Position numbers and translations under genes: made by a program. The notes under the pieces were generated by a model that saw only the letters and a program-made list of their open reading frames with translations, ran no database searches and had not been told where the DNA came from. A stretch of DNA of 64,000 nucleotides from Bacillota bacterium (lineage in GTDB: Bacteria; Bacillota_I; Bacilli_A; RF39; UBA660): the NCBI GenBank assembly GCA_023391185.1, contig JAEWBI010000004.1, positions 3,107-67,106 of the forward strand. The letters are read 5' to 3'. Shown piece by piece: positions 1 through 64,000 of the stretch (the stretch's first letter is position 1; each line of letters begins with the position of its first letter).

Positions 1-2
1 CC

Positions 3-224
3 ATTATCTCTATTATACTTGGTGCACCACTAGGCTATTATATGACTGACTATATCTTTAAAACTGCACTTGGAGACACATATGATTTTAATGGTTATAT
101 TAAACCTATTTCATATATATATGCCTGCGTAGGAACATTTATTGTTTCACTAATTGTTAATAAGATGTTAGCGAAAAAAGTAAACAAAATAGATATGGTT
201 AGTAGTTTAAAAGGTAATGAATAA
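3..224 (+). CDS. ABC transporter permease (FtsX/MacB family), C-terminal fragment; 5' end lies outside the window
   Basis: Frame 3 is open from the window edge. It encodes a final TM helix and a ...KIDMVSSLKGNE tail typical of FtsX-type permeases. Confidence 0.55.
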   Translation: MISIILGAPLGYYMTDYIFKTALGDTYDFNGYIKPISYIYACVGTFIVSLIVNKMLAKKVNKIDMVSSLKGNE

Positions 225-309
225 TATTTGATATATAAAAAGGAGAAGATTCTCTTTTTTTTTTATATAAAAAAATAATACAAAAAGTATTATTTTTAAA
301 AATTCTATT

Positions 310-669
310 TTAATTTGAACGATTCATTGAACAACACGCTTCCATACCATTTTTTTGCAAATATATTTCTCCCCAATTGTACATTGCATTAAGAATGGGT
401 TTTATACTTTTGCCAAATTCTGATAAATTATATTCCACTTTTGGTGGAACAATAGGGTAGACTGTTCTTATTATTAAGTTGTCATTTTCAAGTTCTCTTA
501 ACTGTTGAGTAAGCATTTTTGCCGTTGCACTTGGTATTAGTTTCTTTAATTCTCCAAATCTTAAAGCACCGTCAACAAGATGCCATAGTATTAAAGCTTT
601 ATATTTTCCACCTATTAATTTTAATGTAGCATCAACAGGACAATTTAAATTATTTTCACAATATTCCAT
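310..669 (-). CDS. HxlR-family winged-helix transcriptional regulator
   Basis: CPVDATLKLIGGKYKALILWHL...RFGELKK...ISATAKMLTQQLRELENDNLI is the HxlR signature. Start trimmed to the ATG of MEYCENN, which follows AGGAGG. Divergent from copA. Confidence 0.85.
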   Translation of the reverse strand: MEYCENNLNCPVDATLKLIGGKYKALILWHLVDGALRFGELKKLIPSATAKMLTQQLRELENDNLIIRTVYPIVPPKVEYNLSEFGKSIKPILNAMYNWGEIYLQKNGMEACCSMNRSN

Positions 670-816
670 AATAATATTCCTCCTTAGTATCATTTTGGGT
701 AGTATGTTACAAAAATGTGCGTATTTCCATTAATGAAAGTTAATGTTACAATTATATCAGGCAATTTTCGAATAGTCAAATAAAAATTGCTTGTAATAGA
801 TAGAGAAGGTGAGTTT

Positions 817-3270
817 ATGAAAAAAGAAACATTTTATATAACTGGAATGTCTTGTACAGCTTGCGCAAAACATATTGAAAAAGCTGTCAATGAAATAGAT
901 GGTACTATCAGTGTTAATGTTAATTTTGCTACTGAAAAAATGGTAGTTGAGTATGATGAAAAAATAGTGACGGTATCAAAAATAAAAGAAATAGTTGCCG
1001 AAAATGGCTATAAGGTAGTAGAAACTAGTGTCAGTAAGATTATTATTCCAATTGGTGGAATGACATGTGCTTCATGTGCTAGTAGTGTTGAAAAGGCAGT
1101 TAGGAAGTTAGACGGTATAGATAGTGTAAAAGTAAATATTGCTACTGAAAAAGCAAATATATCTTATGATCAAAGTATTGTACAGCTATCTAAAATAAAA
1201 GAAGCTATTGAAGAAGCTGGATACAAAGTCTTGGAAATAAAAAAAGAGAGTTTAATTGATGAAGATAAAATAAGAAAAGAAAAGGAGATAAATACTCTTT
1301 GGACAAAATTTATTATATCAACAATATTTTCGTTACCTCTTTTATATATTGCTATGGTTCCTATGATTAGTTTTATAAGATTACCATTTCCTGGTGACTT
1401 AGATCCGATGCAATATCCTTTGATTTACGCATTAATAGAATTAATATTAGTAATTCCTATAATATGTGTTGGTTATAAGTTTTATACAGTTGGTTTCAAA
1501 TCACTTTTTAAAAGAAGACCAAACATGGATTCACTTATTGCAATAGGAACAACAGCAGCAGTGTTTTATAGTATCTATAATACTATATTAATTGCTGAGG
1601 GTCAGTTTGCATTAGTTGAATCATTATATTATGAAACAGCTGGAGTAATAATAACTTTAATTTTACTTGGAAAGTCATTAGAAGCTGTTTCAAAAGGGAA
1701 AACAAGTGAAGCAATCAAGAAATTAATTGGATTAACACCAAAAACAGCTCTTATTGAAGAAGATGGTAAAGAAAAAGAAGTAGCTATTGATGAAGTTGAA
1801 ATAAATGATATCATTATAGTTAAACCGGGAACAAAAATTCCTGTTGATGGTGTTATTGTAGAAGGATATAGTTCTGTTGATGAATCAATGTTGACTGGTG
1901 AAAGTATGCCAGTTGATAAAAAAGCAGGAGATAATGTTTATGCTGCTTCAATAAATGATAATGGGTTATTTAAATTTAGGGCAACAAAAGTCGGTAGTGA
2001 TACTGCCTTAGCTCAAATTATAAAATTAGTTGAAGATGCTCAAGAATCAAAAGCACCAATCGCAAAAGTAGCTGATACTGTATCAGGTTACTTTGTTCCG
2101 ATTGTTTGTCTTATTGCTGTTGTGGCAGGGGTTATCTGGTTTATTGTTACTGGTGACTTAGAATTTTCATTAAAAATATTTATTTCAGTTCTAGTGATTG
2201 CTTGCCCATGTGCACTTGGTCTTGCAACTCCAACAGCTATTATGGTTGGTACAGGAAAAGGTGCTGAAAAAGGTATTTTAATTAAAGGTGGCGAAGCACT
2301 TGAAATTGCACATAAAATTAGTGCAATAATTCTTGATAAAACAGGAACTATAACAGAAGGAAAACCACAAGTCACTGATATTATTGTAGTAGAGGACACT
2401 ACTAAAGATAAAGTTTTAAAAATGGCTGCATCTGCTGAAAAAGGATCTGAACATCCTCTTGGGAAAGCAATTTTAAATGAAGCTAAAAATAGAAATATGA
2501 ACTTACTAAAAATGAGCGATTTTAAATCCTTAACTGGGTTAGGGATATCAGCTGAAATTGATAATATTAAAGTATTACTTGGAAATAAAAAGTTAATGGA
2601 TAAATATTCAATTTCTTTGAAAAAATTAGAAAAAGAATCTGATGATTTAGCACATAATGGAAAAACTCCAATGTATATAGCTTTTAATGGAAAAATTGCT
2701 GGCATTATTGCTGTATCTGATGTAGTAAAAAGTAGTAGTAAAAAGGCAATAGAAAAACTTCAAAAGATGGGAATTGAAGTTGTAATGATAACAGGTGATA
2801 ATAAAAAAACAGCAGCAGCAATAGCTAAACAGGTTGGAATAAATAAAGTATTATCCGAGGTTCTTCCACAGGACAAAGCTGCTGAAGTTAAAAAACTACA
2901 AGGTAAAAACAAAAAAGTAGCAATGGTAGGAGATGGCATAAATGATGCTCCCGCACTTGCACAGGCTGATATTGGTATTGCAATTGGTTCAGGTACTGAC
3001 GTAGCAATAGAATCAGCTGATATTGTTCTTATGAAGAGTGATTTAATGGATGTGCCTGTTGCTTTAGAATTAAGTAAAAAAACTATAAGAAACATAAAGC
3101 AAAATTTATTTTGGGCATTCGGTTATAATGTAATTGGTATTCCAGTTGCGGCCGGATTGCTATATGGTTTTAATGGATTACTACTTAATCCAATAATTGC
3201 TGCATTAGCAATGAGTTTAAGTTCTGTATCAGTTTTAACCAATGCACTAAGACTTAAAAAAATTAAGTAA
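817..3270 (+). CDS. copA: Copper-translocating P1B-type ATPase
   Basis: Two HMA heads (GMSCTAC, GMTCASC), CPC motif ([11 protein letters not shown]), DKTGT, SEHPLG and GDGINDAP. Start set at ATG 817 after GAAGGTGA. Confidence 0.95.
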
Positions 3271-3294
3271 GAAAATAGAAAGGATGACATATTA

Positions 3295-3984
3295 ATGAAA
3301 AATAAAATAATTATACTATCAGTTTTAGGTTTAATAATAGTTAGTGCTATTATATTTACTTCAATTAAGTTATTAAAAAATTTAGATGTAGTAGGAAAAC
3401 AATCACTTAGTTCATTTAAGGAAATAACTACAACTTTAACAAACAATATTAAATTAAATGAGGAGAGTACTAGCTGGATATTATCATCTCCAGATAATAG
3501 TGCGAAGTTTATTTGGAGTACAGATTCTAGTAAAACAAGCAATTATGATGTAATGCTAGAGTTTTCTATAGACCCATTTATAAAGGCTGGGTTAAACAAA
3601 GATAAGCTCCAAACTGAAATGTTATCTAATGATGTAATTATATTAGGGACAGAATTAAGTGATAAAAAGATTAATTATGATGGTGATTTTTCTTCTTATG
3701 AGTCTTATAAAAAGATAGTAGAGTTAAATAGAAATAGTATTAAATACCATGCTGAGTTAGATCATTATGGTATTGATTTAGGTAATGGAAATTTGTTTGA
3801 ATGGGCAAAAGATATGACTACAAATGATAAAGATATAGTTTTTGTGCTTAATCCAGAACCATTTATAAAGGCTGGAGTTAATCCAGAAGAAGTAGATGGC
3901 TGGGTATATGCTAAAGTTCCAACAATGAAAGACGGAAAAAAGGTTGAGGTTTATAAACTTTTAAAACCATTCAATTTAAAATAA
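3295..3984 (+). CDS. Signal-anchored protein of unknown function with an internal two-module duplication
   Basis: N-terminal hydrophobic anchor. Two modules end in IDPFIKAGLNKDKL and PEPFIKAGVNPEEV. RBS AAAGGATGA lies upstream. Confidence 0.7.
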   Translation: MKNKIIILSVLGLIIVSAIIFTSIKLLKNLDVVGKQSLSSFKEITTTLTNNIKLNEESTSWILSSPDNSAKFIWSTDSSKTSNYDVMLEFSIDPFIKAGLNKDKLQTEMLSNDVIILGTELSDKKINYDGDFSSYESYKKIVELNRNSIKYHAELDHYGIDLGNGNLFEWAKDMTTNDKDIVFVLNPEPFIKAGVNPEEVDGWVYAKVPTMKDGKKVEVYKLLKPFNLK

Positions 3985-4042
3985 TAGAGAATAATAACTG
4001 TTTGCAAATTATTATTTTTTGTAAAAAGAAAGGAGAAAAAAT

Positions 4043-5359
4043 ATGGAAAAAATATATGTTAAGATTGAAGGAATAACATGTGACCACTGTAGGATGAAGA
4101 TTACTAAAGCTTTAGAACAAATAAAGAATGTTGTATCTATTTCTTTTGATGGTCATATTGCTGAAGTTACATATAGTGGCAAACTAAATAAGAATGATAT
4201 AGTAAATTCCATTATCAAAATAGATTATTATACTGATTTAAAAATGATTTCAGCTAATAAAAAAACTCTGAAACGTACTATGTCTTTAGGACAATTTTTT
4301 AAGATTTTTATTATTATTATCTTATTAGCTATAGTATTGAATATGTTATTTGGCTTTAATATATTTAACATGATACCTGTAATTAACAGTAAGACAACTT
4401 ATTCAATGCTATTTATTACAGGACTTCTTACTAGTGTGCACTGTATTTCAATGTGTGGAGCAATAAATTTAATAGCAAGTAGTTCTATTAAACGAAACTT
4501 TAAGAAACCATTTTTATATAATCTTGGAAGACTTGTGTCATATACCATTATTGGTGGTTTAGTTGGCTTGATAGGTAGTGTATTTAAATTTAATTCATAT
4601 ATAGATGGCACTATAATTATAATAGCTTCTATTTTTATGCTTTTCATGGCATTTAATATGATGGGAATTATAGACTTTTCTCTAAAGTTTAAAACTCCTA
4701 AAATAATTAATAAGTTCAAAATAAATGGTCCTTTTATGTTAGGATTACTAAATGGACTTATGCCATGTGGTCCTCTTCAAGCAATGCAAGTATATGCATT
4801 GTCAACAGGTTCATTTATTTATGGTGCTTTATCTATGTTTCTATTTTGTTTAGGGACAATTCCTTTAATGCTATTGGTAGGTATTGTATCGAATTTCTTA
4901 AATAATAATCATAGAAAAATTTTAAATAAAGTTTCAACAGTTATAGTCTTGATTCTATCGTTTGTAATGTTTAATCGTGGTTTATTAAGTATGGGAATAG
5001 ATATTTCTAATATTTTTAAACCAAGTTATGATAATTATTTAAAGAGTGAAATGGTTGAGGACTATCAAGTTATTGAATTTGATTTATCACCATCTGGTTA
5101 TAAGGACATTGTTGTAAAACAGGGAATACCCGTTAAGATAATTATAAACGCAAGTATGAATTCATTAACTGGTTGCAATAATGCAATAAAAATAAATAGT
5201 TTTAATATTGATAAAGATTTACAAGTTGGACGAAATGTAATTGAATTCACTCCAAATAAGAAAGGTACATATACATATACTTGTTGGATGGGAATGCTAA
5301 AAAACAATATTGTTGTTGTAGATGATGACACTATTTTTACAGGAGGTAATAATGATTAA
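4043..5359 (+). CDS. HMA domain / polytopic DsbD-TauE-like membrane domain / cupredoxin-like domain fusion protein
   Basis: N-terminal GITCDHC HMA motif. Membrane core has VHCISMCG and LMPCGP. C-terminal soluble module has TGCNNAI...YTCWMGM. RBS AAGGAGA. Confidence 0.8.
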   Translation: MEKIYVKIEGITCDHCRMKITKALEQIKNVVSISFDGHIAEVTYSGKLNKNDIVNSIIKIDYYTDLKMISANKKTLKRTMSLGQFFKIFIIIILLAIVLNMLFGFNIFNMIPVINSKTTYSMLFITGLLTSVHCISMCGAINLIASSSIKRNFKKPFLYNLGRLVSYTIIGGLVGLIGSVFKFNSYIDGTIIIIASIFMLFMAFNMMGIIDFSLKFKTPKIINKFKINGPFMLGLLNGLMPCGPLQAMQVYALSTGSFIYGALSMFLFCLGTIPLMLLVGIVSNFLNNNHRKILNKVSTVIVLILSFVMFNRGLLSMGIDISNIFKPSYDNYLKSEMVEDYQVIEFDLSPSGYKDIVVKQGIPVKIIINASMNSLTGCNNAIKINSFNIDKDLQVGRNVIEFTPNKKGTYTYTCWMGMLKNNIVVVDDDTIFTGGNND

Positions 5360-5537
5360 TACTAATAGACAAAAAATATATATAAAAAGAAACATAATAA
5401 TCACTATTTTTCTAATGATGGTTATATTTCTTATGTTAACAGGTTGTGATGTGAAAGGAGATAATGTAAGTGAAACAAAAGTTACTACAAACACGAATGA
5501 AAATAATAATACCAGTAATGTTCCTACTTGTCATTAG
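5352..5537 (+). CDS. Small lipoprotein (61 aa), unknown function
   Basis: ATG follows AGGAGG by 5 nt and overlaps the upstream stop (ATGATTAA). Basic n-region, hydrophobic core and LTGC lipobox. Mature peptide of about 30 aa ends in Cys-His. Its 3' end overlaps the next gene in another frame. Confidence 0.45.
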   Translation: MINTNRQKIYIKRNIIITIFLMMVIFLMLTGCDVKGDNVSETKVTTNTNENNNTSNVPTCH

Positions 5538-6003
5538 TTTATTTGGATTAGTTGGTTGTAGTTCAGAAAAGACTGAAGAAAAAGTTGAAGAAGTAGCTCA
5601 GCACACTATAATGACAGTGAAACAAGGTGAAGATATTAAAATAAACACTAATGATATAACTTCTAATGCAACTTACTATAATTACGAAATAGATGGACAT
5701 ATAATTCAAATATTTGCAGTAAAAGCATCCGATGGTACTGTAAGAATAGCATTTAATACTTGCGGTGCATGTAATCCATCTCCTATGGCTTATTTTGTCC
5801 AAAAAGGCAATTATTTTGAATGTCAAAATTGTGGAAATATGTTTGAAATTGATGAGATAGGTTTAGTAAATAAACCTGGATGCTCTCCAATAGGCATACT
5901 AGATGATAATAAAAACGTAGATGGAGATAACATTACAATATCTAGTGGTTTTATAGAGACATATAAACAAAAATTTGAATCAATAAACATTTTTAAAAAC
6001 TAA
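5470..6003 (+). CDS. Lipoprotein with DUF2318-like four-Cys metal-binding cluster
   Basis: Signal peptide with LVGC lipobox. FNTCGACNPS...FECQNCGN cysteine cluster. GTG 5470 follows AAAGGAGA; ATG 5497 is an alternative start. Confidence 0.75.
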   Translation: MKQKLLQTRMKIIIPVMFLLVISLFGLVGCSSEKTEEKVEEVAQHTIMTVKQGEDIKINTNDITSNATYYNYEIDGHIIQIFAVKASDGTVRIAFNTCGACNPSPMAYFVQKGNYFECQNCGNMFEIDEIGLVNKPGCSPIGILDDNKNVDGDNITISSGFIETYKQKFESINIFKN

Positions 6004-6239
6004 GAATTTGTATTTATATTAATATAAACATATAAAAAAATGATGTTTGATATTCTGCTATCTTAATTATTTTTAGCTTAATAATAGGTTTTAGTTTACA
6101 AAATATTAACTTATCTTAAACTAGGGTTTTAGCAATTTTTGATATTATAATACAAAAAAACCTTGTTTTACTTATTTTTTCTTGTACATTAACTTAAGTG
6201 GTGGTATAATAATTCATAGTTAAGAAGGGAGGGATATTG

Positions 6240-6434
6240 ATGACAAAAGTTCTAGTACGTAATGGTAACGTTGACGGTGCCTTGAGAATGGTTAAACAAA
6301 GAAATGCCAAAGATGGCCTCCTAAAAGCAGTTCGTGAAAGACAAGAAGGTTATATGAAACCCGGAGTTAAAAAAAGAATGGCTAAAAAAGAAGCTATTAA
6401 AAATGCTAAAAAGAATAGTAGAAAATACAGCTAA
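6240..6434 (+). CDS. rpsU: 30S ribosomal protein S21
   Basis: MTKVLVRNGNVDGALRMVKQ...KKEAIKNAKK is a basic 64-aa protein. GGGAGGG RBS upstream. Followed by yqeY, as in Bacillus. Confidence 0.9.
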   Translation: MTKVLVRNGNVDGALRMVKQRNAKDGLLKAVRERQEGYMKPGVKKRMAKKEAIKNAKKNSRKYS

Positions 6435-6474
6435 GAGTCATTAAGGCTCTTTTTTATATAAAGGAGAACAAAAG

Positions 6475-6915
6475 ATGAGACAAACAGTATTAGATGATAT
6501 TATAAAAGCAATGAAGGAAAAAGATAAAGATACTTTATCAGTACTTCGTATGGTAAAAGGTGCTATGCAATTAGAAGAGATAAATGTTAAGCATGAACTT
6601 AATGATGAAGAAATGACAAGAATCATATCTAAGCAAATAAAAACAAGAAAAGATTCAATAGTAGAATTTGAAAAAGGAAATAGACAAGATCTTGTTGATG
6701 CTGTTAACTCTGAAATATCAATACTTGAAAGATATATGCCTGAACAAATGAGTGAAGAAGATATATCAAAAGTAATAGATGAAGTATTCAGTAAAGTTAA
6801 TCCAACTGGTCACTCAGATATGGGTAAAATTATGGGAATGATTTCGCCACTTGTAAAAGGAAAAGCAGATATGGGGCTTGTAAATAAGTTAATAAAAGAA
6901 AGATTATCAAATTAA
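6475..6915 (+). CDS. yqeY: GatB/YqeY domain protein
   Basis: LSVLRMVKGAMQ...RKDSIVEFEKGNRQDLVD...ILERYMPEQMSEEDI...DMGKIMG...VKGKADMGLVNKLIKE aligns along its length with B. subtilis YqeY. Confidence 0.9.
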   Translation: MRQTVLDDIIKAMKEKDKDTLSVLRMVKGAMQLEEINVKHELNDEEMTRIISKQIKTRKDSIVEFEKGNRQDLVDAVNSEISILERYMPEQMSEEDISKVIDEVFSKVNPTGHSDMGKIMGMISPLVKGKADMGLVNKLIKERLSN

Positions 6916-6981
6916 AATATGTTTATACATATTTTTTTTTATCTTTTTATTGTATAATGTAAGAATAGGGTAGGGATAATT

Positions 6982-8217
6982 ATGGGCGAGTTATATATTT
7001 TTAAACAAGAAAAATTAAAATATGAGTCTCAAATGGCTATTGAAGAAAATAGTTTTAATAAACAAAAATTAATGAAGGAATACCAAGACAAAACCAAAAG
7101 ATATTTAGGAACGGCAATAAGTATTATAAATAAGCATTTTAATATTAATTATTCTATTAATAAAGAAGCAGTTGGTATGACTGCAACTTTTCAAAAAATA
7201 AATACAATTGTTAGAAAAACAGATCAAGAAATATCAATTGAAATGGAACAGTTAATTAATCAAATACCAAATTTAGGTGTAAGTAATGAAGTCAAAGAAA
7301 CCATTGAATTAGCAATAGAGATAGTTAAAATTTATTGTACAAATGGAGTAGAAAATTCAGCTGTTGCTTCAGTTAACGATATAAATGTTTTTGAAGACAA
7401 TAAAATGACAAATGAAATAAGTGAAAGTCAAAATTCTGAAAGTATTGTTGAAGAGAAAGTTTCAAGTATGGATCAGGAAATTTTAGAGAAACGAAACACA
7501 TTAAAAAAAGATAGTCCATTTATTATATATAAATTAAAACTAGGATTATTAATAATACCAGTTATATCTATATTTATGTCTGTTATATTATTTTTTATAT
7601 TAAAAGCCCTTGCTAAATTACCATTTCTTTCTAGTATAATTGCTAGTGGTCATACAAATATAATGTATAAAATAATTGTGTATGGGATATTGTTTTTGTT
7701 ATCTTTGTTATTAACAAGCTTTATTTCTTCATTTATAAGTGGCCGAACAAATAATAAAATAGTTTTTATGATTTTACCTTTTTCTTTATTAATTCTATTA
7801 ATAATTTTTTCAAAACCAGCAATAAATTTTATAACGGAAAAAGAATATCTTGATGCTGTATCATTGCTTTACATTAATGTTTATTATGCATTTTCTATTA
7901 TATTTTTATATATGTTTATGGTACTATTTTATATTTTTTCAGTATTTAAAAAACATACCAAAACAGGCATAATTGAGTTTATAGATATAGGTATAATAAT
8001 TTATGTTGGTATTTTACCAGGAATTAAACATATATTAGATTTTCTTAAACTTGATCAGTTTGAAGGTATATTTAATACTTTATATAATTATCCAAAACAA
8101 AAAACTGTATTTGTAATTTTATTAATTATTTGTATATTATCAAATACAATTTATACTTTTATAAAATATAAAATAGATAATAAAAGTAGCAAAAATTTAC
8201 AAATGAAAGAAGCATAA
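6982..8217 (+). CDS. Polytopic membrane protein, unknown function (about 190-aa soluble N-terminus plus multiple TM helices)
   Basis: Long ORF with consistent codon usage. Terminator at 8217-8249. No motif recognised. Confidence 0.6.
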   Translation: MGELYIFKQEKLKYESQMAIEENSFNKQKLMKEYQDKTKRYLGTAISIINKHFNINYSINKEAVGMTATFQKINTIVRKTDQEISIEMEQLINQIPNLGVSNEVKETIELAIEIVKIYCTNGVENSAVASVNDINVFEDNKMTNEISESQNSESIVEEKVSSMDQEILEKRNTLKKDSPFIIYKLKLGLLIIPVISIFMSVILFFILKALAKLPFLSSIIASGHTNIMYKIIVYGILFLLSLLLTSFISSFISGRTNNKIVFMILPFSLLILLIIFSKPAINFITEKEYLDAVSLLYINVYYAFSIIFLYMFMVLFYIFSVFKKHTKTGIIEFIDIGIIIYVGILPGIKHILDFLKLDQFEGIFNTLYNYPKQKTVFVILLIICILSNTIYTFIKYKIDNKSSKNLQMKEA

Positions 8218-8249
8218 AAGAAAGAAATTTTACTTTCTTTTATTTTTTT
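8217..8249 (+). terminator. Rho-independent terminator
   Basis: AAAGAAAG-aaatttta-CTTTCTTT followed by a T-run. Confidence 0.6.
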
Positions 8250-8250
8250 A

Positions 8251-8280
8251 TTGACAAGTGTCATATGTTACGCATATAAT
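8251..8280 (+). promoter_or_regulatory. Promoter of the NrtR-like gene overlapped by an ACAAGTGT box
   Basis: TTGACA (8251-8256), 18 nt, TATAAT (8275-8280). The spacer begins with AGTGTCATATGTTACGC, an imperfect copy of the downstream palindromes. Confidence 0.6.
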
Positions 8281-8299
8281 ATAATTGTAGGTGATAAAT

Positions 8300-8974
8300 A
8301 TGGAAGTAAAAAATCCATTATATAAGAATCAGGGAATACATGTTATTTCAGCAATATTTACGGTAGAAAAAGGAATTACTAAAGTACTACTTATTAAAAG
8401 AAATAATGAACCGTTTAAAGACATGTGGGCTTTAGTAGGGGGAGCTCTATATAATAATGAAACTTTAGATCATGGTATAAAAAGAGAAATAAAAGAAAAA
8501 ATAGGCATTAATATTAAAAGTATTGAAATGTTTGATATTTTTAGTAAGATTGATAGATCTCCAGTAATGCGTATGATTGCTGTAGGTTATATAGGAATTG
8601 TTGATTCTTCAAAAGTTGAAGTTGTTAAAAAAACAGTTAAAACTAGTGATGCTGATTGGGTTCCAATTGATAAGATTGGAAAACTTGCTTATGATCATAA
8701 CGAGATAATTAATAAAGGTATTGAAGTTTTGAAACAAAAAATAATTAATACAGATATTTTAAAAAGTTTATATCCAGAAGGATTTACGCTTCCGGAAATT
8801 CAAAAAACATATGAGGCTATTTTAAATAAAGAGTTGGATAGAAGGAATTTTAGAAAGAAAATGCTTAGTTTAGACTTGATTTATGATACAGGTTTATCAA
8901 AGAAGTTTGAGGGAACTAAACCAGCTAAAATATATAAGTTTAAAGAAAATAGAGAAAGTAAAAATGTATTTTAA
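8300..8974 (+). CDS. NrtR-like regulator: Nudix domain fused to a C-terminal winged-helix DNA-binding domain
   Basis: Nudix box GALYNNETLDHGIKREIKEKIGI, with the last Glu of REUXEE replaced by Lys. C-terminal FTLPEIQKTYEAILNKELDRRNFRKKMLSLDLI...KPAKIYKF matches the NrtR wHTH. ATG 8300 follows AGGTGAT. Confidence 0.8.
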   Translation: MEVKNPLYKNQGIHVISAIFTVEKGITKVLLIKRNNEPFKDMWALVGGALYNNETLDHGIKREIKEKIGINIKSIEMFDIFSKIDRSPVMRMIAVGYIGIVDSSKVEVVKKTVKTSDADWVPIDKIGKLAYDHNEIINKGIEVLKQKIINTDILKSLYPEGFTLPEIQKTYEAILNKELDRRNFRKKMLSLDLIYDTGLSKKFEGTKPAKIYKFKENRESKNVF

Positions 8975-8997
8975 TACATTTTTATAAACTTATAACA

Positions 8998-9031
8998 AGT
9001 GTATTTTGCTACACATAATAGCAATACACTT
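8998..9031. promoter_or_regulatory. Inverted repeat AAGTGTATT-N16-AATACACTT with nested GTGTA-N6-TACAC (operator and/or terminator)
   Basis: Arms at 8998-9006 and 9023-9031 are exact reverse complements. The nested palindrome is 8999-9003 / 9010-9014. The T-rich run TTTATATA follows. Confidence 0.5.
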
Positions 9032-9046
9032 TTATATAGATTTAAC

Positions 9047-9066
9047 AAGTGTATAAAATTACACTT
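9047..9066. promoter_or_regulatory. Perfect 7-6-7 palindrome AAGTGTA-TAAAAT-TACACTT, candidate operator over a -10-like box
   Basis: Arms at 9047-9053 and 9060-9066. The spacer TAAAAT is a -10-like hexamer. The site lies 18 nt upstream of ATG 9084. Confidence 0.55.
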
Positions 9067-9083
9067 AGAGAAAGGGTGGATAT

Positions 9084-9677
9084 ATGTTTATTAATTTAAA
9101 AGAAGGAAAGTTAACACTTTATGATGTGGTTGTAAGTAAAAAAATGCAACCAGTGCTAGAAAAAATATCTTATGAAGGTATAAAAGAACATCACTCATTT
9201 ACTGCAACACATTGGTGTAATGAAGGAAGAAGAACAGATAACTCAGTAGTGAGAAATATGTACTGGCAAAAAACTGGAAGAGTAATTGAATATAATGATT
9301 TCTTTTCACAAGATGAAGATGAGTATTTAATAAATTATGATTTATATAAACTTCCTAATTTATATTTAATAATTGAAAGCTTATTAAAAGAAAAATATGA
9401 GATGCTCGGTGAACTGTCAAAATATCAAAGAGGTGAGAATTCAAACGCAATGGAAATGGATATATTTATAAAGCATAAAAATGAAATATATAATTATATA
9501 TACTTAAGAAAAATTATTGAATTAGACCCAAGTTTAGGATTGGAACTAATAGATGTTTTAAAATCAAATAGTAAAGGAAAACTAAAAGAAAATTTAAAGA
9601 ATATAAAGCAGTATTTAAATATTTATAGTATAGACTTAGAAGGAATAAAAGTTAAGGTGAAAGCAGATGGAAAATAA
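9084..9677 (+). CDS. Hypothetical protein (197 aa), first gene of the operon downstream of the NrtR-like gene
   Basis: RBS AAAGGGTGGA upstream. 11-nt overlap with the next ORF. No recognisable motif. Confidence 0.6.
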   Translation: MFINLKEGKLTLYDVVVSKKMQPVLEKISYEGIKEHHSFTATHWCNEGRRTDNSVVRNMYWQKTGRVIEYNDFFSQDEDEYLINYDLYKLPNLYLIIESLLKEKYEMLGELSKYQRGENSNAMEMDIFIKHKNEIYNYIYLRKIIELDPSLGLELIDVLKSNSKGKLKENLKNIKQYLNIYSIDLEGIKVKVKADGK

Positions 9678-10113
9678 TTATATTAAAGATTTAAGAGAAG
9701 TTGAAAATAGTTTTAATAAAATAAAAGATAAAAGAAGTAAGATTCTAGAACGAATGCATGAACTAGAAAAAATAGATGTTATTATTGAGTATCAAAAATT
9801 ATGTTCAAGTAATGAAACACTTTATAGACAACAAAATAATTTAATAGAAAAATATACTAATTTAAAACAAAAAAACTGTAAACATCCTCTTTGGTACTTT
9901 ATTAAAGAAGAAACTGATTCTTATGAAGGAAGAACATATTATACATGTAGATGTTTAGAGTGTAATTTAGTTGAAGAGCGCAGAAGTAGAGATTTTGATA
10001 ATGTTATTAGAGGTGATTATAGTAAGATTAAAGATGATTATGATAATAGAAAGTCTGTTCCATCTGTTAAGGCTATTCAAATGATAAAAAAATATAGTGG
10101 GAGAAAGAAATGA
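9667..10113 (+). CDS. Hypothetical coiled-coil protein with a C-terminal Cys cluster (CKH...CRCLEC)
   Basis: Overlaps both neighbours, with an ATGA overlap at its 3' end. N-terminal heptad-like K/E-rich region followed by a candidate Zn-binding cluster. Confidence 0.6.
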   Translation: MENNYIKDLREVENSFNKIKDKRSKILERMHELEKIDVIIEYQKLCSSNETLYRQQNNLIEKYTNLKQKNCKHPLWYFIKEETDSYEGRTYYTCRCLECNLVEERRSRDFDNVIRGDYSKIKDDYDNRKSVPSVKAIQMIKKYSGRKK

Positions 10114-10667
10114 TTTATTTATTAAGACATGGTCTAGATGATGAAAGTTTTATAGGAGGACATTCTGATGTTGAACTAACTCTAACAGGTATTTCACAGG
10201 TTGTGGAAGCTACAAGTTTCTTAAAAAATCACTGTTATAAAATAGAAAAAATTATATCAAGTGATATAAAAAGAGCAAGGCAGACAACAAAAATTGTTAG
10301 TGAAGGTTTGAATCTGCCTACAGAATATACTAATATCTTAAGGGAACTTGATAAGGGCAAATTAAATGGCATGCCAGTAACCCAAGCTAAAATATCATAC
10401 CCTGAATTCATAAATGTAGAAGATATTAATACCAAATATCCAAATGGTGAATCTATGCAGGAATTCTATGAACGAATAAAAAGAGATGTTGATAAAATAC
10501 TTTCTTTTGATAATTCATTAATAGTCACCCATCGTGGTGTAATTAACATGTTATATTTCATTTTAAATAATTTAGAACTAAATATGGACAAGAAACAGTT
10601 TGGGGTTGAACATGCTTCACTTCATGAAATAGATCCGAAAAATAAAGTTATAAAAAAAATAAGATAG
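10110..10667 (+). CDS. Histidine phosphatase family protein (phosphoglycerate-mutase-like, branch 1)
   Basis: LLRHG catalytic motif at residues 4-8, SSDIKRARQTT, and VTHRGVI second His motif. Confidence 0.85.
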   Translation: MIYLLRHGLDDESFIGGHSDVELTLTGISQVVEATSFLKNHCYKIEKIISSDIKRARQTTKIVSEGLNLPTEYTNILRELDKGKLNGMPVTQAKISYPEFINVEDINTKYPNGESMQEFYERIKRDVDKILSFDNSLIVTHRGVINMLYFILNNLELNMDKKQFGVEHASLHEIDPKNKVIKKIR

Positions 10668-10676
10668 GAGATTAAT

Positions 10677-11813
10677 ATGGGAAAGATAGTAGGGAAAATA
10701 GTTTTAACTGGTGGGCCTTGTGCAGGGAAGACAAGTGCTCTTACAAAAATTGAAGAAGAACTAACAGAAAAAGGGTATAAAGTATTTATTGTGAGTGAAA
10801 GTGCTACTGAATTAATAAAAGGTGGAATTAAACCATTTGGTAGTATGCCAATTGAATTAGTTAAATTCCAAAGTTTGATATTAAAATATCAATATGAAAA
10901 AGAAAAAATATATGAAGAAGCTGCTAAAAGCTTAAGTGATGATGAAAAATGTATTATAATTTATGATAGAGGCTTACTTGATAATAAAGCTTATATTAAT
11001 CAACAAATTTTTAATGAGTTACTTAAAGAACAGGGCCTAAAAGAATTAGAAATAATGGATAATTATAATATGGTAATTCATTTAGTAACTGCGGCGGATG
11101 GTGCAGAGGAAGCTTATACACTAGGAAATAATGTTGCTAGAACAGAAACTATTGATGAAGCAAAAGAACTAGATAATAGAACTGTAAATGCTTGGGCTGG
11201 ACATCCAAATTTAAGAATTATAGCTAATGAAAAAGATTTTGCTTCTAAACTTCAAAATGTTGTAGATGAAATAAACAACTTAATTGGCGAGCCTGTTTCT
11301 ATTAGAAAACAAAGAAAATTCTTAATTGATTTAGAAAACTCTGATTTATCATTTTTAACAGAAGATAATTCAACTGCTATTCATATTGAACAAACATATA
11401 TAAACGATAACCCTGACGTTGAAACAAGACTAAGAAAAAGAACTTACAATGGGCAAAGCTGTTTCTATTTAACAGTTCAAGTAAAAGAAAAAGATGGTAA
11501 ATCAACAGTTTTGACAAACAGAAAAATTACTGAGAAAGAATATACTAAACAGTTATCAACTGCTGTTTCTACTACTTCGGTATCGAAAAATAGATATTCA
11601 TTTTCAAAAAACAAACAGTATTTTAGATTAGATGTTTTTGATGAACTGAAAAACTATGCTTTACTCGAGATAGATCCTACTTATGAGAATTCAAGTATTA
11701 AACTACCTAAAGAAATAAGAGTTATAGAAGATGTTACTAATAGTCCCTATTACGACAATCATGTGATATCAGAAATGGTTACTTGTGAAAAGAATAAAGT
11801 TTTAATTAAATAA
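10677..11813 (+). CDS. NadR/AAA_28-like P-loop kinase domain fused to a CYTH (triphosphate tunnel) domain
   Basis: Walker A LTGGPCAGKTS, IIYDRG, RTETIDEAKELDNRTVNAWAGHPNLRII (AAA_28-like). C-terminal RKFLI...IEQTYI...ETRLRKR...RYSF...FRLDVF...LLEID CYTH pattern. Confidence 0.75.
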   Translation: MGKIVGKIVLTGGPCAGKTSALTKIEEELTEKGYKVFIVSESATELIKGGIKPFGSMPIELVKFQSLILKYQYEKEKIYEEAAKSLSDDEKCIIIYDRGLLDNKAYINQQIFNELLKEQGLKELEIMDNYNMVIHLVTAADGAEEAYTLGNNVARTETIDEAKELDNRTVNAWAGHPNLRIIANEKDFASKLQNVVDEINNLIGEPVSIRKQRKFLIDLENSDLSFLTEDNSTAIHIEQTYINDNPDVETRLRKRTYNGQSCFYLTVQVKEKDGKSTVLTNRKITEKEYTKQLSTAVSTTSVSKNRYSFSKNKQYFRLDVFDELKNYALLEIDPTYENSSIKLPKEIRVIEDVTNSPYYDNHVISEMVTCEKNKVLIK

Positions 11814-11836
11814 AATCGATAAAAAGCCAAAAAAAT

Positions 11837-11865
11837 GTTGTTATTCATATTTATTATGATATAAT
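11837..11865 (+). promoter_or_regulatory. rpsB promoter
   Basis: TTGTTA, 17 nt, then extended -10 TGaTATAAT. Leaves a 5' UTR of about 100 nt. Confidence 0.55.
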
Positions 11866-11970
11866 ATTAATGGCTTTTTTAATACACACGACAATGATTT
11901 TTATGCCTAGTGCCTTATGGTGGTGTAAAAAGTTGATTTGTTCGGAGGAAAAACAAAAGGAGGAAAAAAA

Positions 11971-13080
11971 ATGACAGTTGTTTCAATGAATTATTTATTA
12001 GAAGCTGGCGTTCACTTTGGTCATCAGACAAAAAGATGGAACCCAAAAATGAAAGAGTATATCTTTACTTCAAGAGATGATATTTATATTATCGATTTAC
12101 AAAAAACTGCTAAAAAGATTGAAGAGGCTTATGCAGCTTTAAATGCTATAGCAGCTAATGGTGGTAAAGTATTATTCGTAGGAACAAAAAAACAAGCTGT
12201 AGAAGCTGCTAAAGAAGAAGCTACTCGTTCAAATTCATTCTATGTTACAGAAAGATGGTTAGGTGGAACTTTAACAAACTTCAAAACAATTAGAAGTAGA
12301 GTTAAAAGATTAGAAGAAATCGAAAAAATGGAAAAAGATGGTACTTTTGAAGTACTACCTAAAAAAGAAGTTATCGGTCTAAGAAAAGAGTATGAAAAAC
12401 TTGATACTTTATTATCAGGAATAAGAGGAATGTATAAATTACCTAGCGCTATGATTATAGTTGATCCTTCAAAAGAAGATATCGCTATTAAAGAAGCTAG
12501 AAAATTAAATATTCCAGTATTTGGTATCGTAGATACAAACTGTGATCCTGATATGGTTGATTATGTAATCCCAGGTAATGATGATGCAATTAGAGCAGTT
12601 AAATTAATTTTAGGTGTTTTAGCTAATGCTATCGTTGAAGCTAACGGTGGACAATTAGTAAATTATGTATCTGCTGATGAAAAACAACCAACTGATATTA
12701 TGCAAAAAGCATTAGAAACAGTTAAGAAAAAAGAAGATAGAAAAAGACCATTCAATAACGACAGAAGAGATAACAATAGACCATTTAATAGATATGGAAG
12801 ATCTAACGATAACAGAAATAGTGATAACAGAAGTTATGACAATAGAAGTAACGATAATAGAAGAGAATTTAGAAGAGAAGATAGACCAGTAGAAGCTACA
12901 AGACAAGAAACTGTAAAACCTGTTATAGAAGAAAAAGTTGCTGTTAAAGAAGAAAAAGCCGTAGTTAAAGAAGATTTATCTACAAAAACAGTTGCAGAAC
13001 TTCGTGATTTAGCAAAAGCTAAAGATGTAAAAGGTTATTCAACAATGAAAAAAGCAGAATTAATTGATGCTTTAAAATAA
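11971..13080 (+). CDS. rpsB: 30S ribosomal protein S2 with a ~120-aa C-terminal extension
   Basis: [19 protein letters not shown]...[11 protein letters not shown]...VDTNCDPD core. ATG 11971 follows AAAGGAGG. The tail is N/R/D-rich and ends in [30 protein letters not shown]. Confidence 0.95.
12745..12890 (+). repeat. Degenerate short coding repeats (GAT AAC AGA-like, Asp-Asn-Arg) within the rpsB tail
   Basis: Encodes [43 protein letters not shown]. Confidence 0.7.
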
Positions 13081-13134
13081 ATTATATATAGATGATTGAA
13101 AAATCATCTTTAATTTTAAAAGGAGAAAAAATTT

Positions 13135-14010
13135 ATGATAAGTGCTAGTTTAGTAAAAGAATTAAGAGAATCTACAGGTGCTGGAATGCTTGATTGCAAA
13201 AAAGCACTAGAAGCTACTAATGGAGACATGGATGCTGCTGTAGATTGGCTAAGAGAAAAAGGAATTTCAAAAGCTGCTAAAAAGGCTGATCGTATTGCTG
13301 CTGAAGGTTTAGCTGAAATAATGATTTCTGGAAATATTGCTGCTATAGTAGAAGTAAATTCAGAAACAGATTTTGTTGCTAAGAATGAAGAATTTACTTC
13401 AATGGTTGATGCAATTCTTACTACAATTATTGCAAATACTCCTGAAACAGTAGAAGATGTACTTGCTTTAACTTATGAGAATGGAACAATTAATGATTTA
13501 ATCGTTAATAAAACAGCAAAAATTGGTGAAAAATTATCTTTAAGAAGATTCGAGAGAATTGAAAAAAACGATAACCAAGTTTTTGGTTCATACATTCATA
13601 TGGGTGGAAGAATTGCTGTTTTAACAGTAATCGAAAATGCTAGTGAAGAAGTTGCTAAAGATGTTTCTATGCATTCAGCAGCAATGAGACCAGCATATGT
13701 AAAATCTTCTGATGTTCCAACTGATGTTCTTGACAAAGAAAAAGAAATAATAAAAGAACAATTATTAAATGAAGGTAAACCTGCTGATAGAATCGAAGGT
13801 ATCCTAGTTGGTAAAGTTAAAAAATATTATGAAGATGTTTGCCTTGAAAATCAAATCTTTATTAAAGCAGAAAATAAGGAAACAGTTGCTGAGTTCGTAG
13901 CAAATAATGGTGGAACAATTTCTACTATGGTTCGTTATGAAGTTGGTGAAGGCATGGAAAAAAGAGAAGAAAATTTTGCAGAAGAAGTTGCAAAACAAAT
14001 TAACGGATAA
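13135..14010 (+). CDS. tsf: Elongation factor Ts
   Basis: ASLVKELRESTGAGMLDCKKAL UBA-like N-terminus, VEVNSETDFVAKNEEF. Directly downstream of rpsB. Confidence 0.95.
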   Translation: MISASLVKELRESTGAGMLDCKKALEATNGDMDAAVDWLREKGISKAAKKADRIAAEGLAEIMISGNIAAIVEVNSETDFVAKNEEFTSMVDAILTTIIANTPETVEDVLALTYENGTINDLIVNKTAKIGEKLSLRRFERIEKNDNQVFGSYIHMGGRIAVLTVIENASEEVAKDVSMHSAAMRPAYVKSSDVPTDVLDKEKEIIKEQLLNEGKPADRIEGILVGKVKKYYEDVCLENQIFIKAENKETVAEFVANNGGTISTMVRYEVGEGMEKREENFAEEVAKQING

Positions 14011-14034
14011 GAGATTAGTAATAATCTCTTTTTT
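14011..14034 (+). terminator. Rho-independent terminator after tsf
   Basis: GAGATTA-gtaa-TAATCTC followed by TTTTTT. Confidence 0.75.
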
Positions 14035-14082
14035 GGTGTCAAAGATTGCATCTAATTACATATACTAAAATAGGTGATATGC

Positions 14083-14445
14083 ATGGAAAAAGTCGCGTTA
14101 TTTAAAGAGTTCGTTAAGAAAAATCCAATGTTATTAAAATATATTAAAAATAATGAAATGACATGGCAAAAATTTTACGAGATATATGATATGTACGGTG
14201 AAGATGAAAGTGCTTGGAAAGATTATTTATCAGTAAAAGAAACTGCAGTTGCAGCTACTTCTGGTTTTGCGCTTGGTGATTTATTATCTTGGCTAAAAAA
14301 TATTAACTTAGATAGTGTTCAAGAAGGTGTGCAAAGTTTACAACGAGTAGTTGGTGTTATGGGCGATGTTTCTAATAAAAAGAATAATAATAATATGGAT
14401 CCAGAATATAAGCCAAGACCTTTATACAAACATTTTGATGACTAA
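14083..14445 (+). CDS. YlbD-like protein
   Basis: FKEFVKKNPMLLKYIKNNEMTWQKFYE and a C-terminal ...LYKHFDD resemble B. subtilis YlbD. ATG follows AGGTGAT. Confidence 0.7.
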   Translation: MEKVALFKEFVKKNPMLLKYIKNNEMTWQKFYEIYDMYGEDESAWKDYLSVKETAVAATSGFALGDLLSWLKNINLDSVQEGVQSLQRVVGVMGDVSNKKNNNNMDPEYKPRPLYKHFDD

Positions 14446-14666
14446 TGCAATTAGATACACAGTTTAAACTAAAACAAAATCCATATTATGTTAATTATTT
14501 AAGAAGTAATTCATATTGGTATAAAATTCTTACAAGAGAGCCTACAAAAATAAATGACTTTATAGGGGAATTTAAAAAATATAATCGCCAAGTAAAGACA
14601 AATAAAATAACTGAAACTTTAGAGTATATAGAGATGTTAGGAACTATAATGTCAAGTTTAAAATAA
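14445..14666 (+). CDS. YlbE-like protein
   Basis: 73 aa, YLRSNSYWYKILTREP motif. Position between ylbD and rsmD, as in Bacillus. Confidence 0.65.
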   Translation: MQLDTQFKLKQNPYYVNYLRSNSYWYKILTREPTKINDFIGEFKKYNRQVKTNKITETLEYIEMLGTIMSSLK

Positions 14667-14694
14667 TATGATATAATATTTCCTAGGTGATAAT

Positions 14695-15234
14695 ATGCGC
14701 ATAATAAGTGGTAAATATAAAGGAAGAAAAGTTGAAGGATATACCATAGATGGAACAAGACCTACTATGGATAGAGTAAAAGAGTCCGTCTTAGGTATGA
14801 TTCAGACTAAATTAGATAATAGTATATGTTTAGATTTATTTACTGGTAGTGGATCAGTTGGTATAGAGTTTCTTAGTAATGGTGCTAAGAAGTGTTATTT
14901 TGTTGATAATAATCATAAAGTTATAGAAACACTAAATAGAAATATGAAAACTCTAAAAGTTGATAACGAATATGAAATTATTAAAAATAGCTTCGAAAAT
15001 GCACTAAAAGATTTTAAAAATAGAAACATTAAATTTGATATTGTTTTTCTTGATCCTCCATATAAATTAAATTATATAAATCCAGCAATTTGTTTAATTA
15101 AAGAATATGATTTACTAAATAATAATGGGATTATTATATGTGAGTATGAAAATGAAGAAATAAATATCGATGAATATGAATTATTTAAAGAAAGAAAATA
15201 CGGTAGCAAAAGAATTAATATATATATAAAATAA
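14695..15234 (+). CDS. rsmD: 16S rRNA (guanine966-N2)-methyltransferase RsmD
   Basis: RIISGKYKGRK..., RPTMDRVKESV, DLFTGSGSVGIE SAM motif, and FLDPPY. Confidence 0.9.
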   Translation: MRIISGKYKGRKVEGYTIDGTRPTMDRVKESVLGMIQTKLDNSICLDLFTGSGSVGIEFLSNGAKKCYFVDNNHKVIETLNRNMKTLKVDNEYEIIKNSFENALKDFKNRNIKFDIVFLDPPYKLNYINPAICLIKEYDLLNNNGIIICEYENEEINIDEYELFKERKYGSKRINIYIK

Positions 15235-15258
15235 TATCTTCTTGAAGATATTTTTTTT
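15234..15258 (+). terminator. Rho-independent terminator after rsmD
   Basis: ATATCTTC-tt-GAAGATAT followed by T8. Confidence 0.6.
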
Positions 15259-15301
15259 GTTAATCTAATACTATTTATGATATACTAAATTAGGTGATAT
15301 T

Positions 15302-16423
15302 ATGAAAGAAAGATATAGTGCATACTTACCAATTTGGTTTGTATTAATGCTACCACCACTATCAATATTATTACTTGGTTGGAATTTTATATTATGTGGT
15401 TTAGGTTTAATGATAGGTTTATTAATAATGGGATTACCTAATGGGTTTACTAAATATTCAAAAAATATTTTTAAGTTATGGGGGATAAGTATACTACTTG
15501 ATGTTGTTGCTTTTATATTCTTATTAGTTCCTCAAATTTTAAGCAAAATAGATTTTTTTAATACTAACTTAGTGAAACCGATAGAGTATAATCCTTACTC
15601 TAAGGTTTTTTCAGCTATTTATATGATTATTTTATTTTTATTTATTGTATTCTTAGCGTATATTCTTATAAATAAGTTTGTAATTAAAGGAATATCTGGT
15701 GATAAAATAAAGACAAGTATTATGAGATTTATAATAATTATATGTGTTTTACCATATTTATTATTTGTTCCAAGTACTTTTGTACTTAATGCTGAGAAAA
15801 ATAATTTAGAAGATTTTAAGGGAACGATTCTTGGTAATAAATCAGAAGTGGTTACTATTATGAAATACTTATCTGTATCAGATTATATTAGTTCTTATGT
15901 GCTTGACACTCATAAAGAACCATATTCAATAAATTTATATTTAGATCCGATTGATGTAAATTATATTGCTAAATTTGAAATGGATGCAGCAACAATATTT
16001 AATCTAATAGATGATGTTAATATAGTTAATTATACAATGAACGGAATTAAGTATACTTACAATATTAATAAGGTTAATAAGGTTTTTAAAGATGTAAAGA
16101 ATACTAAGATAAGTGAAATATTAAATAGGTATACAAATAGTAAATTTACTGATTTTATTTATTTAGATCATATAGGTAAATATGATATCTTTGATACATC
16201 AGAATTATGTGAAGAGATAGTTCAAGATTTATTTACTTATGAAGGAAACAAGTATTATTTAGTATGTAGTAGTTTAGATAATATTAAGTTATTTAATGAT
16301 GGTGAAGAGGTTATGAACTTAAGAGAAGCAATAAAAGAGAAAGTTATATCTGAAAAAGAATTAGTCGAAAGCCTTATTCCAATAGAGACAGATCAGGAAA
16401 TAAATGAAGATACTAGTAACTGA
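15302..16423 (+). CDS. Membrane protein with a C-terminal extracytoplasmic domain, unknown function
   Basis: About 5 N-terminal TM helices and a ~200-aa soluble C-terminus. AGGTGAT RBS. Confidence 0.6.
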   Translation: MKERYSAYLPIWFVLMLPPLSILLLGWNFILCGLGLMIGLLIMGLPNGFTKYSKNIFKLWGISILLDVVAFIFLLVPQILSKIDFFNTNLVKPIEYNPYSKVFSAIYMIILFLFIVFLAYILINKFVIKGISGDKIKTSIMRFIIIICVLPYLLFVPSTFVLNAEKNNLEDFKGTILGNKSEVVTIMKYLSVSDYISSYVLDTHKEPYSINLYLDPIDVNYIAKFEMDAATIFNLIDDVNIVNYTMNGIKYTYNINKVNKVFKDVKNTKISEILNRYTNSKFTDFIYLDHIGKYDIFDTSELCEEIVQDLFTYEGNKYYLVCSSLDNIKLFNDGEEVMNLREAIKEKVISEKELVESLIPIETDQEINEDTSN

Positions 16424-17084
16424 TTTTGATAAAACTTTCTTCACCGATAGTTATGAAAAAAATATTGATTTAGTAAATCAATTTGTTGAAAATGGGAACA
16501 TGTTTATTATTGCAACAGGAAGACCGATATACTTATTAGAGGCAGATATTAATAAGTATCATATAGATTATAATTACTTAATTTGTAATGATGGTGCTGT
16601 TATATTTGATAAAGAGAAAAGAAAAATATATGAAGATAATATGGATAAAGAGATTGCTATAAATATTTTTAATGAATTACAAGGAGATTTAAATTTGGAA
16701 AAAGTATTTATTGATAATACAGCTTCCTTTTCTACCGATACTAACGATATTTTTAATGGTATTGTAGCACTTCCTATTGATAGACAAAAAGCTTTAAATT
16801 CAATTGAATATCTTTGCAATAAATATCCTAATATTCAAGGATATTTAAGTCATAAGTGGGTAAATATCTTAACTAAGAATGCTTCAAAAGGCAATGCTAT
16901 AAAATGGCTTGCTAGTAAATATAGTTGGAATGTTAGTGAGATAATTACTGTTGGGGATAATAAAAATGATCTTTCTATGAGTGACGACTTTAATAGTTAT
17001 GCTATAATGGGTAATATTGAACTTATGAATCATACAAAACATATAGTAAAAGATTTTGCAGAAATGATGGAAGAAATAAAATGA
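16404..17084 (+). CDS. HAD-IIB (Cof-type) phosphatase
   Basis: ILVTDFDKTFF DxD nucleophile motif, ATGRP, and GDNKNDLSM. Confidence 0.8.
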   Translation: MKILVTDFDKTFFTDSYEKNIDLVNQFVENGNMFIIATGRPIYLLEADINKYHIDYNYLICNDGAVIFDKEKRKIYEDNMDKEIAINIFNELQGDLNLEKVFIDNTASFSTDTNDIFNGIVALPIDRQKALNSIEYLCNKYPNIQGYLSHKWVNILTKNASKGNAIKWLASKYSWNVSEIITVGDNKNDLSMSDDFNSYAIMGNIELMNHTKHIVKDFAEMMEEIK

Positions 17085-17458
17085 AGGTATTAAGTATAAG
17101 ACAACCATGGGCTACTCTTATCATAAAAGGATTTAAAAAATATGAATTTAGAACTTGGAAGACAAAATATCGCGGAGAATTATATATTCATGCAAGTAAA
17201 GGTATAGAAAAGGATGCTCTTAAGCACTTTGAAAGTTTAAATTTAGATTATCCAGTAGGATGTATAATTGGAAAAGTAAATTTAAATGATTGTGTCCTAG
17301 TAAATGAAGAATTTGAAAACAATTTAATAAGTGAAAATAGTCTTGTTTACGGATTAAGTAAGGGTAGAGGTGGTTACGGTTTTGAAGTAACAAACCCTGA
17401 AGAAATAGATAAAATTTATGTTAATGGAAAACTTGGTATCTGGGAATATAAAAAATAG
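17081..17458 (+). CDS. ASCH domain protein
   Basis: LSIRQPWATLIIKGFKKYEFRTW...LYIHAS pattern. ATGA overlap with the upstream gene. Confidence 0.7.
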   Translation: MKVLSIRQPWATLIIKGFKKYEFRTWKTKYRGELYIHASKGIEKDALKHFESLNLDYPVGCIIGKVNLNDCVLVNEEFENNLISENSLVYGLSKGRGGYGFEVTNPEEIDKIYVNGKLGIWEYKK

Positions 17459-17466
17459 ACTTTCGT

Positions 17467-18333
17467 CTATTTTTTTTCATATAATTTAATATCTTCTTCT
17501 GTTTTTTCACTAGTTAATAATTCTTGTCTTAATGAATTTAACTTTTCTAATTTTTCACTAATAGATAAATCATTATTGTTTTCTTTAATTTCTTTTTTAT
17601 TAATTATAACTTCTTTTTTCTTTGATAATTCTTTTTCATCTTCTTTATTGTCATATAAAATAGATTCATCAATTGGTAAATCCTTAAGTTCCTTCATTTC
17701 CTCATCTTTTTTATAATTAATATAATACTTAGTGGCTGTTATAGCTTGAAGAGCACCAGTAATTGCAATTAATGAAGCAACTACTGTTGGACTTATAAAA
17801 GCCATCATACTGATATAACTTATTAACATTGTAAGTGATAAAGATCCGGTTTTAATTTTACCAACAATTGTTGTTCTTGGTTTATTATCATTTAATCTTG
17901 AACGCATATTTATTATTGCGATTACTGCTTCTAATATGAAGTTTGTAATCATTACAGGATTAAAAAATAAAAGCGGTATAAGTAAACTTCCCGCAAAAAG
18001 TTTATCTGTAATGGGGTCTAGTTCTCTTCCAAATTCACTTGTAGCATTGTATTTTCTAGCAAAATAACCATCACATGCATCAGTAAAAGCAAAACCACTA
18101 GTAAATATAGCTGTAAGAATTAAATTGCCAGATAATGCAGCCGGAATGATAAAAAATGGAGCAAAAAGTCTTGAGGCTGTAAAGGCATTTGGTATTTGTT
18201 TATGCCTTGTTTCTTTACTTTTAAACTCTTTAATACATTTTTTTCCTTCTGTGGCAAAAGACTTCCAATTACTAATAAAACTTTCCTTATCATGCTGATA
18301 CATCTTTTTTAATTTGTCTATTTTATCTAACAT
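17467..18333 (-). CDS. CDP-alcohol phosphatidyltransferase family protein with a long charged C-terminal tail
   Basis: Exact DACDGYFARKYNATSEFGRELDPITDK = D-x2-DG-x2-AR-x8-G-x3-D-x3-D motif. Followed by an ~80-aa K/E-rich tail. Confidence 0.85.
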   Translation of the reverse strand: MLDKIDKLKKMYQHDKESFISNWKSFATEGKKCIKEFKSKETRHKQIPNAFTASRLFAPFFIIPAALSGNLILTAIFTSGFAFTDACDGYFARKYNATSEFGRELDPITDKLFAGSLLIPLLFFNPVMITNFILEAVIAIINMRSRLNDNKPRTTIVGKIKTGSLSLTMLISYISMMAFISPTVVASLIAITGALQAITATKYYINYKKDEEMKELKDLPIDESILYDNKEDEKELSKKKEVIINKKEIKENNNDLSISEKLEKLNSLRQELLTSEKTEEDIKLYEKK

Positions 18334-18495
18334 AATAAATCCCCCTTTAAAATGTATTAATTATTGTATCACCTTTTATTTTTTTGTCAAACTGTTTATA
18401 TTGCAGTATATGACAATTGTTGACATATTTCATGCATATTCGCTTTAAAAAAATATTAAAATTTGATATAATTTATATAGAATGGAGGAACTTGA

Positions 18496-21400
18496 ATGAA
18501 GAAACTATTTAAATTATTATTATGTATGGCTATAATTCTTTCTAATTTTAGTCCTCTTTTTGCTAGTAAAGTTAAAGCAGCAGGAAATTATACTGTTGCG
18601 ATTGCTTATGCTGATAAAGATGTTGAACAAGCTTCTTATGATACATATGAGGCTGCTTTAACTGCCATGAATGCCATTAATTCAAATGATCAAGCGGTAG
18701 CAGTAATAAAAAACAGTAGTGGACGTATAATAAATGCTAAGTATGCTATAGCTGAGATAGATTATAATAATTATATAAAAATAACTTCTAAAGATGAGGG
18801 TGGAAAATACATATACTCTACTCCACAAGATGCAGTGAGTGCTACGCCTAACAACGCTAATTTTTTAGCGCTTACAGCTTCAACATGGGGTGCAGATTCT
18901 GCTTTTTTAGACTACAATAATACATACCAAGCGGTAAAGGTTAAAATAAGTGGTTTAACAGGTTGGATAGCACTATGGGATGTAAGTATAATTCCTATAT
19001 CAAGATATTATGATTTAAATAATCCCACAAATTATTCAAATAATCGCGCAACTATAAAAGCATTAAAAGATGCTGTAACTTTAAGAGCCACTCCTTCATT
19101 AAGCGGGCAGCCACTTGGAAAAACTTCTGTTACTGGAGCAAGTTACAGATATTACCCATCTGAAACAACATTAGCAGATGGTTTTACGTGGTATAAAGTG
19201 CAGTATGATGTAGATACAGTAGGTTATTTCGCTGATAATGGGCAGTGGTTTTCAGTAGTAGATACTTTCAAAAATGATACATATTATTATGTTTATAATA
19301 ATGTTCTATATCATCAAATACATATGGGTTATGCATATCCTGAATCATATACTACTTTAGGTGATGCACCTTACTACTATGACACAAACGGTAAGCACTA
19401 TTTATTAAATAATTCTAACGGTGAAAGGTTAGCAGCTAATATTCGTTATTATAGTTTTGATAGTAATTATTTCTATTCATCATTTACAAAAATGATTGAT
19501 GACTATAGAACTGGTATATATACAAATGCAGTAAATGCAAGTTATCCATATTATCCATATTTTATGTATTTGCCAAGTCATGCTAAAACTAATTATGTAG
19601 CTGGAACTTTTGATAATTTAATAACAAAGGCGGGTTATACTAGTTTCCCGGTTAATCCACAAACATATGTTAATCCTAGTACTGGAACATTTTATTCAGG
19701 AAGTGCTCCAGCAAATCAATCGATGATGTATGGCATAGGCTCAACACTAATAAATGTTGCTAATACTTATGGTGCCAATGCTCTTACACTTTACTCGGTA
19801 GCAAAAGTTGAGTCAGGATTTGGAACAAGTGCTATAGCATTTTATAAAAATAATTTATATGGTATGGGCGCGAGTGATGACAATCCATTTGGTAATGCCT
19901 TTACTTACAACACTGTAGGAGATTCTGTTTTAGATTATGCAAAAAAAATAGGACAAACTGATTATGCTAATATATTTGATTATAGATATAGAGGCACTCA
20001 TTTAGGAAATAAATTAAGTGGTCAAAATATTTATTACGCATCTGATCCATATAGTGGTGAAGCAAAAGGTGGTAGTGCTTACTGGGTTGATAGCGCGAGT
20101 GGTAGAATAGATAATAATGCTAATACTTTAGGTGTTACGAGAAGTACATCTGCTGCTACTAAAATATACTCAGAGCCAAATTCATCAAGTGCTGTCATTT
20201 ATGAAACTAAAAATTATTATTCAAACAAGATAATTACTAATATGCCGTTTATTGTAACTGACAAAATTAATGTTATTGAAAATGGTCAACCAGCAATATA
20301 TTATAAAGTGTATACTGATGTTTCATTAACATCTACAAGAGTTCTTACTTCAGATACTAATATTATGTATAATTTTGAAAATTGCTATGGTTATATTAAA
20401 GAAGCTGATTTGTATGTAGCAAATACTCAGCCAACAATTTCTGCTAGTAATAGAACAGTAAAACAATATGACACTGTTAATCTATTAACTGGTGTTACAG
20501 CTAATGATTTAGAAGATGGTACTTTAACGGGAACTGTAACTGTATCTAATAATGGTGGTTTTGATATTGAAAAGCCAGGAACTTATGTTGTAACTTATAC
20601 TGTCGCAGATAAATCGAAATATAGTGTTTCTAAAGAGGCTACAATTACTGTAGAACCTAGTGGTAGACCAACAATAATTGCCCCAAATATAGAAACCCCA
20701 CAGTTTAAGACATTTGATCCTAAAACTGGTGTAACTGTACAAGATATAGATGCTGCAGATCAAAATCTAATTAACGATGTAACAGTAAGTGGTACTGTTG
20801 ATGTTTCAAAAATAGGTGAATATACTTTAACTTACACAGTTATAGATACTTATGGTTCTACTGATAGTAAAACTAGAAAAGTTACTGTAGTTGCAAATGA
20901 AAAACCAGTCATTAATGCAACAAATTTAACTACTTATAAAGGGCAAACATTTGATCCAATGGTAGGTGTTACTGCAACTGATAAAGAAGATGGGGATGTA
21001 TCAAGCTCTATTTCATACACGGGTTCAGTTGATATGTCTACAGTAGGCACATATGAGTTAACTTATACTGCAAAAGATTTAGACAATCAAGAATCTATTA
21101 AAACTGTTACTATTACAGTTGAAGAAAAGAAATATACACCTGCTCCAGGTATGTTTTATTTAAGTAATTTAACTTATAACGAGGATACAACAAAAGTAGA
21201 ATTTACTGGTTATTTAGTAATAAAAGGTATGAATAATACAGTAAGTACGGAAATTTCATATGACATAGTGTTTGAAAATCAGAATAATGGTAATACAACT
21301 ATAAAGTCTTTATCTAGATTAACTAGTAATGTACCGTTTGCTGTCCCAAACTCTGGTGGATTTGATTATTCGGGATCTTGGTTTAAAGAATCGCTTGATT

Positions 21401-22086
21401 TAACAGATTTACCTAGTGGGGATTATACTGTTTATGTAAGAGCTAGAAGTGGTGACTATGAAGCTAAAGTACTTTTAAAGAATGAATACTTTAATACAAA
21501 AGTAGCACGTAAATTTAATATTGGTACATCTGGATATCAATTTAGAATTAATTATTATAATAGATCTTTACCACTTGAATTATTTGTTAGGAAAAATGGA
21601 CTTATATCAAGTGTTAATAATCCGACCATAGATAATATGTATAATCAAGTTTATTCAATTAGCTTAAGTGGTACAAAGCTTATATTAAAAGCATCTTCTC
21701 ATAATGTTCAAGGAAATTATTCATCTAGTCAGAATATTGAAAGAAATATTATGTTTGAAAATGTTAATACTTTAGAAATAGCTAAAACAGTTAATGTTGG
21801 TGCAATCACAAATGGACCATATAAAGTTAACTTAAAAGTTAGTGATGGTTATGATAAAACAAAGGTATGGTATTATACTGGTGATGATGGAATTGATTTA
21901 TCTGATCTTCCAAAAGGAAAATATTCAATTATTGTTAGAACTAAAGCTGGATCTATTGATGATTATGGTGAATTATATGATGTATTATATATGAACATTG
22001 ATCAATCACAAAAAATTGGAGATAAAACAATATCTGTAAAACGAAATAATGATATACGTTATCGTATTGAAATAACTGTAGAATAA
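18496..22086 (+). CDS. Large secreted cell-wall hydrolase: GH73-like N-acetylglucosaminidase with SH3-like, three Ig-like (DUF5011-type) and two C-terminal beta-sandwich-like modules
   Basis: Signal peptide. SVAKVESGFGTSAIAFYKNNLYGMGA is the glucosaminidase motif. Three ~77-aa tandem modules. Duplicated DL(T/S)DLP(S/K)G.Y...VR motif near the C-terminus. Confidence 0.8.
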   Translation: MKKLFKLLLCMAIILSNFSPLFASKVKAAGNYTVAIAYADKDVEQASYDTYEAALTAMNAINSNDQAVAVIKNSSGRIINAKYAIAEIDYNNYIKITSKDEGGKYIYSTPQDAVSATPNNANFLALTASTWGADSAFLDYNNTYQAVKVKISGLTGWIALWDVSIIPISRYYDLNNPTNYSNNRATIKALKDAVTLRATPSLSGQPLGKTSVTGASYRYYPSETTLADGFTWYKVQYDVDTVGYFADNGQWFSVVDTFKNDTYYYVYNNVLYHQIHMGYAYPESYTTLGDAPYYYDTNGKHYLLNNSNGERLAANIRYYSFDSNYFYSSFTKMIDDYRTGIYTNAVNASYPYYPYFMYLPSHAKTNYVAGTFDNLITKAGYTSFPVNPQTYVNPSTGTFYSGSAPANQSMMYGIGSTLINVANTYGANALTLYSVAKVESGFGTSAIAFYKNNLYGMGASDDNPFGNAFTYNTVGDSVLDYAKKIGQTDYANIFDYRYRGTHLGNKLSGQNIYYASDPYSGEAKGGSAYWVDSASGRIDNNANTLGVTRSTSAATKIYSEPNSSSAVIYETKNYYSNKIITNMPFIVTDKINVIENGQPAIYYKVYTDVSLTSTRVLTSDTNIMYNFENCYGYIKEADLYVANTQPTISASNRTVKQYDTVNLLTGVTANDLEDGTLTGTVTVSNNGGFDIEKPGTYVVTYTVADKSKYSVSKEATITVEPSGRPTIIAPNIETPQFKTFDPKTGVTVQDIDAADQNLINDVTVSGTVDVSKIGEYTLTYTVIDTYGSTDSKTRKVTVVANEKPVINATNLTTYKGQTFDPMVGVTATDKEDGDVSSSISYTGSVDMSTVGTYELTYTAKDLDNQESIKTVTITVEEKKYTPAPGMFYLSNLTYNEDTTKVEFTGYLVIKGMNNTVSTEISYDIVFENQNNGNTTIKSLSRLTSNVPFAVPNSGGFDYSGSWFKESLDLTDLPSGDYTVYVRARSGDYEAKVLLKNEYFNTKVARKFNIGTSGYQFRINYYNRSLPLELFVRKNGLISSVNNPTIDNMYNQVYSISLSGTKLILKASSHNVQGNYSSSQNIERNIMFENVNTLEIAKTVNVGAITNGPYKVNLKVSDGYDKTKVWYYTGDDGIDLSDLPKGKYSIIVRTKAGSIDDYGELYDVLYMNIDQSQKIGDKTISVKRNNDIRYRIEITVE
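20431..21126 (+). repeat. Three tandem ~77-aa Ig-like (DUF5011-type) coding modules in the GH73 surface protein
   Basis: Modules start PTISASN, PTIIAPN and PVINATN. Each ends in a G(T/E)Y.(V/L)TYT...(I/V)TV strand pattern. Confidence 0.7.
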
Positions 22087-22089
22087 AAG

Positions 22090-22116
22090 AGAATATACAC
22101 GTGTATATTCTTTTTA
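22090..22116 (+). terminator. Rho-independent terminator after the GH73 gene
   Basis: AGAATATACAC/GTGTATATTCT 11-bp arms followed by TTTTT. Confidence 0.75.
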
Positions 22117-22160
22117 CTTACTTGGAGAAAACATGTTGTTGTGGTATAATGAATAAGGTG

Positions 22161-22652
22161 ATGCATGTGAAAGAATTACTTAAAAATAAAACAATATATA
22201 TAATTGCTTTGATATGTATTATCTTAGATCAAATAGTAAAAATAATATTAATAAATAATTTAACTTTATTTGAAAGAATTCCTATTATAAATAATTTCTT
22301 TTTTCTTACAAATGTAAGAAATGAAGGAGCTGCATGGAGTATATTGAGCGGTAATACTTATATACTGATTTTAACAGGATTTTTAGTTATATATTTATTA
22401 TATAGATTTTTTATCAAAGGAAATAGTTTAAAGAATATTGATAAAGTTATTTATGGTGTTTTATATGGAGGAATTATAGGTAATCTAATTGATCGTATTT
22501 TTAGGGGATATGTAATTGATTATTTAGATTTTATAATTTTTAAATATGATTTTCCTGTTTTTAATTTAGCAGATATTATGATTGTAGTAGCAATGTTCTT
22601 ATTTGCTATTACAATATTAAGAGGTGAAGAAAATGCAAATAGTAATAAATGA
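22161..22652 (+). CDS. lspA: Lipoprotein signal peptidase II
   Basis: NEGAAWSILSG, GNLIDR and FNLADIMIV motifs. The true start is ATG 22161 or GTG 22167 after AAGGTGA. The longer ORF-track start lies inside the upstream terminator. Confidence 0.9.
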   Translation: MHVKELLKNKTIYIIALICIILDQIVKIILINNLTLFERIPIINNFFFLTNVRNEGAAWSILSGNTYILILTGFLVIYLLYRFFIKGNSLKNIDKVIYGVLYGGIIGNLIDRIFRGYVIDYLDFIIFKYDFPVFNLADIMIVVAMFLFAITILRGEENANSNK

Positions 22653-23529
22653 TGAATTAGCTGCAAAACGTTTAGATGTAATTATTACTGAGAGTACCGA
22701 TTATTCTAGAAGTAAAGTGGCAAAATTAATAAAAGATGGCAACATTTTATTAAATAATAAGCAAACTAAGGCTGGTTATGTAACGAGATTAAACGATATT
22801 ATTGAAATTAACTATGTAGAAGAAGATATGACTGCAAATCCTGAAAAAATGGATTTAGATATAGTTTATGAAGATAATGATGTTATGGTAATTAATAAAG
22901 GAAATGGTGTTGTTGTCCATCCAGCACCAGGTAATTATACAGGAACACTTGTTAATGGACTTTTATATCATTCTAATAATTTAAGTAGTGTTAATGGTGA
23001 ATTTAGACCAGGTATAGTTCATAGAATTGATGCTGATACAACCGGGTTACTTATGATAGCTAAAAATGATAAAGCTCATGAAAAATTAGCTAAGCAATTA
23101 GAAGAGAAAACAACCCACAGAGTATATTATGCTTTAGTATGGGGAGTAATTGATAATGAAACCGGTACAGTTGATGCACCAATAGGTAGAGATTCTAAGG
23201 ACCGTAAGAAAATGGCGGTAACTTCAGATAATAGTAAAGAAGCTATTACGCACTTTACAGTTATTGAAAGATATAAAAACGCTACTTTAATAAAATTAAA
23301 ACTAGAAACTGGTCGTACTCATCAAATAAGAGTTCATATGAAATATATTGATCATCCTGTAGTAAATGATCCTGTTTATGGAGGGAAAAAAATCTTTGAT
23401 GAAACAGGACAGTGCTTACATGCTAAAGAACTAGGTTTTATTCATCCAACAACAGGTAAATATATGGAATTTACCAGTGAACTTCCAGAATGTTTTATAA
23501 ATATTCAAGAACAATTAAAAAATGAATAG
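22633..23529 (+). CDS. rluD: RluA-family 23S rRNA pseudouridine synthase (RluD-like)
   Basis: S4-like N-terminus, HRIDADTTGLLMIAKN, and GRTHQIRVH. ATG follows GAGGTGA. Confidence 0.9.
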   Translation: MQIVINDELAAKRLDVIITESTDYSRSKVAKLIKDGNILLNNKQTKAGYVTRLNDIIEINYVEEDMTANPEKMDLDIVYEDNDVMVINKGNGVVVHPAPGNYTGTLVNGLLYHSNNLSSVNGEFRPGIVHRIDADTTGLLMIAKNDKAHEKLAKQLEEKTTHRVYYALVWGVIDNETGTVDAPIGRDSKDRKKMAVTSDNSKEAITHFTVIERYKNATLIKLKLETGRTHQIRVHMKYIDHPVVNDPVYGGKKIFDETGQCLHAKELGFIHPTTGKYMEFTSELPECFINIQEQLKNE

Positions 23530-23538
23530 GAGGAAAAT

Positions 23539-24678
23539 ATGGATAATATAGTCGTAAATGAAAATGATGAATTAATAATTAAACTACTTCATTACTTCAT
23601 TACAGAAGAAAATTATAGCCCAATAGTCCTAAAGGGAGCTCAAAATGAGATATGGCTAGAAAAATTAGATGGTGACTATAAAATTGTAAGATTAGTATCT
23701 AACTATATACATAATAATGAACAGTTAAATGTTGATAGTTATAGAACAGAACAGATTATAAAAAGAATAAAGCAAAAAACTATGTCTTTTAGTATGAATG
23801 CTTTAAATATATATGTTAATTTAGGGGATAATGTTGATATTAGTAAATTTGATACACCAAATATTGATTATGTAAACATAAAATCAGTAGAAGAATTGAA
23901 TAATTTTTCATTTGTTATTGAAGAGTTCCCTTCTATTACAAAGAAGGCTGTTTATAAAGAAAAGGGTATTGATTTATTTATGAAATTAACTAGTGATATT
24001 GGAAAAAAGAATGAAGATGATGCAAAAATGGCTGAAGATGTATTTACAAAAAAAGACCCCATTATTACAAAAATACTATTATTGATAAATACTGTTGTTT
24101 TTATACTTAGTTTTGCTATGGGTCAAGATGAAATTATAAGAATGTTTTCGAACTTCGGACCAGCTGTTAAAGTAGGTGAGTTATATAGACTAATAACAGG
24201 AGCTTTTGTTCATGTTGATGCAATACATTTCTTATTTAACATGTACGCTTTATACATAATAGGACCACAATTAGAGAATTTTTTTGGTAAATGGAAATAC
24301 TTAACAATATATTTAGGAAGTGCTATAGTTGGAAGTTTTCTTTCAATTATGTTTAATCCATCAGTAGTTAGTATTGGTGCAAGTGGAGCAATATTTGGTT
24401 TACTTGGAGCACTAGTATACTTTGGATATCATTACAGGGTATATTTAGATAGTGTTATTAAGTCACAAATTATACCGCTTATCCTTTTAAATTTATTAAT
24501 AGGATTTATGAGTACTGGTATTGATAATGCAGCGCATATAGGCGGCTTAATAGGTGGTGTTTTAGTTTCTATGGCAGTAGGAGTAAGATATAAATCTACA
24601 AATGTAGAAAGAACCAATGGTATAATAATGACATTAATCTTTTTTGGATTTTTGGTATATATGACTTTTTTTAGATAA
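23539..24678 (+). CDS. Rhomboid-family intramembrane serine protease with a cytoplasmic N-terminal domain
   Basis: HFLFNMYALY, GASGAIFGLLG (catalytic Ser) and AHIGGLIGG (catalytic His). Confidence 0.9.
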   Translation: MDNIVVNENDELIIKLLHYFITEENYSPIVLKGAQNEIWLEKLDGDYKIVRLVSNYIHNNEQLNVDSYRTEQIIKRIKQKTMSFSMNALNIYVNLGDNVDISKFDTPNIDYVNIKSVEELNNFSFVIEEFPSITKKAVYKEKGIDLFMKLTSDIGKKNEDDAKMAEDVFTKKDPIITKILLLINTVVFILSFAMGQDEIIRMFSNFGPAVKVGELYRLITGAFVHVDAIHFLFNMYALYIIGPQLENFFGKWKYLTIYLGSAIVGSFLSIMFNPSVVSIGASGAIFGLLGALVYFGYHYRVYLDSVIKSQIIPLILLNLLIGFMSTGIDNAAHIGGLIGGVLVSMAVGVRYKSTNVERTNGIIMTLIFFGFLVYMTFFR

Positions 24679-24751
24679 AACATTATGTTTTATCTTTTTT
24701 AATTTGACAAAATGAATATATAAGATATAATAACTTTACGAGGTGATGATT

Positions 24752-25456
24752 ATGGGTAGATATACACTTAGCATGCTAACCTATGATAATCAAACAATAA
24801 ATTTAAGGTTTAATCAGCAAGGAAAGTTTGAATCAAAAGTATCTTTAAGAACAATTGATAGTTTAACAACACATTTTAAGGATAAAGAAAGTTTAATTGC
24901 AAGATTAAAACAAAATTACATTATTGAAGATATAAATATAACTTATCTGGCTAATAGAATGATGAAAAGTACATATGTAGCTTATGAAGATAAGAAGGAT
25001 TTAGTAAAATTAGATATGGTAGATAACTCTAATATAGATATAAATAACAGTGTATTTAATGGTTATATGTATGACTTTTTACATATGTTGGAAGATAGAG
25101 AATTCTTTCTTTTTGCCATTAATTCTGATTTACTTACATATAAGCAAAAAGAATATTTAGAATTAAGAATTATTAATGGTAATTATGATAAGTTTTATGA
25201 GGATAAAATAAAAAGTTATAGTAGTTCTTATTTACAATTTAGAAATTTATTATTTTTAATGGAACATTATAAGATTAAAAAGCAATTGCCAGAAGTACAA
25301 ATACAGTCTGAAGAGGAAATAGAATATTATGATCCTGACGAAGATAACCTATATTCAGAAGATGAAAAAAGACAATATCAAGAATATATGGATAGTCTAC
25401 CAGATGAACTTCCAGACTATTATGAAGATGATTTTGAAAAAGTAAAAAGAGTTTAA
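24752..25456 (+). CDS. Hypothetical protein with an acidic C-terminus
   Basis: ATG follows GAGGTGAT. Terminator at 25445-25469. No motif recognised. Confidence 0.55.
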   Translation: MGRYTLSMLTYDNQTINLRFNQQGKFESKVSLRTIDSLTTHFKDKESLIARLKQNYIIEDINITYLANRMMKSTYVAYEDKKDLVKLDMVDNSNIDINNSVFNGYMYDFLHMLEDREFFLFAINSDLLTYKQKEYLELRIINGNYDKFYEDKIKSYSSSYLQFRNLLFLMEHYKIKKQLPEVQIQSEEEIEYYDPDEDNLYSEDEKRQYQEYMDSLPDELPDYYEDDFEKVKRV

Positions 25457-25469
25457 ATACTCTTTTTTT
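25445..25469 (+). terminator. Rho-independent terminator
   Basis: AAAAGAGT-ttaaat-ACTCTTTT followed by a T-run. Overlaps the stop codon. Confidence 0.65.
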
Positions 25470-25514
25470 GTTTTCAAGAACAAATGTTTGTGATATAATT
25501 TATATGGTGATAGT

Positions 25515-26414
25515 ATGGAAGGGTATATAAATGATTTTATTGAGTTTCTTGAGATTGAAAAACACTATTCTAAAGAAACGACAGAAAATTATAATATAGA
25601 TTTATACTTATTTTTGGAATATTGTAAAGTAAATAAACTAAGTGATTTTAATAAAATAACTTATGATTATTTGCGAAAATATTTAGTATATTTATCTACT
25701 GTAAAAAAATATTCCAATAAATCTATATCTAGACATATAAGTTCTCTTCATAGTCTATACAATTATTTAATTGATGAGAGAGTAATTGATAGTAATCCTA
25801 TGAATTTAATAAATAGTCCTAAAAAAGAATTTAGACTTCCTACTTATCTTACTACAAATGAACTTGAGGACATCATTAATACTCCTGATAGAACTAAGAA
25901 GGTTGGTAAAAGAGATATATTAATACTTGAAATGTTTTATTCAACTGGTATCAGACTTCATGAACTTGTTAATATAAAAATAAGTGATATTGACTTTATA
26001 AATAAAAAAATAAAGATATTAGGTAAAGGTTCAAAAGAAAGATATGTTTTATATGGAGATAGATGTAAAGATTATTTAGAAGATTATCTAAATAATTCTC
26101 GAAATCATTATTTAAAGGAAGCAAGTGATTATTTATTCTTAAATCAACATGGAAATGTACTTACTACATCGGGAATAGAGTACTTAGTTAAGAAAATACT
26201 AAAAGAAAGTGGTACTAATATTAAACTTACACCGCATGTATTAAGACATACCTTCGCTACACATATGCTTGATGAAGGAGCTGATTTAATGACTGTAAAA
26301 GAATTACTGGGGCATTCTAATCTATCAACAACAGGTATATACACACATGTATCTAATGAACATTTAAGAAAAACATATTTAAGCGCTCATCCAAGAGCAA
26401 GGAAGGAAAAATAA
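25515..26414 (+). CDS. Tyrosine recombinase, XerC/XerD family
   Basis: N-terminal SAM-like core-binding domain. LFYSTGIRLHEL (Arg), GKGSKER, HVLRHTFATHML (H-x-x-R), LGHSNLSTTGIYTHV (catalytic Tyr). Confidence 0.9.
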   Translation: MEGYINDFIEFLEIEKHYSKETTENYNIDLYLFLEYCKVNKLSDFNKITYDYLRKYLVYLSTVKKYSNKSISRHISSLHSLYNYLIDERVIDSNPMNLINSPKKEFRLPTYLTTNELEDIINTPDRTKKVGKRDILILEMFYSTGIRLHELVNIKISDIDFINKKIKILGKGSKERYVLYGDRCKDYLEDYLNNSRNHYLKEASDYLFLNQHGNVLTTSGIEYLVKKILKESGTNIKLTPHVLRHTFATHMLDEGADLMTVKELLGHSNLSTTGIYTHVSNEHLRKTYLSAHPRARKEK

Positions 26415-26415
26415 T

Positions 26416-27039
26416 ATGGCAAAATTATATTTTAGATATGGCGCAATGAATTGCGGAAAGACTACAGCCCTTATACAGGTAGCTTATAATTATGAAGAAA
26501 GAGATCAAAGTATTGTCTTAATAAAACCTTCAGTTGATTTAAAGGGATCTGATCATGTAATTACTAGAACTGGTTTAAATAGAAAAGTTGATAATTTAAT
26601 TAAACCAGATGAATCTATTATTGAGACATTAAAAGAACAATTTAATAGAGTTAATTGTATTTTAGTAGATGAGGCGCAATTTTTAACTGAAAAACAAATA
26701 GAGGAATTATTTGTGATAACGAAGATATATGAAGTTCCAGTTATTTGTTATGGGCTTAGAACTGATTTTAAAACTAATTCGTTTCCAGGAAGCAAGAGAC
26801 TTTTAGAACTTGCTGATGAACTTGCTGAACTTGAAACTATTTGTAGATGCGGTAGTAAAGCTAGGTTTAATGCTAGAAAAGTAAATGGTCAGTTTGTTTC
26901 AGAAGGAGCACAAGTTGCCATTGATGAAATGGATGATGTAACTTATGAATCTGTTTGTGGTAAGTGCTATTTAGAAAAAGTAATGCACTATGAACAAGGC
27001 AAAGTATTAACCTTTAAAAAAAATGATAAAAAAGTGTAA
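26416..27039 (+). CDS. tdk: Thymidine kinase
   Basis: GAMNCGKTTALI P-loop, VDEAQFL, and CRCGSKA...CGKCY zinc site. Confidence 0.9.
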   Translation: MAKLYFRYGAMNCGKTTALIQVAYNYEERDQSIVLIKPSVDLKGSDHVITRTGLNRKVDNLIKPDESIIETLKEQFNRVNCILVDEAQFLTEKQIEELFVITKIYEVPVICYGLRTDFKTNSFPGSKRLLELADELAELETICRCGSKARFNARKVNGQFVSEGAQVAIDEMDDVTYESVCGKCYLEKVMHYEQGKVLTFKKNDKKV

Positions 27040-27116
27040 AAAAGTGACAACATCATTTTTTTTTTATTGCTTCTTTGGTATAATGAAAGCGTACAACAAT
27101 AGAGGGAGAGATAAAA

Positions 27117-29747
27117 TTGGAAAAATATGTTTACGCCTTTAGTGAAGGCAACAGAGACATGCGCAATTTATTAGGTGGTAAAGGTGCTAACTTAGCAGAA
27201 ATGACTAGCATCGGGCTTCCAGTACCAAGGGGATTTACTATTACAACAGAAGCTTGTAATAAATACTATGATTCTGGAAAAAAAATTGATGAAGAAGTAG
27301 AAAAACAAATCTTCAAACATTTAACTGATCTTGAAAAGATAACAGGTAAAAAATTTGGAGATAAAAAAAATCCACTTCTAGTTTCAGTAAGAAGTGGAGC
27401 GAGAGCATCTATGCCAGGTATGATGGATACTGTTCTTAATCTTGGACTTACTGATGAAGTAGCAGTAGAATTTGCTAAAGAAACAGGAAACAAAAGATTT
27501 ACATACGATTCATATCGTAGATTTATTCAAATGTTTGCTGATGTTGTTAAAGGATATCCAAAATCATCATTCGAAAGAGTTCTAGATGAATTTAAAGAAT
27601 CAAAAAATGCTAAATATGATACAGATTTAGATGAAAATGACATGTATGATATTACATTTAAATTTAAAGCAATTTATAAAGAACTAGCGAAGGAAGATTT
27701 CCCACAAGATCCTAAAGTTCAACTTATGGAAGCTGTTAAGGCAGTATTTAGATCTTGGATGAACGACAGAGCTATTTATTATAGAAAAATGAATGATATA
27801 CCAGCATCTTGGGGAACAGCAGTTAATGTTCAAGAAATGGTATATGGTAACTTAGGAGATGATTCTGGTACAGGTGTTGCCTTTACAAGAAATCCATCTA
27901 CAGGTGAGAATAAATTATATGGTGAATATTTAATAAATGCTCAAGGAGAAGATGTTGTTGCAGGTATAAGAACTCCACAATCTATTGAAACTCTTGAAAA
28001 AGTTATGCCTGAGGTATACAAAGAATTTGTTGCAACAGCAAATATTCTAGAAAAGCATTATAGAGATATGCAAGACATGGAATTTACAATTGAAAAAGGT
28101 AAATTATTCATGCTTCAAACTAGAAATGGTAAAAGAACAGCACAAGCTGCAATTAAAGTGGCTGTTGATTTATATGAAGATGGTATGTTAACTAAAGAAG
28201 AAGCTCTTTTAAAAGTTGAACCAAAACAATTAGATGGATTACTTCATCCTATGTTTGATACTAAAGCATTAAAAGAAGCTAAAGTTATTGCAACAGGACT
28301 TGCTGCATCTCCAGGGGCTGGAACAGGAGAAATTTATTTCACAGCTGAAGATGTATCAGAAGCTAAAAAAGATGGTAAGAAGTGTATTCTTGTTAGATTA
28401 GAAACTTCACCTGAAGATATTCAAGGTATGAATGATGCTGAAGGTATTTTAACTATCCGTGGTGGTATGACAAGTCATGCGGCTGTAGTAGCTCGTGGTA
28501 TGGGTAGATGTTGTGTTTCTGGTTGTGGTGAACTTACTATTAACGAAGAAGAAAAAACTTTAAAAACAAAAGATGGACAAGTATTTAAAGAAGGAGACTA
28601 TATTTCATTAGACGGTTCGACTGGTAATGTATATGGTGTTAAAATTAAAACTGTTGAACCAGAAATAAGTGGAGATTTTGAAAAATTCATGAAATTAGTG
28701 GATGAAGTAAAAGTACTTGGTGTAAGAGCAAATGCTGATACTCCAAAAGATGCTGCTACTGCTCATAGATATGGTGCAGAAGGTATTGGTTTATGCCGTA
28801 CTGAGCATATGTTCTTTGAAGAAGACAGAATATTCGCATTTCGCCAAATGATTTCTTCTGAAACAGTAGAGCAAAGAGAAGAAGCCCTTGAAAAAGTACT
28901 TCCATATCAAAGAAGTGACTTTGAAGGATTATTTAGAGAAATGGCTGGATTACCTGTTATAATTCGTTATTTAGATCCACCTTTACATGAGTTTTTACCT
29001 CATACTGATGAAGAAATTAAACCACTTGCTAAAGCACTTGGTATGAGTTTTGAATCATTAAAAGCAAGAGTTGAATCACTAAAGGAATTCAATCCAATGA
29101 TGGGACATCGTGGATGCCGTTTAGCAGTTACTTATCCAGAAATTGCTAGAATGCAAACAAGAGCAGTTATAGAAGCTGCAATTAATGTTCAAAAAGAAGG
29201 AAAGAAAGTAATACCTGAAATAATGATTCCACTTATTGGTGATGCAAATGAACTTAAATATGTAAAAGATATAGTTGTTGCAACTGCTGATGAAATAATT
29301 AAAAAAGAAAAAGTTAAGTTACATTATCAAGTTGGAACAATGATAGAAATACCTAGAGCTGCACTTCTTGCTGATGAAATAGCTAAAGAAGCTGAATTCT
29401 TCAGTTTTGGAACAAATGATTTAACACAAATGACATTTGGTTTTTCAAGAGACGATGCTGGCAAATTCTTAAATGAATATTACAGCAAAGGTATTTTTGA
29501 AAACGATCCATTTGCTAAATTAGATCAAAATGGTGTAGGTAAATTAGTTGAAATTTCTGCAAGACTTGGTAAACAAGTAAGACCAGACATACAACTTGGT
29601 ATATGCGGTGAACATGGTGGTGAACCATCAAGTGTTGAATTCTGCCATAAAGTAGGATTAAACTATGTTTCATGTTCTCCATATAGAGTACCAATTGCAA
29701 GACTTGCTGCTGCACAAGCAAGAGCAAAAGAATTATTGCAAAAATAA
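27117..29747 (+). CDS. ppdK: Pyruvate, phosphate dikinase
   Basis: GGKGANLAEM, GGMTSHAAVVARG phospho-His loop, and C-terminal PEP-utilising TIM barrel (GICGE). Apparent TTG start after GGGAGAG. Confidence 0.95.
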   Translation: MEKYVYAFSEGNRDMRNLLGGKGANLAEMTSIGLPVPRGFTITTEACNKYYDSGKKIDEEVEKQIFKHLTDLEKITGKKFGDKKNPLLVSVRSGARASMPGMMDTVLNLGLTDEVAVEFAKETGNKRFTYDSYRRFIQMFADVVKGYPKSSFERVLDEFKESKNAKYDTDLDENDMYDITFKFKAIYKELAKEDFPQDPKVQLMEAVKAVFRSWMNDRAIYYRKMNDIPASWGTAVNVQEMVYGNLGDDSGTGVAFTRNPSTGENKLYGEYLINAQGEDVVAGIRTPQSIETLEKVMPEVYKEFVATANILEKHYRDMQDMEFTIEKGKLFMLQTRNGKRTAQAAIKVAVDLYEDGMLTKEEALLKVEPKQLDGLLHPMFDTKALKEAKVIATGLAASPGAGTGEIYFTAEDVSEAKKDGKKCILVRLETSPEDIQGMNDAEGILTIRGGMTSHAAVVARGMGRCCVSGCGELTINEEEKTLKTKDGQVFKEGDYISLDGSTGNVYGVKIKTVEPEISGDFEKFMKLVDEVKVLGVRANADTPKDAATAHRYGAEGIGLCRTEHMFFEEDRIFAFRQMISSETVEQREEALEKVLPYQRSDFEGLFREMAGLPVIIRYLDPPLHEFLPHTDEEIKPLAKALGMSFESLKARVESLKEFNPMMGHRGCRLAVTYPEIARMQTRAVIEAAINVQKEGKKVIPEIMIPLIGDANELKYVKDIVVATADEIIKKEKVKLHYQVGTMIEIPRAALLADEIAKEAEFFSFGTNDLTQMTFGFSRDDAGKFLNEYYSKGIFENDPFAKLDQNGVGKLVEISARLGKQVRPDIQLGICGEHGGEPSSVEFCHKVGLNYVSCSPYRVPIARLAAAQARAKELLQK

Positions 29748-29772
29748 GAGAGTCGAAAAAACTCTCTTTTTC
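29747..29772 (+). terminator. Rho-independent terminator after ppdK
   Basis: AGAGAGT-cgaaaaa-ACTCTCT followed by TTTT. Confidence 0.75.
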
Positions 29773-29831
29773 TTGACTATTTTTTTATCTTGTTATATTA
29801 TATTAATAGATGATATGGGAGGTTATAACAT

Positions 29832-30584
29832 ATGAAATTAAGAAACGGAAAAAAATTTTTGATGGTTTTATGTGCAGCTTTTATGCTTACAGGGTGTGCT
29901 TCAAAAGATTTAAAAAATGCATATAATAAAATGAGTGTTGGTGATGGAAAGGACCAGATAAATGGTTATTCATTAAGTATTAGACTTTTTGGTTTATATA
30001 ATGATGAAAAAGTGAACCAATCAATTAGAATTCAAAATTATTTAGGTGATAATTTTAAAGTAGTTGATTCAAGTAGTGACGAAATTACATATTATGTAGT
30101 TGATGGAAAAAATTACAAATCAGTTGCTAAAGAAACAGATCGTGAAGATAATTCTTATAATGCTAATGGATTCCAAGCAGGGTTTGATACTACTAAAACA
30201 GTTACTACTTATGAAGAAACAGATGATGTTCCATTTACTGATACTGATTTATATTTAACTAGTTTAAAATCAGCTAAAAAAATAAGTGATTCTTCAGAAG
30301 AAAAAATAGGAGATTTATCATACACAACTTATGAATATACAGTAGCTAAAAAAACTATGCTTAATATTCTAAGTGGATCAGTTTTAAAAGATATAGAATT
30401 TAAAACTGATGTTCCAGCAAAAGTATGGATTGATAGTGATGGTTATGTTTATAAAATAGAGTATGATTTAGCTAAAGGTATTGAATCTGAAAGTACTTTA
30501 TCTTTAAATGTTTATTATAATGCTGTTAATAACTCAAATGAAATTAGTATTGATGAAGTAAATTTACAAAATAGCGATAAATAA
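29832..30584 (+). CDS. Lipoprotein, unknown function
   Basis: FMLTGCAS lipobox. Terminator at 30584-30610. Confidence 0.65.
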   Translation: MKLRNGKKFLMVLCAAFMLTGCASKDLKNAYNKMSVGDGKDQINGYSLSIRLFGLYNDEKVNQSIRIQNYLGDNFKVVDSSSDEITYYVVDGKNYKSVAKETDREDNSYNANGFQAGFDTTKTVTTYEETDDVPFTDTDLYLTSLKSAKKISDSSEEKIGDLSYTTYEYTVAKKTMLNILSGSVLKDIEFKTDVPAKVWIDSDGYVYKIEYDLAKGIESESTLSLNVYYNAVNNSNEISIDEVNLQNSDK

Positions 30585-30610
30585 AATTGTATGCAAATAC
30601 AATTTTTTTT
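30584..30610 (+). terminator. Rho-independent terminator
   Basis: AAATTGTAT-gcaa-ATACAATTT followed by a T-run. Confidence 0.7.
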
Positions 30611-30685
30611 GTTTACTACGTCAAATATTGACTATTTTTTCTATTTGTTATATCCTAAATATAGATTAGAATAGTAGGTATAAAT

Positions 30686-32374
30686 ATGAAAAATAAAAGA
30701 GGCTTTACATTAATCGAATTACTGGCAATTATAGTGTTGATTGGTTTAATAGCGTTAGTTATCACTCCAAAAATAACGACAACACTCACAAAACAAGAAA
30801 TGAAATCATTTAAATCAAGTGTCGAAGGAATAGTTAAGGCAGTAAAACAAGATGTTATTAATAATGCAAGTTTTAATTCATCTACTTCTAACTATAGAGC
30901 GTATACTTATGGTGAAGATGGATTATACTTAACTATAACAGGAAATCAGGCTGTTGAGTCAAGCATAAATGTATCAGGAAATATAAAGAATGGATCAGGC
31001 ACAGTAGTTGCTACAAATAGTTCTGATATTATTTTGGCTGTACATAATGATAAATTCTGCGCTAAGAAAAATGCTGATGACACAAACATTATAGTTGAAG
31101 ATTATACTGGAACTTGTGTTAATGATGAAATTAGTATTCCTGAAGTAACTTCATGTTATTTATATGATACTAATCCAGATGATACACTAACTATAACTGG
31201 ATATAAGTATGCTGATAGTACATGTTCAAAAGATTTAATTATTCCGAATAAAATTAATGGTAAAAAAGTAACCAAAATTTCAGATTTTGCTTTTGTAGAA
31301 GCAGAAACTACTATTGCTGGATATGTCGAGTATGACGCTGAAGGTAACGATTATTGGTATGATGAATTTTTTGAAAATATTCCAGAAAATAAAGAAATTG
31401 TTTGGATAGAAATTACTGAACTAACCAACATAACTGGTAAATATTGTTTCACTGATATTAATCGTGAAAACGAAGTTGATGTGGGATTGGATTATATTCG
31501 TACCGAGGGCGATGGATATTATGGTTGTTATTATGATTATGCTAGTATGCTTGATTTAGGAAAGAACAATTATAATATTCAAAGTATTGATTTTTCTAAT
31601 GCTACAGGATTAACTGAAATACCTTTTGCTCTTGCTCTTAGTTCAACAATATCTTCAATAAATATAGGTACTTATATTAATAAAATTAATGCTTTTGCAT
31701 TTTTAGATAATTTCATATCAAGTTTATCTATTCCAGCAAATATAGTTTCAATAGGGACTTATGCATTTTATGAAAATAACATTAATAACTTAGATTTGTC
31801 TTTTGCAACTTCTTTAAAGGCAATAAATGAAGGAGTATTTGCTGAAAATATGTTAAATAACTTAACTATAAGAAATTTAAATAATTTAGAAAGTATATCG
31901 GGTGGCGAATGGGGGGCATTCGAAGAAAACTTGTTAACTTCAGTTACGCTTGAGAATTTACCTAATTTAACAAATATTGGAAATCTTGATGATCCATATG
32001 GACCATTTAACTATAATTCTATAACTTCTCTAACTCTTTCTAATTTACCTAATTTAAATACCATTGGGGCATGGGCTTTTTATGATAATAAAATAGCCAG
32101 TTTAAATCTTGTAAACTCTCTTACTTCAATTGGAGAGGGCGCTTTTGGTGCCAATAATTTAACCACGGTTACTATTCCAGCTAATGTTACTTTAATGGCT
32201 GATCTAGCTTTTGCAAAATGTGGTTGTGGAGAAGGCTCAGATAATGCTAATTTAGTGACAATACAAAACAAGACTGGAAGAACTTTTGACTGGTCAAAAA
32301 TTATAGGAGTTGGTACAACAGCTACATGTTCATTTATAACAGGTACATGTAGTACGGTAAATATAACAGGATAA
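30686..32374 (+). CDS. Type IV prepilin-like protein fused to a BspA-type leucine-rich-repeat domain
   Basis: Class III signal MKNKRG/FTLIELLAIIVLIGLIAL with Glu at +5. C-terminal ~400 aa carry repeats of the IP..V..IG..AF type (LRR_5-like). Confidence 0.8.
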   Translation: MKNKRGFTLIELLAIIVLIGLIALVITPKITTTLTKQEMKSFKSSVEGIVKAVKQDVINNASFNSSTSNYRAYTYGEDGLYLTITGNQAVESSINVSGNIKNGSGTVVATNSSDIILAVHNDKFCAKKNADDTNIIVEDYTGTCVNDEISIPEVTSCYLYDTNPDDTLTITGYKYADSTCSKDLIIPNKINGKKVTKISDFAFVEAETTIAGYVEYDAEGNDYWYDEFFENIPENKEIVWIEITELTNITGKYCFTDINRENEVDVGLDYIRTEGDGYYGCYYDYASMLDLGKNNYNIQSIDFSNATGLTEIPFALALSSTISSINIGTYINKINAFAFLDNFISSLSIPANIVSIGTYAFYENNINNLDLSFATSLKAINEGVFAENMLNNLTIRNLNNLESISGGEWGAFEENLLTSVTLENLPNLTNIGNLDDPYGPFNYNSITSLTLSNLPNLNTIGAWAFYDNKIASLNLVNSLTSIGEGAFGANNLTTVTIPANVTLMADLAFAKCGCGEGSDNANLVTIQNKTGRTFDWSKIIGVGTTATCSFITGTCSTVNITG

Positions 32375-32387
32375 AAAAAGAAGAATC

Positions 32388-32978
32388 TTATTCTTCAATT
32401 AAAATATCATTAGAAATATTAAATTCTATACAGTTAGAATTTAATATTTCTTTTATTTTATCTAGTTTTTCATTATTTATATTAAATAAATAAGTTATAT
32501 TTTCATCAAATATTTTATCCTTTATATTAACATCTTTTAAGGTATTATCAATTAGTTTAACTTTTTCATAATTAAAAACTAATTTTACTGTCTTACCACT
32601 TACTATTTTATTTATCTTAGCAATTTTAAGGCATTCAGAGGCGCTTTTTGAATAAGCTCTAACAAGTCCGCCAGTACCTAATTTAATTCCGCCAAAATAT
32701 CTAATAACAATGCATAATACATAATTTAAATTATTATTTTCTAAAACATTTAGTATTGGCATGCCGGCTGTACCACTTGGTTCGCCATCATCACTAAATC
32801 TTTTTATATTATCTATTATATAACTATAACAATAATGAGTAGCGTCTTTATATTCATGTTTTATACTGTCTATATGTGTAGATATATCTTCTTCATGATA
32901 TATTTTTTTATATACACATATAAATTTAGATTTATTTATAATTATTTCATTCCTAATGTCTTCATCAATCGTGTACAT
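32388..32978 (-). CDS. yigZ: YigZ / IMPACT-family protein
   Basis: SKF...HYCYSY...DDGEPSGTAGMPIL...VIRYFGGIKLGTGGLVRAY. Confidence 0.85.
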   Translation of the reverse strand: MYTIDEDIRNEIIINKSKFICVYKKIYHEEDISTHIDSIKHEYKDATHYCYSYIIDNIKRFSDDGEPSGTAGMPILNVLENNNLNYVLCIVIRYFGGIKLGTGGLVRAYSKSASECLKIAKINKIVSGKTVKLVFNYEKVKLIDNTLKDVNIKDKIFDENITYLFNINNEKLDKIKEILNSNCIEFNISNDILIEE

Positions 32979-33055
32979 AAAATCACCTAAATAGATTATA
33001 CATTATTAATATTTGAAAAACAAATAGATATGATATAATATCCCTAGGTGATATC

Positions 33056-33661
33056 ATGAAATATGGAATAAAAGGATACAAAGATAATGAAGTAATAAAA
33101 ACCTTTAATGAAAAAAATAATGAAATTGAAGCCCATATGTTAGATGGTAGTATTAAAACATACCCAATAGATTTCAAAGACAATATTAAGAAAGAACAAA
33201 GAAATCAGTCTATAGATTTTTCATCTAATTATGAATCATATACACTTAGTTTAATTTTCAGTATGATTCTTATTTTATTAACTACTCTCATAATTATAAC
33301 GAGAGTAAGTATTATAGCTTTTGATATAACCTTGAAAAATTTAGGAATAATTGGTATTTTTCCTTGGCTACTAGGTATGTATGTTACTTTACATCCAATA
33401 ATTAAAGTGTGTAACAAGAAGCTTGTTAAAATTTATGAGCCTAAGATTGAAAAGTCAGAAGAAAAAGGAAAACATGGTACATATTTAAAATATGAAAAAG
33501 AATATGAGAAAAGTGAAGTTAGTTTAAATAATATTGATAATTTTTCAATAGAGGAATTAACCAAAATTAAAGAAAAGTTGTTAAAGCAATCTAGTGAAGT
33601 TTTAACAGAACAAGATGAATTAGAAAAACCAAAAGTAAAAGAATTAACAAAACTGCATTGA
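33056..33661 (+). CDS. Membrane protein, unknown function (two TM helices, K/E-rich C-terminus)
   Basis: AGGTGAT RBS. Overlaps the uvrC upstream region. Confidence 0.55.
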   Translation: MKYGIKGYKDNEVIKTFNEKNNEIEAHMLDGSIKTYPIDFKDNIKKEQRNQSIDFSSNYESYTLSLIFSMILILLTTLIIITRVSIIAFDITLKNLGIIGIFPWLLGMYVTLHPIIKVCNKKLVKIYEPKIEKSEEKGKHGTYLKYEKEYEKSEVSLNNIDNFSIEELTKIKEKLLKQSSEVLTEQDELEKPKVKELTKLH

Positions 33662-33675
33662 AAGAGGTGATCTAT

Positions 33676-35445
33676 ATGGATTATATTAAGAAAAAATTAG
33701 CACTAGTTCCAAATGAACCTGGATGCTACCAAATGAAAAATAAAGATGGCATAATAATATATGTAGGTAAAGCTAAAAAACTCAAAAATAGATTATCTTC
33801 ATATTTTAGAGGTACACATACTGGCAAAACAGCTAAACTTGTCAGTGAAATAACAGACTTTGAATACATTGTCGTTGGTACTGAGACAGAATCATTAGTA
33901 TTAGAACTTAATTTAATAAAAAAATATGATCCAAAATATAATATATTACTTCGTGATGATAAAACTTATCCATATATAGAACTAACTAATGAAAAAGTAC
34001 CTAAGTTAGCAGTAGTTAGAAATGTTAATCGAAAGAGAAAAAATCAAACAAGACTATTTGGACCTTATCCAAATGTTACTGCAGCAAGATACACAGTTAA
34101 TTTACTTAATAGGATATACCCTTTAAAAAAATGTAATACTTTTCCTAAAAAACCATGTTTATATTATCATATAGGGCAGTGTTTAGGTTACTGCGCAATA
34201 GATATACCTAAAGAACAGATAGTAGCCATGGAAAATGAAATACTAAGTTTTTTAAGGGGGAATGATGATATAGTTATTAAGAAACTAGAAAATGAAATGT
34301 ATTTAGAGAGTAGTAAAATGAATTATGAAAAAGCAAAAGAGTTAAAGGAAATGCTTGATTATATAAAAGTTACTATGGCAAGACAAAAAGTAGAAATAAA
34401 TGACGTTACTGACCGTGATATTTTTGGATATTATACAAATAAAGGTTATATAAGTATAACAGTTTTATTTATTCGTGGTGGTAAAATACTTGAAAGACAT
34501 TCTAAAATAATGCCTATGATTGATGAGGTAGAAGAAGAATTTAATAGATACATAGCTAAGTTCTATGAAAAAGATATTATTATGCCAAAAGAGATTTTAG
34601 GGCCTTCTATTTTAGATACAGAATTGCTTGAGAACTATTTAGAATTACCTGTTAAAATACCTTTAAAAGGTACAAAGAAGAATTTAGTAGATATGGCTAG
34701 TGAGAATGCTAAAGTTGTATTAAATGAGAAATTTGAACTTATAAAAAGGGATGAGGATAGAACTTCAAGTGCTAATGACGAACTTAAAAAGATATTAAAA
34801 TTAGATACTTTAGATCGTATTGAGTTATTTGATAATTCTAATCTATTTGGTAGTTATAATGTCTCAGGTATGGTTGTCTTTGTCGATGGTAAACCTAGTA
34901 AAAATGATTATCGTAAATTTAAAATTAGTATAGATAAAAACGATGACTATGGAACAATGAAAGAGGTTATTTATCGTAGATATTATAGAGTTCTTGCAGA
35001 TGATTTAAAGAAGCCTGATTTAATTATAGTAGATGGTGGTTTAGGTCAAATTAATATTGCAAGAAGTGTAATTGATAGTCTAGGTCTTAATATTCCTGTA
35101 GTAGGGCTTAAAAAAGACAATAAGCATACAACAGAAAGTCTTCTTGCAGAAGAGCCTATTATTGAAATTCCTATTGATAAAAAGAGTAATGTTTTCTATT
35201 ATTTAGAAAGAATGCAAGATGAAGTACATAATTTTACCATCAATTATCATAAGCAGTTAAGAAGTAAAGGCTCACTAGAGAGTATTCTTGATAGTATTGA
35301 TGGTATTGGTACAAAAAGAAGAAATGAACTTTTAAAAAAATACAAAACTATAACTAAACTAAAAGAATTATCTAAAGAACAGTTAGAAGAAATAATTCCT
35401 TCAAAAGTTGCGGAAAATCTAATAGAATTTTTAAATAATTATTAA
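33676..35445 (+). CDS. uvrC: Excinuclease ABC subunit C
   Basis: GIY-YIG (GCYQMKNKDGIIIYVGKAKKLKNRLSSY), UVR domain, Endo V-like domain and C-terminal (HhH)2. ATG follows GAGGTGA. Confidence 0.95.
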   Translation: MDYIKKKLALVPNEPGCYQMKNKDGIIIYVGKAKKLKNRLSSYFRGTHTGKTAKLVSEITDFEYIVVGTETESLVLELNLIKKYDPKYNILLRDDKTYPYIELTNEKVPKLAVVRNVNRKRKNQTRLFGPYPNVTAARYTVNLLNRIYPLKKCNTFPKKPCLYYHIGQCLGYCAIDIPKEQIVAMENEILSFLRGNDDIVIKKLENEMYLESSKMNYEKAKELKEMLDYIKVTMARQKVEINDVTDRDIFGYYTNKGYISITVLFIRGGKILERHSKIMPMIDEVEEEFNRYIAKFYEKDIIMPKEILGPSILDTELLENYLELPVKIPLKGTKKNLVDMASENAKVVLNEKFELIKRDEDRTSSANDELKKILKLDTLDRIELFDNSNLFGSYNVSGMVVFVDGKPSKNDYRKFKISIDKNDDYGTMKEVIYRRYYRVLADDLKKPDLIIVDGGLGQINIARSVIDSLGLNIPVVGLKKDNKHTTESLLAEEPIIEIPIDKKSNVFYYLERMQDEVHNFTINYHKQLRSKGSLESILDSIDGIGTKRRNELLKKYKTITKLKELSKEQLEEIIPSKVAENLIEFLNNY

Positions 35446-35474
35446 AAGAAGCAAATTTATATTGCTTCTTTTTC
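35445..35474 (+). terminator. Rho-independent terminator after uvrC
   Basis: AAAGAAGCAA-atttata-TTGCTTCTTT. Confidence 0.75.
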
Positions 35475-35565
35475 TTATAGAATATGTGAAAATATGAAAA
35501 TTTATTTATTCGTTTGAATATATACATTTTAAAATGGTATACTGTTTTAATTTGGAGGTGTTTGA

Positions 35566-36036
35566 ATGAGAAAAATGAAAGAAATAAGTGCTGATCAAGT
35601 ATTAAGTTTACTATCAATTAGTCTTGGTAGTGATGCTTTGATAAGTTTTAAAGATATAGACAAGTTTTTTGATTTATTAAAAGAAATAAATGATAAAAAC
35701 AATAAAAATTGTAGCTATTATTTTGGAATAAATATGCCAATGAATAGTAATTTTGATGAAACATTATTTGAGGAAATTAATAGTGGTGAAAATCAGGGAA
35801 AATTAAGATTAATTAAAATAGAAAGTCCTAAAACAAGCGAAATTATTAAGGAAAAAATGACTAAGCATATTATATCTTTAGCTGGTAAAGATATAGAATT
35901 TATGAATAGTATTAAACTAGCTATTAAGCTTTATAGTGAAGAATATAATAAAAATAAATTATGTATTATTGATTTACAAAAAAATGATAAAAATCCTATG
36001 TTAGAAAAGATAAAATCGCTAGTTAAAACTAAGTAA
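35566..36036 (+). CDS. Hypothetical protein (156 aa)
   Basis: GGAGGTG RBS. No motif recognised. Confidence 0.5.
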   Translation: MRKMKEISADQVLSLLSISLGSDALISFKDIDKFFDLLKEINDKNNKNCSYYFGINMPMNSNFDETLFEEINSGENQGKLRLIKIESPKTSEIIKEKMTKHIISLAGKDIEFMNSIKLAIKLYSEEYNKNKLCIIDLQKNDKNPMLEKIKSLVKTK

Positions 36037-36064
36037 AACATGTTATAATTAATTAGGTGATAAT

Positions 36065-37873
36065 ATGGCAAATATAAAAGTAATGGATGAAATACTAGCT
36101 AATAAAATAGCGGCAGGAGAAGTCGTTGAAAGATGTTCCTCTGTTGTAAAAGAACTAGTAGAAAATAGTATAGATGCTAATTCTACGGAAATATTAGTTG
36201 AACTAGAAGATGCCGGTACTAAAATAATACGTGTAGTAGATAATGGTAAAGGTATGGACGAAACTGACGCTCTTTTAGCTTTCCAAAGACATGCAACTAG
36301 TAAATTATTATCAGAAGATGATTTATATCGTATAAATACATTAGGTTTTAGAGGAGAAGCGCTTCCTTCTATTGCTAGTGTTAGTGATATAGTTTTAAAA
36401 ACTTCTACCGGTGATGTAGGAACGATCGTCCATATTCAAGGCGGAAAACTAATAAGTAGTGGTAATGGTGATGCAAGACGCGGTACTATAATGGCGGTAA
36501 ATGATCTTTTTTATAATACACCTGCAAGATTAAAGCACTTAAAAAGTTTATATAGCGAACTTGCTAATGTATCTGAATATATGAATAAGATTGCTTTATC
36601 TCATCCAAATATTAAGTTTACATTAACTAATAATGATCAGGTATTATTAAGAACAGATGGTAGAGGAGATCTACTTAAAACAATTAAAGATATATATGGT
36701 CTTGAAGTAGTAAAAAAGATGTTTCCTATTAAGGCAGAAGATGATGATTATCTAGTAGAAGGATATATAAGTTATCCTGAAATTAATAGGTCAAGTAGAA
36801 ATCATATGATAACTATAGTAAATGGAAGAGTAGTAAGAAATATGGATATCAATAGAATTATTAATGATAGTTATCATTCTTATAAACCAGATACTAGATA
36901 TCCTATTGTAGTACTTGAAATAACAGTTGATCCTTCTTTAATAGATGTTAATATACATCCTACTAAAATGGATATTAAATTTAGTAAAATAGAAAATTTA
37001 ATGGAATTAATAAGTACATCTATAAAGAACATACTTGGTAAAAAAAATCTAATTCCTCAAATCGAAGTAGAAAAATCGAAGGAAGAAGACTTTGATTTAG
37101 AAACGATAAAACATGAAAAACCAAAGTATCAAGAGATGACTTTAAATCTAACAAGAACTCAGGAAGAAGAAGAGCCATACATTTTAATAAATGAAGATTT
37201 AATAGTAAAAGATTCTTTTAAAGATATAGAAAAAGAAGAAAAGGAACAAGAAGTTAATGAAGATCATATAGATAGACTTCCAGAAATGTATCCTGTTGGA
37301 CTTGTTCACGGGACATATATTATTTGTCAAAATGAGACTGGCATGTATATGATAGATCAGCATGCTGCTAAAGAAAGGATTAATTATGAAAAGTTCAAAA
37401 AAGAACTAGGTAATCCTAATTCCAATAAAATAGCTATGCTTTTTCCATTAACTATTGAGTTTACTAATAATGAATTTATTATTCTAAAAGAACATTTTGA
37501 TTTATTAAAGAGTATTAATATTGATATAGAAGAATTTGGTTATAACTCAGTAGTTATAAAAGCTCATCCTACATGGTTACCAAAAGGTTATGAGGAACAA
37601 GCTTTAAGAAAGATTATTGAAGTAGTTATTACTACTGAAAAGAATTTTAGTATAGAGAAATTTAATGAAAAGGCTGCTACTATGTTAAGTTGTAAAATGG
37701 CTATTAAAGCTAATATGAATTTAACTATGTTGGAAATGGAAACATTAATTAATGATTTAAGAAAGTGTAATAATCCATTTAATTGTCCTCATGGTAGACC
37801 AACAACTATATTCTATACAAATTATGATTTAGAAAAATTGTTTAAGCGTAGTGGTTTTGAATCACTAGATTAA
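36065..37873 (+). CDS. mutL: DNA mismatch repair protein MutL
   Basis: NKIAAGEVVERCSSVVKELVENSIDA GHKL ATPase, GFRGEAL, and C-terminal endonuclease-type dimerisation domain (DQHAAKERINYE, CPHGRP). Confidence 0.95.
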   Translation: MANIKVMDEILANKIAAGEVVERCSSVVKELVENSIDANSTEILVELEDAGTKIIRVVDNGKGMDETDALLAFQRHATSKLLSEDDLYRINTLGFRGEALPSIASVSDIVLKTSTGDVGTIVHIQGGKLISSGNGDARRGTIMAVNDLFYNTPARLKHLKSLYSELANVSEYMNKIALSHPNIKFTLTNNDQVLLRTDGRGDLLKTIKDIYGLEVVKKMFPIKAEDDDYLVEGYISYPEINRSSRNHMITIVNGRVVRNMDINRIINDSYHSYKPDTRYPIVVLEITVDPSLIDVNIHPTKMDIKFSKIENLMELISTSIKNILGKKNLIPQIEVEKSKEEDFDLETIKHEKPKYQEMTLNLTRTQEEEEPYILINEDLIVKDSFKDIEKEEKEQEVNEDHIDRLPEMYPVGLVHGTYIICQNETGMYMIDQHAAKERINYEKFKKELGNPNSNKIAMLFPLTIEFTNNEFIILKEHFDLLKSINIDIEEFGYNSVVIKAHPTWLPKGYEEQALRKIIEVVITTEKNFSIEKFNEKAATMLSCKMAIKANMNLTMLEMETLINDLRKCNNPFNCPHGRPTTIFYTNYDLEKLFKRSGFESLD

Positions 37874-37880
37874 AATAATA

Positions 37881-37917
37881 ACAAAAAGAGAATACTAAAT
37901 TTGTATTCTCTTTTTGT
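37881..37917. terminator. Bidirectional terminator between mutL and the convergent lipoprotein gene
   Basis: 15-bp arms ACAAAAAGAGAATAC-taaattt-GTATTCTCTTTTTGT, with A/T runs on both sides. Confidence 0.85.
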
Positions 37918-38552
37918 TATTTATATTTATCTTTAAACTCTTTTTGCAATACTTTGCAATCTATCAAACCACATTCATTTGTTGTATGTTTTTCATTACA
38001 ATTAGTATTATGTATTAGATAAGCAAGAACTAAATATGTATCTTGCAAACTTTCTTGTTCGCTTAATGTAGATACTAAATTACCAAAATTTAATAACCAT
38101 TCATCTTCATCCATACTTCTTGGCAATAATTGTTCTACCATCATGTTATTTAGTTCTTTTAGAAACAATTCTTTATCGATTTTTGAGCTTAATAACTTTT
38201 GATAAGCATATGAAGCGATGTATAATTCTTCATCAGATATAGTTCCATCTGTAGCGCACATTTTATCCATATTGTCTAACATGTATTCGGTTGTATCTTC
38301 AATAACAACCCCCTTATTATCCAAACTATTAAGTAATTGATCACAATTACTTTCAGTAACTGACTCTATTTTTTTAACATCATTAATACTTATACTAGTA
38401 TTAGCAGCTGATGCAATAGGCGCCTCTATAACTATATTAATATCTTTATTTTCATATTTAGTACATCCTGTAAAAGTAGCACTTGTGACAATGATTAAAC
38501 CGGTTGTAATAAATCTTTTAATAGCTTTATTATTAATTTTTTTTATTTTCAT
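37917..38552 (-). CDS. Lipoprotein, unknown function
   Basis: SATFTGCTK lipobox. Shares a bidirectional terminator with mutL. Confidence 0.6.
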   Translation of the reverse strand: MKIKKINNKAIKRFITTGLIIVTSATFTGCTKYENKDINIVIEAPIASAANTSISINDVKKIESVTESNCDQLLNSLDNKGVVIEDTTEYMLDNMDKMCATDGTISDEELYIASYAYQKLLSSKIDKELFLKELNNMMVEQLLPRSMDEDEWLLNFGNLVSTLSEQESLQDTYLVLAYLIHNTNCNEKHTTNECGLIDCKVLQKEFKDKYK

Positions 38553-38690
38553 TTTATTCCTCTTATCTGTACGACTTGCTATATTATATATTTACTAATA
38601 TAAATTGTCAATTTAATAATTATTTGTTTTTTAATGATTAATCGACATTTTTTTTAAAATTAATATGAAATAATGCTAATAGGTGATTTT

Positions 38691-39152
38691 ATGAAAAAAT
38701 ACTTATTTCCAATTATTTCTTCACTAGTAATAGGATATATTTTAGCTAACTTACTTTTTAAACAATATGAATATGATAAAAATATTAAAACTGTATTTAA
38801 TAATGGAGTTACAGTTTACTTTTTACAACAAGGTGTTTATTCATCGGTTGATAGTATGAAAGAAAATATGGGGAGTTTTAATTATTACATCTATAGTTTT
38901 GAGAATGATAAATACTATTCTTATGTAGGAATTACAAAAAGTAAAGATAATTTAACTAAACTAAAAGGATATTATGAAAGTAAAGGTTATACTATTTATG
39001 TGAAAGAAATAAATGTTAATAATAATTCATTTATTACTATATTAGAGCAATATGATAACTTGCTTGCCACTACTGATAATGAAGACACGATAAATGCTAT
39101 TATGATGCAAGCTTTATCTAAATATGAGGAGCTGATTACCAATGCCAGTTAA
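38691..39152 (+). CDS. Membrane-anchored protein, possibly SPOR-like
   Basis: N-terminal TM helix. VYFLQQGVYSS...YYSYVGITKSKDNLTKLKGYYESKGYTIYVKEI has a beta-alpha-beta pattern resembling SPOR. ATG follows AGGTGAT. Confidence 0.5.
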   Translation: MKKYLFPIISSLVIGYILANLLFKQYEYDKNIKTVFNNGVTVYFLQQGVYSSVDSMKENMGSFNYYIYSFENDKYYSYVGITKSKDNLTKLKGYYESKGYTIYVKEINVNNNSFITILEQYDNLLATTDNEDTINAIMMQALSKYEELITNAS

Positions 39153-39825
39153 GATAAAGGATTTACCTGTTTTAGAACGCCCTAGAGAGAGATTATTAAT
39201 TAATGGGGTAAATAATCTGTCTAATGAAGAATTACTGGCTATTATCCTTAAAACAGGAAGTAGAGGGGAATCATCAAAGATAATTGCGTCTAATATCTTG
39301 TCATATATAAAAAATATAAATGATTTGAGAAGTATTACTATAAAAGAATTAACTTCTATAAAAGGCATTGGAAAAGCAAAGGCTTGTGATATTCAAGCAG
39401 CAATAGAACTAGGAAAACGCATATATAGTAATAATATTGTAATTAACAATATTAAATTTAATAATCCAGATATAATTTTTGAATATTATAAAGACAAACT
39501 TCAAGACAAGAAACAGGAGTGTTTTTATGCCGTATATTTAGATGCCTCAAAAAAAATAATAGAAGATAAACTTCTTTTCATTGGAACTGTTAATCAGAGC
39601 ATTGTTCACCCAAGAAATATATTTAAAGAAGCATGCATTTTAGATGCCTCATGTATAATTTGTGTTCATAATCATCCTAGTAATAACGTTGTTCCTAGTA
39701 AAGAAGACATTAATTTAACTAATAACTTAATAGAGATAGGTAAAATATTTGGGATTCCTATAATTGATCATATAATAGTAGGTCCAACTAAGTATTATAG
39801 TTTTTTTGAAAATGGTGATATATAA
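39142..39825 (+). CDS. radC: RadC-family JAB/MPN domain protein
   Basis: HhH N-terminus (LTSIKGIGKAKA) and HNHPSNNVVPSKEDINLT JAMM motif. Confidence 0.9.
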   Translation: MPVKIKDLPVLERPRERLLINGVNNLSNEELLAIILKTGSRGESSKIIASNILSYIKNINDLRSITIKELTSIKGIGKAKACDIQAAIELGKRIYSNNIVINNIKFNNPDIIFEYYKDKLQDKKQECFYAVYLDASKKIIEDKLLFIGTVNQSIVHPRNIFKEACILDASCIICVHNHPSNNVVPSKEDINLTNNLIEIGKIFGIPIIDHIIVGPTKYYSFFENGDI

Positions 39826-40565
39826 TGAAACAAAAAATATTAATTTTTATTCTGGGAATTATTTTACTTATATGTTTTAACTATTTTATTAATAGAACTA
39901 CTCCTTTAGAGGGGATAACAAAAGATATAAGCTATAAAGTTACCAGACTATTTAGTAACACTAAAGAGATAGAATTATCTAAAGATATGCTTGTTAGTAA
40001 AAATATAGCTTTAGAAAAAGAATTGGATGAACTAAAAAATCTATTAAGACTAAATGAAATAACAGCTACTTACAACATAATAAACGCTACTGTAATAAAT
40101 AGAAATATGAAAGAATTTTATGATACAGTTGTCATTGATAAGGGTTATAATGACGGTGTTGATATTGGCTATGCTGTTGTTACTAATGAAGGATTGGTAG
40201 GAAAAGTAATAAAATTAGGCAAGGAAACTAGTACTATAAAACTTCTTACAAGTAGTGATTTATATAATATGTTATCTGTTAATATTCATACTAGTGATGG
40301 TGATATATATGGAATACTCTCTGATTATGATGAACAAACAAACTCATTTATTATTGGAGGAATAGATGAATTAACAAGAATAGAAGTAGGCGATATTGTT
40401 TCAACAACAGGTCTTGAAAATAATTATCCAAATGGAATAAATATAGGAAAAGTTGTTAGAATAAGCAAAGATAATTTCGATTTAGCATATATTCTTAAGG
40501 TAGAATCATACATAGATTTTAATAATTTTCATTATGTAGCGGTATTAAATAGAAATGATTCTTAG
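39825..40565 (+). CDS. mreC: Rod shape-determining protein MreC
   Basis: TM helix, coiled coil (LEKELDELKNLL), then beta-barrel repeats (GLVGKVIKLGKETSTIKLLT). Followed by mreD. Confidence 0.85.
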   Translation: MKQKILIFILGIILLICFNYFINRTTPLEGITKDISYKVTRLFSNTKEIELSKDMLVSKNIALEKELDELKNLLRLNEITATYNIINATVINRNMKEFYDTVVIDKGYNDGVDIGYAVVTNEGLVGKVIKLGKETSTIKLLTSSDLYNMLSVNIHTSDGDIYGILSDYDEQTNSFIIGGIDELTRIEVGDIVSTTGLENNYPNGINIGKVVRISKDNFDLAYILKVESYIDFNNFHYVAVLNRNDS

Positions 40566-40968
40566 TTTACCATTTTTTCTACTTGATTTAATATTAGGAA
40601 TATATATAAATAGTTATTTTAATTTGTCTTTGTTAATATGCATTAGTTACTATACAAGATATAAATATAAAAGAAATATACCATATGTAATAATACTAGG
40701 TTTTATATATGATCTTGTTTTTTCAGGAGTACTATTTTTAAATACATTTATTTATTTGATTATATATATTGTAACTAATAAAATTAAAGAGATAAATATT
40801 TATTTGGTCTATCTAGTAGATATGCTTTTATATATTGTTTTGAATTATCTACTTTTATATATATACACAAATACTTATATAAATCCTATATTTATATTTA
40901 GAATAATAATTTTTAATGTAATAGTGTTTTATTTAGCAAATAGTTTATATGTGAAATTGACAAAATAA
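40555..40968 (+). CDS. mreD: Rod shape-determining protein MreD
   Basis: 137-aa polytopic membrane protein overlapping the mreC 3' end. Call rests on position. Confidence 0.6.
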   Translation: MILSLPFFLLDLILGIYINSYFNLSLLICISYYTRYKYKRNIPYVIILGFIYDLVFSGVLFLNTFIYLIIYIVTNKIKEINIYLVYLVDMLLYIVLNYLLLYIYTNTYINPIFIFRIIIFNVIVFYLANSLYVKLTK

Positions 40969-41011
40969 TATAAAAATGTTAGTATATACCTCATTCAAAG
41001 GGGGAATATAC

Positions 41012-41452
41012 ATGAAAAATATAAAAGGAACTATTAAATTTTATAATAAAAATGTAATTAAAAAGTGTTTGGGTACAGGTGCTTTAATTTTAGTAGCCGA
41101 TGTTAGCCCGATAAAATCAATAACAATTCTTAGTTCAATTGGTGCAGGTCTTATGATCGCAAGCATTGCTTCTAAAATAAAAGAGAGAAAAGAGAATAAT
41201 GATTCTTCTTCATTAAAAAGAAATAAAAGAAGTATTATTATTGAAAAATTAAAAGAATTAAAAGCAGAACTTGTTACAGAGTTTGAAAAAGAGAAAACTT
41301 CTAAAAATAAAGTGGAAACACCTGAAAAAAAGCAACTAAGTATTAGTAACTATGCTCGATTAGAAAATAAACCTAAAGAGGCTATAGTTATTTCAGCTAC
41401 TTCTGATCCACTTGGAGATTATATCGCAAGACAAAAAGCAATTAAAAAGTAG
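41012..41452 (+). CDS. Membrane protein, unknown function
   Basis: ATG follows AAGGGGGA. Two hydrophobic segments and a K/E-rich tail. Confidence 0.5.
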   Translation: MKNIKGTIKFYNKNVIKKCLGTGALILVADVSPIKSITILSSIGAGLMIASIASKIKERKENNDSSSLKRNKRSIIIEKLKELKAELVTEFEKEKTSKNKVETPEKKQLSISNYARLENKPKEAIVISATSDPLGDYIARQKAIKK

Positions 41453-41495
41453 TATAATTACTACTTTTTTTCATATATTCTAATAGGTGATATAA

Positions 41496-42101
41496 GTGAG
41501 CGAATTAGAGAGGATACGAAGGAAAAAGAAATCTAGACAAAGTTATACAAATGTGGCACCTAAAAAGGGTGGTAAGTATTTTATGTTTGTAACAAAAATT
41601 CTTTTAGTAGTTATTATAACTTTAGTACTTATGATTTTAATGAAATGTAATAAATCTTTTAAAGAAAAATTCTATGTCGAGGTATTTGAAAAAAATTTCT
41701 CTTTTGCTAGTGTAAATAACTTATATCAAAAGTATTTAGGGCCATTCTTGCCATTTGATGGTATTGCTGATACTGATACCGTTTTTAATGAAAAGTTAAC
41801 TTATACTGAGGTTAATAAATATTTGGATGGTGCTAAACTTACTGTAAAAGATGCATATTTAGTACCTTCGGTTCAAAGTGGTTTAGTAGTATATATTGGT
41901 GAAAAAGAAGGATATGGTAATACTGTTACTATCCAGGGTGTTGATGGAATAGATATATGGTATGGCAATATTGAAAATGTTTCAGTTGATTTATATGATT
42001 ATGTTGATTTAGGTACATTAATAGGTAATACTATAGATACAAATTTATATTTAGTATATAAAAAAGAGGGAAAAGTGCTTAATTATGAAGATTATCTCTA
42101 A
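41496..42101 (+). CDS. Membrane-anchored LytM/M23-like protein (SpoIVFA-like position, probably non-catalytic)
   Basis: TM anchor. GLVVYIGEKEGYGNTVTIQGVDGIDIWYGNI is a LytM-type beta-core. I saw no HxxxD/HxH metal ligands. GTG start follows AGGTGAT. Confidence 0.65.
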   Translation: MSELERIRRKKKSRQSYTNVAPKKGGKYFMFVTKILLVVIITLVLMILMKCNKSFKEKFYVEVFEKNFSFASVNNLYQKYLGPFLPFDGIADTDTVFNEKLTYTEVNKYLDGAKLTVKDAYLVPSVQSGLVVYIGEKEGYGNTVTIQGVDGIDIWYGNIENVSVDLYDYVDLGTLIGNTIDTNLYLVYKKEGKVLNYEDYL

Positions 42102-42822
42102 GATTAAGATTCATTTCTTTTTTTATGTTGTTTTATTTGTTTCAATTTTAACTGGTCATTTTAAAACCTTTTTTGCCATGACTTTAATAACAATATTTCA
42201 TGAATTAGGCCATATTATAACAAGTCTTATTTTTAAATGGAATATAGATAAAATACTAGTTATGCCAATAAGTTTATTAACCATATACAATGTTAAAATT
42301 AATACGAAAAAGTATCAAGAATTAATTGTTACCATAATGGGGCCAATTGCTCAAATGTTTCTTTTTTTCTTTATAAAAGATGAAGAGATACTTAGATATA
42401 ATTTAATGTTACTTCTATTTAATTTGCTTCCTATATACCCCCTAGATGGTTCGAAAATATTTAAAATTGTGTTATATGATTATCTTCCGTTTAAATATGT
42501 CGAAAATATAAATATATATGTTTCCGTTATAACAATAATTTTCTTATTACTAATATCTAAATGGAATTTAATAATTATTTTTGCATGTGTATTATTTATA
42601 TTTAAAGTAGTGGAAGAGTATAAGAAAAGAAATTATGTATTTAATAAGTTTCTATTTGAAAGATATTTATATAAGATAAAACATAAAAAAAGCAAAATTA
42701 TAAATGGCCTAAAAAAAGATGAATTCTATAAAAATTATCATCATAATTTTATTACTAAAAACAAAATAGTTACTGAGGAAGAATTTTTAAGCAAAATGTT
42801 TGACAATACAAGGGTTTTATGA
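42085..42822 (+). CDS. Site-2 protease family zinc metalloprotease (SpoIVFB-like)
   Basis: HELGHIITS (HExxH) and NLLPIYPLDGSK (NxxPxxxxDG) lie in TM helices. Located upstream of rplU, as spoIVFB is in Bacillus. Confidence 0.85.
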   Translation: MKIISKIKIHFFFYVVLFVSILTGHFKTFFAMTLITIFHELGHIITSLIFKWNIDKILVMPISLLTIYNVKINTKKYQELIVTIMGPIAQMFLFFFIKDEEILRYNLMLLLFNLLPIYPLDGSKIFKIVLYDYLPFKYVENINIYVSVITIIFLLLISKWNLIIIFACVLFIFKVVEEYKKRNYVFNKFLFERYLYKIKHKKSKIINGLKKDEFYKNYHHNFITKNKIVTEEEFLSKMFDNTRVL

Positions 42823-42828
42823 TAAAAT
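42800..42828 (+). promoter_or_regulatory. rplU operon promoter
   Basis: TTGACA (42800-42805), 17 nt, then TGaTAAAAT extended -10 (42820-42828). It sits in the 3' end of the S2P gene. Confidence 0.6.
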
Positions 42829-42834
42829 TTATTA

Positions 42835-42925
42835 CTGTGTAGAGCCTTACTCTACAACCGCGCAGAAAAGGTTTTAAGCTATATAAGCACCTTAATGGCG
42901 AGTCTTAGAGGAACGGAGGAAAAAA
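42835..42925 (+). ncRNA. Structured rplU 5' leader (L21-leader-like cis-regulatory RNA)
   Basis: Hairpin TGTAGAG-cctta-CTCTACA (42838-42856). A second interrupted stem is AAGG..GCT-atata-AGC.CCTT. A ribosomal-protein leader is known upstream of rplU in Firmicutes. Confidence 0.45.
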
Positions 42926-43222
42926 ATGAAAGCTATATTCGAAACAGGTGGAAAACAATATTACGCTGAAGAAGGAACAATATTATATGTTGAAAAGTTA
43001 GATGCTGCAGACGGAGAAGAAGTTTCTTTTGATAAAGTTTTAATGGCTAATGGTGTTGTTGGACGCCCATATGTTAGTGGAACAGTTGTAAAAGCTAAAG
43101 TTTTAAAACATGGTAAAAACAAAAAGATTAAAGTATTTAAATATAATCCAAAGAAAAATTACCATAAAACTCAAGGTCATCGTCAACCATATACTAAAAT
43201 TGAAGTTATTAGTGTTAAATAA
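42926..43222 (+). CDS. rplU: 50S ribosomal protein L21
   Basis: [17 protein letters not shown]...GHRQPYTKI. Confidence 0.95.
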
Positions 43223-43224
43223 TA

Positions 43225-43527
43225 ATGATTAAAGTAAATGTTATTAGAAAAGCTGATAAAATAGATAAAATTATTATAAGTGGGCATGCTATGTATGCTG
43301 ACTATGGTAAAGATATCGTTTGTGCTTCAGTGTCTAGTATTGTTATTACATCAATTAATGCTATATTAAAAATTAATAAAGATGCAATAACTTATCATCA
43401 AGGCGATGATTTAGAAATAACTGTAAAGTTGCATAATGATGTAACTGAAAAATTGCTTGAGAATATGTTAGATTTATTAACTGAATTATCAACGCAGTAT
43501 AAAAAAAATATAAATATTAATATATAG
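43225..43527 (+). CDS. prp: Ribosomal-processing cysteine protease Prp
   Basis: ISGHA...[10 protein letters not shown] His/Cys dyad. Lies between rplU and rpmA. Confidence 0.9.
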
Positions 43528-43540
43528 GGAGGTGCCAATA

Positions 43541-43834
43541 GTGAAATTTTTAGAATTAAATATACAATTATTTGCCCACAAAAAAGGACAAGGTTCAACT
43601 AGAAATGGTCGTGACTCTATATCTAAAAGATTAGGAGCAAAGGCTGCTGACGGTGAATTTGTTACAGGTGGTTCAATATTATATCGTCAACGTGGAACAA
43701 AAGTTTACCCAGGTACTAACGTAGGAATTGGATCAGATGATACAGTTTATGCTAAAGTTCCAGGATATGTAAAATTTGAACGTGTTGGAAGAGATAAAAA
43801 ACAAGTTAGTATTTATCCTGAAAGACAAAACTAA
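43541..43834 (+). CDS. rpmA: 50S ribosomal protein L27 with Prp-cleavable N-terminal extension
   Basis: [26 protein letters not shown] cleavage motif. GTG 43541 follows GGGAGGTG; the upstream GTG 43532 lies within the RBS. Confidence 0.9.
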
Positions 43835-43850
43835 TTTAACATTGAATGTA

Positions 43851-43881
43851 AAAAGAGTTAATATATAATAACTCTTTTTTT
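43851..43881 (+). terminator. Rho-independent terminator after rpmA
   Basis: AAAAGAGTTA-atatataa-TAACTCTTTT followed by TTT. Confidence 0.75.
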
Positions 43882-43992
43882 GTTAGTATTTACATTTTTG
43901 TATTAGTTAAAAATGTTTAATTCTTTACACTTTTTTAAAACAACAAATAATATTTGTGATATAATTATTTTAATAGAAGAGGATGTGTTAAG

Positions 43993-44784
43993 ATGAGGGA
44001 TGTAAACATATTAACTAATAATGGTGTTAATGTAGCGGCTAGTCTTGAACTTTTTGGAGACATGGCAACATATGATGAAACAGTAGTAGACTTCTTAAAT
44101 GGAGTAGAAGAAAAGATATCTGGTATAAAAAAATATAAAGAAAATGGGGATATGCCTAATTATGCAATTTTAGTTCACTCTTTAAAAAGTGATGCTAAGT
44201 ATTTAGGATTAACTGCTTTAGCAGATATTTCATTTCAACACGAAATGGATAGTAAGGCTAATAATATTAATGCTGTTTATAATAATTATGATGCTTTAAT
44301 GGCAGAAGCAAATAGATCTATTGCCTTACTAAAGGCTTATGTAGGTGATATGTCGCCAATTCCAGCAGTAGTAGCGCCTGTTGCAGCACCAGTGATTAAG
44401 GATAAAACAATTTTGGTTGTTGATGATTCAGATATTATTAGAACATTTATTCAAAAAATATTTAATGATAATTATCATGTTATGATGGCACATGATGGCA
44501 AAGAAGCAATAGATGTAATTGGTACTAGTGCTTATGATAATATTGTAGGTATTTTACTTGATTTAAATATGCCTAATATAAATGGTTTTGAAGTATTGGA
44601 ATATTTCAAAGAAAATAATTTATTCACAAAAATCCCAGTATCTATAATAACTGGCGATGATTCTCGTGATACTATTGATAAGGCATTTAAATATCCAATA
44701 ACTGATGTGTTACAAAAACCATTTAATGAGAGAGATATAAAAAGAATTATTGATAAGATGTTAGCTTTAAATAATTTAATATAG
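43993..44784 (+). CDS. Hpt (histidine phosphotransfer) domain fused to a response-regulator receiver domain
   Basis: Hpt motif VHSLKSDAKYLG (His62, nt 44176-44178). Pro/Ala/Val linker. REC with VVDDSD, LLDLNMP (Asp190, nt 44560-44562), SIITG and QKPF. Confidence 0.85.
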   Translation: MRDVNILTNNGVNVAASLELFGDMATYDETVVDFLNGVEEKISGIKKYKENGDMPNYAILVHSLKSDAKYLGLTALADISFQHEMDSKANNINAVYNNYDALMAEANRSIALLKAYVGDMSPIPAVVAPVAAPVIKDKTILVVDDSDIIRTFIQKIFNDNYHVMMAHDGKEAIDVIGTSAYDNIVGILLDLNMPNINGFEVLEYFKENNLFTKIPVSIITGDDSRDTIDKAFKYPITDVLQKPFNERDIKRIIDKMLALNNLI

Positions 44785-44794
44785 TATTTTTAAT

Positions 44795-44825
44795 AAAATC
44801 CTTAATTTATATTAAGGATTTTTTA
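44795..44825 (+). terminator. Rho-independent terminator after the Hpt-REC gene
   Basis: AAAATCCTTAAT-ttat-ATTAAGGATTTT 12-bp arms followed by a T-run. Confidence 0.8.
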
Positions 44826-44839
44826 TATAATAATTGTGA

Positions 44840-44868
44840 TTGATTTTTAATTACATAATTGTTATAAT
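44840..44868 (+). promoter_or_regulatory. Promoter preceding a ~200-nt AT-rich leader of the UPF0316 gene
   Basis: TTGATT (44840-44845), 17 nt, then TGtTATAAT (44860-44868). Confidence 0.5.
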
Positions 44869-45076
44869 TATATAGAAAGTATGGTACAGGTTAAGATTAT
44901 AAAGTATTTACATCATTGGTATCATGTTTTTTATTGTCTATTTAATCTCATTGTTTAAATGTTACGGTTATGATCTTAATTTTATAACTTACTAATTTGG
45001 TTAATTTTATAGTTAAAGTAATTATGGTTATACTATTAACAAACATTATATTAATATCAAGAAGAAAAGGTGAATT

Positions 45077-45592
45077 ATGGAAATTTTAATATTATGCATT
45101 CAAATATTTTTTGTAAGGATACTTGATGTATCGCTTGGTACAGTAAGAACTATTATAACAGTTAAGGGAAAAAAAGTTATTGCCAGTGTTATAGGATTTG
45201 TTGAAGTTTTAATATGGTTCTCAATTGTAAAAGAGGCTTTAAATACTGATATTCAAAGTATGTGGATTGCGGTTAGTTATGCTTCGGGTTATGCGACTGG
45301 TACTTTTGTTGGGGGATTTTTATCTGACAAATTTATAAGTGGAAATCTAACAGTACAAGTTATTTTAAGTAATCGTAATGATGAAATAATAACTGCTATT
45401 AGAAAAGCAGGTTACGCAACAACTGTAATAGATGTTAAAGGACAAGATCAAGATCAACTAAAATATATGCTTCTTATGGAAATTAATAAAAAACGTGCTG
45501 ATCATTTGAAAAAACTTATTAAAAGTTTAGATGAAAAAGCTTTTATAGTTGTTAGTGAAACAAAGACAGTTCAAAATGGGTATTTTAGATAA
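45077..45592 (+). CDS. UPF0316-family membrane protein (DUF2179 C-terminal domain)
   Basis: IQIFFVRILDVSLGTVRTIITVKGKK N-terminus is typical of UPF0316/YebE-like proteins. Confidence 0.75.
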   Translation: MEILILCIQIFFVRILDVSLGTVRTIITVKGKKVIASVIGFVEVLIWFSIVKEALNTDIQSMWIAVSYASGYATGTFVGGFLSDKFISGNLTVQVILSNRNDEIITAIRKAGYATTVIDVKGQDQDQLKYMLLMEINKKRADHLKKLIKSLDEKAFIVVSETKTVQNGYFR

Positions 45593-45636
45593 TATCCATT
45601 TTATTTTATAAAGCGATAATAGAAAGGAAAAACAAA

Positions 45637-46860
45637 ATGATAGATAATTATAATAAATATGTTAATTTATTGCTAACTAAATGCCTAAATATTAAAAAAG
45701 GAGAACCACTACTTATTCAAGCTCCTATTGAAAATATTGATTTTGTTAGGATAGTAGCTAAAAAGGCGTATGAACTAGGAGTTAATGATATATATTTTGA
45801 TTTTAATGATGATATTTTAAAGCATGATCAACTTTTAAATTTAGATATAGAAAGTTTAAAAGAAAGTAGATTTTGGAATAAAAAAATATTTGACGAATAC
45901 GCAAATAAGGGTGCTGCTTTTTTAATGCTTTATGGTGATGATCCGGATTTAACAAATGATATTGAACCAGTCAAAGTAGGGGAAGTAGCTAAAGTAAATA
46001 GGTTATCTAGACCAATTTATAAAGCAAAGCAATCAATAAATGAAGTTCCATGGTGTATTGCTTCTGTAGCAACTGAAGCATGGGCAAAAAAAATATTTCC
46101 GAGTAGCCTAGATGCTAAAACAGAACTTTGGAATACAATATTTGAGATGTGTCTTATTAATAGTGAAAATCCACTTCTTGAGTGGGATAAGAAAGTTGAT
46201 ATTAATAGTAAAAAATGTGAGTTATTAAATAATATTGGTTTTAAAGAACTACATTATACTAATAATTTAGGAACTAATTTATCAATAAAATTAGATGAGA
46301 ATGCTATATGGTGTGGTGGTGATGAAGAAACTACAGATGGTAGAAAAGTGATTTTGAATATGCCAACAGAAGAAGTATTTACAACTCCAATAATGACAGA
46401 AACAAGCGGTATTGTTTATAGTTCAAAACCACTTATATATAGTGGTGCATTAATAGATAATTTTATGTTAAAGTTTGACAAAGGAAAAGTAGTTGATTTT
46501 TCTGCTGAAAAAGGTTATGAAGTACTTAAAAGTATAATTGAAGGTGATGAGCATTCATGCATGTTAGGTGAGGTTGCATTAGTAGATTACAATTCACCCA
46601 TATCTAATTCTGGTTTGATATTTTATGAAACGTTATTTGATGAGAATGCATCTTGTCATTTAGCTTTGGGAAATGGGTTTCCTACTTGCGTAAAAAATAC
46701 TAGTGGTAAAAGTCGTGAAGAACTAATAAATATGGGAATTAACCAGTCTAGTGTTCATGTTGATTTCATGATAGGCACTAGTGATTTAGTAATAAAGGGT
46801 GTCACAAAAGATAATAGAGAAATGCTTATTTTTGATAAAGGAAACTTTATTTTAAGATAA
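45637..46860 (+). CDS. M29-family aminopeptidase (AmpS/PepS-like)
   Basis: EVALVDYNSPISNSG...FDENASCHLALGNGFP...HVDFMIGT. Confidence 0.85.
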   Translation: MIDNYNKYVNLLLTKCLNIKKGEPLLIQAPIENIDFVRIVAKKAYELGVNDIYFDFNDDILKHDQLLNLDIESLKESRFWNKKIFDEYANKGAAFLMLYGDDPDLTNDIEPVKVGEVAKVNRLSRPIYKAKQSINEVPWCIASVATEAWAKKIFPSSLDAKTELWNTIFEMCLINSENPLLEWDKKVDINSKKCELLNNIGFKELHYTNNLGTNLSIKLDENAIWCGGDEETTDGRKVILNMPTEEVFTTPIMTETSGIVYSSKPLIYSGALIDNFMLKFDKGKVVDFSAEKGYEVLKSIIEGDEHSCMLGEVALVDYNSPISNSGLIFYETLFDENASCHLALGNGFPTCVKNTSGKSREELINMGINQSSVHVDFMIGTSDLVIKGVTKDNREMLIFDKGNFILR

Positions 46861-46866
46861 TAAATT

Positions 46867-46891
46867 AAGACATTTTATTAGTGTCTTTTTT
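46867..46891 (+). terminator. Rho-independent terminator after the aminopeptidase gene
   Basis: AAGACA-ttttattag-TGTCTT followed by TTTTT. Confidence 0.55.
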
Positions 46892-46947
46892 CTTGTTTAA
46901 ATTATGTTAATAGTGTATAATACTTCTAGGAAAAGGGGCGTGGTAAT

Positions 46948-48222
46948 ATGTTCGTTGATGAAGTTACGCTTGAATTACAAGCCGGTGATGGTGGTAATGG
47001 TTGTCTAGCATTTAGACGAGAGAAATTTGTAGAAATGGGTGGACCATTTGGTGGTAATGGTGGTAAAGGATCAAACATTATTTTTAAAGTTGATGAGGGC
47101 TTAAACACATTACTTGATTTAAGATATAAAAGAGTCATAAAAGGTAACAAAGGTGAAAATGGAGAAGGTAAAGGAAAACATGGAGCAGCTGCTACTGATG
47201 TTGTTATTAAAGTTCCGCAAGGTACTATAATTACTGATTATGAATCAGGATTAGTTATAGCGGATCTTACTAATAAAGATGAAGAAGTTATTGCTGCTTA
47301 TGGTGGCCGTGGCGGTAGAGGTAATATTGCTTTTGCAACTCGTGCTAATCCTGCACCAGCATATGCTGAAAATGGTGAACCAGGCGAGTATAGAAAAATA
47401 AAAGTAGAACTTAAACTACTTGCTGATGTTGGATTAGTTGGACTTCCAAGTGTAGGAAAATCAACTTTTATTTCTAAAATTAGTGCAGCTAAACCAAAAA
47501 TTGCTGCTTATCATTTTACAACATTGTCACCTAATCTAGGTGTTGTAAGAACAAAAGATAATAGAAGTTTTGTTGTTGCAGATTTACCTGGCTTAATAAA
47601 AGGAGCTTCTTTAGGAGAAGGTCTTGGTGATAAATTTTTAAGACATATTGAAAGAACAAGAGTTATAGCGCACATCATAGATATGAGTGGTTTTGAAGGC
47701 AGAGACCCTTATGAAGACTATTTAGTTATTAATAAGGAACTTGATGATTTTAGTAAAAAAATATTAAAAAAACCACAAGTAGTAATTGCTAATAAAATGG
47801 ATATAGATGGTGCTGATGAAAATCTTGAAAATTTCCGTAAGAAAGTAAAAGATGTTGAAGTGTTTCCTATATCAGCAGCAACTGGAAAAGGAATTGATGA
47901 AGTTCTTATAAAGATAGCTGATATGCTTGATACAATAGAAAAACAACCATTATATGAAGATGATGAAATAGAAAGTCATGTTCTATATAAGTTCGAAAGA
48001 GAAAAACCGTTTACTATTAGTCATGAAGGACGCACTTGGGTTGTTCGTGGTAAAGAAGTGGAAAAAATGCTTCGTATGACAAGCTTTAGAACTGATGAAG
48101 CTGCTAATAGATTTGCAAACAAATTACGCAAAATGGGTATTGATGCTAAGTTAAAAGAACTTGGTGCTGTTGAAGGCGATACTATTAGAATATTAGATTT
48201 GGAATTTGAGTATAAAGACTAA
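46948..48222 (+). CDS. obg: GTPase Obg
   Basis: MFVDEVTLELQAGDGGNGCLAFRREKF Gly-rich Obg fold, GLPSVGKST G1, DLPGLI G3, NKMD G4, and C-terminal OCT domain. Confidence 0.95.
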   Translation: MFVDEVTLELQAGDGGNGCLAFRREKFVEMGGPFGGNGGKGSNIIFKVDEGLNTLLDLRYKRVIKGNKGENGEGKGKHGAAATDVVIKVPQGTIITDYESGLVIADLTNKDEEVIAAYGGRGGRGNIAFATRANPAPAYAENGEPGEYRKIKVELKLLADVGLVGLPSVGKSTFISKISAAKPKIAAYHFTTLSPNLGVVRTKDNRSFVVADLPGLIKGASLGEGLGDKFLRHIERTRVIAHIIDMSGFEGRDPYEDYLVINKELDDFSKKILKKPQVVIANKMDIDGADENLENFRKKVKDVEVFPISAATGKGIDEVLIKIADMLDTIEKQPLYEDDEIESHVLYKFEREKPFTISHEGRTWVVRGKEVEKMLRMTSFRTDEAANRFANKLRKMGIDAKLKELGAVEGDTIRILDLEFEYKD

Positions 48223-48249
48223 AAAGATAGATTTAAATCTATCTTTTTA
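48222..48249 (+). terminator. Rho-independent terminator after obg
   Basis: AAAAGATAGATTT/AAATCTATCTTTT palindrome. Confidence 0.75.
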
Positions 48250-48281
48250 TGTTATAATTATTATAGAGTAGGTGAAGCATC

Positions 48282-49025
48282 ATGAAGGTAGTTTATCATG
48301 GAAGTAATTTTTCTAGTTTAGAAACTATTACCCCACATCAAAGTATTCATGGAAATTATGTATATGCAACAAATAATAAAGTTATTGCTATTATAATGGC
48401 TCATAAGTATGGTTCGGATTTCACTTATAGTTTTGGTAGAGAAAATAGGAAAGATCCATATAATTTAGTTGAAAGAATTCCTGGAGCATTTGATATAATG
48501 TATAAAAGTTCAGCCTCTATTTATAGTTTAGATGGTAGTAATTTTAAAAAGATAAATACAAGTTTTAATGAAATAGTAAGTACAGAAGAAGAAAAAGTTT
48601 TAGGGGAAGAAAAAATAACTAATTTATTAAAAGTAATTAATAATTTAGAAAAAGAGAAAGTAATTAAAGTATATAGATATCCAAATAAACCAGAAGGTTT
48701 TAAAAGAGATGGTTCGGATTTAATAGAAAAATTAGCGGATGGACAAGATTTTGAAACAATCAGGCGTAGGTATATATCATTACTTAGTTATTATCCTGAA
48801 CTACTTGATAAAGTGAATGATAAATTATTTAGTATTAATAAATCATTTTTAGGATTTAACACAAGTGATTTGTTTAATATAATTGATTATTGTATAGCAA
48901 GATACAATCAAGACCCCAAAAATGAACCTTTCTTAAAATTGAAATTAACTAAGTTTAAAAAGTTATATCCAATATATTTTAAGAATATTAATTTAGTTGA
49001 TATATGTAATAAAAAAACAATTTAA
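48282..49025 (+). CDS. Hypothetical protein (247 aa)
   Basis: GGTGAAG RBS. The N-terminal VVYHGS...GNYVYAT pattern is discussed in findings. Confidence 0.55.
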   Translation: MKVVYHGSNFSSLETITPHQSIHGNYVYATNNKVIAIIMAHKYGSDFTYSFGRENRKDPYNLVERIPGAFDIMYKSSASIYSLDGSNFKKINTSFNEIVSTEEEKVLGEEKITNLLKVINNLEKEKVIKVYRYPNKPEGFKRDGSDLIEKLADGQDFETIRRRYISLLSYYPELLDKVNDKLFSINKSFLGFNTSDLFNIIDYCIARYNQDPKNEPFLKLKLTKFKKLYPIYFKNINLVDICNKKTI

Positions 49026-49042
49026 TAATGATTAAATTGTTT

Positions 49043-49333
49043 TTATTTTATATAATCTCCAATTTTATAATTATAGTAATTTACTGGGGACTCATAAGTA
49101 TAATATACATTCTTTTTGGGAAGTATTATCTTATTTGGTTTTAAATTTTTATAGATATGTAATACTTTGTTATTTTTATCTGTCATATAAACATCTATAT
49201 TAACAAACATAAACATGGTATGAATACTATTACATCTTGGAAAGCATAATATAACATTAATTTTTCTTTTAAACATTAAACCTAAAAATCTTGAAAAGAA
49301 ATTTTTGCATATTAATATATCTAACTTTTTCAT
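49043..49333 (-). CDS. DUF192-like small protein
   Basis: FSRFLGLMF...NSIHTMFMFVNIDVYMTDKNNKV...YKIGDYI fits the DUF192 pattern. Start trimmed to the ATG after GGTGA. Divergent from flp. Confidence 0.6.
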   Translation of the reverse strand: MKKLDILICKNFFSRFLGLMFKRKINVILCFPRCNSIHTMFMFVNIDVYMTDKNNKVLHIYKNLKPNKIILPKKNVYYTYESPVNYYNYKIGDYIK

Positions 49334-49435
49334 ATTCTTCACCAATCATATTATAGCATAAAAAGTAATTGACAAAAATATATAAAAAGTATAAAATTGT
49401 AGTATAAAAGGGTAAGAATTGGGTAGGAGGATTTT

Positions 49436-49630
49436 ATGAATAATAAAGGTCAAGCTTTAGTAGAGTATTTATTAATAATTGCTTTAATTAGTGTTATTGT
49501 AGTAAGTCTAGTTAAGTTGCTAGGAGGATACTTGCAAGATTCTGTTACCAAATCATCTTGTAATTTAATTGACAAAGTATATGTTGCAGGTGAAAAACCA
49601 GGCGAAGGTTACTGCGCAGAATCAGAATAG
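49436..49630 (+). CDS. flp: Flp-family (type IVc) prepilin
   Basis: MNNKG/QALVEYLLIIALISVIVV contains the G-xxxx-EY Flp processing motif. 64 aa. Strong GGTAGGAGG RBS. Confidence 0.85.
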   Translation: MNNKGQALVEYLLIIALISVIVVSLVKLLGGYLQDSVTKSSCNLIDKVYVAGEKPGEGYCAESE

Positions 49631-49641
49631 AATAGTTTTAT

Positions 49642-49676
49642 AAAAGAAGAAATATTTATGTACTTCTTCTTTTTTA
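49642..49676 (+). terminator. Hairpin plus T-run immediately after flp (probable partial terminator/attenuator)
   Basis: AAAAGAAGAA-12 nt-TTCTTCTTTT followed by TT. Confidence 0.65.
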
Positions 49677-49705
49677 TTGTTTAATTAGTCGTTTTTTGGT
49701 ATAAT
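49677..49705 (+). promoter_or_regulatory. Internal promoter for tadE and downstream tad genes
   Basis: TTGTTT, 17 nt, then TGGTATAAT extended -10 (49697-49705). Located just after the flp terminator. Confidence 0.5.
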
Positions 49706-49732
49706 CTTATTAAGATATGCGAGTGTGATTAT

Positions 49733-50110
49733 ATGATAAAAGATATAAGGAACAGCAAAGGTCAAGCTTTAGTAGAATTTGTCCTTGTAATGCCTATTTT
49801 TATCTTTATTATTATGGCGATGGTAGATTTAGGAAATATTATATATAAAAAGTATAATTTAGAAAATACACTTGATACGGTAGTAGAATTATATAAACAA
49901 GGAGAAAGTCAGAAGATGGCTGCCTATGCATCGGTTGAAAATATTGATTTAGATATTTCTTCTATTAGTGATGATTTGACTAAAGTATCTGTTAAAAAAA
50001 CAATAAATATAATAACACCAGGATTAAATAATATACTCGGTAAAGATTATACCTTATCAGTAGATAGAACAATTTTTTCTAAAGAGGACAAGGTTATAAA
50101 TGAAGGATAG
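49733..50110 (+). CDS. tadE: TadE-like pseudopilin
   Basis: KGQALVEFVLVMPIFIFIIMAMVDLG is a TadE-type N-terminus. Confidence 0.8.
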   Translation: MIKDIRNSKGQALVEFVLVMPIFIFIIMAMVDLGNIIYKKYNLENTLDTVVELYKQGESQKMAAYASVENIDLDISSISDDLTKVSVKKTINIITPGLNNILGKDYTLSVDRTIFSKEDKVINEG

Positions 50111-50492
50111 AAAAGGACAGGTTTTAGTAGCCTTTGTCTTATTAATACCAGTAATAATAATGATACTGGCATTAATTGTAGATGTTGGTTTTCTATATGT
50201 AGAAAAAAGAAATACTGATAATGTAATAAGAGATGTAACAAATTATGGGCTTGATAATTTAAATTTAGAAAAGAACATATTACAAGATAATATAACTAAG
50301 TTAGTTAATGCTAATTTAGATGAAATACAAGACCTTAGTATAGTAATTAATACTAATAGTGTTGAGATAAATATAACTAGAAATAAGCAAAGTATATTTT
50401 CGAATGCCTATAAAAAAGCAAATTATAGAATAACTTCAAATTATATTGGTAACATTAGTAATTCAGTAAAAGATGTAAGGAAGGAGTCATAG
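50100..50492 (+). CDS. TadE/TadG-like pseudopilin
   Basis: RKGQVLVAFVLLIPVIIMILALIVDVGFLY. Overlaps tadE by 11 nt. Confidence 0.75.
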   Translation: MKDRKGQVLVAFVLLIPVIIMILALIVDVGFLYVEKRNTDNVIRDVTNYGLDNLNLEKNILQDNITKLVNANLDEIQDLSIVINTNSVEINITRNKQSIFSNAYKKANYRITSNYIGNISNSVKDVRKES

Positions 50493-50493
50493 T

Positions 50494-51321
50494 ATGGCAC
50501 TAAAAAAAGCTAAAATATTAACAATAACTTCTGTAAGCGGAGGAACAGGTAAGACTACTACAGCACTTTGCGTTGCAGGAACATACTCAACACTTGGTAA
50601 AAAAGTTCTAGTAATAGATTTAGATTTGTATACAGGAACTATTGCTGCTGCTTTAAACTTAGATGTTAAATCAGACATGTTTATCTTAGTTAATGATTTA
50701 AATAATAATAAATTTAAAGGGTTAGACGAATATATAACAAGTTATAACGAAAATATCGATATATTACCAGCTACTAAAGATCCGAGATATGCTAATAAAA
50801 TTAATGCTAATTACTTACAATTAGTTTTTGATAAATATTGTAATAAATATGATTTAATTGTAGTTGATACTGCTGACGATTTATCACCTTTTAATTTAGT
50901 TACTTTTGATTATAGTGATTTAATTATATATGTTATTAATAACGATGCAGTAAATTTAAAAAATATGCGTACTATGGTTTCTATATTTAAAGATATGGGT
51001 CTTACAAAATATAGAATATTCCTAAATGAGGCAAATTCTATCCATAAGAATTACTTTACAAAAAATGATATGAAGAATATCATGAAAGCTAATATAGATT
51101 ATACTGTTACAAGTAGATTTTTTATTAAGAATATAGATAAATATTTCTTAGATGGTGTAATTTTAACTTTAGATAAAACAATAAGAGCAAAATATAAAAA
51201 AGATATTAAAGAGTTTGAAGAAATAGCTAAGGTTATTATTGGTGATACCCAAATGGTTGAGAGTAAAGTTAAAAATATGAGTGTTTCTAATGACAAAGTT
51301 ATGAAAGGGGAAACTGAATAG
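50494..51321 (+). CDS. tadZ: TadZ/CpaE-like ParA/MinD-family ATPase
   Basis: ILTITSVSGGTGKTTTA deviant Walker A, IVVDTADD Walker B. Located upstream of tadA. Confidence 0.8.
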   Translation: MALKKAKILTITSVSGGTGKTTTALCVAGTYSTLGKKVLVIDLDLYTGTIAAALNLDVKSDMFILVNDLNNNKFKGLDEYITSYNENIDILPATKDPRYANKINANYLQLVFDKYCNKYDLIVVDTADDLSPFNLVTFDYSDLIIYVINNDAVNLKNMRTMVSIFKDMGLTKYRIFLNEANSIHKNYFTKNDMKNIMKANIDYTVTSRFFIKNIDKYFLDGVILTLDKTIRAKYKKDIKEFEEIAKVIIGDTQMVESKVKNMSVSNDKVMKGETE

Positions 51322-51322
51322 T

Positions 51323-52645
51323 ATGAAGAGTTTTACAGAAGAATTCCAAGTAAGTATTAAAAAGAATAATTATGCTGAAACTACTGATTATGAAACATTT
51401 CCTAATAAAGTATTACTTGATGAACTTAGAAATAAAATTATTCAAAACCTAATAGATAATCGTGCCTCATTAGGTGGTACTTTAGATTCTTTTATTAAAA
51501 GACAAGTAGATGCTACCATTGAAGGATATGATTTAACGGGAGTTGAAATATCTTATATCTATAACATGATAGATAATGAAATTAATGGATGTGGACCATT
51601 AACTGAGCTTATGGAAGATCCAAATATAACGGAAATAATGGTTAATGGAATAGATAAAATTTATATAGAAATAGATGGACGTGTTAGTAAAGATGACAGT
51701 GTTTCATTTATAAATGATGACCATATTATAAGAACAATACAAAGAATGATTCAGCCTATTGGTAGGACAATTGATGCTGCTAATCCTATGGTTGATGCAA
51801 GACTTTCTGATGGTTCTAGACTTAATGCTATTATAGCTCCACTTGCTATTAATGGACCAACGATTACTATTCGAAAGTTTAAAGAAGATCTTGTTACCAT
51901 AGATGATTTCCTAAGAACAGGAACTTTAACTCCTTATATGGCTAGATTCTTAGAAGCGTGCGTTAAAGCTAAATTAAATATTATTATATGTGGTGGAACT
52001 GGTTCTGGTAAAACAACACTACTTAATGTGTTATCTTCATTTATCGGTCAAGATGAACGTATTGTAACAATTGAAGATGCTGCAGAACTTAGATTAAAAC
52101 AACCTCACGTTGTTTCACTTGAAACAAGACTTGCAAACTATGAAGGTGAGGGAGCTATAACAATTAGAGATTTAGTTATTAATTCTCTTCGTATGAGACC
52201 TGACCGTATTATAGTTGGCGAATGTCGTGGTGGCGAGGCATTTGACATGCTTCAGGCTATGAATACAGGACATTCAGGTAGTTTAACAACAATGCATGCT
52301 AATGGGCCTATTGATACTTTAAATAGGTTAGAAACATTAATTTTAATGTCTGGTATGGAAATTCCAGTTAAAGCTATTCGTGAATATATTGAGAAAGCAA
52401 TAAATGTTGTAGTCCAAACTGAAAGATTTTCTGATGGTCGTAGAAGAGTAGTAGATATTTCTGAAGTTGTTGGGTTTAAAGATGATATGATTGAATTAAA
52501 ACAAATATTTGGTTTTAAACAAACAGGTAGACTTGATAATGGTGATGTTGATGGTGAGTTTATTCAATCTAAGCATGTACCAAAAGTATATGAAACAATG
52601 AAAGCCTTTGGTGTAGATAGTATAAAAGATATTTTTGAAAAATAG
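51323..52645 (+). CDS. tadA: TadA/CpaF-type pilus assembly ATPase
   Basis: ITEIMVNG, GGTGSGKTTLLN, TIEDAAEL, RPDRIIVGECRGGEA and GHSGSLTTMHAN. Confidence 0.95.
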   Translation: MKSFTEEFQVSIKKNNYAETTDYETFPNKVLLDELRNKIIQNLIDNRASLGGTLDSFIKRQVDATIEGYDLTGVEISYIYNMIDNEINGCGPLTELMEDPNITEIMVNGIDKIYIEIDGRVSKDDSVSFINDDHIIRTIQRMIQPIGRTIDAANPMVDARLSDGSRLNAIIAPLAINGPTITIRKFKEDLVTIDDFLRTGTLTPYMARFLEACVKAKLNIIICGGTGSGKTTLLNVLSSFIGQDERIVTIEDAAELRLKQPHVVSLETRLANYEGEGAITIRDLVINSLRMRPDRIIVGECRGGEAFDMLQAMNTGHSGSLTTMHANGPIDTLNRLETLILMSGMEIPVKAIREYIEKAINVVVQTERFSDGRRRVVDISEVVGFKDDMIELKQIFGFKQTGRLDNGDVDGEFIQSKHVPKVYETMKAFGVDSIKDIFEK

Positions 52646-52653
52646 GTGATAGT

Positions 52654-54147
52654 ATGATAAATAATAATGGTTTTAGTCTATATGGGGCTTTAACCAATCA
52701 GGATATAAATCTAACTTTTACACCTCCTAAAAATGTATATTCTTTTGAATATACGGTTTATAAGGATGGTGAAATATATATAAATGGCTTAGGTTCTACT
52801 TCCCCAATTGGTTTTAGTTTTACTGCCACAGGTACATACAATATCATAGTTACAATGAAGGATGTGACAGGATATAATACTGTAACTAGTCCACAATATA
52901 TAGTTGATAAAGAGAGTCCTATTATAACAGTTACAAAGGATAATATCCTATTAAAAGAAGGAAAAAGTCTTAATGCACTTTCAAATGTTACTGTAACTGA
53001 TAATTATGATAAGGATTTAAATAAACAAGTTATAACTAATTATGATGAACTAGATTTTGCAACTATAGGTGAAAAAAAGTTAGTATATTCTGTTAGTGAT
53101 CAAGCAGGAAATAATACTTCTAAAACCATTTATGTTAATGTTGTAAGTGGTGTTGATCCTTATTTAGTATTCATACAGTGTGGAATAGTAATTGGTTTAT
53201 TAATATTTATAATTGCTGTATTAAAATATAGACATTCAGTTAAAATAGAAAACCGTATTGCAAAATTTTCTGTAGAATCACTTGAAGATGACCAAATTTC
53301 ACTATTTGATAAGCTATCTTTAATATTAATTAAATATATTAAAAGAGAAAGTAATTTACTAAATAAATCAGCTTTTTTAAAACGTTATGCAAAACATTTT
53401 GAAAAATATACTTCAATATATAATAGTGAGTTAACTAGTATGGACCTTGTTTCTATTAAAATAACATTTGGTTTAATCTTTGTACTTGTTTGTATATTAT
53501 CACTAGCAATTAAATCAAGAGTATTACCCGTATATGAATGGATTATACCTTTCTTTGCAGGTGTATTTATAGTAGATATATATTACATAATAAAGTACAA
53601 ATTTTATCGTAATAAAATAGAAAATGATTTATTGCAAGCTATTATTATAATGAATAATGCATTTAAATCGGGTCGAAGTATTAGCCAGTCCATAGATCTT
53701 GTAACTACTGAACTAGATGGCCCTATAGCAAAAGAATTTAAAAAAATATATGTGGAATTATCTTTTGGTTTAGATTTAAATACTGTATTTAAAAGATTTG
53801 CTGATAGAGTCAATGTGGAAGAAGCTTCATATTTAACTGCATCACTTACTATTTTAAATAAAACAGGTGGTAATATAGTAAAAGTATTTGATGCTATTGA
53901 AAAATCTTTATTTAGTAAGAAGAAATTAAAGTTAGAGCTTAATGCATTAACAAGTTCTTCAAAAGTAATAAAAAATATTTTATCAATAGTTCCATTAATT
54001 TTCTTTCTTTTAATTAGTTTTATTGATTCAAATTATTTTACTGTTTTCTTTAATACACAAATTGGAATTATATTATTTATTCTTATATTAATACTTTATG
54101 TATCATATATATTAGTAGTAAATAAAATAATGAAAGTAAGGATGTGA
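52654..54147 (+). CDS. tadB: TadB-like platform protein (T2SS-F family) with an N-terminal ~165-aa Ig-like extension
   Basis: C-terminal NNAFKSGRSISQSIDLV...FGLDLNTVFKRFADRV T2SSF domain. The N-terminus includes a DUF5011-type Ig module (PIITVTKDN...KKLVYSVSDQAGNNTSKTIYVNV). Confidence 0.85.
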   Translation: MINNNGFSLYGALTNQDINLTFTPPKNVYSFEYTVYKDGEIYINGLGSTSPIGFSFTATGTYNIIVTMKDVTGYNTVTSPQYIVDKESPIITVTKDNILLKEGKSLNALSNVTVTDNYDKDLNKQVITNYDELDFATIGEKKLVYSVSDQAGNNTSKTIYVNVVSGVDPYLVFIQCGIVIGLLIFIIAVLKYRHSVKIENRIAKFSVESLEDDQISLFDKLSLILIKYIKRESNLLNKSAFLKRYAKHFEKYTSIYNSELTSMDLVSIKITFGLIFVLVCILSLAIKSRVLPVYEWIIPFFAGVFIVDIYYIIKYKFYRNKIENDLLQAIIIMNNAFKSGRSISQSIDLVTTELDGPIAKEFKKIYVELSFGLDLNTVFKRFADRVNVEEASYLTASLTILNKTGGNIVKVFDAIEKSLFSKKKLKLELNALTSSSKVIKNILSIVPLIFFLLISFIDSNYFTVFFNTQIGIILFILILILYVSYILVVNKIMKVRM

Positions 54148-54151
54148 TAAA

Positions 54152-54928
54152 GTGAATAAGACTAGAATAAATTATAATTATAATGAAGAAAAAATAAAGA
54201 AACTACGCGAAAGAAATAAGAAAACGGCTGTAGAACTTGATAAAAGTATTGTTAATAAAGTTTTTAAAAAAAGTGATATAAAACTAGTAGCAAATAAAAT
54301 AGCGATGATGGGTAAAACTAAACTTACTGTTAGTTCTTTCCTAAATATTAGAATTATATTAAGTATATTTGTATTTGTTTTGACAATAACTTTTACAAAG
54401 TTCAGTTATGTTTTAGCGCCACTTTCAGCAATCGTGGTTTATTATGGAAGTTATTATGTTCTTATTTCTAATCCTATTAAAAAAAGAACTTCAAAGTTAG
54501 ACCATGAAGCATTAAATTTTTTTGAAATTCTTACCCTTACTTTAGAATCAGGCCGTAATTTAGAAAATTCACTTGAAATAGCAGTTGACAATGTCGAATC
54601 TGAATTATCAGATGAATTTAGAAAAACTTTATTAGAAATTAAATTTGGTAAATCGCTGATTGAAGCATTAGATGGGATGAAGCAAAGAATACCTTCAGAA
54701 ACAATAAATAATATTATATTAAATATGACTCAAACAAGTATATTTGGTAGTAATATTTTAGATACTATGAACAATCAAATTGATTTTTTAAGAGATAAAC
54801 AATTATTAGAAGTGAAAGAAAGAATGAATAAATTACCTAATAGAATTAGTATCATATCGGTATTATTTATAGTTCCACTTATATTACTTTTGGTTTTAGG
54901 ACCTTTTCTAGTAAACTTTTTGGGTTGA
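54152..54928 (+). CDS. tadC: TadC-like platform protein (T2SS-F family)
   Basis: LESGRNLENSLEIAVDNV...IKFGKSLIEALDGMKQRIP. GTG start 4 nt after the tadB stop. Confidence 0.85.
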   Translation: MNKTRINYNYNEEKIKKLRERNKKTAVELDKSIVNKVFKKSDIKLVANKIAMMGKTKLTVSSFLNIRIILSIFVFVLTITFTKFSYVLAPLSAIVVYYGSYYVLISNPIKKRTSKLDHEALNFFEILTLTLESGRNLENSLEIAVDNVESELSDEFRKTLLEIKFGKSLIEALDGMKQRIPSETINNIILNMTQTSIFGSNILDTMNNQIDFLRDKQLLEVKERMNKLPNRISIISVLFIVPLILLLVLGPFLVNFLG

Positions 54929-54981
54929 AATTACAAAATTTAGTGTATAATATGTATGAAAGTTAAGAAAGAAGGATATAA

Positions 54982-56289
54982 ATGAAATATTATTTAGTTG
55001 GAATAAAAGGGGCTGGAATGAGTGCGCTGGCACTTATTTTAAATGATTTAGGTTATGAAGTAATAGGATATGATGATGATAAAAATCATGAATTTACTGA
55101 AGACAAATTAGATGAACGTGGTATTAAAATTTATACTGACGAAAATAATATTATTGATAAAAATACTATAGTTATTAGAAGTACGGCTATAAAAGAAAGT
55201 CATAGAGAGATAGTGAAAGCTAAATCACTAGATTTAAAGATATATGAGTATAATGAAATGCTAGGTAAAGTAGCAAATATGTTTGAACTAATTACTATAG
55301 CAGGCTGTCATGGTAAAACAACAACAACTTCTTTAATGGCTCATGTTCTTAAGAATATGGGTGGTTGTAATTATTTAATAGGTGATGGCACTGGCTATGC
55401 TAGTAAAGAAAATAAGAAATTTGTTATCGAAGCATGTGAATATTATAGACATTTCCTTGTATATGAACCAAATTATGCAATAATAACTAATATAGAACTT
55501 GATCATGTTGACTATTTTAAAGACATGCAGGATGTTATTGATGCATATTCAGAGTATGCTAATAATGCTGAAAAAATGGTTATTGCTTGTGGTGATGATC
55601 CTTATACTAGAATGTTAGAACTTAACAAACCAATATTCTATTATGGGATAGATGAGGATAATGATATAGTTGCAAAGAATATCGAGTATACTGCTGATGG
55701 TGTAGAATTTGATGTCTTTGTTGAAGAAAATTATTATGGGCACTTTGATTTGCCATTCTATGGTAAGCACATGTTACTTAATACTTTAGCGGTTATAAGT
55801 GTTTGTTATTATGAAAGAATGGATGCAAAAGAAGTATCTAAAAATCTAAAAACTTTTGGCGGAGCCGAGAGAAGATTTGAAGAAACTATTATAGGTGATA
55901 CTATCTTAGTTGATGACTATGCTCATCATCCAACAGAAGTAAAAGCTGTTATTAAAGCAGCGAGACAAAAATATCCTAATAAGAAAATTGTTGCGGTTTT
56001 TCAGCCTCATACTTTCTCTAGAACAGAAGCTTTTGCTGAAGATTTAGTAAAAGTACTGAACTTAGCTGATAAAGCCTTCGTTCTAGATATATTCCCATCA
56101 CGTGAAAAACAAGAAGATTTTCCAGGTATAAATTCTGAAATTATTGTTGAAAAATTAAGTAATGGAGAATTAATAACTGATGAAAGTTGGGGAAAATTAA
56201 AGGAATATAAAGGTGCAATTGTACTATTCCTTAGTCCAAAGCAAATTCAAAATTTAATGGAAAAATTTACTGAATACTTAAATAGCTAA
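54982..56289 (+). CDS. murC: UDP-N-acetylmuramate--L-alanine ligase
   Basis: GIKGAGMSALALILNDLGYEV, AGCHGKTTTTSL and DDYAHHPTE. Confidence 0.95.
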   Translation: MKYYLVGIKGAGMSALALILNDLGYEVIGYDDDKNHEFTEDKLDERGIKIYTDENNIIDKNTIVIRSTAIKESHREIVKAKSLDLKIYEYNEMLGKVANMFELITIAGCHGKTTTTSLMAHVLKNMGGCNYLIGDGTGYASKENKKFVIEACEYYRHFLVYEPNYAIITNIELDHVDYFKDMQDVIDAYSEYANNAEKMVIACGDDPYTRMLELNKPIFYYGIDEDNDIVAKNIEYTADGVEFDVFVEENYYGHFDLPFYGKHMLLNTLAVISVCYYERMDAKEVSKNLKTFGGAERRFEETIIGDTILVDDYAHHPTEVKAVIKAARQKYPNKKIVAVFQPHTFSRTEAFAEDLVKVLNLADKAFVLDIFPSREKQEDFPGINSEIIVEKLSNGELITDESWGKLKEYKGAIVLFLSPKQIQNLMEKFTEYLNS

Positions 56290-56354
56290 GTATTCTTTTT
56301 ATTTACTTAGAATTAATAATAAGGTATAATGATTATAGGATGATAGGTGAATGT

Positions 56355-57452
56355 ATGATGTATGTTTTTAAAAGTAAAAAAGGTTTTACATTAGCAGAAC
56401 TATTAGGTGTTATTACAATTTTAGCAATAATAGCATTAATAACAGTACCTCTTGTAAATAAATATGTATTAAGTAGTAGGCAGAAAGCCTATGATGTCGA
56501 GATTATCACATTAAAAAAAGCTGCGCAACAATGGTTTACAAGAAATTCTACTTCGGTGCTTTTTGATGAAGACAATTTTTATGCATTAGATTTAGAATTG
56601 TTAAAACAAAGCGAATTTTTAGCGGATGAACCAATATACAATCCTTTAAACCCTGATGAAGAGATAACTGGATGCATCATGATTAAAAAAAATGATAATA
56701 ACTACAGTTATGAGTATAGTTCTACTTGTAGTGTAGAAATACCAACAACATATGCAGATGGTACAGCTGTATATTTTAATCCTGTTACAGGAACAAAATG
56801 TTCGTCAACTGAATCAGTAAGTACAACAGGTACTAAAACAGGCTGTATGAAATGGTATACATTTAATGATGAAGGGTTATCAAGTAACACAATAAACCTA
56901 ATATTAGATCATAATACAACACAAAAAGTTATGTGGAATTCTACAGGACAAAATGTAAATGGGCCGGTAAGTGCACTTGCACAACTTCAGACAGACACAA
57001 GTTCATGGACTGGGGTGCCTACAAGAACAGATAGTTACAGTATAAGTAATGGTAGAGCTGATTATACAATTAACTATAATGGATATAAAGCTAGGCTTAT
57101 AGCTGCTAATGAAATAGCAACAATAACAGGAAATGATTATTTTAACGATATAACAACTATGACTTCTAGTTGGTTTTACTTTGATAGTAATAATAAAACG
57201 CAAACAGCAACAACTGCTGGAACAAGTAATTACGATTGGTTGTTTGATTATACAAATGGTTGCAGAAACTATGGATGTAATATGGAAGATTCAAGTGTCG
57301 ATGGTTACTTAACTTCAACGGCTCAAGCTGGTACATATGTTTATGCCTGGTATGTAACCAAAAATGGAACAATATCTGAAATAAGTGTCGATAATCCTTT
57401 TTATGGAGGAGTACGTCCAGTGATTACTGTTTTAAAATCAACTATACATTAG
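56355..57452 (+). CDS. Type IV prepilin-like protein with a large C-terminal domain
   Basis: KSKKG/FTLAELLGVITILAIIALITVPL class III signal with Glu+5. C-terminus ends ...YGGVRPVITVLKS. The start (56355 or 56358) is uncertain. Confidence 0.8.
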   Translation: MMYVFKSKKGFTLAELLGVITILAIIALITVPLVNKYVLSSRQKAYDVEIITLKKAAQQWFTRNSTSVLFDEDNFYALDLELLKQSEFLADEPIYNPLNPDEEITGCIMIKKNDNNYSYEYSSTCSVEIPTTYADGTAVYFNPVTGTKCSSTESVSTTGTKTGCMKWYTFNDEGLSSNTINLILDHNTTQKVMWNSTGQNVNGPVSALAQLQTDTSSWTGVPTRTDSYSISNGRADYTINYNGYKARLIAANEIATITGNDYFNDITTMTSSWFYFDSNNKTQTATTAGTSNYDWLFDYTNGCRNYGCNMEDSSVDGYLTSTAQAGTYVYAWYVTKNGTISEISVDNPFYGGVRPVITVLKSTIH

Positions 57453-57487
57453 TAATTTAATAAATAAAATTCCAAGTAATAATGATG

Positions 57488-57540
57488 GTCTAAATTCATT
57501 AACTTCATTGTATTTATGAATTTAGACTATCTCCTTTTTA
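57488..57540 (+). terminator. Stem-loop after the 370-aa pilin-like gene
   Basis: GTCTAAATTCAT-16 nt-ATGAATTTAGAC 12-bp arms. A T-rich tract follows after a short gap. Confidence 0.55.
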
Positions 57541-57585
57541 TTTACTTTAATTTCATATTATTGTATAATTATATTAGGTGATAGT

Positions 57586-57975
57586 ATGATAAATAAAGGT
57601 TTTACATTAACTGAATTAATAGCGGTAATTGTCCTTCTTGGAATAATTGCTCTAATAGCTGTTCCAATAATAAATGGAAAAATAGTTAATTCAAAAAGTA
57701 AAGCATATAAAGCTCAAGTAAGTGCAATTGAAAGTACAGCAAAAAAGTGGGGCGTAGAAAATAATAAACTACTTCCTATTGATGAAAATAAATGTAAAGT
57801 TTCACTAATGGAATTAATAGGTCAAGGGTTTATAGATGATGATGAAATAATAGATCCACGAAATAATTCAAAAATGAATGGTAGTGTGGAAATAAGTTAT
57901 TCTAATTCAAACAAAACATACTATTATATTTATAAAGAAACAGTTGATGCAGCAGTGCCTAACTGTATAAAATAA
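57586..57975 (+). CDS. Type IV major-pilin-like protein (129 aa)
   Basis: MINKG/FTLTELIAVIVLLGIIALIAVPII. Two Cys (CKVS...PNCIK) could form the pilin D-region disulfide. Confidence 0.85.
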   Translation: MINKGFTLTELIAVIVLLGIIALIAVPIINGKIVNSKSKAYKAQVSAIESTAKKWGVENNKLLPIDENKCKVSLMELIGQGFIDDDEIIDPRNNSKMNGSVEISYSNSNKTYYYIYKETVDAAVPNCIK

Positions 57976-57997
57976 ATCTCTATTTAGAGATTTTTTT
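57974..57997 (+). terminator. Rho-independent terminator after the 129-aa pilin gene
   Basis: AAATCTCTA-tt-TAGAGATTT followed by TTTT. Confidence 0.7.
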
Positions 57998-58083
57998 ATG
58001 AAAAAACAATTGATTTTATTGATAAATATACATATATGTTATATAATAAATATAGAATAGAAACAGTTTGTGCAGGTGAGAAA

Positions 58084-58983
58084 ATGAAAATTTTATGTAT
58101 TGGTCATGCAGCTTATGACATAACAATTCCAGTTGATGGATTTCCTAAAGAAAACACAAAAAATCGTGTAAGTAATCGTGTTGAGTGTGGTGGTGGACCT
58201 GCTTCTAATGCTGCATATCTACTTGCTAAATGGGGAATTGAAACATATTTTGCCGGAGTAGTAGGTAAAGATTTATATGGTGATAGAATTAAAGAAGAGT
58301 TATCAAGTGTCGGTGTTAATATTAAATATTTAGAGCAAAACTCTGATTACGAAACAACTTCAAGTTTTATTCTTGCTAATAGTGATAACGGTTCTAGAAC
58401 AATATTTACTTATAGACCAAGTAGTATTCACATGAATGATATAAATATTGATTTTGAACCTGATATTATTTTGCTAGATGGACAAGAACCAAAAATATCA
58501 GAAGATCTTATATTTAAATATCCAAATGCAATAAGTGTTATTGACGCAGGTAGACCTAAAGAGGAAATAATAAAGCTTGCTGGACTTGTAAACTACTTAA
58601 TATGTTCAAAAGAATTTGCTGAAACAGTTTCAGGTAAAAAAGTAGATTATAATAATTTAAGTACAGTAGCAGATATATACAATACTCTAAAAGAAAAGTT
58701 CAATAATAATATAATTATTACTTTAGAAGACAGAGGATGTGTTTATCAAGATGGAAATATTATCAAAGTAATGCCTTCTATAAAAGTTAAAGCTGTAGAT
58801 TCTACAGGAGCAGGTGATATTTTTCATGGAGCTTTTGTATATGGAATAGCTAATAATTTTGAATTAGAAAAAACAATAAAATATGCTAATCTAGCTGGTG
58901 CTATATCAGTAACTCGTATAGGTGGTAGATATTCTGTACCGAGTTTGACTGAAATGGAAGAAAAATATAATGCACTTAAGTAA
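58084..58983 (+). CDS. PfkB-family carbohydrate/nucleoside kinase
   Basis: GGGPASNAAY and DSTGAGDIFHGAFVYG motifs. ATG follows GCAGGTGAG. Confidence 0.85.
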   Translation: MKILCIGHAAYDITIPVDGFPKENTKNRVSNRVECGGGPASNAAYLLAKWGIETYFAGVVGKDLYGDRIKEELSSVGVNIKYLEQNSDYETTSSFILANSDNGSRTIFTYRPSSIHMNDINIDFEPDIILLDGQEPKISEDLIFKYPNAISVIDAGRPKEEIIKLAGLVNYLICSKEFAETVSGKKVDYNNLSTVADIYNTLKEKFNNNIIITLEDRGCVYQDGNIIKVMPSIKVKAVDSTGAGDIFHGAFVYGIANNFELEKTIKYANLAGAISVTRIGGRYSVPSLTEMEEKYNALK

Positions 58984-59236
58984 TGTGATTTTTATTGAAA
59001 ATCTTCCTAAATTAGATTTACATGGAGAAAATAGTGAGACAGCTAGAGTATTAATAAATGATTTTATTAGAGATAATATCAAACAAAAAAGAAATATAGT
59101 ATGTATTGTACATGGAGTAGGATCGGGAATACTGAGAAAAGCAACGAGTGAAACCTTGATAAAAAACAAACGAGTAGTTGATTTTAAAACCTATTACTAT
59201 AATCAGGGATGTACTATTGTAGAAATTGAAATATAA
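58970..59236 (+). CDS. Small Smr-domain protein
   Basis: LDLHGENSETARVLINDFI...IVHGVGSGILRKA. Confidence 0.8.
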   Translation: MHLSNVIFIENLPKLDLHGENSETARVLINDFIRDNIKQKRNIVCIVHGVGSGILRKATSETLIKNKRVVDFKTYYYNQGCTIVEIEI

Positions 59237-59324
59237 TATAGAAAGACCTTTATTATTGACATGGTGGGTTAAGTGTGGTAAACTTATAAATACCGTGTGT
59301 ACAATTAAGAGGGGGTAACATTTT

Positions 59325-59744
59325 ATGAAAGAGGCTTATTTATTCGATTATATAAACGAGAATGAATTTAAGAAACTTGAACGATCATTAAAAAAGTATA
59401 ATATGCTTGCATATAAGCGTTTATATTTTGAATACTATCCATCCCTTAAAGAAGGAAATTTCTTAGGGGAATTGGTAGCGACAAATAGTACACAAGGATC
59501 AAAAACATATGAATTAAAACTTCCAACAGATATGATGTTTTCTAAGGTTCATGGTGATATAAAATTGCATTACTTAGTGTATGAAGAAAATAAGGTTGTT
59601 ATGTTAGATAAATTAACACCAGAAAATATTTTATCTGAGGGACATCAATCAGAATTAGTAACATATAAAGGTGTAATGGTTTCAAAGCAACACTCAGAAA
59701 AAGATATGTTTAAAATAAACTTGTTAAATATGATTCAAAAATAA
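59325..59744 (+). CDS. Hypothetical protein (139 aa)
   Basis: AGAGGGGG RBS and its own TTGACA-N17-TAAACT promoter. No motif recognised. Confidence 0.5.
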   Translation: MKEAYLFDYINENEFKKLERSLKKYNMLAYKRLYFEYYPSLKEGNFLGELVATNSTQGSKTYELKLPTDMMFSKVHGDIKLHYLVYEENKVVMLDKLTPENILSEGHQSELVTYKGVMVSKQHSEKDMFKINLLNMIQK

Positions 59745-59758
59745 TCATATTTTTTTTA

Positions 59759-59804
59759 TTGACAAATTTGTTGAAATGTTGTATAACTGTATTAGTTAAT
59801 TAAC
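59759..59804 (+). promoter_or_regulatory. Promoter of the GntR-ABC operon with a 10-bp palindrome GTTAATTAAC at about +1
   Basis: TTGACA (59759-59764), 17 nt, TATAAC (59782-59787). The palindrome at 59795-59804 fits the generic GT-Nx-AC GntR operator form. Confidence 0.5.
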
Positions 59805-59820
59805 ACAAAGGGGATGAAAT

Positions 59821-60186
59821 ATGAACTTTATTTTTGATGATAATAAGCCAATTTATAAGCAATTAGTAGACCAGTTAAAGGTAATGATAGCCAGTTGTAT
59901 TTATAAAAAGGGTGAGAAATTGCCATCAGTTAGAGATTTTGCTATTTCTATTAAAGTAAATCCTAATACTATTCAAAGAGCTCTAACAGAATTAGAAGAT
60001 GAAGGGTTAATAATTACTCAAAGAACTTCTGGTAAATTTATAACTGAAGATGAGCAAACTATTAAAAATTTAAGAAACAGTTTAGCTCATGAAACACTTG
60101 AAAAATTCTTAATTGATATGGATAAATTGGATATATCTTTAGAAGAGTTAATAGAATTAATTAAAAGTGAAAGAAAGGGAAAATAA
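59821..60186 (+). CDS. GntR-family (YtrA-subfamily) transcriptional regulator
   Basis: PIYKQLVDQLKVMI...GEKLPSVRDFAISIKVNPNTIQRALTELEDEGLI, with a short C-terminal domain. Heads an ABC operon. Confidence 0.9.
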   Translation: MNFIFDDNKPIYKQLVDQLKVMIASCIYKKGEKLPSVRDFAISIKVNPNTIQRALTELEDEGLIITQRTSGKFITEDEQTIKNLRNSLAHETLEKFLIDMDKLDISLEELIELIKSERKGK

Positions 60187-60882
60187 ATGAGTTTAGTAGA
60201 ATTAAAAGATTTAAATAAATCTTATGGTACAAAAAAAGTACTCAAAAATGTCAATTTAAATATTGAAAAAGGTAAAATATATGGGCTATTAGGTCCAAAT
60301 GGTTCGGGTAAGACAACAATAATAAAACTTATTAATGGATTATTACAACCTACTAGTGGTTCGGTTTTAATAAAAGGAAAAAATCCTGGTATTGATAGTA
60401 AAAATACAATATCATACTTACCAGAAAGAACGTATTTAAATATGAACTTTAAGGTAACGGAAATAATAGAATTATTTAAGGATTTTTACGCAGATTTCGA
60501 TAGTAAATTGGCATTAAAACAATTGAAAAAATTAAATATTAATCCAAATGATAAATTAAAGACTATGTCTAAAGGTACTAAAGAAAAAGTACAGTTAGTG
60601 TTAGTTATGAGTAGAAAAGCGGATTTATATATATTAGATGAGCCAATAGGTGGGGTAGATCCAGCCAGCAGAGATTATATACTAGAGACTATTCTTAATA
60701 ATTTTAATGAAGGTTCAAGTATAATTATATGTACACATTTGATATCTGATATCGAAAAAATACTGGATGATGTTATCTTTATAAATAAGGGTGAGATTGT
60801 TTTAAATTCTTCAGCAGAAGATATTAGAAACAATAATAAAATGACTATTGATAAGTTATTTAGGGAGGAATTTAAATGCTAA
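60187..60882 (+). CDS. ABC transporter ATP-binding protein
   Basis: GLLGPNGSGKTT, MSKGTKEKVQL signature, LYILDEP Walker B. Confidence 0.9.
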   Translation: MSLVELKDLNKSYGTKKVLKNVNLNIEKGKIYGLLGPNGSGKTTIIKLINGLLQPTSGSVLIKGKNPGIDSKNTISYLPERTYLNMNFKVTEIIELFKDFYADFDSKLALKQLKKLNINPNDKLKTMSKGTKEKVQLVLVMSRKADLYILDEPIGGVDPASRDYILETILNNFNEGSSIIICTHLISDIEKILDDVIFINKGEIVLNSSAEDIRNNNKMTIDKLFREEFKC

Positions 60883-61658
60883 AAAAATTACTAAAATATG
60901 ATTTTAAGTCACTTTTTAATGTGTTATTACCTGTCTACGCTATATTAATATTCTTATCATTATTTAATAGATTAGCAGAATTCCTATCTGAAAAGATATC
61001 AATATTAAGTGTTCCAGCTGGATTTATTTTTATGATTTATGTAATTGTTTTAATAGCAGTTCCAGTAGGTACTTTTATAATAGCTATTACAAAATATTAT
61101 AAAAATTTAGCTGGCGATGAAGGGTATTTAATGCACACTCTTCCAGTAACAAAAAATGATTTAGTTTTATCAAAATTAATATCTTATCTTGTTATGTTAT
61201 TAATTTCAATTTGTGTTTCAATAATAGGGTTGTTTATTGGCGAATATGGAATAAAATTTGAGTGGGACATACTAGATAATATAATAAATTTGATAAAGTC
61301 AGTAGATACTATAACAGTTGTATTAATGGTAATAACGGTTATTTTATCAGTAATATTCCAGCAATTATTAATGTATACATCTATTGCTTTAGGTCAAAAA
61401 CAAAATGCCAATAAAGTAATATATTCAGTTATATTTGGAATTGTTTTATATAATATAAATCAAATTATTTCAGCAGCAATACTACTTATACCTGTATTAT
61501 TTAATAGAGGATTATGGGAAAAATTAAATCAAAATAATATTGCTCCAAGTGTATTAAATGGATATTTAGGAGCTTCTATTTTTATATCAATAATATTTAT
61601 AGCTGGGTATTTTTTCCTAGCAACAAGAACTTTAGAAAAACATTTAAATTTAGAATAG
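60876..61658 (+). CDS. ABC-2-type transporter permease
   Basis: Six-TM hydrophobic protein overlapping the ATPase gene by 7 nt. Confidence 0.7.
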   Translation: MLKKLLKYDFKSLFNVLLPVYAILIFLSLFNRLAEFLSEKISILSVPAGFIFMIYVIVLIAVPVGTFIIAITKYYKNLAGDEGYLMHTLPVTKNDLVLSKLISYLVMLLISICVSIIGLFIGEYGIKFEWDILDNIINLIKSVDTITVVLMVITVILSVIFQQLLMYTSIALGQKQNANKVIYSVIFGIVLYNINQIISAAILLIPVLFNRGLWEKLNQNNIAPSVLNGYLGASIFISIIFIAGYFFLATRTLEKHLNLE

Positions 61659-61678
61659 GAGATATAATCTCCTTTTTT
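61657..61678 (+). terminator. Rho-independent terminator after the ABC permease gene
   Basis: AGGAGAT-ata-ATCTCCT followed by TTTTT. Confidence 0.7.
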
Positions 61679-61689
61679 ATTGATATAAA

Positions 61690-61716
61690 TAAAAAAAGTA
61701 GCAATAAGCTACTTTT
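61690..61716 (-). terminator. Rho-independent terminator of the ASST gene (minus strand)
   Basis: The minus strand reads AAAGTAGC-ttatt-GCTACTTT followed by TTTTT. Confidence 0.65.
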
Positions 61717-63649
61717 AATTATAATCTACATATAAATCAAAATCGTATATTTCTCCATTTATCTTTAAATATAAATAATATTTACCAGATAAACCAACAT
61801 CATTAATATATTTGGTTACTGTAATACCATCTTTTTCTTCCTCATCAGTAAACAGGTCAACACATAATGCAGTATAAGGTTTTTTAGATATTATCATATT
61901 ATAAGTTTTCTTACTAAATACATTATCTAAGACAACATATACTTCATCACTTTTTAAAAATTTACCAGTAACAATTAATCTATCTTCTTCTTTAGTAAAA
62001 GATAAGTTATATTTTTTTATTATATCTTTTGCATCTTTATTAAACAATAATATTGTATTATTTTTTACTGATTCAGTCTCTCCTAAAGTACCTAAATTGA
62101 CACCCTTATTAATAGAGTATGTATCATTAGCGTATAGAGATAATTTTTCGGCTCTATATGTATTAGTTGGAAGTTCTAACTTGAAAATTTGTTTATCATT
62201 TAATAGTTCTACAGTTGTACTCTTTAAAGTATCAAACTTTGTAAGACCAGCAGGTTCATTATTAACTTTACCTTCGTACTGGCTATTTCCACCAGAACTA
62301 ATTAAATAATGATTTTCTTTTATATAGTCAACATCAGAAATATATGGAGAATAGAAACTACTTCCTAATTCTTTACCATATTCCCAAACTTCTTCAATTG
62401 TTTTTTTGTTAGTGTTTATATTAAATATAACACCGCGACTATAATTATTATTTGCGTCTACTTTATTATCACTAGTTTTACTTTTGTTATTACCATTATC
62501 AAAGACAAATACATTGCCACTTGGTAATATCATTGCAGCATGCTGAGCATATTGCCAAGTGAAACCATCTTTTTTAGGAACAAAAAAGTATTTTTTCATA
62601 TCTTCGTTCCAGTTAGTAGGATCACCAATTATCCAGTTAATCTCTTCAGTACTATAATCTATATTAACTATAGCATCTTGATGTCTTCCAGATAATGTTA
62701 TCGAATTAGTCTTTTCATCGTACCATACAGAATTATTATGAAACCAATCATATTCAGTATAATAATCTTCATTAACTCCTTGATCAACAGGAAGAATTTT
62801 ACTTAAATCTATAGTCTTGATAATATTTCCAGTTTCACGATCAATTTCAACTATATAGTCTTCAACAGTGCCATTTTCGAAGTTATTACTTGCGACCAAT
62901 AAATCACCATCAGGCATTTCATAGACATCGTGATGATAGCCACCAGGTAAATTATATTCATAATATATTTTACCAAGTAAATCTATTTCAACTAGTCCTG
63001 TCATATAGTACGGATTATTAATTAATCTATTTGAACTAAGCATAATATGACCATTTCTTAGTCTTTGTATATCCCAAACAAAGTTTTCAGTTAAATACCA
63101 TCTTACATCACCATTTGCATCATAAGCAGCTGTATATCCTTTAGAAGAAGGAGTTACAAAATACATATCGTTACTTAATTCTTCTTTATTTGCTTCAACT
63201 TTTGTTGGTAAAACAAAATCTTCAGGTAAAGCACCTGTTTTTATATGAATAGTTTTTGACTCTCCATTTACAGTAAGTATTACTTCATTATCACTATCAG
63301 GATATAATCCATATACAGGTAGATAATGAACCTTACCAGGTTTAAATGTATTAGTTATAGTAGTATCTTCATCTTTTCCGACTACTTTAATAGTAGGAGT
63401 AGTTAAATCCTTTGTTTCAAAAATAATTAAAGCAGTTAGAGGTGAAATATCATATGGGTCTAAAACAACTTTTGGATCTTCAAAAGTATAATTAGAACTT
63501 GCCAAAGTAGTTTTTTCTATCTCAGTTTGCTTTGTTAAAAGACTAGTTTCTATAGAAACAGGATTAGCCTTCTCACAAAAATAGTAAATATAAATTGAAC
63601 AAAGACATGCGATTAAAACAAGTAAAACAAACTTATATTTAGTTCTCAT
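61715..63649 (-). CDS. Aryl-sulfate sulfotransferase (ASST) family protein, membrane-anchored
   Basis: N-terminal TM anchor. Beta-propeller-like body with GGYHHDVYEMPDGD and DWFHNNSVWYDEKTNSITLSGRHQDAIVNIDY motifs typical of ASST. Extra ~110-aa C-terminal module. Confidence 0.75.
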   Translation of the reverse strand: MRTKYKFVLLVLIACLCSIYIYYFCEKANPVSIETSLLTKQTEIEKTTLASSNYTFEDPKVVLDPYDISPLTALIIFETKDLTTPTIKVVGKDEDTTITNTFKPGKVHYLPVYGLYPDSDNEVILTVNGESKTIHIKTGALPEDFVLPTKVEANKEELSNDMYFVTPSSKGYTAAYDANGDVRWYLTENFVWDIQRLRNGHIMLSSNRLINNPYYMTGLVEIDLLGKIYYEYNLPGGYHHDVYEMPDGDLLVASNNFENGTVEDYIVEIDRETGNIIKTIDLSKILPVDQGVNEDYYTEYDWFHNNSVWYDEKTNSITLSGRHQDAIVNIDYSTEEINWIIGDPTNWNEDMKKYFFVPKKDGFTWQYAQHAAMILPSGNVFVFDNGNNKSKTSDNKVDANNNYSRGVIFNINTNKKTIEEVWEYGKELGSSFYSPYISDVDYIKENHYLISSGGNSQYEGKVNNEPAGLTKFDTLKSTTVELLNDKQIFKLELPTNTYRAEKLSLYANDTYSINKGVNLGTLGETESVKNNTILLFNKDAKDIIKKYNLSFTKEEDRLIVTGKFLKSDEVYVVLDNVFSKKTYNMIISKKPYTALCVDLFTDEEEKDGITVTKYINDVGLSGKYYLYLKINGEIYDFDLYVDYN

Positions 63650-63661
63650 AAAGTCTCCAAT

Positions 63662-64000
63662 CTATATTAATCTAATTTCATTTTCATTAAAGAAAGGTTT
63701 TTTCGGATTAATTCTATCATAAAATAAAATGCCATCTAAGTGATCTATTTCATGTTGGAAAGCTATTGATAAATCTTCTCTAGCTCTTATTTTTACTGGA
63801 TTACCTTCTAAGTCTAAACCAGTAATTGTTGTTCTAGCAAATCTAGGAACATGACCTTCAACTTCGCGATTAACACTAAGACAACCTTCACCTGCATCAG
63901 CAGCAATTTTTTCTTCTGAATGACTTACTATTTTAGGATTAATAACTACATAATTATCAAATTTACCTTTTTGATATTCATTAACAATTACAATTAATCG
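63662..64000 (-). CDS. def: Peptide deformylase, C-terminal part (5' end outside the window)
   Basis: The reverse-strand frame reads ...GEGCLSV...AFQHEIDHLDGILFYDRINPKKPFFNENEIRLI*. It is missing from the ORF track because its start lies outside the window. Confidence 0.9.
   Translation of the reverse strand, partial: RLIVIVNEYQKGKFDNYVVINPKIVSHSEEKIAADAGEGCLSVNREVEGHVPRFARTTITGLDLEGNPVKIRAREDLSIAFQHEIDHLDGILFYDRINPKKPFFNENEIRLI

Follow-up and report, generated by a model that had tools for sequence, protein, structure and literature searches.

The kinase-CYTH fusion proteins encoded beside an NrtR-family regulator have all lost the ExExK motif of their tunnel domain while their stand-alone homologues keep it, and this is the main new point of our analysis. 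The gene concerned (G4) was found in a 64-kb window, by which we mean the whole stretch of DNA analysed, from an uncultured low-GC gut bacterium, where an NrtR-family gene (nrtR) precedes four tightly chained ORFs on the forward strand (9084-11813): g1, g2, a histidine phosphatase gene (HP) and G4. Judged from sequence comparison, the cluster is a regulator combined with interchangeable modules, namely HP-G4, a thymidine kinase, g1+g2 and a dCTP-deaminase/radical-SAM cassette. The reading that we tentatively favour, and would put at just short of an even chance, is a repressor-gated nucleoside/nucleotide phosphorylation module under a subfamily of NrtR/AraR-type Nudix repressors with a locally acting regulon.

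Locus layout, regulator and candidate operators

The four-ORF chain was recovered as the preliminary description gave it: g1 and g2 share 11 nt, the ATGA at 10110-10113 is common to g2 and HP, and the 9-nt gap between HP and G4 contains AGGAG. A purine-rich RBS could be read ahead of every ORF start. No terminator-like site was found on a scan of 8975-11813, in agreement with the earlier statement, and the hairpin with a T-run that had been placed after G4 is present and likely forms the end of the operon (Table 1). A promoter-like site (11838-11865) overlaps this hairpin in the promoter scan and may serve rpsB; the locus sits within conserved housekeeping synteny (yqeY ... rpsB-tsf). Compared with a 94%-identical relative (L001), dN/dS was 0.04-0.16 across all five genes (nrtR, 0.04; g1, 0.13; g2, 0.16), indicating purifying selection.

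Table 1. Coordinates of genes, domains and regulatory features in the window
Feature	Position	Strand	Description
nrtR promoter	8251-8280	+	TTGACA-18-TATAAT
Operator-like imperfect palindrome	8256-8275	+	AAGTGTC-N6-TACGCAT between nrtR -35 and -10
nrtR	8300-8974	+	NrtR/AraR-family regulator; Pfam NUDIX 9e-13, NrtR_WHD 8e-21
AT-rich hairpin	8958-8985	+	12 bp plus U-run, spans nrtR stop codon; -9.9 kcal/mol, z = -3.6
Direct repeat D1	8973-9067	+	tandem ~50-bp duplication; copies 8973-9017 and 9023-9067
O1 palindrome	8997-9016	+	AAGTGTATTTTGCTACACAT, within ATAACA-16-CATAAT at 8992-9019
O2 palindrome	9047-9066	+	AAGTGTATAAAATTACACTT, perfect palindrome
g1	9084-9677	+	197 aa; small uncharacterised family
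g2	9667-10113	+	148 aa; N-terminal coiled coil, then C-x-H...C-x-x-C zinc ribbon
HP	10110-10667	+	185 aa; branch-1 histidine phosphatase, Pfam His_Phos_1 7e-32
G4	10677-11813	+	378 aa; kinase-CYTH fusion
G4 N-terminal domain	10677-11288	+	aa 1-204; P-loop kinase, Pfam AAA_28 1e-18
G4 C-terminal domain	11289-11813	+	aa 205-378; CYTH/triphosphate-tunnel barrel, degenerate metal site
Terminator candidate	11821-11879	+	branched hairpin plus U-run; -16.3 kcal/mol, z = -3.65

The Pfam matches bear out the NrtR-type sensor gene claimed ahead of the operon, with a Nudix-like domain at the N-terminus, a winged helix at the C-terminus and a degenerate Nudix box (REIKEK). Its start is most likely the ATG at 8300 that follows AGGTGA, rather than the GTG at 8291 of the mechanical ORF, because homologues begin MEVKNPLY. 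The ADP-ribose sensing that had been attributed to it fares poorly: BtAraR (5bs6, 1e-33) scores above SoNrtR (3gz5, 6e-24) among the PDB matches, placing the protein by sequence nearer to the L-arabinose-binding BtAraR than to the ADP-ribose-sensing SoNrtR, and the ADP-contacting Arg98 of SoNrtR is replaced by Val. The pentose-binding Arg/Arg/His triad of BtAraR and SoNrtR is retained.

The nrtR promoter is the sole 12/12 sigma-70 match within 6000-13200, and the arrangement TTGACA-AGTGTA-N5/6-TACAC-ATATAAT recurs ahead of nrtR at some 25 related loci. Downstream of nrtR, each copy of the tandem duplication includes an operator palindrome set in a promoter-like unit; these two palindromes, O2 (no mismatch) and O1 (one mismatch), are the best two palindrome matches in the window and both fall inside the 109-nt nrtR-g1 spacer. 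In many relatives orthologous sites lie about 24 nt past the nrtR stop, directly ahead of the RBS of the next gene, and promoter-embedded and post-nrtR sites were both found in many relatives at G4 identities down to about 40%. The promoter-embedded GTGTA-N5/6-TACAC is a candidate operator kept across related genomes. The hairpin at the nrtR stop codon may act as a weak terminator or else represent a degenerate third operator (AATGTATTTTAATACATT), and its sequence is kept at the same position in L001, L002, L004, L018, L100 and others.

Conserved linkage and interchangeable cargo

Among 78 related G4-carrying loci, 28 have nrtR upstream of G4, in most of them with HP in between. HP lies directly upstream of G4 within the operon in about 20 loci, and in one lineage (P0118) the two are joined into a single 552-aa HP::G4 protein. 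The conserved neighbourhood, this fusion and the conserved operator argue against unrelated neighbours. The idea of a single operon module thus stands in so far as the genes are functionally linked behind an NrtR-family regulator, but the fixed five-gene unit gives way to interchangeable modules: nrtR-G4 linkage recurs, yet g1 and g2, in either order behind nrtR, occur both with HP-G4 (the window, L001, L100 and L107) and without it (L105/L106 and L108). The combination of nrtR, HP, kinase-CYTH and g1/g2 was not found described in the literature searched, in keeping with its designation as an undescribed NrtR pathway; the targets given in the founding paper of 2008 are confined to NAD, pentose, ADPR and nrtX/nrtY (PMC2330246).

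The orphan status given to g1 and g2 holds, since neither matched Pfam, NCBIfam, PADLOC, PHROGs or PDB sequences and the weak AF2 model of g1 (pLDDT 66) gave no fold match. Relatives of g1 form only 24 clusters among 1.84 billion representative proteins, with a conserved N-terminus (MFIN[LI]xxGKLxLYD) and a core TGRxIEYNDF...YDLYxLP, and they stand behind nrtR in L081, L100, L104, L105, L107 and L108. A word-indexed search returned only six clusters for g2, whose "CKH...CRCLEC" cluster is present and is better stated as a C-x-H...C-x-x-C zinc ribbon conserved in 10 family members; remote relatives adjoin g1-like genes behind nrtR in L100, L104, L105 and L108, and others lie near G4 in L033 and L051. 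As far as sequence comparison goes, the two families are small, fast-evolving and narrowly distributed, and their members recur together behind this regulator.

A thymidine kinase gene (Pfam TK 4e-27) occurs in the operon, in three different positions, at 12 of the 25 NrtR-linked loci with full-length G4. In a sister species (L002), the g1/g2 slot instead holds two dCTP deaminases, both above the TIGR02274 cut-off, a radical-SAM protein and a P-loop protein, so that same-slot cargo differs between relatives whose G4s are 81-94% identical. The radical-SAM protein has weak pVip matches (5e-11) and a better match to MoaA than to viperin. A ThyX candidate in L026 matched weakly (E 0.016) and was not confirmed against PDB. 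In three loci a SIR2 gene precedes nrtR at a distance of 1-3 kb, and the L105 module has toxin-antitoxin genes and RhuM on its flanks. Stand-alone G4 genes (clade A) had no informative neighbours.

Putative functions of the kinase-CYTH protein and its partners

The Walker A sequence GGPCAGKT, a DRG motif and the lid residues Arg155/Glu157 are invariant across the G4 family. The predicted fold matched thymidylate kinases by Foldseek (TM 0.65-0.70), and hhalign aligned G4 with E. coli Tmk over 99 columns, from the P-loop through DRx...AY, at 54% probability. At the level of fold and motif only, the kinase domain therefore resembles thymidylate kinase and not NadR beyond the P-loop, a likeness that any kinase of nucleosides or NMPs might show. 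Of the "NadR/AAA_28-like" label proposed earlier, the AAA_28 part is upheld by Pfam, whereas the NadR likeness stops at the P-loop (26 columns, 23%), NadR being absent from the PDB profile matches of G4 and from the Foldseek top 50. A weak KTI12 match was also seen over the P-loop. Homologues of G4 further occur in MAGs labelled Saccharibacteria and Nanoarchaeia, lineages whose genomes are known to be very small, and this distribution speaks for a role in housekeeping salvage.

Although Pfam did not detect CYTH on the single G4 sequence, the CYTH domain claimed for it was recovered on matching the family profile to PDB (NE1496 entries 3typ/2fbl over residues 229-366, E 1e-8) and by the predicted fold, which matched 2fbl (4e-9) and the kinase+TTM structure of AtTTM1 (7z67, 1e-8). 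In its metal site RKQRK replaces ExExK and EID replaces ExE; the basic tunnel residues K214, R251, R253, K304 and R306 are retained. In a motif census ExExK was intact in 48/48 stand-alone homologues and degenerate in 25/25 NrtR-linked ones, the latter being the NrtR-linked loci with full-length G4. The two groups form separate clades, and the split, following one ancient clade division, counts as one evolutionary event and not as 25 independent ones. ExExK is the hallmark motif for metal and substrate binding and is missing from AtTTM1/2 as well (PMC8233210); in AtTTM1 the tunnel, which has no catalytic competence, makes contact with the kinase domain (PMC9582702). With ExExK lost, triphosphatase chemistry is unlikely in the G4 of the window and its clade, but by analogy with AtTTM2, for which pyrophosphatase activity was reported (PMC8233210), the domain may still catalyse something.

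The claim that gene 3 encodes an RHG histidine phosphatase is supported by its Pfam match and an intact RHG...R...E...H core. The protein carries no signal peptide, and its nearest NCBIfam/PDB relatives are the alpha-ribazole phosphatase CobC and the FBPase-2 domain, all under family cut-offs.

In the phosphorylation module that we favour, comparative evidence suggests that the repressor would bind GTGTA-N5/6-TACAC palindromes between -35 and -10 of its own promoter and one or two palindromes immediately downstream of its own gene, holding the following genes off until a pentose-containing ligand frees it. The constant cargo in the NrtR-linked clade is the P-loop kinase resembling thymidylate kinase, together with its fused CYTH barrel. 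The barrel, its metal-binding glutamates lost but its phosphate-binding basic residues kept, may bind, without hydrolysing, a triphosphate-bearing ligand (NTP, dNTP or inorganic triphosphate) and gate the kinase, in which it would be akin to the inactive tunnel domain of plant TTM1. A cytosolic HP could supply opposing or complementary dephosphorylation, and the HP and G4 pair would determine how far a metabolite resembling a nucleoside or nucleotide is phosphorylated. The pair g1+g2 would be a separate two-protein module, inherited together under the same repressor, with a zinc-ribbon/coiled-coil protein probably acting with a small alpha/beta partner. The substrate is the weakest step: pyrimidine deoxynucleoside/nucleotide salvage or pool balancing is most likely, as the repeated recruitment of thymidine kinase and the two dCTP deaminases in the L002 slot point to this area. 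The thymidine kinase of the window itself lies outside the operon (26416-27039), which makes the connection between the two an indirect one.

NAD or ADP-ribose salvage, the first suggestion of the preliminary description, is in our view unlikely. Here ADP-ribose from NAD consumers would lift NrtR repression, G4 would phosphorylate nicotinamide riboside or a related ribosyl compound, and HP would dephosphorylate NMN/NaMN or phospho-ADP-ribose. It would fit AAA_28, the best Pfam family of the G4 kinase, which we take to be also that of the NadR kinase domain, the likeness of HP to CobC, whose substrate alpha-ribazole-5'-phosphate is an N-glycosidic ribotide like NMN, and the three upstream SIR2 genes. 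The regulator also carries the NrtR domain pair, and characterised NrtRs sense ADP-ribose or NAD (PMC2330246); however, it is nearer to the arabinose-sensing AraR and lacks the Arg98 of SoNrtR, the kinase is Tmk-like with NadR similarity confined to the P-loop, and recruitment has brought in thymidine kinase and dCTP deaminases instead of enzymes of NAD metabolism. Neither pnuC, nadD/E, pncA/B, nadV, prs, niaP nor any other NAD salvage gene was found among annotated genes around some 35 related loci, where many flanking genes carry no annotation.

The swapping of cargo at exactly the same slot could also be taken for a conflict or defence hot spot, in which the interval from nrtR to HP-G4 collects anti-phage or stress genes (g1+g2 in the window; in the sister species, two dCTP deaminases together with a kinase and a radical-SAM protein of viperin-like kind), triggered by NAD breakdown products or a nucleotide imbalance that signals infection. 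In its favour, dCTP deaminases have known roles in defence, the small g1 and g2 evolve fast and have a narrow distribution, and the pVip matches and the flanks of L105 would agree; we nevertheless regard it as quite improbable, as PADLOC had no match for g1, g2, HP or G4, no phage homologues were found, the synteny is of housekeeping type, dN/dS of 0.13-0.16 is not elevated, the radical-SAM protein fits MoaA better than viperin, and G4 homologues also occur in small-genome lineages.

A polyphosphate- or triphosphate-linked nucleotide kinase, with inorganic tri-/polyphosphate in the tunnel as donor or regulator of a TMPK-like kinase, is very improbable. It is modelled by analogy on the PPK3 polyphosphate kinases, which derive from the TMPK superfamily, share an operon with a SixA-type histidine phosphatase and are co-expressed with SixA and a CHAD protein (PMC12995831), and it draws on the nearest CYTH structure being of NE1496 type, the kept basic tunnel residues and a fold match to S. 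tokodaii 5h70, apparently the PPK3-subunit homologue to which that paper refers. But 5h70 is just one among about 40 equivalent TMPK matches, no ppx, ppk or CHAD gene was found in any neighbourhood, and the thymidine kinase and dCTP deaminase recruitment and the Nudix regulator would be left unexplained. The least probable is RNA-end healing, in which G4 would be a 5'-OH polynucleotide kinase with an RNA-triphosphatase-derived tunnel and HP a 2',3'- or 3'-phosphatase acting on damaged tRNA/mRNA ends: a kinase, a phosphatase and a Cet1-type fold recall the end-healing enzymes Pnkp/Trl1, and KTI12 matches weakly over the P-loop, but the fold and profile matches of G4 are small-molecule NMP kinases, no ligase, Hen1 or RtcB was found among annotated neighbours, the metal site is lost in the NrtR-linked clade, and thymidine kinase recruitment points to free nucleosides.

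Comparison with known systems

The regulator shares with the NrtR family (PMC2330246), including Bacteroides AraR (PMC4666351), the Nudix-like domain with NrtR winged helix and degenerate Nudix box, the conserved pentose-contacting triad and, as predicted here from sequence, a palindromic operator with a GT...AC core overlapping promoters, autoregulation and control of adjacent genes. It differs in the palindrome spacing (GTGTA-N5/6-TACAC), in the Val at the Arg98 position of SoNrtR and in its targets, which are not NAD, PRPP or pentose-catabolism genes but the kinase-CYTH fusion, histidine phosphatase, thymidine kinase, g1 and g2. Tmk is the top structural neighbour of the G4 kinase; G4 differs from it in the lid and in carrying a fused CYTH domain, falls under the Pfam (E 0.01) and NCBIfam (9e-4) thresholds for Tmk and is not its orthologue.

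The P0118 fusion recalls 6-phosphofructo-2-kinase/fructose-2,6-bisphosphatase (PFKFB) in joining a P-loop kinase and a branch-1 histidine phosphatase in one polypeptide, and FBPase-2 domains are among the top PDB sequence matches of HP. By analogy this suggests opposing activities of G4 and HP on one metabolite, although the domain order is reversed, the kinase domains are unrelated in sequence and PFKFB lacks a CYTH domain.

The stand-alone bacterial/archaeal kinase-CYTH proteins of clade A ("AAA family ATPase"), likewise uncharacterised, are of equal length and architecture, 35-42% identical to the G4 of the window and invariant in GGPCAGKT, DRG and NNxARxE. Unlike it, they keep EIERK and ExE and are usually monocistronic, without an adjoining NrtR, HP or thymidine kinase. 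Arabidopsis TTM1/TTM2 (7z67; PMC9582702) also fuse an N-terminal P-loop kinase of nucleoside/nucleotide type to a CYTH/TTM barrel without ExExK, and AtTTM1 matches over the whole protein by Foldseek (1e-8). On the one hand, the plant kinase is of uridine/cytidine-kinase type and comes with a coiled coil and a mitochondrial tail anchor; on the other hand, the bacterial protein is AAA_28/TMPK-like and soluble, with clade-A relatives that keep ExExK. The plant and bacterial fusions are probably independent.

Operon anatomy and the predicted regulator

Five same-strand genes, encoding the regulator NrtR, two orphan ORFs (g1 and g2), a histidine phosphatase (HP) and a kinase–CYTH fusion (G4), lie between yqeY with a neighbouring membrane protein gene on one side and rpsB-tsf on the other. 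The window is low in GC (about 24–31%), and the genomes closest to it are metagenome assemblies labelled Bacillota or Bacilli. The preliminary description had chained g1 to G4 by overlaps and tiny gaps with no terminator inside, and the junctions are as claimed: an 11-nt overlap joins g1 to g2, an ATGA overlap joins g2 to HP, a 9-nt gap with AGGAG precedes G4, and a consensus scan of 8975-11813 gave no terminator. The hairpin placed downstream of G4 was likewise recovered. Compared with the relative L001, whose G4 is 94% identical, dN/dS was 0.04–0.16 in all five genes, indicating that g1 and g2 are real genes.

Genes, predicted regulatory elements and other features of the window
Feature	Position	Strand	Remark
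yqeY	6475-6915		
Membrane protein gene	6982-8217		411 aa, multi-pass, no family match; just 5' of nrtR
Promoter of nrtR	8251-8280		only perfect sigma-70 match of the region; AAGTGTC-N6-TACGCAT inside
Predicted operator	8256		GTGTA-N6-TACAC type
nrtR	8291-8974	+	mechanical ORF; likely start ATG 8300, preceded by AGGTGA
Predicted operator	8997		GTGTA-N6-TACAC type; 1 mismatch to AAGTGTA-N6-TACACTT
Predicted operator	9047		GTGTA-N6-TACAC type; 0 mismatches to AAGTGTA-N6-TACACTT
g1	9084-9677	+	ORF
g2	9667-10113	+	ORF
HP	10110-10667	+	histidine phosphatase
G4	10677-11813	+	378-aa kinase–CYTH fusion
Downstream hairpin	11821-11879		stable, U-run at end, -16.3 kcal/mol, z = -3.65
Ribosomal protein S2 gene	11938-13080		~130-aa C-terminal extension
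Recombinase gene	25515-26414		XerC/D type
Thymidine kinase gene	26416-27039		Pfam TK, 4e-39; directly behind the recombinase gene, outside the NrtR operon
Palindrome	30585-30604		near-perfect, 20 bp, AATTGTATGCAAATACAATT; spacer between 250-aa unknown ORF and pilin-like LRR protein

Homologues of the membrane protein were recovered only in a few synteny-sharing relatives (L001, L002, L018 and L107). The S2 protein downstream has an unusual architecture, in which low-complexity DNR repeats and, after them, a Rho_N domain (PF07498, 2.6e-9) make up the extension.

The spacer between nrtR and g1 contains a 50-bp tandem duplication, whose two copies hold the two best window matches to the predicted operator palindrome. 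Window-wide, 10 operator matches were observed versus 8.6 expected, which is no overall enrichment, and the 64 kb yielded no additional regulon member. As the counts are thus at chance level, the case is carried by phylogenetic footprinting: the nrtR promoters of about 25 relatives have the form TTGACA-AGTGTA-N5/6-TACAC-ATATAAT, and a second palindrome stands about 24 nt past the nrtR stop, right before the RBS of the next gene, whichever gene that is. The nrtR stop itself lies within an AT-rich hairpin, possibly a weak terminator, possibly a third operator site. The predicted layout supports autoregulation together with control of the downstream genes. The palindrome at the far end of the table bears only a loose resemblance to the operator half-sites.

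The regulator consists of a Nudix-fold N-terminus (PF00293, 48.8 bits versus a cut-off of 21.1) and an NrtR winged helix at the C-terminus (PF21906, 74.4 bits versus 27), and the structures of two characterised regulators of the family, BtAraR and SoNrtR, match it over its full length. Among solved structures the L-arabinose-binding BtAraR (1e-33) outscores the ADP-ribose-binding SoNrtR (6e-24), and the NCBIfam TransRepNtr equivalog is not reached (125.7 bits versus a cut-off of 400). When the residue roles from PMC4666351 were mapped onto alignments of the three proteins, the pentose-contacting Arg/Arg/His triad was found to be kept in the regulator, with Val aligned to Arg98 of SoNrtR, a contact to the ADP moiety. 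On these sequence features ADP-ribose is a possible effector, not a favoured one. The salvage of NAD or ADP-ribose derivatives, which the preliminary description put at the centre of its proposed novelty, is an unlikely function of the operon and the least supported part of that proposal: no gene of NAD synthesis or salvage was found among the annotated neighbours in about 35 neighbourhoods examined.

The kinase–CYTH fusion and the histidine phosphatase

The N-terminal half of G4 belongs to Pfam AAA_28 (1e-18), and the CYTH domain in its C-terminal half is missed by Pfam from the single sequence. The fusion proposed in the preliminary description is nevertheless borne out, since a 21-sequence family profile matches the CYTH protein NE1496 (3typ/2fbl, E 1e-8), and a confident AF2 model (pLDDT 84.7, pTM 0.85) matches NE1496 (2fbl, 4e-9) and the tandem kinase–TTM module of Arabidopsis TTM1 (1e-8) in Foldseek. 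The C-terminal domain has the eight-stranded beta-barrel CYTH tunnel fold. The structure matches of the N-terminal domain are thymidylate kinases (TM 0.65–0.70), and hhalign aligned the G4 profile with E. coli Tmk over 99 columns, through the DRx...AY segment, and with E. coli NadR over the P-loop only (26 columns, probability 22.7%). Neither the PDB profile search (E<=1) nor the 50 best Foldseek matches included a NadR chain. The likeness to NadR suggested earlier thus does not extend beyond Walker A, and the label holds only at the broad Pfam family level because the NadR alignment covers the P-loop alone. A canonical Tmk was found neither in the window nor in any fetched locus, a scale too small to be informative.

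Across an alignment of 77 full-length G4 proteins, the state of ExExK, the N-terminal metal- and substrate-binding CYTH motif that coordinates the catalytic metal (PMC8233210), follows the presence of nrtR. It is intact (E-x-E-[RK]-[KR], mostly EIERK) in 48 of the 48 proteins encoded without nrtR and degenerate ([RQK]-x-[QE]-x-K) in every one of the 25 encoded behind nrtR. The window's own G4 has RKQRK in place of ExExK and E331-I-D333 in place of ExE, with Asp instead of the second Glu; the basic phosphate-binding residues K214, R251, R253, K304 and R306 are conserved, as are all the kinase motifs. In a neighbour-joining tree the two groups form two clades (A, intact; B, degenerate), pointing to a single ancient divergence that has persisted. 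The split is clean, as the intact-motif clade stands alone and the degenerate clade is never without the Nudix repressor and in most cases also has a histidine phosphatase, and it yields the testable hypothesis that a tunnel enzyme was turned into a sensor domain.

Regulators with an XRE-type HTH domain were observed beside kinase–CYTH genes. One of them (L075:65-787) carries a Pfam CYTH domain; others, of the type at L044:6377-7075 (also in L046, L047 and L057), have a Pfam match to HTH_3 only, and their CYTH part is deduced from BLAST clustering with G4. These proteins suggest that such CYTH domains could serve as ligand sensors in transcription factors. HTH–CYTH fusions adjoin G4 in several loci and fit a sensor role for the kind of CYTH domain found in G4.

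HP is a branch-1 histidine phosphatase (PF00300, 111 bits, 7e-32), whose catalytic core is intact in translation (LLRHG, KRARQT, RELDKG, THRG). It falls below every equivalog cut-off tested (CobC, GpmB, SixA and PspA) and is closest to CobC and the FBPase-2 domain. One lineage encodes HP and G4 as a single 552-aa protein (P0118).

Modular neighbourhoods and the g1 and g2 families

Scanning a single genome from each species turned up 580 stretches that code for a relative of G4; 80 loci were retrieved for ORF calling and clustering. Of 78 loci, 28 have nrtR upstream of G4, and about 20 have HP in the operon beside G4, usually directly upstream. Linkage is thus conserved across relatives and the idea of unrelated neighbours is effectively excluded, but the single operon of the preliminary description is modular rather than a fixed five-gene set. 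A thymidine kinase gene, tdk (Pfam TK, 4e-27), is found inside the operon in nearly half of the NrtR-linked loci with full-length G4 (12 of 25), in three placements: nrtR-tdk-HP-G4, nrtR-tdk-G4 and nrtR-HP-G4-tdk. Among the fetched G4 loci, g1 and g2 occur only in the closest relatives (L001 and the metagenome locus L107). In the sister species locus L002, with the same flanking synteny and a G4 81% identical to that of the window, the exact g1/g2 slot (L002:6676-9437) encodes a P-loop protein, a 405-aa radical-SAM protein with weak similarity to pVip and MoaA, and two tandem dCTP deaminases, both exceeding the TIGR02274 cut-off.

The operon partners of clade-A G4 genes (HAD hydrolase, SHMT, ECF S-component, unknowns) proved too heterogeneous to serve as a functional lead and were dropped, as was a ThyX-like reading of a 215-aa protein in L026 (Pfam E 0.016), for which the PDB gave no confirmation. 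In one lineage (L044, L057 and L069) nrtR is preceded, 1–3 kb upstream, by genes for a SIR2-family protein and a small GNAT acetyltransferase; apart from SIR2, no NAD-consuming enzyme was seen near any operon of this kind.

Several predicted prophage contigs from IMG/VR (L092-L098) carry clade-A kinase–CYTH genes within their first 0.4–2 kb, with ORFs of ~340 aa on the other strand some kb inward. Because the gene sits at the very ends of these contigs, it is most likely host flank, and instead of travelling with phages it may be the sign of a neighbourhood where prophages insert repeatedly; GenBank phages contained no homologue of g1, g2 or G4. That the operon itself is a conflict or defence hot spot is very unlikely, as the only PADLOC match in it is the Nudix domain of the regulator (candidate model PDC-S07), with none for g1, g2, HP or G4.

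The orphan status given to g1 and g2 was confirmed by single-sequence searches of Pfam, NCBIfam, PADLOC, PHROGs and PDB, which returned no match. In word-indexed searches g1 gave 14 clusters and g2 gave 6; a g1 profile search of 1.84 billion representative proteins gave only 24 clusters, and a metagenome scan with a narrower g1 alignment two loci only. The AF2 model of g1 is weak (pLDDT 66), and Foldseek, the fold check proposed earlier, gave nothing at E < 0.1 with it. Members of the g2 family have in common an N-terminal coiled coil and a C-x-H...C-x-x-C zinc ribbon. The order of genes is nrtR, g1-like, HP::G4 in L081; nrtR, g2-like, g1-like, HP, G4 in L100; and nrtR, g2-like, g1-like before the contig end in L104. 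The pair follows nrtR without HP-G4 in L105/L106 (a spore-former) and L108, and more remote g1-like or g2-like genes adjoin HP or G4 in L010, L012, L013, L033, L051 and L076. From these contexts, g1-g2 is a separable module under the same regulator and not intrinsic to HP-G4. A lone g1-like gene (L102:5001-5597), with no nrtR, g2, HP or G4 nearby, sits between mraY and ftsW in a cell-division cluster, the place usually held by murD.

Candidate function and comparison with known systems

The reading we prefer, plausible though tentative, is that the module is gated by the repressor and controls how far a nucleoside- or nucleotide-like metabolite is phosphorylated. The CYTH tunnel of the NrtR-linked clade would be a ligand-binding, regulatory domain; HP, separately encoded or fused, would supply the phosphohydrolase activity that the tunnel lost; and kinase and phosphatase would act antagonistically. 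The recurrent recruitment of thymidine kinase and the dCTP deaminases in the sister species suggest pyrimidine deoxynucleotide salvage or pool balancing as the substrate class. In a more far-reaching version, which we regard as doubtful, an NrtR/AraR subfamily with a pentose- or nucleoside-type ligand other than ADP-ribose would govern a previously unrecognised nucleotide-homeostasis or signalling system of reduced-genome gut Bacilli, in which the dead tunnel is an allosteric (d)NTP/triphosphate sensor for the fused kinase, HP replaces the lost hydrolase, and g1-g2 form a new effector module answering to the same signal. A polyphosphate-linked nucleotide kinase is highly improbable, even with the analogy that PPK3 operons likewise carry a SixA-type phosphatase (PMC12995831), and RNA-end healing is the least probable reading of all.

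Kinase–CYTH fusions occur in at least 580 representative species genomes, mostly of uncultured gut Bacilli, Clostridia and Erysipelotrichaceae, and also in MAGs labelled Saccharibacteria and in one labelled Nanoarchaeia. As cited in PMC8233210, such fusions were noted long ago at the domain level, and in the literature we found no paper giving a function for the bacterial ones. Nor did we find there a description of the regulon content, the two-clade split of bacterial kinase–CYTH proteins or the g1/g2 families, which appear to be new here and offer a solid comparative-genomics lead. If a repressor-gated nucleotide module is the right reading, it may help salvage-dependent organisms to balance scavenged nucleotide pools; the repertoire of NrtR-family regulons would widen beyond NAD and pentose metabolism, and two tiny protein families would be tied to a defined regulatory signal.

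Variation among NrtR regulons is already known, and the nrtX and nrtY products of Rodionov et al. are reportedly annotated as proteins of Band-7 and PpnK type, neither of which would be related to HP or G4. Known NrtR repressors combine autoregulation with a palindromic operator that has a GT-N7-AC-type core and overlaps target promoters (PMC2330246); the same arrangement is predicted here, although the operator spacing is slightly unlike the published 21-bp consensus. Plant TTM1/2 have a kinase + TTM architecture in common with G4 and also lack ExExK (PMC8233210), and the tunnel of TTM1 is catalytically incompetent and packed against its own kinase domain (PMC9582702). However, TTM1/2 have a UCK-type kinase, a coiled coil and a C-terminal membrane anchor, whereas G4 has no PRK/UCK Pfam match and no C-terminal TM segment, so the likeness is one of working principle and not of membership.
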